This document shows, piece by piece, positions 1-32,000 of a stretch of DNA of 32,000 bases. The notes beneath the pieces were generated by a model. That model made no database searches and was not told the DNA's origin. It worked only from the letters and a program-made list of their open reading frames with translations. The DNA comes from Marinicellulosiphila megalodicopiae (GTDB taxonomy: Bacteria; Pseudomonadota; Gammaproteobacteria; Pseudomonadales; Natronospirillaceae): assembly GCF_045862395.1 (NCBI RefSeq), contig NZ_AP023087.1, positions 1,699,990-1,731,989 of the forward strand, read 5' to 3'. Numbering within the stretch: position 1 is the stretch's first letter; the number at the start of each line of letters is the position of its first letter. Position numbers and translations under genes: made by a program.

Positions 1-1
1 G

Positions 2-550
2 GCAGGCATTGCCATTACCGCTTTAGGTGGCGCGTTAACGGGCATCATTATTTACATGGCGGATGACAACCAATTACGGGATATTACTTTTTGGAGTATG
101 GGCAGTCTTGCTAATTTAGATTGGCATGATGTGATGATCACTGCTCCTGTCTTGTTGGTGTGCGCTTTTGTGTTGACTCGCTTCGCAGGCCCATTAAATT
201 TAATGTTAATGGGGGAATCAGTATCTAAACACTCTGGTGTGGATGTCATTAAATTAAAAAAACGCATTATCATGATTGTCGCATTAATGGTCAGTATCTG
301 TGTGTGTTTAAGTGGGTTGATTGGTTTTGTAGGATTGGTTTGTCCTCATATTGTGAGATTAGCCGTGGGTCCTGATCATAAAAAAGTGATTCCATTAAGT
401 GCTGTTTTGGGTGCTTGTATGTTGTGTGTCGCCGACTTATGTTCAAGAGTGATCATCGCCCCTGCTGAATTACCCATCGGTATTATTACCGCTTTAATTG
501 GTGCGCCATTTTTTATGTGGTTATTAGTGAAACAAAAACAAACGAGTTAA
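2..550 (+). CDS. FecCD-family ABC transporter permease (heme/siderophore/B12 type), 5'-truncated by the window edge
   Basis: The frame of the listed 56..550 ORF stays open back to nt 2 (AGIAITALGGALTGIIIY...). The C-terminal half has the FecCD/BtuC-type pattern GFVGLVCPHIVRLAVGPDHKKVIPLSAVLGA...APAELPIGIITALIGAPFFMWLL. The cognate ATPase starts 9 nt downstream. Confidence 0.85.
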   Translation, partial: AGIAITALGGALTGIIIYMADDNQLRDITFWSMGSLANLDWHDVMITAPVLLVCAFVLTRFAGPLNLMLMGESVSKHSGVDVIKLKKRIIMIVALMVSICVCLSGLIGFVGLVCPHIVRLAVGPDHKKVIPLSAVLGACMLCVADLCSRVIIAPAELPIGIITALIGAPFFMWLLVKQKQTS

Positions 551-559
551 GAGAATACA

Positions 560-1348
560 ATGCTTAAATTAAATCAAGTCAGTTTTAAAATTGGAAAGCG
601 TATAATTTTTAATGATGTCAGCTTTGAAGTCAAACCCGGTGAATTAGTCTGTTTACTAGGAGCAAATGGCGCAGGTAAATCAACCTTGCTTAAAAGTATT
701 TGTGACGATGTAACATTCAGTGGCGATATTTTATTAAATGATGTCAACCTTAAGAATTTCAACTTGGCTTCACTTGCCAAAATACGATCCGTCATGCCTC
801 AAAAAGTAAATCTTAATTTTGCCTTTTCGTGTTATGAAGTAGTGAGTATGGGCAGAAGTGCACATAATCAAATATTAGATGACACTGACAAACGTATTAT
901 TAAAAAATGTATGCTGTTATGTGGCGTGTGGTCATTTTGTGAGCGTCGTTATCCTTATTTGTCTGGTGGTGAGCAACAGCGTGTTCAATTAGCACGAGTG
1001 CTTGCGCAAATATATTTAGACGGAGGGGATTCTCAATCGCAACCTAGGTTGTTGTTACTTGATGAATGCACCTCCAGTTTAGACCCTAAGTTTCAGCATC
1101 AAGTGTATCGAATTTTAAAATCTCTAAAAAATCAAAATATAGCCATTTTGAGTGTCGTGCATGATATTAACTTGGCAAGCCAATATGCCGATCGAATTTT
1201 GTTGTTAAGTGACGGACAGTTGATAGAAGATGCGAGTCCTTCTTATGCGATTAATACACAAAGCATGCTGCAAACCTATGATTTACATACACAGGTAATA
1301 AAGCATCAATGTGTTGATCGCCCAGTGGTGATTGCGTTGGAGCAGTAA
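560..1348 (+). CDS. hmuV: ABC transporter ATP-binding protein, hemin-import HmuV type
   Basis: Walker A GANGAGKST, ABC signature LSGGEQQRVQLARVLAQ (typical of HmuV), Walker B LLLLDECTSSLD, H-loop VVHDINLA. Sits directly after a FecCD permease. Confidence 0.8.
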   Translation: MLKLNQVSFKIGKRIIFNDVSFEVKPGELVCLLGANGAGKSTLLKSICDDVTFSGDILLNDVNLKNFNLASLAKIRSVMPQKVNLNFAFSCYEVVSMGRSAHNQILDDTDKRIIKKCMLLCGVWSFCERRYPYLSGGEQQRVQLARVLAQIYLDGGDSQSQPRLLLLDECTSSLDPKFQHQVYRILKSLKNQNIAILSVVHDINLASQYADRILLLSDGQLIEDASPSYAINTQSMLQTYDLHTQVIKHQCVDRPVVIALEQ

Positions 1349-1489
1349 AATGAATCAATGCATTATTTATGTGTAAACAAAGATGTTAGGGTTATGTAAA
1401 GCTGTCTGATAATTCTCAAAAATTTATAATACTATGCATTTTGATAATTTTGACTGGCGCTCATTTTGAAATTGAAGAATAATGCAAGG

Positions 1490-3085
1490 ATGCGAAAATT
1501 ATTTTTAAAACTCTATTTTAAGATGTTTCTGACTATGTTGTTGTTAGCGGCTATTGGTGTGTTGGCATTTACAATGTTATCACAGCGTCAGCAGCAACAC
1601 TTTTTACAGAAACAAACCCTCATTATGGTTGAACAGATTCAAGGGTATTTTGCTGCCAAATATAAAGATAAGGTGTTGGTTGGGAATGTTTCAGATAGTT
1701 TGTCAAATGAATTACTCGTTTTACAGCATTCATTTGGAATGCATATATCACCGAGTAAAAAACAAACTGGCATAAATTCTTCTTTTTTAATGATCGTAAA
1801 ACCTAACAATGTAATCGATGTTTGGTTTGATGTACTTTTAAATAATCAAAAACAAGCGGTAAAGTGGCGATACAGTTACACCCAACATCAGTGGATAACT
1901 CAATTAAGTGAATTAATTTCAGCACAATTTCAATTGGAGACCTTTGACTCTCAAAATCAATTGTTCAATTGGGTCGCGCAATATCCTTCTAATGATCAAT
2001 TAATGATTTCTTTAAAGCCTTTTGATTCTAATCAATTAACCGAACATCAAATAAATCAAATGTTAATGCAATTGCCTGTTTTTGAAATGGGTGATGCTAA
2101 TAATCAAAATATTGTTGTGTATAAACGGTTAGATAATCATTGGGTGTTAACAATTGAAATGCCTGTGTATTTAGGTAGACAATCCATTGAAATTTTATTG
2201 TATACATTAGCCATGGTTATGTTTGTTGGGTTGTTTGTGTGTATTTTATTTATTCGACCTATTGAAAGTAAAATTGCTAGACTGTTAAAAAGCTTAGACA
2301 AATTTGAATCCGCCAAAGATGAGCCTTTACTGCCTATGCAATTAGAGGCCATGCACAAACCTGAAGATGAGATTGCTCAAATAAGTAATAAGGTATCGCA
2401 AATGATGCAAAGAATGCATCAACTAGCTAAAGATCAGCAAGAAATGACGCGAGCAGTATCGCATGAGTTTAGGACTCCCATCGTAAAAATGGGATACCAT
2501 GTTGAATTATTAGAATGCGATTTGCCAAAAGACGATTTTAGTATTTTGGGTATAAAGCAAAATATGAAAGAGTTGCATAGTTTAGTGGATGAACTCTTGT
2601 TATATTCAAGTTTGGAACAAGGTTTTCAAGTTCGATTCGAAGAATTTGATATTAAACATGCTGTTGAAAATTTAATCGAACAATTGCATACAATCAATCA
2701 ATGTAAGTTAAATTTAATGATGTCTGAACAGTTTATCATTAAAGCCCATGAAGGATATTTAGTGCGTGCATTGCAAAATTTAATCACTAATGCACAGCGT
2801 TATGCTCAAAATCAAATCAATATTTATGTTGAACAAATTGGCAGTCATGTTCATATTCGAGTAGAAGATGATGGGCCTGGTTTAACAAATGAACAAAAAC
2901 AAACGGTGTTTGAGCCATTTACTGTCATTGAAAAAAGCAGAAATAAAAAATTAGCAGGTCATGGTTTGGGATTGGCAATTGTTAAGCGCATTGTTTTGTT
3001 TCATGGTGGAAAAGCATTTGTTGATGAACCTAAACAATTAACCGGTGCAAGTTTTGTTATGGTGTTTCCAAAGCGTGCTATTTGA
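1490..3085 (+). CDS. Sensor histidine kinase with a large periplasmic domain (HAMP-HisKA-HATPase)
   Basis: N-terminal TM segment, second TM LLYTLAMVMFVGLFVCILFI, H-box AVSHEFRTP, N-box LITNAQRYA, G1 DDGPGL, G2 GHGLGLAIV. The start is uncertain: the track uses TTG at 1466, I prefer ATG at 1490, and ATG at 1523 is also possible. Confidence 0.85.
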   Translation: MRKLFLKLYFKMFLTMLLLAAIGVLAFTMLSQRQQQHFLQKQTLIMVEQIQGYFAAKYKDKVLVGNVSDSLSNELLVLQHSFGMHISPSKKQTGINSSFLMIVKPNNVIDVWFDVLLNNQKQAVKWRYSYTQHQWITQLSELISAQFQLETFDSQNQLFNWVAQYPSNDQLMISLKPFDSNQLTEHQINQMLMQLPVFEMGDANNQNIVVYKRLDNHWVLTIEMPVYLGRQSIEILLYTLAMVMFVGLFVCILFIRPIESKIARLLKSLDKFESAKDEPLLPMQLEAMHKPEDEIAQISNKVSQMMQRMHQLAKDQQEMTRAVSHEFRTPIVKMGYHVELLECDLPKDDFSILGIKQNMKELHSLVDELLLYSSLEQGFQVRFEEFDIKHAVENLIEQLHTINQCKLNLMMSEQFIIKAHEGYLVRALQNLITNAQRYAQNQINIYVEQIGSHVHIRVEDDGPGLTNEQKQTVFEPFTVIEKSRNKKLAGHGLGLAIVKRIVLFHGGKAFVDEPKQLTGASFVMVFPKRAI

Positions 3086-3115
3086 ATTAATCCCTGAAAA
3101 ACACAGGAGAATAAA

Positions 3116-3820
3116 ATGAACCCACATATTGTATTAGTTGAAGATGATGAGGATTTAGCAAAACTCACTCAGAATTTTTTAATTCGTCAGGGGTTTGAAG
3201 TCAGTATTGTCACTGATGGATTATTAGCGATTGAACATATATTGAAAGTAAATCCTGATGTGGTGTTATTGGATATTATGTTACCAGGTTGTGACGGTTT
3301 AGAAGTGTGTCGTAAAATTCGTTCAAGATTTTTTAATCCAATAATAATGCTAACAGCAAGAGATGATCAAATTGATCAAGTATTGGGTTTGGAAATTGGC
3401 GCGGATGATTATATTTCTAAATCCGTAGAACCTCGTTTGTTAGCAGCACGCATAAAAGCAATTTTACGTCGTGATGAAGTGGTAAAACATGGTAAAAAAG
3501 CGTCGGTGTTAGATTTTGGCAATTTGGTGTTTCACTCAGGCGCGCGTGAAGTTCGTGTGTTTAATAAACCCATAGATTTAACGACACCTGAATACGATTT
3601 ACTTTGGATGTTGGCAAAAAATGCAGGGTTTGTTTTATCAAGAGAGAAAATATTTGAATCGTTAAGGGGGATTGAATACGACGGGCAAAACCGATTGGTT
3701 GATATTACAATTTCTCAAATTCGTGCAAAATTAGATCATCCAAAACGAATTATTACTGTACGAAATAAAGGATATTTATTTTCAGATCAGACAGATTTAG
3801 ATGAACATTCAAAGCAGTAA
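3116..3820 (+). CDS. OmpR/PhoB-family response regulator
   Basis: Receiver domain (VEDDEDL, DIMLPGCDG, LTARDD, KS) followed by a winged-helix DNA-binding domain (LTTPEYDLLWMLAKNAG...TVRNKGYLF). Good SD (AGGAG) upstream. Lies 30 nt after the kinase. Confidence 0.9.
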   Translation: MNPHIVLVEDDEDLAKLTQNFLIRQGFEVSIVTDGLLAIEHILKVNPDVVLLDIMLPGCDGLEVCRKIRSRFFNPIIMLTARDDQIDQVLGLEIGADDYISKSVEPRLLAARIKAILRRDEVVKHGKKASVLDFGNLVFHSGAREVRVFNKPIDLTTPEYDLLWMLAKNAGFVLSREKIFESLRGIEYDGQNRLVDITISQIRAKLDHPKRIITVRNKGYLFSDQTDLDEHSKQ

Positions 3821-3834
3821 ACCAAAGAAGATCA

Positions 3835-3868
3835 GGCTCTTTATTACATTATAATGTGATAAAGAGCC
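3835..3868. terminator. Long hairpin between convergent genes (response regulator / yfhL)
   Basis: GGCTCTTTATTACATT...AATGTGATAAAGAGCC forms a near-perfect inverted repeat (15 of 16 pairs) in the 55-nt gap between two convergent stops. There is no strong T-run, so its function as a terminator is inferred. Confidence 0.45.
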
Positions 3869-3875
3869 GAATGAA

Positions 3876-4647
<772 letters not shown>

Positions 4648-4815
4648 TCACTGAACTGCAGTACTCAACTATCTATATAACTCTCTATATAACTCACTAT
4701 ATGGTTGAGCTGCTGTACTCATATTGCAAATATGCACAATATGATTGGCAAAATTAGGCTTTGCCTTTGCACAAAAGCCTATTAATCTTATTACACGTTT
4801 TTAAGGGAAAGACCG

Positions 4816-5370
4816 ATGATTAAAAATACAGAAACTTCTTATGGCTTAGTTGCAAAATTGCTCCATTGGCTTAGTGCTTTAGTGATAATTTTTATGTTTG
4901 GCCTTGGGTTATACATGATGGATTTATCCTATGGTCATCCATATGAAAAAAGCTCATTAAGTTTGCATCAATCCATAGGTATGAGTTTTTTCATTTTGTG
5001 GACAGTAAGACTTATTTGGAAGTTTTTGAATCTTTCACCAAAACTGGCTCAAGCTGACTCAACAATTAAAAAATTGGAAAACTTCGCTGCTCATGCAGTA
5101 CATGGGTTGCTTTATGTAATGATGTTTATAATGCTGTTTTCTGGCTACTTGCTTGCCATTACTGATGGGGCTGGCAGCTCATTTACCTTTTTTGGATTAT
5201 TTGAAGTGCCTTCGTTGGGCGAGTTTTTTGAAGAACGCGCTGATATAGCCGGATTGATACACGAAAAAATGGCATGGGCTTTGATTGTATTAGCCGGATT
5301 GCATGGCCTTGCTGCTTTAAAACATCACTTTATTGATAAAGATGATACATTAAGAAAGATGACACGCTAA
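4816..5370 (+). CDS. Cytochrome b561 family membrane protein
   Basis: 184 aa with four hydrophobic helices. Conserved His positions are visible (KLLHWLSA, LHQSIG, HAVHGLLY, GLHGLAALKHHF). Paired with a downstream YceI gene, as is common. Confidence 0.8.
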   Translation: MIKNTETSYGLVAKLLHWLSALVIIFMFGLGLYMMDLSYGHPYEKSSLSLHQSIGMSFFILWTVRLIWKFLNLSPKLAQADSTIKKLENFAAHAVHGLLYVMMFIMLFSGYLLAITDGAGSSFTFFGLFEVPSLGEFFEERADIAGLIHEKMAWALIVLAGLHGLAALKHHFIDKDDTLRKMTR

Positions 5371-5437
5371 AATTTTAACCGCCATTAAGGCAAACCATTA
5401 ACTGACTATTAAATTTGATTTAATACTGGAGAGTTTC

Positions 5438-5995
5438 ATGAAAAAATTACCATTGGCTTATGCATTAGTTGCAGCTTTAACTACATCGATTGCAGCAAAT
5501 GCTGCTGATTATAATATTGACCAAACTCATACGACTATTGAGTTTAAAGCCAGTCATTTAGGCTTTAGTTATGTGATTGGTCGATTTGATGATTTTGAAG
5601 GCACATTCTCTTATGATCCTGCAAAACCTGAAGCTTCTAAAGTCATGGCAACAATTGATACCACAAGCATCAACTCAAACCATACCGCTCGTGACAAACA
5701 TTTAAAAAGCGATGATTTTTTAAATGCAGCTAAATTTCCTGAAGCGACGTTTGTTTCAACTAGCTTTAAGGTGACTGATGAAGATAATGCGGTAATGATG
5801 GGTAATTTCACTTTAAATGGTGTGACTAAGCCTGTATCTATTGATGTAGCGAAAATCGGCGAAGGTAAAGATCCATGGGGCGGATATCGCGCAGGATTTG
5901 AAGGTTCTTTTGAATTTGGAATGGATGAGTTCGATTTTAAAAGTAATTACGGTAAAGTGATGATCGATATTACTGTTGAAGGTATTAAAAAGTAA
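5438..5995 (+). CDS. YceI-family periplasmic polyisoprenoid-binding protein
   Basis: Signal peptide MKKLPLAYALVAALTTSIAANA, then YNIDQTHTTIEFKASHLGFSYVIGRFDDFEGTFSYD and HTARDKHLKSDDFLNA, the characteristic YceI motifs. Confidence 0.88.
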   Translation: MKKLPLAYALVAALTTSIAANAADYNIDQTHTTIEFKASHLGFSYVIGRFDDFEGTFSYDPAKPEASKVMATIDTTSINSNHTARDKHLKSDDFLNAAKFPEATFVSTSFKVTDEDNAVMMGNFTLNGVTKPVSIDVAKIGEGKDPWGGYRAGFEGSFEFGMDEFDFKSNYGKVMIDITVEGIKK

Positions 5996-6012
5996 GTTAG
6001 TTTTTATTTGAG

Positions 6013-6058
6013 TGGCACGAATCATAGAGAGGAGTTTCTGTGATCGTGCCATTTTTTT
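6013..6058 (+). terminator. Rho-independent terminator after the YceI gene
   Basis: GGCACGAATCA...TGATCGTGCC hairpin followed by ATTTTTTT. Confidence 0.6.
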
Positions 6059-6074
6059 GTTAATTGTTTATGAA

Positions 6075-6623
6075 TTAACAGTTACCACCAATTTCTGAGA
6101 GCATGGATTCATCGATTTTTAATTTTTTAAGCGCGTGCTTTCGTAAATCTTCGATTGGGCTATCCCAAATTAATTTACTGTCCGCTTCAACACAAAGCCA
6201 AATGTTTTCTGCTATTTCTTCCTCTAATTGATTTTCTGTCCAACCGGCATAACCTAAACAGCTAATGTATTCAAATGGCCCTAATCCAAAGGCAATCGAT
6301 TTTAACGTTTCCATCGAATTGCTTAATGCAATGTCAGGATTAAATAAATTTGCACTGTGATCAACACTGGGTTTGTATAATACAAATGCCTGATCTTGAC
6401 CAACAGGGCCTCCGTATCTTAAATTTTGATTGTCATCTAATTGCGTTTCTATATCTGCCTGTTGCATTAGCATTTGCATATTCATATTAATGGGTTTGTT
6501 TAAAACAAATCCAAACGCGCCTTTTTCATCGTGTTCGGCAATGTATATAACAGAGTGTTGAAAATGTGGGTCGTCCATTTTAGGCATGGCAATTAAGAAG
6601 TTATGATTTAAATATTGAGTCAT
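6075..6623 (-). CDS. yqgE: YqgE/AlgH-family protein (UPF0301)
   Basis: The N-terminus NHNFLIAMPKMDDPHFQHSVIYIAEHDEKGAFGFVLNKP closely parallels the E. coli YqgE N-terminus as I recall it. GYAGWTENQLEEEI matches the family GYAxWxxGQLExE motif. Confidence 0.88.
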   Translation of the reverse strand: MTQYLNHNFLIAMPKMDDPHFQHSVIYIAEHDEKGAFGFVLNKPINMNMQMLMQQADIETQLDDNQNLRYGGPVGQDQAFVLYKPSVDHSANLFNPDIALSNSMETLKSIAFGLGPFEYISCLGYAGWTENQLEEEIAENIWLCVEADSKLIWDSPIEDLRKHALKKLKIDESMLSEIGGNC

Positions 6624-7549
6624 AATTGATTTCCTATCCAGTTAAACAAATCGCTCATGGCATCTTGAGCGCTTACGTCGTTAAAAATCTCGTGCCTTGC
6701 ATTTGGGTAGGTGAGAGATTCAAATTGATTATTTTGTTTACTAAGTGATGTTTTTAATCGATCAACGCCACCTTTTAAATGTGCGTTACAACAAAATTCC
6801 CCTTGTTGTAATAATATTGGAAAGTGGAAATGATGGTTTTGTACTTGATTATCTAAGCTGCTTAAACAGGATAATAGCCCACTCCACATGCCATTAGTTG
6901 GTATAAAACCACATAATGGATCTTGTAAGTATAGGTCAACTTCTTCAGTTTTTGAGGACAGCCAATCAAAAGCGCTTCGATTTGGCTTAAAAGGTTTGTT
7001 AAATGCTGAAAATGTTAGCTCATCAAAAAATTCACTTTTTGCTGTTTTGCCTTTGATTTTACATAAAGTTTTATTAATCAATGTAGCGGCTAAAATCATG
7101 GGTTTAGTATTATAACCGCTTCCTGAAAGTATTAACCCATCAATAGATGGGTTATTTCTAATACAGTAATCCAGGGCTATATATGAGCCCATTGAGTGGC
7201 CTAATAGGAATGTTTTTAAATTAGGTGCGATGCTCTCGCGTAATTCTAAAATAAACTGAATGCGCTCGGACATTTGGGTAAATGGACCGTCTAAATGGCC
7301 TAACTGTTCGCAGTGCTCACCATGACCAATGTGATCCCAAGCTAACACGTTGATATTTTGTTGGTTAAAGTACTGGGCGAATCTTTCATAGCGTTCGCTA
7401 TGCTCAGCAAGGCCATGTGCAATTAGCAGCCATGCTTTAGGTTTTGCTACTAACCAGGCTCTATAGTGAATGTCGTCGTTTTCTTGTTCTAACCAGTCAG
7501 CTAAATATTGCATCGCGTCCTTTCCTGTAAAAAATTGTAATTCTGACAA
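6620..7549 (-). CDS. Alpha/beta hydrolase (lysophospholipase / monoacylglycerol-lipase-like)
   Basis: 309 aa with HGLAEHSERY (oxyanion region), nucleophile elbow GHSMGS, and a C-terminal ARHEIFND that supplies the catalytic His. Its stop overlaps the yqgE start by 4 nt. Confidence 0.8.
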   Translation of the reverse strand: MSELQFFTGKDAMQYLADWLEQENDDIHYRAWLVAKPKAWLLIAHGLAEHSERYERFAQYFNQQNINVLAWDHIGHGEHCEQLGHLDGPFTQMSERIQFILELRESIAPNLKTFLLGHSMGSYIALDYCIRNNPSIDGLILSGSGYNTKPMILAATLINKTLCKIKGKTAKSEFFDELTFSAFNKPFKPNRSAFDWLSSKTEEVDLYLQDPLCGFIPTNGMWSGLLSCLSSLDNQVQNHHFHFPILLQQGEFCCNAHLKGGVDRLKTSLSKQNNQFESLTYPNARHEIFNDVSAQDAMSDLFNWIGNQL

Positions 7550-7623
7550 GCTTTACTTCTAAAATACATCAGAATTTTTAAAAATGTGTAAATGGTCTAG
7601 TCTTAAAGAGAATTATTGAAATT

Positions 7624-8445
7624 TTGAGGTTGATTTTGCACAAATTGAAAGCTGTATTTTTAATTATATTTTTGTTCTTTAATGTGCAATGTGTGCATGC
7701 TTTTGATGAAAATGGCCATAGAGTGATTGCGCAAATAGCTTTATCATATTTATCTAGTGACGCTAAAAAAAGATTAAGTGTTATTTTTGGTGAAGATTAT
7801 CAGCAACTCTTTTTAGAAGCTCCGGATTATATTGCAATTAAAGAGCAAAATTTAGACAGTAAATGGATGAAAAATCTGCATTATGTCTTTTTTAATGCAG
7901 AGGATGAATCCTTTGATCCTCAAACACATTGTCCACATAATCAGTGTTCTGTTGCTGCGGTTTTAGAATCTAAAGTGGTGTTGCAAAAAGCCAAATATTC
8001 CACCACACAAAAACGGCAGGCTTTACGTTATTTGGTGTATTTTATAGGGGATATTCACATGCCAATGAATAATGGCTTTTTAGTGGATCGAAGCGGAAAT
8101 AAAATTCAACTGCAAAAAAATGATTTGTCATATGTCAGTTTAAACTGGGCTTGGAATAAAGGCTTGATGATCGAAAAGGATCAAAAATGGTTTGCATTAA
8201 GTGGTCAATACAGAAAAAGTATCGACAGGGAGCAAATCCAATTATGGAGTGAACAGGTAGAACCAGCTCAATGGGCAATTGAGTCACATCTATTAGCAAA
8301 AGATTTTGGTTATAGATTAGCCCAAAATAAACGTTATGATTCTGTGTTTATAAAGGAAGCTATGCCTGTCTTTGATTTGCAGTTAAAAAAAGCAGCAATC
8401 CGCTTGGCAACTATGCTCAATCAGCTTTATTCTGCAATTGATTAA
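7624..8445 (+). CDS. Secreted S1/P1-type nuclease family protein
   Basis: Signal peptide ending VHA, then FDENGHRVIAQIA, a HYVFFN-type region, and LRYLVYFIGDIHMPMN (the HxGDxHQPxH-like metal site). There is no ATG start: TTG 7624 is used in the track, and TTG 7636, preceded by GAGG, is an alternative. Confidence 0.65.
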   Translation: MRLILHKLKAVFLIIFLFFNVQCVHAFDENGHRVIAQIALSYLSSDAKKRLSVIFGEDYQQLFLEAPDYIAIKEQNLDSKWMKNLHYVFFNAEDESFDPQTHCPHNQCSVAAVLESKVVLQKAKYSTTQKRQALRYLVYFIGDIHMPMNNGFLVDRSGNKIQLQKNDLSYVSLNWAWNKGLMIEKDQKWFALSGQYRKSIDREQIQLWSEQVEPAQWAIESHLLAKDFGYRLAQNKRYDSVFIKEAMPVFDLQLKKAAIRLATMLNQLYSAID

Positions 8446-8453
8446 ATGTGGCG

Positions 8454-8481
8454 TTGAATAATATTAGAACTGGGCTATAAT
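8454..8481 (+). promoter_or_regulatory. Sigma-70 promoter of the cold-shock gene
   Basis: TTGAAT (8454-8459), a 16-nt spacer, then TATAAT (8476-8481). This predicts a leader of roughly 120 nt, consistent with the long 5'UTRs of cspA-type mRNAs. The leader contains CACGTTTA twice and the palindrome TTTACGTAAA (8530-8539). Confidence 0.5.
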
Positions 8482-8606
8482 AAAAATGCTTGAAATTAAG
8501 AATAATTTTTGTGCTCATTGTTATTCACGTTTACGTAAATGTCTCTGCTCATAAATAGTGATTTCTTGTTCTTGCACGTTTAAATTTTTATTTACAGGAA
8601 AGAGTT

Positions 8607-8813
8607 ATGTCTAGCAATGTCGGAACCGTAAAATGGTTCAATGAAGCAAAAGGCTTCGGTTTTATCGAACAAGAAAATGGCCCAGATGTGTTCGCACATT
8701 TTCGTGCAATTAACGGTTCAGGTTTTAAAACGTTACAAGAAGGCCAAAAGGTTACTTTTGAAGTAACTCAAGGCGAAAAAGGCCCACAAGCTGAAAACAT
8801 CGAAGTAGTTTAA
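8607..8813 (+). CDS. CspA-family cold-shock protein
   Basis: 68 aa with [15 protein letters not shown] (RNP1) and DVFAHF (RNP2). Strong SD (AGGAAAGAG). Confidence 0.95.
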
Positions 8814-9481
8814 TCTTTTTTTGATGTCTTGAATTTTGAAGGTCTCTTCTTCTGGAATGGGCCTTTTTTTGTGGCTGAGTGTTTTGTATTTCTTGGATGA
8901 TTCATGTTTTTAATTGCACTTTTGATTATTGCAGGCGCAGGGTCATCAACCATTAATACCTTTAATTCTCCAGGAGCCAAATCTTGTACTTGCCAGTCAC
9001 CAATGGCACTTCTTACTAAACGCAAACATGGAAAACCAACATTTGCGCACATTCTTCTTACTTGTCTGTTTCTGCCTTCTTTAATTTTTAGCTCAATCCA
9101 ACTTGTGGGGATATTCTTGCGTTCTCTAATTTCTCTGTGCCATAACCAAGTAGGTGGCTCGATGATTGTGCACTTTGCAGGAAGTGTGAATCCGTCCTTG
9201 AGTTCTACGCCATCTTGCAAGGATTGTATGGCTTGATCAGTGATTTCACCTTCAACTTGCGCTAAATAGGTTTTTGCGGATTTGAATTTTGGGTTGGCGA
9301 TTTGTTGATTAAGTGCGCCGTTGTCAGTGAGCAGTAATAAGCCTTCACTGTCGTAATCTAATCTACCTGCTGGATACACTTTTTTGATTTTTATAAATTC
9401 AGCTAAAGTTTGTTTGCCATCAATAGGGCTAAATTGAGACATCACTTTAAACGGTTTATTGAAGAGAATTAATTGTGCCAT
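8810..9481 (-). CDS. rluE: 23S rRNA pseudouridine synthase RluE
   Basis: [14 protein letters not shown]...[18 protein letters not shown]...[27 protein letters not shown] aligns along its length with E. coli RluE as I recall it (catalytic Asp in GRLD). Has an extra Lys-rich C-terminal tail. Confidence 0.85.
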
Positions 9482-9576
9482 ATTTTGATCTTTTTTTAGA
9501 CTATGTTAGCTGGTTCACATCTGATATAATACCGCGCCTAAAACAAGCGGTCTATCAACCTCTTAAATAGACTTAG

Positions 9577-11901
<2,325 letters not shown>

Positions 11902-11915
11902 TAAATAGTTAAAAA

Positions 11916-11941
11916 AAGGCTGATTTAATCAGCCTTTTTTG
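11916..11941 (+). terminator. Rho-independent terminator after icd
   Basis: AAGGCTGAT-TTAA-ATCAGCCTT hairpin followed by a T-run and preceded by an A-run. Confidence 0.8.
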
Positions 11942-12129
11942 TGCCTGTCGTTTATAAATTTGATATGAAATTATGGATGATATAAGAAAAAATCTCGTTT
12001 TATAATAATTAAGTGTCCCCATTCTATAGCCCTTCTTTTATTTTCGATTAACTGAAAATCGATTCTTTTAACTTAAAAAAATACATGACTCAATTTTAAA
12101 GTGACATTCTTTTCCTGTACGGCAACTCT

Positions 12130-12145
12130 TGGCCTTGTGTTTGCA
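12130..12145 (+). promoter_or_regulatory. Sigma-54 (RpoN) -24/-12 promoter upstream of fliE
   Basis: TGGCCTTGTGTTTGCA matches TGGCAC-N5-TTGCW, with GG (12131-12132) and GC (12143-12144) at exactly the consensus spacing. It is the only such site I saw in the 430-nt icd-fliE gap. fliE operons are RpoN-dependent in polar-flagellate gammaproteobacteria. Confidence 0.6.
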
Positions 12146-12374
12146 TTTGACGTTTTACGAAGAAAATTAGTCAATGTAATGACAATTTAATATTTATATT
12201 AAATGGGGTGTAAAAACCGGGAACAAAAGGGACTTTCTTTGTGGCTTGGTTGGGACGAATCAAGTGGGAGTATGGAGTCAGGATGATTGCTTTATTTAAA
12301 GCGACACCTACAAAATAACAGGGCAAGTGTTGAGTAGGTGAATTTTTTTATTTGAGATAAGTTAGGGGGCCGAA

Positions 12375-12818
12375 ATGAGCGTAGATCGAATGGACATTAG
12401 TCAAGTGTTATCACAAATGCGTGCATTAAAAGCTCAGATGCCTTCTCAACAATTAAATATTAATCCCGTGCAAAATGATGCGTTTAAACAGCAACTTAAT
12501 CAAGTGCAGCAAGAAGTTTCAAACGTAAATAAGCCAGATTTTTCCCGAGTGAATTCAAATACAGATGGAATATTACCTGTAGAAAAAGATGAAGGACCTT
12601 CGTTTGGTGATATGTTCAAATCTGCAATTGATTCTGTAAATGATAGTAAAAGTCACGCTAATGATTTGTCATCTCGTTATGAGCAAGGCGATCCAAGTGT
12701 TGATTTACCTGAGGTTATGATTGCCCTTCAAAAATCATCCGTTAGTTTTCAGGCCATGACTCAAGTACGCAATAAAATGGTAGAAGCGTACAAAGAAATC
12801 ATGAATATGCCTTTATAA
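12375..12818 (+). CDS. fliE: Flagellar hook-basal body complex protein FliE
   Basis: The C-terminal LPEVMIALQKSSVSFQAMTQVRNKMVEAYKEIMNMPL is the canonical FliE helix. SD GGGGG lies upstream. At 147 aa it is long for FliE, with a Q/N-rich central insert. Confidence 0.88.
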   Translation: MSVDRMDISQVLSQMRALKAQMPSQQLNINPVQNDAFKQQLNQVQQEVSNVNKPDFSRVNSNTDGILPVEKDEGPSFGDMFKSAIDSVNDSKSHANDLSSRYEQGDPSVDLPEVMIALQKSSVSFQAMTQVRNKMVEAYKEIMNMPL

Positions 12819-12835
12819 CCGAGTAATAGATAATT

Positions 12836-14551
12836 ATGGATCAAGCACAAGCGTCACCTGGTGATATGGAGGGATCAAACCCTCCAATGCTCGATACAGT
12901 CAACGCTGAAAGCGCGGCGGTAAGCACGAAAAAAATACATCCTATTGTAGCGGGTTTTAGTAAGCTTACTATGTTGCGTCAATTGGGTTTATTAATTGGC
13001 CTGTCAGCTGCCATTGCATTAGGCATTGGCATGGTGTTATTTACTCAAAGCGAAACTTATAAACCGCTTTTAAATTCTGCTAATTCCTATAATACAAAAG
13101 AAGTGATTCAACTTCTGCAACAACAAGACATTGATTTTAATATGAATCCAGTATCTGGGGTGATATTGGTAACACAAAGTGATCTTCATAAAGCTCGTTT
13201 AGCTATAGCGGGCGCCGACTTAGCTACCGATGACTTATTGGGTTATGAATTATTAGATCAAGACCAGCCACTTGGTACCTCTCAGTTTATGGAAAATACT
13301 CGTTACATGAGAAGTGTAGAAGGGGAATTAGCCAGAACCATCGCATCCTATAATTCTGTAAGATCTGCACGCGTGCATTTAGCATTACCAAAAAGAAGTG
13401 TGTTTGTGCGTGATAAACGTAAGCCTACTGCATCGGTTATGGTCGAATTATTTGCAGGTGGACAGTTAGAATTTGATCAAGTCAAAGCCATTAAAAATAT
13501 GGTGTCTGCTTCTATTTCAGAGTTGAATCCTGAAGATGTAGTTGTGACAGATCAAAAAGGACATTTATATGAAAACAACGAAGAACAAACCCAAGAAGAG
13601 CTCACTAAAAAACAATATGACTTTACACGTAAAATTGAAAACGATCGGATCAGTTCGATTAACTCTATTTTATCGCCAATTTTAGGAGCCAATAATTTTG
13701 AAGTATCCGTTAATGCACAGGTTGATTTTACAAAAGTTGAGCAAACGGATGAATTATATAATCCTGATTTATTAACCATTCGATCACAACAAACTTTAAG
13801 CGAAACCAAAACCGGAGAACAAAATGGTGGGGTGCCTGGTGCGTTAACCAATCAGCCGCCATTAGATGCACAAGCCCCAGAAGAAGCTGGAGCAGGTGAC
13901 GCAGCAAATGCGCCTCCTACAAGCACAAAAGACCAAGCAACCACCAATTATGTAAATGATAGAACATTGCGTTATTCAGAACATGCAACCGGACAGGTAA
14001 AAAGATTAACAGTAGCCGTGGCGATTAATAATTTAACCACAGTGGATGCAGAAGGAAATTCTGTCACAGAGCCTTGGCCTCAAGAGTCATTAGATAAATT
14101 AAAAATCATTGTTCAAAATACAGTTGGGTTTGATATTTCTCGTGGCGATTCTGTTGATGTGATTAATTCAGAATTCAGAGCCCCGATTGTTGCACAGGAG
14201 TTACTTAATTTTTGGGAGCAACCTTGGTTTTGGGATAACGCAAAACAAATATTAGGCGGCTTGTTTGTATTAATTATGATTTTTGGTGTGCTTCGCCCAG
14301 CAGTTAAAAACCTAATGGAAAAAGGTGAGGATGAAGAGTCGGATGAAGACGATGCACTTGAATTATTAAATATTGATGAAGAATCCATAACCGATGATAA
14401 GGTGACACTTTCAGGCGCAGATGAGTTTTTATTGCCTGGACCTTCAGAGACATTTGAGCGAAAACTCGATGCACTTCGTGGGTTGATTGCTGAAGACCCA
14501 GGTCGTGTGGCTTTAGTATTGCGTAAATGGATTATGGCCGATAAACAATGA
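12836..14551 (+). CDS. fliF: Flagellar M-ring protein FliF
   Basis: 571 aa. N-terminal TM, YscJ/FliF domain (GYELLDQDQPLGTSQFMENTRYMRSVEGELARTI...ARVHLALP), second TM near the C-terminus, and an acidic FliG-binding tail. Confidence 0.93.
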   Translation: MDQAQASPGDMEGSNPPMLDTVNAESAAVSTKKIHPIVAGFSKLTMLRQLGLLIGLSAAIALGIGMVLFTQSETYKPLLNSANSYNTKEVIQLLQQQDIDFNMNPVSGVILVTQSDLHKARLAIAGADLATDDLLGYELLDQDQPLGTSQFMENTRYMRSVEGELARTIASYNSVRSARVHLALPKRSVFVRDKRKPTASVMVELFAGGQLEFDQVKAIKNMVSASISELNPEDVVVTDQKGHLYENNEEQTQEELTKKQYDFTRKIENDRISSINSILSPILGANNFEVSVNAQVDFTKVEQTDELYNPDLLTIRSQQTLSETKTGEQNGGVPGALTNQPPLDAQAPEEAGAGDAANAPPTSTKDQATTNYVNDRTLRYSEHATGQVKRLTVAVAINNLTTVDAEGNSVTEPWPQESLDKLKIIVQNTVGFDISRGDSVDVINSEFRAPIVAQELLNFWEQPWFWDNAKQILGGLFVLIMIFGVLRPAVKNLMEKGEDEESDEDDALELLNIDEESITDDKVTLSGADEFLLPGPSETFERKLDALRGLIAEDPGRVALVLRKWIMADKQ

Positions 14552-14567
14552 TAATAAGCAGACAGTC

Positions 14568-15620
14568 ATGAGTGAAAATAAACCACCAGATAGCCAAGAA
14601 ACCGCTTTAGCTAAACGTGTACTTGAGCCTGTCTCAAATCTTGAGCGTGCCTCGATATTATTGATGAGTATTGGTGAGTCCGATGCTGCAGAAGTGTTAA
14701 AACATATGGGCCCAAAAGAAGTGCAACGTGTGGGGACATCCATGAGTGCATTAAATGAAATTAGTCAAGAGCAAGTCGAAAGCACCGTGCATTTATTTTT
14801 AAATGATGTGGGGGGGCAAACCAGTTTAGGTATTGGTGCGGATGAATACATTCGAGCAATGTTAACCAAAGCATTAGGTGAAGATAAAGCAGTTTCATTA
14901 ATTGATCGAATTTTATTAGGCGGCAATACCACAGGTTTAGATACCTTAAAATGGATGGAAGCGCGAGCGGTTGCCGATATTATTCGTCACGAACATCCGC
15001 AAATTCAATCCATTGTGATTTCCTATTTAGAGCCGGATCAATCCGCAGAAATTTTATCGAATTTTCCTGAAAAAGTGCGTTTGGATATCATCATGCGTAT
15101 TGCTGCATTAGATACCATTCAGCCTGCTGCATTAAGTGAATTAAACAGCATTCTAGAGCGTCAATTCTCAAGTTCTGCTGGTGCGCAACAAACCACATTG
15201 GGTGGTGTGAAAACAGCGGCTGATATTATGAACTTCCTAGAAAGTGGTGTTGAAGCTGAAATTATGGATGGCATCAAAGAGGTGGATGAAGATTTGGGTC
15301 AAGAAATCGCCGACTTGATGTTTGTGTTTGATAACTTAATTGATGTGGATGATCGCGGAATTCAAACATTATTACGTGAAGTATCAACCGATGCGCTTAA
15401 AATTGCACTTCGTGGTTGTGACGACTCATTGACTGACAAAATATTGGGTAATATGTCTAAACGTGCTGCGGAATTATTACGTGATGATATGGAAGCGTCA
15501 GGCCCAGTTAAAGTCAGTGATGTTGAAACTGCACAAAAAGATATCTTGTCAATTGCTAGAAGAATGGCAGATGCAGGTGAAATTATGCTTGGTGGTGGAG
15601 GTGGCGAAGGCATGCTTTAA
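14568..15620 (+). CDS. fliG: Flagellar motor switch protein FliG
   Basis: 350 aa with ERASILLMSIGESDAAEVLKHM, EHPQIQSIVISYL, MFVFDNL, RGIQTLLREV and MSKRAAELLRDDME, which are the typical FliG armadillo-like motifs. Confidence 0.95.
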   Translation: MSENKPPDSQETALAKRVLEPVSNLERASILLMSIGESDAAEVLKHMGPKEVQRVGTSMSALNEISQEQVESTVHLFLNDVGGQTSLGIGADEYIRAMLTKALGEDKAVSLIDRILLGGNTTGLDTLKWMEARAVADIIRHEHPQIQSIVISYLEPDQSAEILSNFPEKVRLDIIMRIAALDTIQPAALSELNSILERQFSSSAGAQQTTLGGVKTAADIMNFLESGVEAEIMDGIKEVDEDLGQEIADLMFVFDNLIDVDDRGIQTLLREVSTDALKIALRGCDDSLTDKILGNMSKRAAELLRDDMEASGPVKVSDVETAQKDILSIARRMADAGEIMLGGGGGEGML

Positions 15621-15654
15621 ATGCCTTCTTCGCTTCAATTAAAAAGAGAATAAA

Positions 15655-17100
15655 ATGCCAGAGATTCCTCTAAAACCAGAAGATCAAGAATTGTGTCGTA
15701 TTCATGATTATGAATACGAACAATGGGGAGAGCAAAAAGAAAAAGCCAAACCAAAAGCAATGAATGCTGAAAAAAAAATAAAACCAGAAGAGAAGCCAAA
15801 GTATCCAACCATTGACGAGTTGCAGAAAATTCGTGACGATGCTTTTAATGAAGGATTTGAGTTAGGTTATAAAGAAGGTATTGCAAAAGGAAAAAAACAA
15901 GGCGAGGCTGATGGGTTTGAATCAGGTAAAAAAGAAGGTCATGAAGAAGGATTAAAGGCAGGAACCGAAAAAGGGTTGAAAGACGGTTTTGACCAATCAA
16001 AAAAAGACGTTGAAGACACCTATTTAGTAAAATTTAAAAAACAAAATGAAATTTGGCAAAGCGTGATCGATCGATTAAAACAAAGTATTGATGAGCAAGA
16101 TGAAAACATAAAATCATCTTTGACACAGTTGATTGTTCAAATTTGCCGCGGCATTTTTGTGAAAGAAATGGCATTAAAACCCGAGCATATTTTATATATT
16201 GTGAAGCAAGTATTGGATGCGTTACCAAATGACGAACAAAAATTACAAATATTTGTAAATAGTGATGATCATGCAGAATTAGAAAAAGTTATGGATTTTC
16301 ACCCTAATCAAGAACTGCAATACAATATTGATGATGCATTACAAAGTGGGGGGTGCATAGTTAAAGCTAAGTATTCTTATGTGGATTATTCATTATCAAA
16401 ACGTTTTCAAAACCAGTTAAAAGATTTAATGGAATCCGTGACAGAGTTAGATTGGGATTGCATCATTAACTTGCAAAAACCATTGCCTGAAAATGACATC
16501 ATTGAAGAACTTGAGAATGAAGAACTTGAGAGTGAAGAACTTAAGAGTGAAGAACTTGAGATTGAAGGTGAGTTAATAGTTGAGGATGAAATAGAAACTG
16601 AAGAACCTCAAATCGAAGATAAAGAGTCCGTTGAATATGATGGATCAGTTAAAGACGAAGAAATATCAGCAGAGTTAAATGAGCCGACTACTAAAGAAGA
16701 AAGAAATCAAGAAGCTGAAGAGCTTGTAACTGAAGAGCTTGAAACTGAAGTTGTACAAAGTGCTGAAGATAATAAAAAAGAACTAGACAACAAAGAACAA
16801 AGTCAAGAACCATCGTTGACAGAAACAGAAACAGAAACAGAAACAGAAACAGAAACAGAAACAGAAACAGAAACAGAAACAGAAACAGAAACAGAAACAG
16901 AAACAGAAACAGAAACAGAAACAGAAACAGAAACAGAAACAGAAACAGAAACAGAAACAGAAACAGAAACAGAAACAGAAACAGAGCAAAGTAAAGCTGA
17001 AACATTAGATCAACAAGAACAAGAAAAAGAACAAGAAAAAGAAAAAGAACAAGCCGAACAACTGAAAGACGAAATAAAAAAGGACGATAAAAATGTCTGA
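15655..17100 (+). CDS. fliH: Flagellar export assembly protein FliH with a roughly 210-aa acidic low-complexity C-terminal extension
   Basis: Position between fliG and fliI. N-terminal region with the FliH-type repeated AxxxG/GxxxG segment ([49 protein letters not shown]) and the FliI-binding core (...[16 protein letters not shown]). It then continues for about 210 more residues of E/T/K-rich sequence. The stop overlaps the fliI start by 8 nt. Confidence 0.85.
16504..16563 (+). repeat. 15-bp tandem repeat x4 inside fliH ([20 protein letters not shown])
   Basis: GAAGAACTTGAGAAT, GAAGAACTTGAGAGT, GAAGAACTTAAGAGT and GAAGAACTTGAGATT, in frame. Confidence 0.9.
16819..16986 (+). repeat. Hexanucleotide microsatellite (ACAGAA)x27 plus ACAGAG, encoding (Thr-Glu)x28 inside fliH
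   Basis: Counted directly: 27 perfect ACAGAA units over 16819-16980, then one synonymous ACAGAG. Codon-aligned with the fliH frame. Confidence 0.97.
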
Positions 17101-18472
17101 AGTCAGTGACTTTTTTACCAAACAATCTGAGATGATGGGGGAACAAAAACCCTTAGTAGAAGGCAGATTAACTCGAATGGTTGGGTTAACAATGGAAGCT
17201 TTGGGTTTGCAAGTCACCGTAGGCGATCGTTGTTTAATTGATGACGGAACAAAAAAAATTGAAGCTCAGGTCGTTGGATTTGATGCAGGTAAAACATACT
17301 TAATGCCGTTGCAACCTTTGGTCGGTTTAAAATCTGGGGCAAAAGTCATTCCTATCAATCAAGATGAACCGCTAGCCATTGGGGATGAATTATTAGGCCG
17401 AGTAGTCAATGGTTTTGGTGAGCCAATTGATGGCAAAGGGCCTTTAACCTGTCGTACGCATCGCTCATTAGATGGCGAATATATTAATCCATTACATCGA
17501 GAACCTATTAGACAACCACTAGATGTTGGCATAAAAGCGATTAACGCCATGTTAACCGTAGGACGTGGACAGCGTTTAGGATTATTTGCAGGCTCAGGTG
17601 TAGGTAAATCAGTTTTGTTAGGCATGATGACAAAATTCACAGAAGCAGACATTACCATTGTGGGGTTAATTGGTGAGCGTGGACGAGAAGTAAAAGAATT
17701 TATTGAAGATATTTTGGGCGAAGAAGGGTTAGTCCGATCTGTGGTTGTCGCGTCTCCTGCTGATGACGCGCCATTATTACGATTACGCGCCTCCCAATAT
17801 TGCACCACCATCGCAGAGCATTTTCGTGCTCAGGGTAAAAACGTTTTATTACTGATCGATTCATTAACCCGTTATGCCATGGCGCAACGTGAAATTGCCT
17901 TAGCCATTGGCGAGCCACCTGCAACAAAAGGGTACCCGCCATCGGTGTTTGCAAAAATCCCTCAATTAGTTGAGCGAGCAGGTAATGGAGAAGCAGGGGG
18001 AGGATCGATTACTGCGTTTTATACAGTATTAACAGAAGGGGATGATCAACAAGATCCAGTAGCGGATTCTGCCCGCGCAATTTTGGATGGCCACATCGTT
18101 TTGAATCGAGCGATTGCGGAGCAGGGGCATTATCCAGCAATAGATATTGAGCAAAGTATTTCTCGTGCTATGCCGCAAGTGGTTGACGAGGTGCATTTGC
18201 AAACGGCTCAACAATTTAAACAGATCTTTGCTAAATATCGACAAAACGAAGATTTAATCACCATCGGTGCGTATCAAAAAGGCAGCGATCCACAGCTTGA
18301 TCAAGCAATTTTAATGGTGCCGCAAATGAAAGCGTTTTTACAGCAAAGTCACAAAAAAGCAGAACCCTTTAAAGAATCACTACAACAATTTGTTCAAGCC
18401 ATGCAACCTCCAGCGCCACAAAAACAACCATTAAAATCAGGACAAAAACAAGCAGGGGGCGTCAGACGATAA
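17093..18472 (+). CDS. fliI: Flagellum-specific ATPase FliI
   Basis: 459 aa. Walker A in [15 protein letters not shown], Walker [14 protein letters not shown]1/T3SS-ATPase core ([18 protein letters not shown]...SITAFYTVL). Confidence 0.96.
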
Positions 18473-18916
18473 ATGAAACCACAATCCCAGCGTTTTTTAA
18501 TGGTCTTAAAAGTATATGAACAAAAAGAGAAAAAAATGTCAGACATGTTGCGTGAACTCACCATTCAAAAGCAACAAGAAGAAGAGAAGTTGACACAGCT
18601 TTATGACTATCAAAAACAATACGAAGCCAATTTTCAAATAGAAGCAAAAAAAGGCATTACAGGGTCACAGCTGCATTCACAACAACATTTTATGGCGCAA
18701 CTAGATGATGTAATTAAAGGTCAACACAAAGCACTAAACGATCAAAATCAGTACTTAGAATCTGTAAAAGAAAAATACATGCAAATGTTATTTAAACGGC
18801 AAAATTTTGAAAAACTCATCACTAAAATAAAAAATAAAGAACAGTATCAATTAGATAAAGTTGAACAAAAACTAATGGATGAACTGACCTCACAAATGAT
18901 GCGACGTCAGTATTAA
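18473..18916 (+). CDS. fliJ: Flagellar export chaperone FliJ
   Basis: 147-aa coiled-coil protein starting on the nucleotide after the fliI stop. Size, position and heptad-rich composition fit FliJ. Confidence 0.75.
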   Translation: MKPQSQRFLMVLKVYEQKEKKMSDMLRELTIQKQQEEEKLTQLYDYQKQYEANFQIEAKKGITGSQLHSQQHFMAQLDDVIKGQHKALNDQNQYLESVKEKYMQMLFKRQNFEKLITKIKNKEQYQLDKVEQKLMDELTSQMMRRQY

Positions 18917-18920
18917 ACGA

Positions 18921-18946
18921 AAAACCAGCGATTGCTGGTTTTTTTA
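18921..18946. terminator. Bidirectional rho-independent terminator between fliJ and the convergent CMD gene
   Basis: AACCAGC-GATT-GCTGGTT hairpin flanked by an A-run and a T-run. Confidence 0.8.
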
Positions 18947-18962
18947 TATTCAAATACCCCCT

Positions 18963-19310
18963 TTAGTTATTTTGCGTAAACTCATCAAAAGCGCGTAAAG
19001 CGTCCGCGGCATACATCAACGCAGGACCGCCTCCCATATAAACACACATCATTAATACTTCAGCGATTTCATCACGAGTAGCACCTAACTTAATTAACGT
19101 TTTGATATGAAACCCAATACAGCCATCACAATGCTGTGTGATTCCAATTGAAAGCGCGATAAACTCCTTGGTTTTTTTATCAATTAACCCGTCTTTAGTC
19201 GCCGCAGCCGACATCGCATAAAACCCTTTCATCCCCTCTGGCATAGCCTTTTGCAATTCACCCGCATATTGAGAAATGTCTTTGGTGATGGATTGATAGC
19301 TTTTAGTCAT
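18963..19310 (-). CDS. Carboxymuconolactone decarboxylase / AhpD-like family protein
   Basis: 115 aa with KTKEFIALSIGITQHCDGCIGFHIKTLIKLGATRDEIAEVL, the CMD-family CxxC-containing helix pair. Confidence 0.85.
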   Translation of the reverse strand: MTKSYQSITKDISQYAGELQKAMPEGMKGFYAMSAAATKDGLIDKKTKEFIALSIGITQHCDGCIGFHIKTLIKLGATRDEIAEVLMMCVYMGGGPALMYAADALRAFDEFTQNN

Positions 19311-19530
19311 GGGTTGCCTTTATATTAAGTTTAATTTAATAGTTACATTTAATATTCTATTCGGATTTAATTGTATAGCTTTATGGCATAAGTACGATAT
19401 GCCTGAATGGGTAGGTGGGTTGTTAGCCGTAGGGTGGATTCCATATCCGCCATTTTCTACGCGGCCGATATAAAAATTGTAAGAAATATTTATTTTTCAT
19501 TATTGTCCATGTCAAATATAAAGCCCACCC

Positions 19531-19642
19531 GAGATAACAATGTGAGTGATAGTTTCTAGTCATCTTCAACTGTTTTATCGTTGGAGATCCAGTGGCTTTA
19601 GTCTTTGCTTTCAGATTAAAAGTGGATGTTTGTTTTGGTTTT
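19531..19642. repeat. Mosaic intergenic repeat cluster A (X-tail, Y and K-like modules)
   Basis: The 40-bp Y module GTCATCTTCAACTGTTTTATCGTTGGAGATCCAGTGGCTT (19559-19598) matches 26711-26749 and 22261-22300 at 37 of 40 positions each. It is flanked by AACAATGTGAGTGATAG (X-tail) and AAAAGTGGATGTTTGTTTTGG (K-like). Confidence 0.85.
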
Positions 19643-19735
19643 ACGATATCTTTACTTGTGAATAAATGATTAAGTAATGTTATTATGGTATGAATCTTCA
19701 AACCCATTAAAATAATAGTTAATCAAAGGAAAATA

Positions 19736-21409
19736 ATGAAATCGGTATTTGTTTTTTTAATCCCCTTTATTGCGATAATGACATTCATAGGCTGTTCAGA
19801 AATTGGTAATGATAACGCAGGTAATGTGCTTGCTGAGCAAGACGTTAAGGCAGACTTTTTTCAATTTACAGACGCAAATGATGTGCAGCCAACACAATTA
19901 ATTGAAAGTAATGAAGTAGTTGTTACTGGAATTAGTGGGAACGTGGCAGTCAGTGTAATTGGAGGGAAATATAGTATTAATGGTAGTAATTATACTAATA
20001 ATAATGGTTACATTAATAATAATGACTCGATCAAAGTTCGAGGGGTGTCTTCTGATCTATATGGTGTCTCGAATAATGTAGAATTAAGTATTGTCAATGC
20101 TTTTTATAATTTTAAAATCACCACAAAACAAGTTCCTGTTATTGGTGTTGAAGATGTTAATTATGAAAGTAATAATGAAATATCTACATCAATTACTGCT
20201 TATAAAGATGAGGTTTACAATGATTTAACTTTTGTTATTAGTGAAAATATAGTTGATGTGGATCATTTTGAATTTTCAGTTAGCTTTGAAGATCAGGAAA
20301 TAATTGCGGATCAAAGTATTAATATAATTGATAATGGACACTCTAAGAAGATTAGCTTTACTCCAAGTTCAGTTGGTCAAACTGTATTAACTGGACTATT
20401 AGTAAATACATTAACGAATGAATCGTTAATAACGACATTGACAGTGAATGTCGTTGAATTACAAATCAAAGCAAATTTGTTTGCTGCATCTAACTCTAGA
20501 GATATGGTTCATAACCCAGCTAACAACACTCTATACATTACAGATGGGAGCGATGTGCTGCATTATGACTTGTTATCTGGCCAGTTACTGGAAAGGATAA
20601 GTGTCGGTGGAAATTTAATTGGTATCGATATTAATCAAAATAATTCACAGTTAGTTGTGGCTGACGGAACAAGATTTGAGAATACAAGTAGTCGATTTGA
20701 TGATGAAGTTAACCTTTATTTTATTGAAATTGATTCTCATGTGGTTTCTTCTATGGTTATAGACGCAGAGTTTGGTGAGTCGGGATCTTATTCAGTGTTA
20801 TATTTACCCGATAATAAAATAATGTTTACCACCGATTATGCTGGCTCTGGTGGTGTTTTAGTAAGGATTGTTGATTTAGGGTCAGATGCGGTTTTATATG
20901 AAAGAAGCATTGAACAACGAACAATGTTAAATGCTAATAATGACAGATCAATCATCGTGCTTTCTGAATCAAATAGTAGTGCTGGGCCATTTGGTATTTA
21001 TAATATTGAGACCAATTTAACAAAGCGGGGTCGAACCGATTCATTTTTGTATGATATTTCCATCGATCGAAATAATGAGTTTGTGGCAATTCCTAGTATT
21101 ATGTCTTTGAAAATATTTGATAATATTGGGAATTTAATAATAAGAATTGATTCAGAAAATTATGGCATACCTTTGGGGGTGGCTTATAGTCCTGTTTCAG
21201 ATTTGCTTTTTGTTCCATGGGCAGATAAATCTAGTATTGGTATATTTAATTCAATAACAAATGAATTTGTTGAGAATATTTCAATTCCGCATATTATGAA
21301 TTGGCATAATAATAAAGGTATGAATGACGGGCGTATTAAAATTTCAAAAGATGGGTCTCTAGGGTTTGTTCAGGTTGTGGGGGGGATTCATAGTTTTATA
21401 ATTCAATAA
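19736..21409 (+). CDS. Putative lipoprotein: N-terminal beta-sandwich repeats plus C-terminal YVTN/YncE-like beta-propeller
   Basis: Signal peptide with a lipobox-like TFIGC, SD AAGGAAA, and repeated NxxxLYITD / GIDIN / VADG-type blade motifs in the C-terminal half. Function unknown. Confidence 0.7.
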   Translation: MKSVFVFLIPFIAIMTFIGCSEIGNDNAGNVLAEQDVKADFFQFTDANDVQPTQLIESNEVVVTGISGNVAVSVIGGKYSINGSNYTNNNGYINNNDSIKVRGVSSDLYGVSNNVELSIVNAFYNFKITTKQVPVIGVEDVNYESNNEISTSITAYKDEVYNDLTFVISENIVDVDHFEFSVSFEDQEIIADQSINIIDNGHSKKISFTPSSVGQTVLTGLLVNTLTNESLITTLTVNVVELQIKANLFAASNSRDMVHNPANNTLYITDGSDVLHYDLLSGQLLERISVGGNLIGIDINQNNSQLVVADGTRFENTSSRFDDEVNLYFIEIDSHVVSSMVIDAEFGESGSYSVLYLPDNKIMFTTDYAGSGGVLVRIVDLGSDAVLYERSIEQRTMLNANNDRSIIVLSESNSSAGPFGIYNIETNLTKRGRTDSFLYDISIDRNNEFVAIPSIMSLKIFDNIGNLIIRIDSENYGIPLGVAYSPVSDLLFVPWADKSSIGIFNSITNEFVENISIPHIMNWHNNKGMNDGRIKISKDGSLGFVQVVGGIHSFIIQ

Positions 21410-21419
21410 AAAAACTAAT

Positions 21420-21629
21420 GGGGTCGAAGCTGAATGAGACTATGTTAAGCCCCGAAGGCATATAAAAAAGGTCTGCAGAGCTAAAACTCCCTTAAAAAGT
21501 AACAAGACAGTCAGTGATTACGATCCAGTCAGTTTCATTGATTTTTTTCATAAAAGGTTAGTGTAATTAATTTAAGAGATAATCCAGTTGGTTTTTTGGG
21601 TAACTATGTCAAATGTAAGACTCGACCCC
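21420..21629. repeat. Degenerate member of the repeat family, bounded by the inverted GGGGTCGA / TCGACCCC motif
   Basis: GGGGTCGA (21420-21427) and TCGACCCC (21622-21629) are inverted. The interior has a diverged X/Y-like stretch (CCCTTAAAAAGTAACAAGACAGTCAGTGATTACGATCCAGTCAG). The CGACCCC core is shared with the G module. Confidence 0.4.
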
Positions 21630-21810
21630 GACATACTGAATCGAGTAATATTAAATCAGTAAATATTGTTAGTTATTAGCTATTTTAGAAGGTCAAGTTA
21701 TAGCTTAATTCTTAATAAGATGGATAATAAATGAACATAGAGCATCTACTTTGAATATGATTGAATTAATTGGCAATTCGGTACTGGGGGGAAGTGAATA
21801 TTGAAATATT

Positions 21811-22059
21811 TTATTTGTCCTTGTTGTGATAAAAAAACATAACAATCAAGCAGAAAATAATACTGATTTTTAAAATTGAGTATAAATGCCATGAATGCAA
21901 TGAGGCGATATCCGTCTGGAGTGGATATGAAATAATAGGTCGCTTTTCAATTCCGGGGATCGCAATATACATATATTCAATTATGCCAATTGTTAAGAAT
22001 GAGTGGAATTTATTAACAATATTTATTTCATTAAGCCTTTCTACAATACTATATTTCAT
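21811..22059 (-). CDS. Hypothetical small protein (weak call)
   Basis: The only ORF in a 1.2-kb AT-rich gap. I shortened it to the internal Met (MKYSIVERL...) because the listed N-terminus is built from repeat module K. No recognisable motif. Confidence 0.25.
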   Translation of the reverse strand: MKYSIVERLNEINIVNKFHSFLTIGIIEYMYIAIPGIEKRPIISYPLQTDIASLHSWHLYSILKISIIFCLIVMFFYHNKDK

Positions 22060-22100
22060 AATCGGTGTTTTATTTATATCAATTAACAAAAAATAAAGTA

Positions 22101-22550
22101 CAAAAGTGAGTGTCACTTTTGAGCGTCTTGTGAGCATCTTTCTAATGGGTTAGTTGTGAGTCAATTATGGATCCGACCCCAATATTACGACCCCAATATT
22201 AACCTGTAGGTTGCCTTTTAAGGGAACAAAACAACGGTAAGTCAATATGGATAATTACTCGTCATCTTCAGCAGGTTTATCGCTGGAGATCCAGTGGCTT
22301 TGTAATGGGTATGGCGAAATGAGCATCTTTCTATTGGGTTGGCGTGTGTCAATTTTGGATCCGACCCCAATATTATTAAAAATAAAAACGTAGGGTTGAG
22401 CTTTAGCTAAAACACTAAAGTGGGTGTCCCTTTTGATCTGTGTGTCAATTTTGGATCCGACCCCAATATTATTAAAAATAAAAACGTAGGGTTGAGCTTT
22501 AGCTAAAACACTAAAGTGGGTGTCCCTTTTGATCTGTCCCTTTTGATCTG
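22101..22550. repeat. Mosaic intergenic repeat cluster B (K-G-X-Y-G-K-G-K)
   Basis: Modules are:
- K: CAAAAGTGAGTGTCACTTTTGAGCG at 22101
- G: GGATCCGACCCCAATATT at 22169, 22357 and 22453
- X: TTGCCTTTTAAGGGAACAAAACAACGGTAAGTCAATATGG at 22211
- Y at 22261
- GAGCATCTTTCTAWTGGGTT at 22131 and 22321. Confidence 0.9.
22344..22535. repeat. Perfect 96-bp tandem duplication (2 copies), followed by a 14-bp tandem duplication (22523-22536 / 22537-22550)
   Basis: 22344-22439 and 22440-22535 read identically (GTGTGTCAATTTTGGATCCGACCCCAATATTATTAAAAATAAAAACGTAGGGTTGAGCTTTAGCTAAAACACTAAAGTGGGTGTCCCTTTTGATCT). TCCCTTTTGATCTG is then repeated once more. Confidence 0.95.
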
Positions 22551-22619
22551 CTTTTGGGTGGTTGATAGTCTTATTAATGTTAATCTTGAGATGGTTGTGA
22601 AATAGTTATTTTTATCATG

Positions 22620-22648
22620 TTGACCGATCGGTCAGTAGTGGGTAGTAT
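22620..22648 (+). promoter_or_regulatory. Promoter with an overlapping palindromic operator upstream of the TetR gene
   Basis: TTGACC (22620-22625), a 17-nt spacer, then TAGTAT (22643-22648). The perfect 14-bp palindrome TGACCGATCGGTCA (22621-22634) overlaps the -35, a typical TetR autoregulation layout. Confidence 0.5.
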
Positions 22649-22679
22649 TGTGCTTAACTTAATGTAAAAAACAAATCAA

Positions 22680-23219
22680 ATGCATACTACAAAATTGAAA
22701 ATATTAAATCACACTATCCAATTGATTGGTGAGGAAGGACTATCAGGATTAAGTGCAGGTAACTTAGTCAAACAAATAGGCATAAGTAAATCAACAATAT
22801 TTCACCATTTCGAAAGTATTGACCAGCTCTTAATTGAATCGTTTGACTTGCTTATTGAGCAATTATTTATACAACAAGATGTAAAATACCCTTCATCGCA
22901 AGAGTATTTAGATGCTTTGGGTGAACAAACATTATATGCCTGTGAACATTATAATAAATTCATTACTGCTTATTTTATGTTTTTCACGAAATCTATTTTC
23001 AATAATGACATTAAACAAAAACTAAAAAGATCAATTAATAAATTTAAATGCAATATGAAAAATGACTTGTCAGCCTATTTTTCTAAAGAAGAGGCTGAAG
23101 ACTATGCCGAATTAATATTCACTAGTTTAGATGGTATGGCTATTCACTTTTTAATCTTTAAAAATAACCAAAAATTCATGAAGTCTTGGAAACTTTTATC
23201 AAATAAACTAATAACGTAG
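22680..23219 (+). CDS. TetR/AcrR-family transcriptional regulator
   Basis: N-terminal HTH KILNHTIQLIGEEGLSGLSAGNLVKQIGISKSTIFHHFESIDQLL, with a helical C-terminal ligand domain. Confidence 0.88.
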   Translation: MHTTKLKILNHTIQLIGEEGLSGLSAGNLVKQIGISKSTIFHHFESIDQLLIESFDLLIEQLFIQQDVKYPSSQEYLDALGEQTLYACEHYNKFITAYFMFFTKSIFNNDIKQKLKRSINKFKCNMKNDLSAYFSKEEAEDYAELIFTSLDGMAIHFLIFKNNQKFMKSWKLLSNKLIT

Positions 23220-23229
23220 GGCTTTAATT

Positions 23230-23790
23230 ATGTGGTTAACAAATGATATAAATATCATTAAATCTATGCATGATGTGTTTGGGTTAAAACAGAGTGTATT
23301 TTCAATTCTTTCCATTTTTAGCTTCTCTATACTCAGTACCATTTTATTATTGTATATCGGATGGGATTTTTTAAGTGAATTAGCGTTATGGAAAACAATC
23401 GTTGCAATGGTGATTGTTTTAGATATTAATGCTGGATTAATTGCCAACTTTACAAAGGGTACTAATGATTTCTACCAAAATGAACCTAAAAAAAGATGGA
23501 TCTTTATCTCGATTCATTTCCATGTATTAATTGTTGCTTGGCTGTTTGAAGTTGAAAGTTATAGTGCAGTCGTTATTTCTTGGGTGGCTACAATATCAGT
23601 TGCGTCGATGCTGAATATATTGAAAAGTAGCGCGTGGAGTTCAATGCAGAGAATAGTCGCTGCAGTGTGTCTAGGGTTGGGCTTAATTTTAATCATGGTT
23701 TTAAATTGGTCGAATTTAGTTTTACAAATAGTGGCTATGTTGTTTTATATTAAAGTGGCTTATAGCTTTTCGGTTAACCACTATGAATAA
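23230..23790 (+). CDS. Integral membrane protein of unknown function (5-6 TM helices)
   Basis: 186 aa, strongly hydrophobic. Overlaps the next GNAT gene by 8 nt (ATGAATAA), which suggests translational coupling. Confidence 0.6.
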   Translation: MWLTNDINIIKSMHDVFGLKQSVFSILSIFSFSILSTILLLYIGWDFLSELALWKTIVAMVIVLDINAGLIANFTKGTNDFYQNEPKKRWIFISIHFHVLIVAWLFEVESYSAVVISWVATISVASMLNILKSSAWSSMQRIVAAVCLGLGLILIMVLNWSNLVLQIVAMLFYIKVAYSFSVNHYE

Positions 23791-24412
23791 TATACAGTAT
23801 TATGAATTAACAAAAGCAGACGTAAAGCAAGCTGTTGATTTAATTGAATTAAGCTTTAGGCAGGATCCAATGTTTTTGTCTATATTTAGAAGTATAAAAT
23901 GTCGAAAGTTTTTTATTCATTATTTAATCAAACAAAATAATATTATCGGTGGAGCAACAACTGTTGCGATTAGTCAAAATAAAATGGTCGCTGTTTATTT
24001 ATTAAAACCCTATATTGCTAATCGATTTATTAATTTTCTAAAAGAATGCCAAGCGTTTATAGTCTTTTTACCACTTTTATTTAAGATTGGATTAAAATCA
24101 AGCAAACAGTTAAATGATTATTATAAAATAATTTCAAAAACAAAACCTAAAGGCCCACACTCATACCTCACTTTAATTGCGGTGAGTGATCATGCGAAGG
24201 GGCGAGGTGTGGGAAAAATGGTTTTACAAAATATTATTGAGCGACTACAAATTGAAAACAAATCTCAGGCATTGTTACTAGACACTGAAAACAAAGAAAA
24301 TATCGGATTTTATGAACATTTAGGTTTCACACTAACTCAAACTAAATCCGTCAATGAACTTAATATTTACTCTATGAAAAAAGTTAGTTCAGACATCCAA
24401 AATAAAAACTAG
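23783..24412 (+). CDS. GNAT-family N-acetyltransferase
   Basis: 209 aa with acetyl-CoA motif A, LIAVSDHAKGRGVGKMVLQNII, and a C-terminal FYEHLGF. Confidence 0.8.
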   Translation: MNNIQYYELTKADVKQAVDLIELSFRQDPMFLSIFRSIKCRKFFIHYLIKQNNIIGGATTVAISQNKMVAVYLLKPYIANRFINFLKECQAFIVFLPLLFKIGLKSSKQLNDYYKIISKTKPKGPHSYLTLIAVSDHAKGRGVGKMVLQNIIERLQIENKSQALLLDTENKENIGFYEHLGFTLTQTKSVNELNIYSMKKVSSDIQNKN

Positions 24413-24470
24413 GCTAATCCCCAAAAAAGAGCATTTTTTGTCCAAAATCTCAAAATCAAAACTAATCAAG
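24404..24470. repeat. E repeat, copy 1 (degenerate hairpin version)
   Basis: AAAAACTAGGCTAATCCCCAAAAAAGAGCATTTTTTGTCCAAAATCTCAAAATCAAAACTAATCAAG aligns over about 68 bp with 25753-25821, roughly 85 percent identical by eye. Confidence 0.8.
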
Positions 24471-24527
24471 ATACCCAAGGTAAACCCTATAAGTTATTAT
24501 GAATATCTAATTAATGTGGAAATAAAA

Positions 24528-24968
24528 ATGGAATTCATAGAATTTAATAGCAATAGCCCACTGTATGAAGAAACAATGGAGCTTCGATATCACACCTTCT
24601 TTAAAAATTTTGGTTTGCCTAAGTCAGTCACACCCGATGAGCTAGAACCAGAAAGCATTCATTTGGCGTTGCTAAATCAATCAGAAATTCTGGCTTATGG
24701 TAGGTTGTCACCACTTGAAAATGGTGTGTTTAGAATCTCTCAAATCATAGTGCCTGAAATGCATCGTAAAATCGGCTATGCGACAGCACTGCTATTAAAG
24801 CTCATAAAACGTGCTCAGTCACTTGGGGCGACTAGCATTCAATTGAATGCTCAAGTATCGGCACAAAAGCTCTACGAAAATTGTGGTTTTGTTGCTAGTG
24901 AAAAACCATACAAAGTAAAACTAACAGGCGTTGAACACGTAAAAATGGTGGCGACACTATCCACGTAA
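24528..24968 (+). CDS. GNAT-family N-acetyltransferase
   Basis: Starts at the internal ATG (MEFIEFNS...), because the track's TTG-started N-terminus is read out of the E repeat. Motif A is VPEMHRKIGYATALLLKLI; C-terminal LYENCGF. Confidence 0.78.
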   Translation: MEFIEFNSNSPLYEETMELRYHTFFKNFGLPKSVTPDELEPESIHLALLNQSEILAYGRLSPLENGVFRISQIIVPEMHRKIGYATALLLKLIKRAQSLGATSIQLNAQVSAQKLYENCGFVASEKPYKVKLTGVEHVKMVATLST

Positions 24969-25206
24969 CAGGCAGGTAGCATTGCCACTTTGTGGTCACA
25001 ATTTTTGGTGTAACAACCAAATTGATAATCTAGAAAAAGTAAATGAATACGAGAAACGCTTTCAATTGAACTTGCACAAAAATCCTATAACAAAGACGAT
25101 TAAAACAAGGCAATTAAAGCGGACACCCAAATCTTGGCTGGTGCTCGTTGCTCATAACCATTATAGCCAAGTATTTATTGCCGTTTATTACGGCGTCAGG
25201 TGTTTG

Positions 25207-25671
25207 ATGAAAACGATTGAAAAAATCTCTTACCGTAAGGCGACTGAGAAAGACATTCCACAGCTTATTGAACTTCGTATCAAACAGCTTATAGATGAAG
25301 GATACCCTGAAATCAGAGACATTCGTCACGAGTTGCAAACGTATTTTGCAAACAGCTTAAGTAATGGCTCGCTGGTTTGTTGGCTTGGGCTCAGTAACGA
25401 TATAATTATCGCCACTGGTGGGCTTTGTTTTTATCAACTCCCTGGTTCTTTTTCTAATCCAACTGGAACCAATGCGTATATAACCAATATGTACACTGAC
25501 GATCAATTTCGTAAACAGGGCATTGCATCATTATTAATTGATAAACTTTTAGTTGAGGCAAAAGAACGAGGCTTTGTATCTGTAAAACTGCATGCATCAA
25601 CCCATGGAAAAAGTGTTTACGAAAAAGCGGGTTTTGTAAAAGCGGACGGTTATATGGGATTGACGTTTTGA
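25207..25671 (+). CDS. GNAT-family N-acetyltransferase
   Basis: Starts at ATG 25207, preceded by AGGTG (MKTIEKISYRKATEKDIPQLIELR...). Motif A is TDDQFRKQGIASLLIDKLL; C-terminal VYEKAGF. The 75 codons added upstream in the track have no SD and no homology-like features. Confidence 0.8.
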   Translation: MKTIEKISYRKATEKDIPQLIELRIKQLIDEGYPEIRDIRHELQTYFANSLSNGSLVCWLGLSNDIIIATGGLCFYQLPGSFSNPTGTNAYITNMYTDDQFRKQGIASLLIDKLLVEAKERGFVSVKLHASTHGKSVYEKAGFVKADGYMGLTF

Positions 25672-25752
25672 GTTTTACCATTAAGTAAACTAATTAATCC
25701 TATGCGTTAAAATAGGGTGAATCGATAGCAAGCTAAACCAGACAACCAAAGT

Positions 25753-25821
25753 AAAACTTAGGCTAATCCCAAAAAGATTAGCCTTTTTTTGTACAAAATT
25801 TCAAAATCAGGACTAATCAAG
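25753..25821. repeat. E repeat, copy 2 (intact hairpin plus T-run; probable terminator of the GNAT module)
   Basis: GGCTAATC-CCAAAAA-GATTAGCC followed by TTTTTTT, then the conserved tail GTACAAAATTTCAAAATCAGGACTAATCAAG. Confidence 0.75.
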
Positions 25822-25954
25822 CCGCCATAAAAAAACCAACAAATCATTATGGTCACCTCACAATCCATGCTCATCAACCGCCAATATCCATGATGTACAA
25901 GAATAAATGGAACAAGTTCGAAATAATGTACATACTTGGTGAATATAGCAATTG

Positions 25955-25964
25955 TGTTGCAACA
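25955..25964. promoter_or_regulatory. Perfect palindrome TGTTGCAACA 20 nt upstream of vapB (candidate VapBC operator)
   Basis: Seen directly in the sequence. Type II TA operons are usually autoregulated through palindromes overlapping their promoter. Confidence 0.3.
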
Positions 25965-25983
25965 ACAGATAGGCGGAACCATC

Positions 25984-26217
25984 ATGGCTAAAGGCAGTAT
26001 TTTTACAAACAATCGAACCCAAGCAGTGCGATTACCTGCGCAAATGCGTTTTGATGATGATATAAAGCAGGTAAGTGTCAGAATCGTAGGTAAAGAGCGT
26101 ATTCTTTGCCCATTAGAGAACACCTGGGACAGTTTCTTTATGCAGGATCAAAGCGTAGATGACGATTTTATGTCAGAGCGTGCCGAGCAAACTGAAACAA
26201 AGCGTGAGTCGTTTTAA
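25984..26217 (+). CDS. vapB: VapB-type antitoxin (AbrB/SpoVT fold, VagC/MvpA-like)
   Basis: MAKGSIFTNNRTQAVRLPAQMRF...WDSFF...ERAEQTETKRESF matches the SNRSQAVRLP...RESF pattern of VapB/MvpA. The start is moved to ATG 25984. Confidence 0.88.
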   Translation: MAKGSIFTNNRTQAVRLPAQMRFDDDIKQVSVRIVGKERILCPLENTWDSFFMQDQSVDDDFMSERAEQTETKRESF

Positions 26218-26228
26218 TACTCAAATAT

Positions 26229-26624
26229 ATGCGCAATACAAACATTGTCATATACATTATAAAGCGCCGCCCAATTGAAGTATTGACTCAGTTTAATAAC
26301 CACCAAGGACAATTATGCATTAGTAGCGTGACCTTGGCGGAGTTAATTCATGGGGTTGAAAAAAGCGAAAGACCTGAGCACAACCTTAAGCAAGTAGAAG
26401 ATTTTATTTCACGCTTAGAAGTGCTTGATTATCAAAGTGGTGCCGCGTTTCATTATGGTGAAATACGAGCGAATTTAGAAAAAAAAGGCACCACCATAGG
26501 TGTGAATGATTTGCATATTGCAGGGCATGCTCGAAGTGAAGGGTTGATTATTGTCACAAATAATTTAAAAGAATTTGATCGCGTAGAAGGATTGCGTTGT
26601 GAAAACTCGGTGGCAGAGCACTAG
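26229..26624 (+). CDS. vapC: VapC-type PIN-domain toxin with Asn at the first catalytic Asp position
   Basis: Collinear with Shigella MvpT/VapC as I recall it (...NIVIYIIKRRP...CISSVTLAELIHGVEKS...VNDLHIAGHARSEGLIIVTNNLKEFDRVEGLR). The N-terminus reads MRNTNI rather than MLDTNI. Confidence 0.85.
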   Translation: MRNTNIVIYIIKRRPIEVLTQFNNHQGQLCISSVTLAELIHGVEKSERPEHNLKQVEDFISRLEVLDYQSGAAFHYGEIRANLEKKGTTIGVNDLHIAGHARSEGLIIVTNNLKEFDRVEGLRCENSVAEH

Positions 26625-26649
26625 TTTAATATTGGCGCCCAATAAAATA

Positions 26650-26676
26650 GAGCTCGATTTAATCGAGCTTTTTTTG
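26650..26676 (+). terminator. Rho-independent terminator after vapC
   Basis: GAGCTCGAT-TTAA-ATCGAGCT followed by TTTTTTT. The loop and the downstream GTGCCTGTYG..TTATA resemble the icd terminator context at 11916-11960. Confidence 0.7.
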
Positions 26677-26710
26677 TGCCTGTTGGTTATAGAAGAGGAA
26701 AGCTTCACTC

Positions 26711-27019
26711 GTCATCTTCAACTGTTTTGTCGTTGGGGATCCAGTGGCTGCGGTTTTAGTTTGATGGTTAAAAGTGAAAGGGCAGTCAAAATGTGGGTGA
26801 TGGCTTGCCTTCATAACTATCCTAAAAAAAATTTGGATCCGACCCCAATATTGCAAAAGAACAACAAGAAGTACCAAAAGTGGATGTGAATTTGGGTTCT
26901 TGTTTTCCTCTAGATTGCCTTTTAAGAGAACAAAAGCAACGGTAAGTCAATGTGGGTGAGTGCTTGCCCTCATGGGAAATAATTCAAAAGTGGGCGTCGC
27001 TTTTGATAGCTATTGGGTT
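26711..27019. repeat. Mosaic intergenic repeat cluster C (Y, X-tail, G, K-like, X, K)
   Basis: Modules are:
- Y at 26711-26749
- GTCAAAATGTGGGTGATGGCTTGCC at 26786
- G: GGATCCGACCCCAATATT at 26835-26852
- K-like at 26874
- X: TTGCCTTTTAAGAGAACAAAAGCAACGGTAAGTCAATGTGG at 26915-26955
- K: CAAAAGTGGGCGTCGCTTTTGATAGC at 26985-27010. Confidence 0.9.
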
Positions 27020-27083
27020 TTTTGAACGCTCTTTGTTGTATAATTAGATTCACTAAAAAACAAGACACTCTCAAAGGGAATGC

Positions 27084-27923
27084 ATGGAAATCGAAACGTT
27101 ATTAACCCCACTGATTAAACCCTTTGTATATTTTGTAATATTTTCAATTTTTGTGGCAGTGATCAAGTCTGCTTGGTTCAAAGGTAAACTAGGGGAGTTT
27201 AAGGTTAATCTATTGCTGAAGTTGTTTCTAAATAAAGCACAGTATCATCTAATTAAAAATGTCACGTTACCGACCTTTGATGAATCAGGTCAGCACAGCG
27301 GAACCACACAGGTTGATCATATTGTAGTGAGTGCATTTGGTGTGTTTGTGATTGAAACCAAACATTTTAAAGGTTGGATATTTGGCAGTGAGTTCCAAAA
27401 GCAGTGGACACAACAGATTTACAAACATAAATCGAGATTCCAAAACCCGTTACTGCAAAACTACAAACATTGTAAAACCATAGAAAACCTGTTGGGTTTA
27501 GATGGCACTGACAAACAAGACAAGACCAAACGTTTGATCAAAAGCTTGGTGGTATTCACAGGCAGTGCTGAGTTTAAAACCGAGCTTCCAACGAATGTGT
27601 GTTATGACTCAAAACTGATTAAAACAATTAAAGGATTTAAAACCCAATTATTAGACGCACAGCAAGTGGCAAAAATAATCGAACAGATAGAATCTGGCCG
27701 ATTAAAGCGTGGGTTTGTTACTGACAAACAACATGCCGAGCATGTGAAGGTACTTGTTAAAGACAGTCAGTCAAGAGGCGGGAAAAGAGATAGTCAAAGA
27801 GTTACCCAAAGAGTAACGTCGTCAGGTAAACATGACAGACAGGGTGGTTTGAAGCGGGGTAGTAGAGTGGGTAGTGAGGTGGTTAGGTCTGAGATTGCTC
27901 GTGAAACTAGCGCTCAAGACTAG
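27084..27923 (+). CDS. NERD-domain (PD-(D/E)xK-like) nuclease-related protein, ending at an in-frame TAG
   Basis: N-terminal TM, then the NERD core TTQVDHIVVSAFGVFVIETKHFKGWIFG...WTQ, followed by a basic low-complexity linker. A perfect TATAAT lies at 27039-27044 upstream. Confidence 0.8.
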   Translation: MEIETLLTPLIKPFVYFVIFSIFVAVIKSAWFKGKLGEFKVNLLLKLFLNKAQYHLIKNVTLPTFDESGQHSGTTQVDHIVVSAFGVFVIETKHFKGWIFGSEFQKQWTQQIYKHKSRFQNPLLQNYKHCKTIENLLGLDGTDKQDKTKRLIKSLVVFTGSAEFKTELPTNVCYDSKLIKTIKGFKTQLLDAQQVAKIIEQIESGRLKRGFVTDKQHAEHVKVLVKDSQSRGGKRDSQRVTQRVTSSGKHDRQGGLKRGSRVGSEVVRSEIARETSAQD

Positions 27924-28091
27924 GCTAACCATAATTCAACTGATGGTGTTTTGATTGCTGATGTTGAACCTGAGTGTCCTAAATGTGGTGGGGGGATGGT
28001 GAAACGTCAATCTAAAACAGGTCAGTATGCAGGTGTCCCGTTTTTTGGGTGTTCGGCTTTTCCTAAGTGTCGAGGTTTGGTTCGGGATTGA
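27924..28091 (+). pseudogene. Detached C-terminal topoisomerase-type C4 zinc ribbon, in the same frame as the NERD ORF
   Basis: Reading on in frame after TAG 27921-27923 gives ANHNSTDGVLIADVEPECPKCGGGMVKRQSKTGQYAGVPFFGCSAFPKCRGLVRD* (stop 28089-28091). CPxCG...FxGCSxFPxCRG is the zf-C4_Topoisom pattern that normally ends NERD proteins. There is no start codon or SD of its own. Confidence 0.7.
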
Positions 28092-28289
28092 AGTTGGCTG
28101 AAGCCTGAAATCGTGATTTTATAACGCTTTTCCGTTGAACTTAATGGCTGATGGGGGACGCGACTTCGTTATTTCCGGAAAGAGCTCAGTTGCTCAGACT
28201 CATTTCATGTTGGACAAGGCTTAAGCTCTTGATAAAGAAGTCTTTAGTGTAATATATTAACGGGAATATATATTTAATAAGACTTTTTT

Positions 28290-31200
28290 ATGAACGATAT
28301 CCAAATACCTGACTTTCTAAAAAAGTCCTTAGCTAGTGGCGAAGTTATTCCTTTGATTGGTGCTGGTGTTTCAATGTCAATTAAAACCAAGGAAGGTGAA
28401 AAAGCATTTCCTTCTTGGTCCGAATTACTTTTTAATGCAGCAGAAAAGCTAGAGAAAGAAGATAGTCAACTTGTTAAGCTTCAAGTAAAAAGAGGGAAGC
28501 TGCAACGCGCGGCTGAAGAAGCACAGGAGCTTCTAACAGGTCGTCCTTGGGGGGACTTTCTTAACTCACAGTTTTCTATTAATTTCAAAGAATTAGATGT
28601 TAGAGGTAAAGCGCTTCCTAAAGCTATTTGGCGATTAAGTAATAGAGTTGTCACTTTGAATTATGACAAGGTTCTTGAATGGGCTCACGAAGAATCTGCA
28701 AATTTATGTGTTTTTGACAATTCTAATTGCACTCAACTTTCAGAGTTTTCAAGACCAAGTCAACAAGAGATGCTCTGGCATTTGCACGGCACAATTGAAC
28801 ACCCAAAACACATGGTACTTACTCCGCAATCATACCACCGCTTATACGAAGAAGAAGCTGAAAAAAACTACAAAGCAGCGCTTACCAAGTTTAGAGAGGT
28901 GATTAGCAATAAGATCATTCTTTTTATTGGTTGCTCACTTGATGACGCAGAACTACTCGCTGAAATAGTGAAACAAAACGAGCTATTTGATGGGAATACT
29001 GGCCCTCATTATGCGCTGGTAAGAAAAACGGATGAACAGGAAATCAAGTCTAAGTTAACAGATAGTCATGTTCAAACCATTACTTTTAGTGATTTTGGTC
29101 AACCACTTATTGATGCTGTCACACAATTAGCTGAATGCAAAAAACAGCAACAGCTAGCAATCAATAATGAAAAAGAACTTAACCAACAACCTAAACTTGA
29201 CAATGACAAAGAACAAAAAAAGAAATTCAATAAAATAAGCCTGTTTACGGCCTCACCTTTAGATAAACCATTAGATGAAATTGATATCATCGCAAAACTT
29301 AAAAAATATAAATACCCTATTTTTCAACAAGCTTTCACCGAAAATAACCTAATGCAAGCCGATGATTACTCAATTATTTTATTACTCGCCAAGAAAACGA
29401 ATGGCGGACTTCTAATTGAAGATGATAATGCTTGTAGTGATTATTTAACTATTGAGGAGTTAGAACAAAACTTGCCAGTGAATGCTAAATTAACAGTATT
29501 GATAACGGACAAGTTACTTAGTGAGCAAGAACTAAAAACAATTAACTTTCCTTTGCTTGTTTTACCTGTATTAAATAAGCAGGGGAAAGATTTAAACATT
29601 CTAGATAAATTAACTCACCAGCTGTTTAAAAAACAGGATATTAAACCCTTTGTTGATAAAGAAGACATTCAATTAGTACAAGTTAGCGACGAGTTATTGA
29701 AGTCACTTAACCCTGAAAATCGAAAGGATTGGTTGAAGCATAATCCTGTATTACCCCGTGATATTAACTCAAGTGAGCTACAAGGTTTTACTGGGCGATT
29801 ATCTGATTTAGCTGATATTAGTCAAAAACTTACCAAAGCGGCGAATGGCCAAAGATTATTAACCATCAAGGGGAGTGGCGGGCTAGGAAAAACTACGATA
29901 GCAAAAAAAGTTGCATTAGAATTAGCCAATCGTGGCCGCTTTGATGCAGGCGTTTACTTTGTTGATTGTGAAAGTATAACCAGCGTAAATCAACTTGAAA
30001 TGCATATAGGTGAAGCTTTTAAATTACGCTCCGCTGATGATTTATTTGGCTACTTGGCGCAACATCACGATCAGCTTAGTCGCTTGTTGATTTTTGATAA
30101 TTTAGAAAGTTTGCTGTATTTAAAAAAATCTGACAAACAGCAAAACAAACAAGCTGTAGATCAAGTTAAAATTTTGTTATCACGTACTTTGATGTATGCG
30201 AACGTATTAGTGACCTCAAGAGAGATTATGAACACTGAATGGGAAGATGTGCTGTCGTTCAGGCAAATGGAATCTGAAGAGGCGCTAACCCTATTTAATC
30301 GTTTAACCAAAAATAACTATCTCAACGAAGATGATCAGGGCTATGTACGTAGGAAAATTTTAGAGCCGCTACTTAACAATAATCCGTTAGCTATTAAACT
30401 TATTTGTGATGGCATGCCTAATGGTAAGTGCTTAAAAGGGTTGAAAAAAGAGTTAGAAGATGACTTTTTTGGTAAGGTCAAAGAAGAAGATTTAATCTTG
30501 ATGTTTGACGATGAAGTTGACGCTAATATTAACCGCCAAGAATCGCTTTACGTTTCTATTCTATATTCATATGAAACGCTAAATAATAGTCAGAAGAGAG
30601 CGCTTGAATCATTTTCTCTATTTCCAGATGGTATTGACTTAAAAACCTTTAAGGCTTTGGTAGCAGAAAGCAAAAAAAGTGACCGAAACCAATACGAGAA
30701 TAAATTTAAAAAACCCGTTAGCGACAAAGATATTACGGTACTTGCAAATAAATCATTAATTGAAAGTAATAATGGAATTTATTCTCTACAGTCTGTCATT
30801 CAACGTTTTTCCCGTTTTCGATTTGACCAAAACACTCAAGAAAAAGATAAGATTGAACTTTTTAGAGGAGCACTTCGTTATAATGAGAAAACGCTGGAGT
30901 TTATTCAAAAATTAGAGAGAGTAAATAAAAAAGCAATCCCTCTATTTCTTTCAATCGTAAATAACTTATTCGCTGCAATTACCTATGGAACTAAAGAAAA
31001 TGTTGTGAGAAATTCAGAAGAAATAGAAGATTATTTTCATATGGTAAGAGCAATTAAAAACTTATCAATTACATTGAACTTATCTCACGACTTTTTAACC
31101 GTACTTAATGAAAATGCTATTGAACATCTCATCACTGAAAATAATAAAGAACAGCTAGAATTAGCATGGCAACTATTTAAAGTTAGCTCTATGTATTATA

Positions 31201-32000
31201 ACGGGGAATTTGATACTGCGTACAGCCAGTTAAATTCATTAATCCCTGTTAAGCTATTAATGACTATCTATGAAAATGATGAAAATGATGAACTTAATAA
31301 TATAATTTATCATACGGCGCAACACGTATATTCCATGGAAGGTGATATTATCAATAATGTTTTGCATATTGAAAAGTTTAATCAGTATCGCTATTTTACG
31401 TTAGTAGCATCTCAAGTACAAACAGCAATGAATGTTGAGCCATTGATGAAGCTGGTTATTCCTGACTTAGATTACTTCGAAGCGCAAAGTTATTTAAGTG
31501 AGGGTGTAGACCTTAATCAAATAAATAAAGTGATTGATGAGTTGCACGAGAATGAACATTTAGACCGAGTAAATTTAACTTATATTAAGTCACGTGATGA
31601 GTATGTGAATTATGAGGTTATCGAAAAATTAGTTAATGTAAACCCTTATACGAGAGGTTTAAAAAGACTGATGTATGCACTTTCATTTGAACATAAATTA
31701 CTTGCTGAAGAGGCTAACCCTGAAAAGAGTATTCCTGACGAGCATAATATCGAATTAAATAATAGGGTTATCGGTTATTATCAATCAGCATTAACTGATT
31801 TAAAGCATATCAAATTTTACTACGTGCAAGCACTTTATTTTTATGCGAGGTTTCTACAAAAAACAGATAATAAAAATTTCGAAAAAGTCTATGAAAACGG
31901 ATTACAATTAACGAAAAAACACCATTATCGTCTTTGGCAACATAAGTTTCATTTGTTGAAACAGCCAGCATTAGGGCCCTATAAACCTGAGAACTATCCT
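28290..32000 (+). CDS. SIR2-like / degenerate CHAT-like module / NB-ARC STAND ATPase / helical-repeat protein, 3'-truncated by the window edge (candidate anti-phage sensor-effector)
   Basis: My own translation: ATG at 28290, then 1,237 sense codons to nt 32000 with no stop, which is why it is absent from the track. Motifs seen:
- SIR2_2-type: VIPLIGAGVSM, TLNYD (N124, nt 28659), WHLHG (H166, nt 28785), LFIGCSLDD
- NB-ARC Walker A: GSGGLGKTT (29871-29897)
- NB-ARC Walker B: LLIFDNLE (D603, nt 30096)
- further NB-ARC motifs: VLVTSRE, a GLPL-like NNPLAIKLI, an RNBS-D-like FSLFPDGIDL, and LQS at the MHD position
- alpha-helical repeats from about nt 30825 onward. Confidence 0.85.
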   Translation, partial: MNDIQIPDFLKKSLASGEVIPLIGAGVSMSIKTKEGEKAFPSWSELLFNAAEKLEKEDSQLVKLQVKRGKLQRAAEEAQELLTGRPWGDFLNSQFSINFKELDVRGKALPKAIWRLSNRVVTLNYDKVLEWAHEESANLCVFDNSNCTQLSEFSRPSQQEMLWHLHGTIEHPKHMVLTPQSYHRLYEEEAEKNYKAALTKFREVISNKIILFIGCSLDDAELLAEIVKQNELFDGNTGPHYALVRKTDEQEIKSKLTDSHVQTITFSDFGQPLIDAVTQLAECKKQQQLAINNEKELNQQPKLDNDKEQKKKFNKISLFTASPLDKPLDEIDIIAKLKKYKYPIFQQAFTENNLMQADDYSIILLLAKKTNGGLLIEDDNACSDYLTIEELEQNLPVNAKLTVLITDKLLSEQELKTINFPLLVLPVLNKQGKDLNILDKLTHQLFKKQDIKPFVDKEDIQLVQVSDELLKSLNPENRKDWLKHNPVLPRDINSSELQGFTGRLSDLADISQKLTKAANGQRLLTIKGSGGLGKTTIAKKVALELANRGRFDAGVYFVDCESITSVNQLEMHIGEAFKLRSADDLFGYLAQHHDQLSRLLIFDNLESLLYLKKSDKQQNKQAVDQVKILLSRTLMYANVLVTSREIMNTEWEDVLSFRQMESEEALTLFNRLTKNNYLNEDDQGYVRRKILEPLLNNNPLAIKLICDGMPNGKCLKGLKKELEDDFFGKVKEEDLILMFDDEVDANINRQESLYVSILYSYETLNNSQKRALESFSLFPDGIDLKTFKALVAESKKSDRNQYENKFKKPVSDKDITVLANKSLIESNNGIYSLQSVIQRFSRFRFDQNTQEKDKIELFRGALRYNEKTLEFIQKLERVNKKAIPLFLSIVNNLFAAITYGTKENVVRNSEEIEDYFHMVRAIKNLSITLNLSHDFLTVLNENAIEHLITENNKEQLELAWQLFKVSSMYYNGEFDTAYSQLNSLIPVKLLMTIYENDENDELNNIIYHTAQHVYSMEGDIINNVLHIEKFNQYRYFTLVASQVQTAMNVEPLMKLVIPDLDYFEAQSYLSEGVDLNQINKVIDELHENEHLDRVNLTYIKSRDEYVNYEVIEKLVNVNPYTRGLKRLMYALSFEHKLLAEEANPEKSIPDEHNIELNNRVIGYYQSALTDLKHIKFYYVQALYFYARFLQKTDNKNFEKVYENGLQLTKKHHYRLWQHKFHLLKQPALGPYKPENYP

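Follow-up and report, generated by a model that had tools for sequence, protein, structure and literature searches.

A SIR2 and NB-ARC STAND protein with an inserted, dyad-less CHAT-like module in Marinicellulosiphila megalodicopiae, a probable NAD+-depleting anti-phage sensor

At least 90 families of defence STAND proteins have been catalogued, and the SIR2-STAND-sensor design is established, Avs5 having been characterised experimentally. In Avs5 (AVAST type 5; EfAvs5, PaAvs5 and EcAvs5) a SIR2_2 domain, a STAND NOD and a helical sensor share a single polypeptide. EfAvs5 and PaAvs5 need the SIR2 asparagine, Walker A and B and the sensor, and Avs5 NADase activity is turned on by assembly (PMC11897194; 10.1101/2025.07.08.663546). 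The SIR2 domains of ThsA, KomC, LmuA-SIR2 and FAM118B ("SIRim" sirtuins) are instead controlled by SLOG-bound signals, partner proteins or concentration-dependent filamentation, and not by a fused STAND ATPase such as the one reported here. AP-ATPase systems (Nature 2026) join an AP-ATPase-type NOD to a caspase-fold domain, with conflict effectors that can be exchanged. Catalytically dead pseudo-caspases act as structural partners or scaffolds in Csx29 (Craspase) and separase (PMC10028731). We analyzed a window of 32,000 nucleotides from Marinicellulosiphila megalodicopiae and found a gene whose single-polypeptide product has an Avs5-like design, yet probably represents a separate family (Table 1).

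A frame without a stop codon runs for 1237 codons from the ATG at 28290 to base 32000, the last of the window, as the earlier note had read it. Upstream, an in-frame TAG occupies 28245-28247 and no other start codon comes between it and 28290; the N-terminus agrees with homologues and with the public protein. That full-length protein is 100% identical to the window ORF and completes it at 1275 aa; therefore, 38 residues are lost past the window end. The gene is real and intact. It had been described as unlisted, which was an artefact of the ORF track, since the ORF lister skips frames running off the window end; GenBank already holds it as a "SIR2 family protein" (BCE01354.1 / WP_422382300.1). 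A candidate promoter site ~30 nt 5' of the ATG suggests by its consensus match that the gene has its own promoter.

Table 1. Positions of the gene, its predicted domains and motifs in the window.
Feature	Residues (aa)	Position	Strand	Basis or remark
SIR2 / pseudo-CHAT / NB-ARC / helical-sensor gene		28290..32000	+	codons 1-1237 of 1275 inside window
Promoter-like site TTGATA-18-TATATT		28229..28258	+	consensus scan, 10/12 positions
SIR2 (SIR2_2, defence-type) effector domain	1-275	28290..29114	+	Pfam, PADLOC, PDB matches
GAGxS loop, IPLIGAGVS	20-28	28347-28373	+	motif read
TLNYD motif, predicted catalytic N124	122-126	28659-28661 (N124)	+	
WHLHG motif, predicted catalytic H166	163-167	28785-28787 (H166)	+	
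Low-complexity linker	276-312	29115..29225	+	partly pLDDT <50; mean pairwise identity 14%
Pseudo-CHAT (dyad-less CHAT/caspase fold, predicted)	313-450	29226..29639	+	AF2, Foldseek, hhalign
Connector before NBD	451-500	29640..29789	+	model, conservation
Nucleotide-binding domain (NBD) of NOD	501-660	29790..30269	+	Pfam, conservation, Foldseek
Walker A GSGGLGKTT, including K534	528-536	29871-29897	+	
Walker B LLIFDNLE, including D603	599-606	30084-30107	+	
Sensor-1 TSR	642-644	30219-30221 (R644)	+	
Helical domain (HD; ARC1-like)	661-760	30270..30569	+	Pfam, conservation, model, Foldseek
GLPL-like NPLAIKLI	698-705	30381-30404	+	motif read
Winged-helix domain (WHD; ARC2-like)	761-848	30570..30833	+	predicted beta-hairpin and helix; conservation
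RNBS-D-like SLFPDG	776-781	30615-30632	+	motif read
LQSVIQRF	833-840	30786-30809	+	at the place of plant-NLR MHD
All-alpha sensor domain	849-~1260	30834..32000, runs past window	+	AF2

The SIR2_2 domain is intact and carries the catalytic Asn and His of NAD+-hydrolysing defence sirtuins. It matches the Pfam SIR2_2 model with E=7e-23 (81.7 bits against a cut-off of 24.5), and the three hallmarks previously noted in aa 1-275 (IPLIGAGVS, TLNYD and WHLHG) are all present where they had been placed. PADLOC models LmuA (1e-19) and ThsA (1e-15) also match this domain, and the nearest solved sequences in PDB searches are FAM118B, ThsA and KomC, which are NADases or NAD-processing sirtuins according to their depositors or papers. 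Homology to these proteins and to LmuA-SIR2 covers the full length of the SIR2 domain, with the Asn, the His and the GAGxS loop aligned: ThsA N112 falls on N124 and the histidine of the ThsA "MHG" on H166, both invariant in 39 homologues. An alternative that we consider quite improbable is that the domain is not a bulk NADase and modifies a target instead, as an ADP-ribosyltransferase of proteins or nucleic acids or as a deacylase, or makes an NAD-derived signal. NAD-dependent activities of sirtuin-fold enzymes are diverse, and FAM118B, the closest solved relative, processes NAD only weakly by itself (PMC12700824). Relatives with a Mrr nuclease, CHAT protease, HD-CE or PRTase-CE place different chemistries on the same chassis, which therefore does not dictate NAD+ depletion. 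However, the closest bacterial profile relatives, ThsA, KomC and LmuA-SIR2, are annotated or published NADases, the alignment with the ThsA catalytic Asn/His pair is exact, and the TIR and DUF4062/NIR domains found in relatives at the place of SIR2 are NADases too.

The protein also contains a complete NB-ARC-type STAND ATPase switch. Pfam NB-ARC matches aa 508-713, spanning NBD and HD (E=4e-12; 46.3 bits against a cut-off of 23.5), so that both families expected from a profile search, SIR2_2 and NB-ARC, were recovered above threshold; nSTAND3 likewise passes its threshold (29.4 against 27.2 bits). The ordered motif set that had been read at aa ~495-845 was found with each quoted motif in its place. 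Invariant or near-invariant positions among the 39 homologues, down to 29% identity, include N124, H166, G528-T535, D603, N604, E606, T642, R644, P699-A701, F778, P779 and G781; Walker A/B, with K534, and the sensor-1 Arg do not vary at all. We infer, on position only, that LQSVIQRF is the MHD equivalent, with LQS in place of the plant MHD.

By sequence and predicted structure this NOD resembles plant NLRs and Apaf-1. PDB profile searches returned Roq1, AfsR, ADR2 and Apaf-1, while the structural model (pLDDT 87, pTM 0.86) was matched in Foldseek by NRC1 (4.5e-7, TMt 0.64) and Apaf-1 (1e-6), as well as by NRC2, ZAR1 and CED-4. Thus plant NLRs and the Apaf-1 / CED-4 / Dark group (AP-ATPase clade) give the best matches in both kinds of search, and the ordered Walker A/B, TSR, GLPL-like and RNBS-D-like motifs and a WHD motif at the MHD position are shared with them. 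The bacterial protein differs in its effector, a fused SIR2 in place of CC, TIR or CARD, and in its sensor, a predicted alpha-solenoid in place of LRR or WD40. The rmsd of the model is 6-8 A to resting-state structures versus 16-17 A to activated resistosomes.

For the C-terminal sensor AF2 predicts ~25 helices at high confidence, in agreement with the helical part of an earlier description as TPR-like repeats. No Pfam TPR model has a match in the C-terminal part, and "TPR-like" is therefore a structural description only. Among the folded parts of the protein the sensor varies most (mean pairwise identity 31% versus 44-49% in the SIR2 domain and NOD), and no PDB fold match found by Foldseek reaches into it.

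An extra module between SIR2 and NOD, already suspected in the earlier note, is evident from the 410 aa that separate N124 from K534, compared with 238 aa between N141 and K379 in EfAvs5 (PMC11897194). Its AF2 model (pLDDT 88 overall, core >95) has SAVED-CHAT 8tl0 as top Foldseek PDB match (E=6.5e-4, prob 1.0); caspases-11, -4, -1 and -3 and Craspase come next. The module aligns in hhalign with true CHAT domains from members of the family (E=3.8e-6), the caspase-fold scores being moderate (Foldseek TMq 0.48; hhalign probability 87%). K368 and D407 stand where the catalytic His and Cys, respectively, would be, a conserved Cys or His column is absent from the module alignment, and E377 (29418-29420) is invariant. 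Modelling and profile comparison thus show aa 313-450 as a predicted domain of caspase/CHAT fold in which the catalytic dyad has been lost. None of 27 members has a Pfam match to this "pseudo-CHAT", and the domain is confined to 131 protein clusters out of 1.84 billion. In Csx29 (TPR-CHAT, Craspase) and separase a dead caspase-fold domain is paired with an active caspase, whereas the Marinicellulosiphila protein has no active protease partner and places its pseudo-domain between SIR2 and NB-ARC. Absence of the dyad beside the NOD also sets it apart from the AP-ATPase systems (Nature 2026), with which it shares the type of NOD, the caspase-fold domain and the exchange of effectors. In the searchable literature we found no description of a dyad-less caspase-fold domain that is kept as a fixed part of the chassis while the effectors in front of it are not proteases. 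Of the architecture suggested to be undescribed, the SIR2-STAND-sensor design is known from Avs5, while the NB-ARC-type NOD and the extra module stand.

We give a small but appreciable probability to the protein being a divergent fourth clade of Avs5 / AVAST type 5, with, for example, SIR2/NOD filaments and nothing distinctive. Both have the tripartite order of SIR2_2, STAND and helical repeats, and nSTAND3, the model describing the Avs5 NOD, is past its threshold here. Known Avs5 clades are only ~20% identical to one another, and failed sequence searches are therefore weak evidence. Such searches did fail: EfAvs5 (PDB 9JAP) was not matched by single-sequence, domain-wise or profile searches (E<=1 to 10), and PADLOC gave no Avs match at E<=1. 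EfAvs5 is also missing from the top 50 Foldseek matches of the NOD model, where plant NLRs and Apaf-1 are found, and the NB-ARC score exceeds that of nSTAND3 and spans NBD and HD, in line with the earlier view of an NB-ARC rather than an Avs-type ATPase. Walker A and Walker B are 69 aa apart compared with 47 aa in EfAvs5. Between SIR2 and NOD, EfAvs5 has no room for an equivalent of the 138-aa pseudo-CHAT. The sensor is unrelated to that of Avs5 by the searches made.

Relatives carry the same module-NOD-sensor chassis with Metallophos, TIR, Mrr nuclease, CHAT, HD-CE, PRTase-CE or DUF4062 at the N-terminus, or with the double combinations CHAT+SIR2 and CI_C+SIR2. SIR2 is carried by 86 of 110 clusters, an active CHAT is N-terminal in a few members, and the pseudo-CHAT is constant whichever effector is attached. 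The family is patchy over at least 6 phyla; homologues are located on Peribacillus and Hymenobacter plasmids, adjoining recombinases and conjugation genes, and in Idiomarina and Oceanospirillum the gene is inserted in unrelated contexts. By its distribution the gene is accessory rather than core. No neighbour gene is conserved in 53 loci; the gene stands alone, as anticipated for a single-protein system. Strong defence-gene matches near other loci include DpdF, dCTPase, AriA, DRT and PsyrT (counted without a control). The repeats, vapBC and NERD nuclease described beside the gene were located as dispersed repeats in the accessory patch of the window, a MazE-like antitoxin with a PIN toxin (VapBC) at 25936-26624 and, at 27084-27923, a NERD gene interrupted by an in-frame stop. 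PADLOC had no matches in the other window neighbours, and the immediate ones (VapBC, the stop-bearing NERD gene) are weakly defence-like.

It is highly improbable that the protein is a non-immune signalling STAND of the AfsR, MalT or LuxR-type NB-ARC/TPR kind, with SIR2 performing regulated deacylation in normal physiology. The NOD is weakly similar to AfsR and to LuxR/BTAD-type regulators on actinobacterial plasmids, and the neighbours in Idiomarina and Oceanospirillum are housekeeping genes. Yet the protein lacks an output domain for regulation, whether DNA-binding or other, relatives have toxic effectors of biological conflict at the N-terminus (TIR, Mrr, CHAT, HD-CE, PRTase-CE and DUF4062), and the distribution is sporadic and plasmid-associated with no conserved neighbours.

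The protein is probably a stand-alone, horizontally mobile, NLR-like and NAD+-depleting anti-phage immune sensor of an uncharacterised family; we infer both activities from homology and comparative genomics. PADLOC assigned the protein no Avs or bNACHT model, only SIR2 domains and a weak mad8, and standard defence finders would probably miss the gene. The logic of Avs5, in which sensor-triggered assembly switches on NAD+ hydrolysis, is expected here too. The resting protein would be a closed, ADP-bound monomer; resting NRC1/NRC2 and inactive Apaf-1 are the structures to which the model fits best. The C-terminal helical sensor would bind a ligand from the phage, most likely a protein, and this would free the NOD to exchange its nucleotide and oligomerise. 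Oligomerisation would cluster the N-terminal SIR2 domains in an active assembly, and the resulting NAD+ hydrolysis would halt phage replication by growth arrest or abortive infection. How the protein assembles and what becomes of the cell cannot be carried over from EfAvs5, because that protein makes filaments and not closed rings and is not abortive in the classical sense. The pseudo-CHAT would most likely be a structural adaptor linking NOD oligomerisation to effector clustering, and it might be left over from an ancestral pair of active CHAT and pseudo-CHAT. New relative to characterised examples would be the combination of a plant-NLR/Apaf-1-type switch with an extra, catalytically dead caspase-like domain.

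The reading frame that opens with the ATG at 28290 is free of stop codons for 1237 codons up to the final base of the window, as the earlier note had reported, and the motifs quoted there were all found at the positions assigned to them. This ATG is the first start codon after an in-frame TAG, and a promoter-like TTGATA-18-TATATT sequence lies approximately 30 nt upstream of it. The gene had also been described as unlisted, yet it is already annotated: a public protein of 1275 aa that matches it at 100% identity, from Marinicellulosiphila megalodicopiae (Oceanospirillales; BCE01354.1 / WP_422382300.1, here P0001) carries the name "SIR2 family protein". The end of the ORF beyond the window was taken from this protein, and therefore only the last 38 residues are located outside the window. 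Its absence from the ORF list is an artefact of the ORF lister, which omits ORFs running off the window.

Positions of the features discussed in the text (nucleotides for the window and for homologue loci L017 and L083; residues for proteins P0001 and P0074)
Feature	Sequence	Position	Strand
SIR2_2 / pseudo-CHAT / NB-ARC / helical-sensor gene	window	28290-32000	+
In-frame TAG upstream of the gene	window	28245-28247	
NERD gene	window	27084-27923 (with the continued frame, 27084-28094)	+
In-frame TAG of the NERD gene	window	27921-27923	
Dispersed intergenic repeat family	window	19556-19640, 22131-22535, 26708-26971	
Perfect 96-nt tandem duplication	window	22344-22535	
ORF overlapping repeats	window	19423-19707	-
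ORF overlapping repeats	window	26599-26889	+
557-aa ORF	window	19736-21409	+
186-aa ORF	window	23230-23790	+
46-nt repeat, two copies	window	24381-24426, 25730-25775	
FliH ORF, 481 aa	window	15655-17100	+
Compositionally biased segment	window	16001-17000	
GAGVS loop	P0001	24-28	
SIR2_2 (PF13289) match	P0001	119-258	
Pseudo-CHAT module	P0001	313-450	
NOD (NBD, HD and WHD)	P0001	501-848	
NB-ARC (PF00931) match	P0001	508-713	
LQSVIQRF	P0001	833-840	
Sensor	P0001	849 to ~1260	
CI-repressor C-terminal domain (PF16452)	P0074	49-147	
139-aa ORF with weak EndIII_4Fe-2S match	L083	7343-7762	
Complete nth	L083	11699-12334	
Match to the full-length query	L017	10001-15134	

Profile searches recovered both domains that the earlier note had anticipated. 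The N-terminal part matches the Pfam SIR2_2 model with 81.7 bits (cut-off 24.5, E=7e-23), and sequence searches of the PDB with this part return FAM118B, ThsA and KomC. Among PADLOC models it matches LmuA (1e-19) and ThsA (1e-15), and apart from these two SIR2-type models only a weak match to mad8 was obtained for the protein; NCBIfam returned nothing specific for it. N124 aligns with N112 of ThsA, H166 aligns with the histidine of the ThsA "MHG" motif, and the GAGxS loop aligns with that of FAM118B and other SIR2 NADases. N124 and H166 are invariant, and the GAGVS loop invariant or nearly so, in an alignment of 39 homologues with 29-87% identity, which also underlies the invariant residues given below for the NOD.

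The nucleotide-binding switch domain (NOD) belongs with the NB-ARC/AP-ATPases. The Pfam NB-ARC model scores 46.3 bits (cut-off 23.5, E=4e-12, profile positions 6-209 of 248), above NACHT (27.2 bits) and nSTAND3, the latter marginal at 29.4 bits against a cut-off of 27.2. Walker A, Walker B, the sensor-1 arginine and GLPL follow one another in order and are succeeded by the WHD, and an NBD/HD/WHD topology is predicted. Invariant residues include G528/G530/G531/G533/K534/T535, D603/N604/E606, T642/R644, L700/A701 and F778/P779/G781, with P699 nearly so. The sequence LQSVIQRF, located just past the WHD hairpin where the MHD motif would be, has no conserved histidine; L833 is its sole invariant residue and F840 is near-invariant. 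Searching PDB sequences, whether with the single sequence, domain by domain or with a profile, leads for the NOD to Roq1, ADR2 and other plant NLRs, AfsR and Apaf-1. The AlphaFold2 model of aa 480-1275 (pLDDT 87, pTM 0.86) has as its best Foldseek matches in the PDB the NB-ARC of NRC1 (E=4.5e-7, TMt 0.64) and Apaf-1 (1e-6), followed by NRC2, ZAR1, RPP1, NRC3/4, Roq1, CED-4 and Dark. These sequence and structure matches to plant NLRs and Apaf-1 bear out the proposal of an NB-ARC-like rather than an Avs-type ATPase. Both in sequence and in predicted structure, no bacterial switch domain comes closer to the NB-ARC found in plant resistance proteins and Apaf-1. The model deviates from resting-state structures by an rmsd of 6-8 A versus 16-17 A from activated resistosomes, and therefore appears to resemble the closed, inactive state.

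The C-terminal sensor is predicted to be all-alpha and solenoid-like. No Pfam TPR model matches this domain and none of the PDB fold matches found by Foldseek covers it. Mean pairwise identity is 31% in the sensor and 35% in the domain preceding the NOD, versus 44-49% in SIR2 and NOD.

The earlier note had proposed an extra inserted module, and such a module is indeed present between SIR2 and NOD: 410 aa separate N124 of SIR2 from the Walker A lysine K534, compared with 238 aa between N141 and K379 in EfAvs5 (PMC11897194). It folds confidently (pLDDT 88, core above 95), and its best Foldseek match in the PDB is the CHAT domain of the SAVED-CHAT filament 8tl0 (E=6.5e-4, probability 1.0), followed by caspases-11, -4, -1 and -3 and Craspase. 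Rossmann and receiver-domain matches are weaker and shorter than those to CHAT and caspases, and a TIR/Rossmann assignment was rejected. A bona fide CHAT domain that retains the HFCGHG...NSC dyad occurs at the N-terminus of some family members, and hhalign aligns the module with such domains at 87% probability (E=3.8e-6, 114 columns). In this alignment the catalytic histidine falls on K368 (K/R/S/T in the family) and the catalytic cysteine on D407 (D/N/E), while E377, invariant in the module, is also kept by the bona fide CHAT domains. No column of the module contains 60% or more Cys or His, and in 27 members the module is undetected by any Pfam model, with no match to CHAT or Peptidase_C14 even at E<=10. 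For these reasons we assign it as a dyad-less CHAT/caspase-fold domain (pseudo-CHAT); since the dyad is missing, an active CHAT was rejected. The module is rare: 131 clusters were all that a profile search recovered from 1.84 billion representative proteins. Full-length matches sit inside proteins of roughly 1000-1400 aa, and many of the shorter ones are evidently fragments.

Avs5 (AVAST type 5) shares the single-protein layout of SIR2, STAND ATPase and helical sensor, with one domain fewer than the protein studied here. In Avs5 an nSTAND3-type NOD directly follows SIR2, whereas here a folded domain of 138 aa intervenes; the nSTAND3 model of Pfam, with which Avs5 has been described, passes its threshold here too, below NB-ARC. 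No Avs or bNACHT model was among the PADLOC matches at E<=1, in a library searched without an Avs5-HMM positive control, and EfAvs5 (9JAP) was absent from phmmer and profile searches of the PDB at E<=1 to 10, in a library likewise without a 9JAP positive control. Bacterial Avs structures, EfAvs5 included, are also missing from the top 50 Foldseek matches of the aa 480-1275 model. We therefore did not adopt Avs5 membership, which fails on model, on homology and on the nSTAND3-after-SIR2 arrangement, and did not adopt bNACHT membership, as PF05729 scores 27.2 bits (cut-off 26.7), far below NB-ARC, and PADLOC gives no bNACHT match. The protein is predicted to work in an Avs5-like manner yet lies outside Avs5 by the membership tests run. 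The literature has at least 90 defence-associated STAND families on record (PMC13581612) and a STAND census of 589 clades and 684 sensor clusters (PMC13581612, PMC12803255); the census in PMC13581612 almost certainly includes the clade of the present protein. The SIR2-STAND NAD+-depleting sensor is a general principle already established by the work on Avs5. While the observation made in the earlier note is confirmed and its interpretation supported, its claim of novelty was overstated, SIR2-effector STAND sensors being already well known. The protein is a variant within this class and belongs to an uncharacterised family; it is set apart by a dead caspase-fold domain beside a plant-NLR/Apaf-1-like switch, and the defence-finder models in present use probably overlook it.

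Full-length relatives, looked for in 185,579 species genomes, are spread patchily across taxa and occur, among others, in Pseudoalteromonas, Colwellia, Moritella, Vibrio, Methylobacter, Oryzomonas, Desulfobulbia and Massilia, and also in Paenibacillus, Clostridium, Chitinophagaceae, Mucilaginibacter, Polaribacter and Sulfurimonas. At 50% identity the family comprises approximately 130 clusters from marine Gammaproteobacteria, Bacillota, Bacteroidota, Desulfobacterota and other groups. Several loci align only from about residue 300 and have Metallophos, TIR, Mrr-type nuclease or CHAT in place of SIR2 at the N-terminus; other clusters have N-terminal HD-CE, PRTase-CE or DUF4062, and still other members have a CHAT or a CI-repressor C-terminal domain stacked before SIR2. 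SIR2 is the N-terminal effector in 86 of the 110 clusters with an N-terminal region, next to TIR (6), Mrr (4), Metallophos (3) and CHAT (2), and at least eight effector types occur on one chassis. An N-terminus at which conflict effectors are exchanged, while module, NOD and sensor remain as a constant chassis, is the signature of NLR-like immune sensors. In one Vibrio sp. member (P0074, 1393 aa) the phage CI-repressor domain before SIR2 is unusual for an NLR-like sensor. In Methylobacter tundripaludum SV96 (L017) the match to the full-length query extends over 5.1 kb rather than ~3.6 kb, and some 1.5 kb of inserted DNA, e.g. a mobile element, may interrupt the homologue there.

We found no conserved partner gene across 53 loci, the recurrent neighbours being only generic histidine kinases and ABC transporters. 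Members occur on plasmids, where they adjoin recombinases and conjugation genes; no homologues were found in phage genomes. In Oceanospirillum the gene is located among polysaccharide genes, and in Idiomarina it stands as a single gene with motY on one side and nth-rnf on the other. At the Idiomarina loihiensis locus (L083) the homologue lies between the 139-aa ORF with the weak EndIII_4Fe-2S match and the complete nth; part of nth may have been duplicated or disrupted when the homologue inserted. DpdF, dCTPase, AriA, DRT, PsyrT and GajB-like or NERD-UvrD helicases gave strong defence-model matches near relatives, and defence-island enrichment is suggestive in this PADLOC scan, in which a subset of the 133 nearest neighbours at 36 loci matched and which had no matched control.

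In the window, the fliE-fliJ operon is directly followed by a patch with TetR, three GNATs, VapBC and NERD, after which comes the gene. The window contains no tRNA and no Rfam family, and thus no obvious integration-site marker. The neighbouring NERD gene looks like it has been split by a nonsense codon: after its in-frame TAG the same frame remains open for 56 codons, which encode a topoisomerase-type C4 zinc ribbon, CPKCGG...FFGCSAFPKCRG. Zinc fingers of this type are often fused to NERD domains. The split could point to a pseudogene, to an error in sequencing or to read-through. The accessory patch also contains a dispersed family of intergenic repeats that includes three copies of a 69-nt unit and four of a GGATCCGACCCCAATATT core, together with co-linear pieces; Rfam has no match for it, and a perfect tandem duplication is also present. 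Two ORFs that overlap these repeats have no Pfam match and are probably spurious. The 557-aa and 186-aa ORFs in the same patch match neither Pfam nor PADLOC models. Among the three consecutive GNAT acetyltransferase genes, two have a copy of a 46-nt repeat (80% identity between the copies) at their 3' end or shortly after it, which suggests that they were duplicated in the manner of cassettes or share a terminator or a site of recombination. FliH is encoded by an unusually long ORF, and the biased segment, low in GC and with a very high AT skew of 0.37, suggests a compositionally biased insertion in FliH.

An NLR-like NAD+-depletion mechanism is the best-supported reading of the protein, although past the identification of the domains its steps are ones that we infer. 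At rest, the protein would be a closed, ADP-bound monomer. Binding of a phage product by the variable helical sensor would lead to nucleotide exchange in the NB-ARC and oligomerisation, and the SIR2 domains would cluster into an active NADase that depletes NAD+. The same logic has been shown experimentally for Avs5 and filament-activated sirtuins. The pseudo-CHAT, constant behind every effector type, would most plausibly act as an adaptor.

Pseudo-caspases are known as structural partners in Csx29 and separase (PMC10028731); the searchable literature yielded no account of one that lies between an NB-ARC and an effector other than a protease. Most plausibly, the pseudo-CHAT is an adaptor that transmits or stabilises oligomerisation. 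It may also descend from an arrangement in which an active CHAT was paired with a pseudo-CHAT. A more far-reaching idea, which we regard as unlikely, is an undescribed NLR "chassis" in which the dead caspase-fold domain is an obligatory coupler of NOD and effector, either via caspase-9/apoptosome-like proximity-driven dimerisation or as an integrated decoy. As a decoy, the pseudo-CHAT could bait the inhibitors or proteases that phages direct against immunity based on caspases or CHAT. If either the platform or the decoy role is true, NB-ARC switches and caspase-fold domains would have a further bacterial connection that does not depend on protease activity.

If confirmed, these findings would add a family, predicted from sequence and models, to the NLR-like defence systems. 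They indicate that a dead caspase-fold domain can be a fixed component of an NLR-like sensor. The effector modularity of the family represents a natural experiment and would allow tests of how one oligomerising scaffold activates chemically unrelated enzymes.

Follow-up and report, generated by a model that had tools for sequence, protein, structure and literature searches.

A SIR2-STAND gene in an accessory region

The window that we analyzed is a stretch of 32,000 nucleotides from Marinicellulosiphila megalodicopiae. From position 28290 to its end (28290..32000, forward strand), the open reading frame lists, the translation, and Pfam reveal a gene that encodes a SIR2 domain, a module that we will call pseudo-CHAT, an NB-ARC domain, and a helical region that is presumably a sensor. 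The open reading frame continues for 117 nt beyond the end of the window. The complete gene (L002:2280-6107) encodes a protein of 1275 amino acids (P0002). It sits in an accessory region as a single gene, and none of 8 genomes from the same taxonomic family has a gene of this type. A scan of genome contigs for homologues gave 4 loci. We considered an upstream NERD gene as a possible partner of this gene, and rejected it: at L004 and L006, the two loci whose sequence extends about 5 kb upstream, no such gene lies beside the homologue.

The N-terminal part of the protein (amino acids 1-282; 28290..29135, + strand) is a SIR2 domain of the SIR2_2, NADase-type effector kind. Pfam's SIR2_2 (PF13289) matches amino acids 119-258 with E = 7.6e-23, and PADLOC's models for the SIR2 domains of LmuA and ThsA match as well, as do the PDB sequences of FAM118B and ThsA. 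The Asn and His catalytic motifs that are expected in SIR2_2 domains of the Avs5 or SIR2-STAND type are both present (TLNYD at amino acids 122-126 and HLHG at 164-167), and there is a GAGVS motif at 24-28. A low-complexity linker that is rich in K, Q, N, and E (amino acids 283-314; 29136..29231, + strand) tethers the SIR2 domain to the module. The sequence of the linker differs between relatives, and the first residues of the AlphaFold2 (AF2) model have a pLDDT of about 52.

Downstream of the module is a STAND NTPase (NB-ARC or nSTAND3-like; amino acids 508-712; 29811..30425, + strand). Pfam's NB-ARC (PF00931) matches this region with E = 4.4e-12, and nSTAND3 (PF20720) matches with E = 8.7e-7. 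The Walker A motif is GSGGLGKTT at amino acids 528-536 (nucleotides 29871-29897), with GKT at 533-535 and the lysine at K534, and the Walker B motif is LLIFDN at 599-604. From about amino acid 881 onwards (30930..32000, + strand), the protein is helical and has no match in the Pfam scan. We presume that this region is the sensor, and it is homologous to the C-termini of relatives that carry CHAT domains. When the whole protein was compared to the sequences in the PDB, all of the matches were to the SIR2 and P-loop parts.

The fold and ancestry of the module

The earlier note had singled out nucleotides 29226-29729, which do encode the peptide that it quoted (amino acids 313-480), and had proposed that they encode an inserted, catalytically dead domain related to CHAT or caspases. 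We place the boundaries of the pseudo-CHAT module, or degenerate caspase-fold module, at amino acids 315-472 (29232..29705, + strand), using the AF2 model, Foldseek, hhalign, and a family alignment. Amino acids 313-480 have no match among the Pfam, NCBIfam, or PADLOC models. In particular, neither Pfam's CHAT (PF12770) nor its Peptidase_C14 gives a match with E ≤ 1, whether the query is the module alone or the whole protein. (The only match within the module in our scans was ArsA_HSP20 at E = 0.025, which we attribute to chance.) Because Pfam has no model for the module, current annotation misses it.

AF2 predicts the fold of the module with confidence (mean pLDDT 82.7, pTM 0.80), and the alternation of strands and helices that was read from the sequence is present in the model. 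There are strands at amino acids 316-320, 344-348, 362-366, 401-405, and 422-425, with a helix after each, and a β-hairpin at 373-386. Overall, the order of the elements is b1, a1, b2, a2, b3, β-hairpin, a3, b4, a4, b5, a5, b6. When we compared the model to the PDB with Foldseek, the first five ranks were all CHAT or caspase structures (E from 3.4e-4 to 7e-3). The best of these was SAVED-CHAT (8tl0_D; E = 3.4e-4, TMq = 0.57, 10% identity), and the others included Craspase and caspase-11 (7xsr_C and 6ns7). So, as modelled, the module has the caspase-hemoglobinase α/β fold of the CHAT and caspase clan.

Three-layer α/β folds easily resemble one another. The module might instead be a generic α/β domain, like a flavodoxin or a receiver, that shares no ancestry with CHAT and that resembles it by convergence. 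The receiver, D-lactate dehydrogenase, and flavodoxin matches from Foldseek (E = 0.009-0.06) would fit this explanation, as would the lack of a match to Pfam's CHAT. A search of viral models (BFVD) also returned generic α/β matches, the top one being an uncharacterised myovirus protein with an rmsd of 12.8, and we set that search aside as uninformative. However, the generic folds rank below the CHAT and caspase structures and have TMq values of at most 0.41. Furthermore, as a control, we folded an authentic short CHAT domain with AF2: its top chain in Foldseek was also 8tl0_D, and its elements are in the same order as in the module, with a bridge and a hairpin likewise following b3.

Comparisons of sequence profiles also argue against convergence. 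The earlier note had given a consensus for the short CHAT domain, and this is nearly the same as the consensus of 38 authentic domains, which has invariant HF.GHG and C..N.C motifs. A phmmer search with the authentic short CHAT domain did not pick up the module with E-values of any use, and profile methods were needed. We used hhalign to compare the module to a purpose-built profile of 85 short CHAT domains. Without secondary structure, the score was 31 (P = 4e-4), but hhalign's probability was just 35%, which would fit a generic α/β domain. With secondary structure, which was taken from the AF2 models rather than from an independent predictor, the probability rose to 80% (P = 2.4e-4, 114 columns). 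The alignments cover 84-114 columns. As controls, the scores of 200 shuffles of the columns averaged 12.8 and reached at most 26.6, and the other domains of P0002 had scores of 11-16. Some variations gave weaker results: P = 0.015 in global mode, and P = 0.014 with a profile that was built from close homologues only. HMM searches in both directions gave weak matches that were located at the cognate motifs. In short, there is profile-profile homology to bona fide CHAT domains, of modest significance. The two families have K-I-x-L-x-x-A-x-P (in b1) and G-L-x-[IL]-E-D (in the hairpin) in common, at cognate positions. The module also occurs in tandem with true CHAT domains, and the short CHAT family is prone to forming tandem arrays. 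Given these results, a generic α/β domain seems improbable to us, and the similarity of the module to CHAT is remote.

The short CHAT motif HFCGHG aligns with LLLAKK in the module, and LNSCHS aligns with LITDKL, just as had been suggested from the sequence. The catalytic His of the GHG motif (H72) corresponds to K368 (29391..29393, + strand; from hhalign and column counts), and this column is variable in the module family, with K, R, Q, N, and other residues. The catalytic Cys (C114) corresponds to D407 (29508..29510, + strand; from extended and secondary-structure-aware hhalign and column counts), in a column where 28 of the family's 33 representatives (85%) have Asp. It is the profile alignment that assigns K368 and D407 to the positions of the dyad. 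The His-Cys dyad that is typical of the CHAT and caspase clan is lacking in all 34 of the representatives in the family alignment, so relatives of P0002 have lost it too. On the other hand, E377 in GLLIED, in the hairpin after b3 (29418..29420, + strand; from column counts, the consensus, and hhalign), is invariant in 34/34 representatives and corresponds to E81, which is nearly invariant in authentic short CHAT domains. The proline at the end of b1 (P323) is retained as well. Taken together, the structural matches, the profile comparisons, the controls, and the loss of the dyad support the proposal of a catalytically dead CHAT- or caspase-like domain. The earlier note had named three results that would speak against it (an unrelated fold, no significant profile match, and a consensus that fails to map onto these positions), and we obtained none of the three.

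A fixed layer ahead of one NTPase clade

In the proteins that contain it, the module always directly precedes one particular clade of STAND NTPases. The effectors ahead of it vary: SIR2, CHAT, CHAT plus SIR2, or metallophosphoesterase. Regardless of the effector, all of these proteins share the NOD of P0002 (E = 1e-50 to 1e-150), while the NODs of CHAT-STAND proteins that lack the module are unrelated to it. The family is rare: in a set of 1.84 billion representatives, it forms 34 clusters at 50% identity. In pairwise comparisons, the module has a mean identity of 0.74, SIR2 has 0.70, and the junction between the module and the NTPase has 0.75. Conservation is lowest in the sensor (0.60, versus 0.70-0.81 elsewhere in the protein). 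Since the module is fixed before one NTPase clade, while the effectors vary, and since it is about as conserved as SIR2, it is part of the NTPase chassis, and is neither part of the effector nor an accessory of SIR2. The description of the module as inserted therefore needs to be qualified. It is extra relative to EfAvs5, but it is better described as the N-terminal part of a STAND clade whose effectors have been swapped.

These data also bear on what the module might do. The earlier note had listed a spacer, an adaptor, and an oligomerisation module as possible roles. If the module were a mere spacer, without any specific role, it could be the decaying remnant of a former effector, and both catalytic residues are indeed gone. 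But its identity (0.74) equals or exceeds that of SIR2, and its invariant or nearly invariant residues are kept throughout the 34 clusters, even where identity falls to about 27%. AF2 also predicts the fold with confidence, and the module is retained whatever the effector is. Because the module is conserved, we consider a mere spacer to be very unlikely.

Our preferred explanation, which we think is probably correct, is that amino acids 315-472 are a degenerate and catalytically dead copy of a short CHAT domain that became the fixed N-terminal layer of this NTPase clade and that couples assembly to the effector. Short CHAT domains, which have the caspase fold, are N-terminal protease effectors in many bacterial STAND proteins. 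The likely origin is that a short CHAT effector ahead of the NTPase was duplicated in tandem and that the proximal copy then lost catalysis. Different effectors would then have been hung in front of the module and the NTPase on flexible linkers. In P0002, the C-terminal helical sensor would bind a phage cue, and the NB-ARC module would oligomerise. The pseudo-CHAT layer, which would be rigidly joined to the NTPase, would make homotypic contacts, like the CHAT-CHAT contacts in SAVED-CHAT filaments (bioRxiv 10.1101/2023.06.23.546230). These contacts would set the spacing and orientation at which the tethered SIR2 domains meet, and the assembled SIR2 domains would hydrolyse NAD+ and abort the infection. 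Avs5, which is also a SIR2-STAND protein, is activated by assembly (PMC11897194), and inactive caspase domains occur in other bacterial conflict systems (PMC7159879). We infer that the module is non-catalytic and would act as a scaffold through which oligomerisation is coupled to the effector.

Another possibility, which we view as distinctly less likely, is that the module is a regulatory pseudo-protease. It might keep the caspase substrate groove as a site for a peptide or another ligand. With this site, it might restrain the effector until the NTPase has switched, or it might contribute to sensing a phage or cellular peptide. The module has a conserved polar edge, with P323 and D325 at the C-terminal end of b1, D407 at the end of b4, and E377 in the hairpin, and this is where such folds usually have their ligand sites. 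Dominant-negative or peptide-binding roles have been proposed for inactive bacterial caspase domains (PMC7159879), and the constraint on the module is as strong as that on SIR2. Also, some relatives have an active CHAT domain in tandem with the module (P0057, P0077-84, and P0076), and in Electrothrix-type proteins the two are immediately in tandem. In such relatives, the module would pair with the active CHAT domain, as cFLIP does with caspase-8. However, P323, D325, and E377 are conserved in active short CHAT domains as well, so they may reflect structural inheritance rather than a new site. Most proteins of the family lack a CHAT domain that the module could regulate, and no ligand or partner is identifiable in the sequence. 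The conserved Asp at the position of the Cys, together with the invariant E377, could instead point to a novel type of pocket for binding or catalysis. It is also conceivable, though we doubt it, that the pseudo-CHAT module is a bacterial counterpart of cFLIP, that is, a pseudo-caspase regulator within an NLR-like receptor. It would then be a dedicated coupling layer that uses caspase-type homotypic or groove contacts to gate the effector ahead of it, be it a SIR2 NADase, an active CHAT protease, or a phosphoesterase. If so, activating the effectors of this STAND clade would require pairing of the pseudo-protease, and not contacts between NODs alone.

SIR2-STAND proteins of the Avs5 type are structural models for how NADases are switched on by assembly in bacterial NLR-like receptors. 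In this family, one more conserved layer separates the switch from the effector, and this layer appears to derive from a protease effector that is no longer catalytic. One chassis, comprising the layer and the NTPase, carries at least four sets of effectors. A chassis with swapped effectors is a natural experiment on how oligomerisation is transmitted and on how effectors are exchanged during evolution. The module would also be a prokaryotic case of a pseudo-caspase that is kept within an immune receptor. What is new here is that the module is bound to one STAND clade, with variable effectors ahead of it, and is as conserved as SIR2. According to the earlier note, this arrangement is not known to have been described in SIR2-STAND proteins, and our search of the literature for a pseudo-CHAT domain between SIR2 and the NOD did not find one.

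Comparison with known systems

The closest structural match to the module is SAVED-CHAT (8tl0), and the module belongs to the same class of folds as the short CHAT domains (PF12770, caspase clan) of bacterial STAND, NACHT, and TPR proteins. They have the same order of elements, including the hairpin after b3, and the KIxLxxAxP and GLx[IL]ED motifs are common to both. The positions of the dyad are similarly spaced: they are 39 amino acids apart in the module, 42 in P0057, and 47 in SAVED-CHAT (H375/C422). Unlike short CHAT domains, the module has Lys (in a variable column) instead of His and Asp instead of Cys, and it has also lost the glycines on either side of the His, along with the Asn that precedes the Cys. 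Its a1 and a2 helices are shorter, the order of the C-terminal helices and strands is different, and it does not match Pfam's CHAT. It also lies between the effector and the NTPase, instead of at the terminal position of an effector.

As a whole, P0002 resembles the antiphage protein Avs5 (AVAST type 5, including EfAvs5 and PaAvs5): both have an N-terminal SIR2_2 NADase with intact motifs, a central STAND NTPase (with a weak match to nSTAND3), and a C-terminal sensor, and both are encoded by a single gene in an accessory region. Relative to EfAvs5, P0002 has about 155 extra residues (the pseudo-CHAT module) between SIR2 and the Walker A lysine, which is K534 in P0002 and K379 in EfAvs5 (PMC11897194). 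None of PADLOC's Avs models match P0002 (just the SIR2 models for LmuA and ThsA, and weakly mad8), and the PDB entries for Avs5 have no sequence match to it. The best match of the NTPase of P0002 is NB-ARC.

The closest known cases of lost catalysis are the inactive caspase-like domains of vWA-MoxR ternary conflict systems (Kaur et al. 2020, PMC7159879) and eukaryotic pseudo-caspases such as cFLIP. In these cases, as in the module, a caspase-fold domain within an immune or cell-death protein was kept after it lost catalysis, and a role as a scaffold, as a dominant negative, or in binding peptides has been proposed. But those domains occupy the effector position of the vWA component or are separate regulators of an active caspase, while the module is joined directly to the front of a STAND NTPase, and the effector that it accompanies is usually not a protease but SIR2.

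Domain layout and predicted fold

The gene for P0002, the SIR2-STAND protein, opens at window position 28290 on the + strand and continues past the window's end; the full open reading frame is 1275 codons (2280-6107 of locus L002). The window itself spans 1699990-1731989 of its contig. The protein has a SIR2_2 domain (aa 119-258, Pfam E 7.6e-23) and an NB-ARC domain (aa 508-712, Pfam E 4.4e-12), with weaker Pfam matches to nSTAND3, NACHT, and AAA on its P-loop region that overlap NB-ARC. The motifs of both domains are intact: GAGVS, TLNYD (aa 122-126), and HLHG (aa 164-167) for SIR2, and Walker A (GSGGLGKTT, aa 528-536) and Walker B (LLIFDN, aa 599-604) for the NTPase. The earlier note had placed an alpha/beta stretch between these domains, at window 29226-29729; this corresponds to aa 313-480 of P0002, and the peptide quoted there is present. 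The earlier observation is confirmed. No model from Pfam, NCBIfam, or PADLOC matches aa 300-495. Just N-terminal to the module, aa 283-314 form a low-complexity segment that varies among relatives.

We folded aa 305-495 (window 29202-29774) with AF2, using an alignment with 35 homologues (A1), and obtained a model with a mean pLDDT of 82.7 and a pTM of 0.80. Its elements are b1, a1, b2, a2, b3, a short bridge, a beta-hairpin, a3, b4, a4, b5, a long a5, a short strand, and a helix. In a Foldseek search of the PDB, the top match was SAVED-CHAT (8tl0_D, E 3.4e-4, TMq 0.57; 8tl0_B was second), followed by the TPR-CHAT of Craspase (7xsr_C, E 3.4e-3) and murine caspase-11 (6ns7, E 5e-3). These CHAT and caspase structures outranked D-lactate dehydrogenases, receiver domains, and flavodoxins (from E 0.009, TMq ≤0.41), which agrees with the caspase-like fold that had been suggested from the sequence. 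As a control, we folded an authentic short CHAT domain, from the relative P0057 (L007:3001-3555; pLDDT 91.3). Its elements come in the same order as the module's, with the bridge and hairpin likewise following b3, and 8tl0_D is again the top PDB match (E 1e-15, TMq 0.87), with caspase-4 and caspase-11 ranking next.

Relationship to short CHAT domains

P0057 begins with a short CHAT domain (KKILIFSANPKD...IVHFCGHGEEEGILVED...CVLLNSCHS), which is the consensus given in the earlier note; that consensus is real. A copy of the module follows at aa 190-365 (KIALLSASPLD...YVFICSKVIKNKLLIEN...GIFLFVDQL). Searching with the CHAT region of P0057 returned 75 proteins, many of them cyanobacterial and many with 2-3 tandem copies. 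In their consensus, P14, H68, F69, G71, H72, G73, C108, N112, and C114 are invariant, and E81 is nearly so.

We compared a profile of the module (34 sequences) to a profile of short CHAT (85 domains) with hhalign. Without secondary structure, the score was 31 (P 4e-4, probability 35%, 84-93 columns). With secondary structure, taken from DSSP of the two AF2 models rather than from an independent predictor, the probability was 80% (P 2.4e-4) over 114 columns, from b1 to b5. As controls, the module profile scored 12.8 on average against CHAT after column shuffling (200 shuffles, sd 2.6, maximum 26.6) and 10 when reversed, and slices of the SIR2, NBD, HD-WHD, and sensor regions of the same family scored 11-16 (P 0.17-0.46). 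Reciprocal HMM matches stayed below threshold and fell on the b1 and hairpin motifs that correspond between the two families. Overall, we are fairly confident that the module (aa 315-472) is a degenerate short CHAT.

In the hhalign alignment, P14 at the end of b1 and E81 in the hairpin of the P0057 short CHAT correspond to P323 and E377 of P0002, and these are kept in 32/34 and 34/34 module representatives, respectively. The catalytic residues, H72 (of GHG) and C114, correspond to K368 and D407. Across the 34 representatives, K, R, Q, N, or others occupy the His position, Asp occupies the Cys position in 28 of 33, and column counts found the His/Cys dyad in none. This bears out the earlier proposal that LLLAKK and LITDKL replace the dyad. 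Judging from these alignments, the structural signature of a short CHAT is retained in the module, but the protease site is gone. The module plausibly arose by duplication of a short CHAT and decay, because tandem CHAT arrays are common in that family. Several proteins carry 2-3 tandem short CHAT copies (P0075, P0076, P0079, P0083, P0085, and P0087; there are three in P0075 and, alongside the dead module, two in P0076), which suggests that these domains act as intramolecular pairs or arrays.

Association with the NTPase

When 1.84 billion cluster representatives were searched with the module by phmmer, just 34 proteins matched (E ≤1e-3). Most share the architecture of P0002, with a length of about 1200 aa and the match close to residue 310. 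In the other architectures identified by Pfam and HMM scans, the module and STAND regions are preceded by CHAT (P0057, whose gene is L007:3001-6273, P0077-P0084, and P0089), by two CHAT copies (P0076), or by CHAT and SIR2 (P0065, P0082, and P0090), and in P0074 a calcineurin-like metallophosphoesterase occupies the effector slot before the module and NB-ARC. We know of no metallophosphoesterase effector that has been tested in STAND defence proteins. In P0057, P0077-P0084, P0065, P0082, and P0090, several of which are named Candidatus Electrothrix (cable bacteria), the pseudo-CHAT and the STAND NTPase part (NOD) are preceded by an active short CHAT or by CHAT together with SIR2. The CHAT plus SIR2 relatives are double-effector NLR-like proteins, with predicted protease and NADase on one chain.

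In every one of these architectures, the module is immediately N-terminal to the NTPase. All module-bearing proteins match the NOD of P0002 (aa 476-880; E 1e-50 to 1e-150), irrespective of effector, and several CHAT-bearing proteins also match its sensor (E 1e-33 to 1e-41). No match at E ≤1e-3 was obtained for the CHAT-STAND proteins that lack the module (P0086, P0088, P0123, P0139, and P0145). The sequence comparisons therefore indicate that the module belongs to the NTPase, as an N-terminal domain of this STAND clade. It does lie between SIR2 and NB-ARC, as had been claimed, but "inserted" is not the best description. Among close family members, mean pairwise identity is highest in the NBD (0.81) and lowest in the sensor (0.60), with the module-NBD junction (0.75), the module (0.74), and SIR2 (0.70) in between. 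A pure spacer, which had also been suggested, is unlikely, as the module is at least as conserved as SIR2. Together, the NOD matches, this conservation, and the variable aa 283-314 point to a rigid chassis of module, NOD, and sensor, with effectors tethered in front by flexible linkers.

Genomic context, proposed role, and comparison with Avs5

Flagellar genes are followed by an accessory stretch that contains the SIR2-STAND gene, and genes for a PIN-domain toxin (window 26229-26624, + strand, E 2e-17) and a NERD-domain protein (window 27084-27923, + strand, Pfam E 8e-31) adjoin that gene just upstream. We did not find a NERD gene beside the homologues, including at L004 and L006 (about 5 kb of upstream sequence each), so the SIR2-STAND gene appears to stand alone, and the pairing looks local rather than a conserved two-gene system. 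Among 300-301 genomes of the same order, only the window's own genome had a strong match to the module (three others were marginal), and none of 8 genomes from the same family had it. Among homologues with a named source, the closest come from Idiomarina, Pseudoalteromonas, Shewanella, and an Oceanospirillum MAG. Defence genes that move horizontally typically show such a patchy spread.

SIR2-STAND defence proteins were already known, as were inactive caspase domains of bacterial conflict systems; in the literature we searched, a pseudo-CHAT with a fixed place between effector and NOD was not described. By analogy to Avs5, assembly probably activates P0002 (PMC11897194; PMC12931631). Tentatively, and at slightly less than even odds, we propose that the pseudo-CHAT forms a homotypic layer in the oligomer that sets the positions of the SIR2 domains. 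SAVED-CHAT filaments contain CHAT-CHAT contacts (bioRxiv 10.1101/2023.06.23.546230). The main alternative is that the module is a regulatory pseudo-protease that uses its groove, for autoinhibition, for peptide binding, or for pairing with the active CHAT of relatives; such roles were suggested for inactive caspase domains in other systems (Kaur et al. 2020, PMC7159879).

P0002 and EfAvs5, which is structurally characterised, are both SIR2-STAND proteins. The EfAvs5 subunit consists of SIR2, NBD-HD-WHD, and sensor, and its Walker A lysine is K379 (PMC11897194). In P0002 this lysine is K534, which implies that P0002 has about 155 additional residues between SIR2 and the NTPase.
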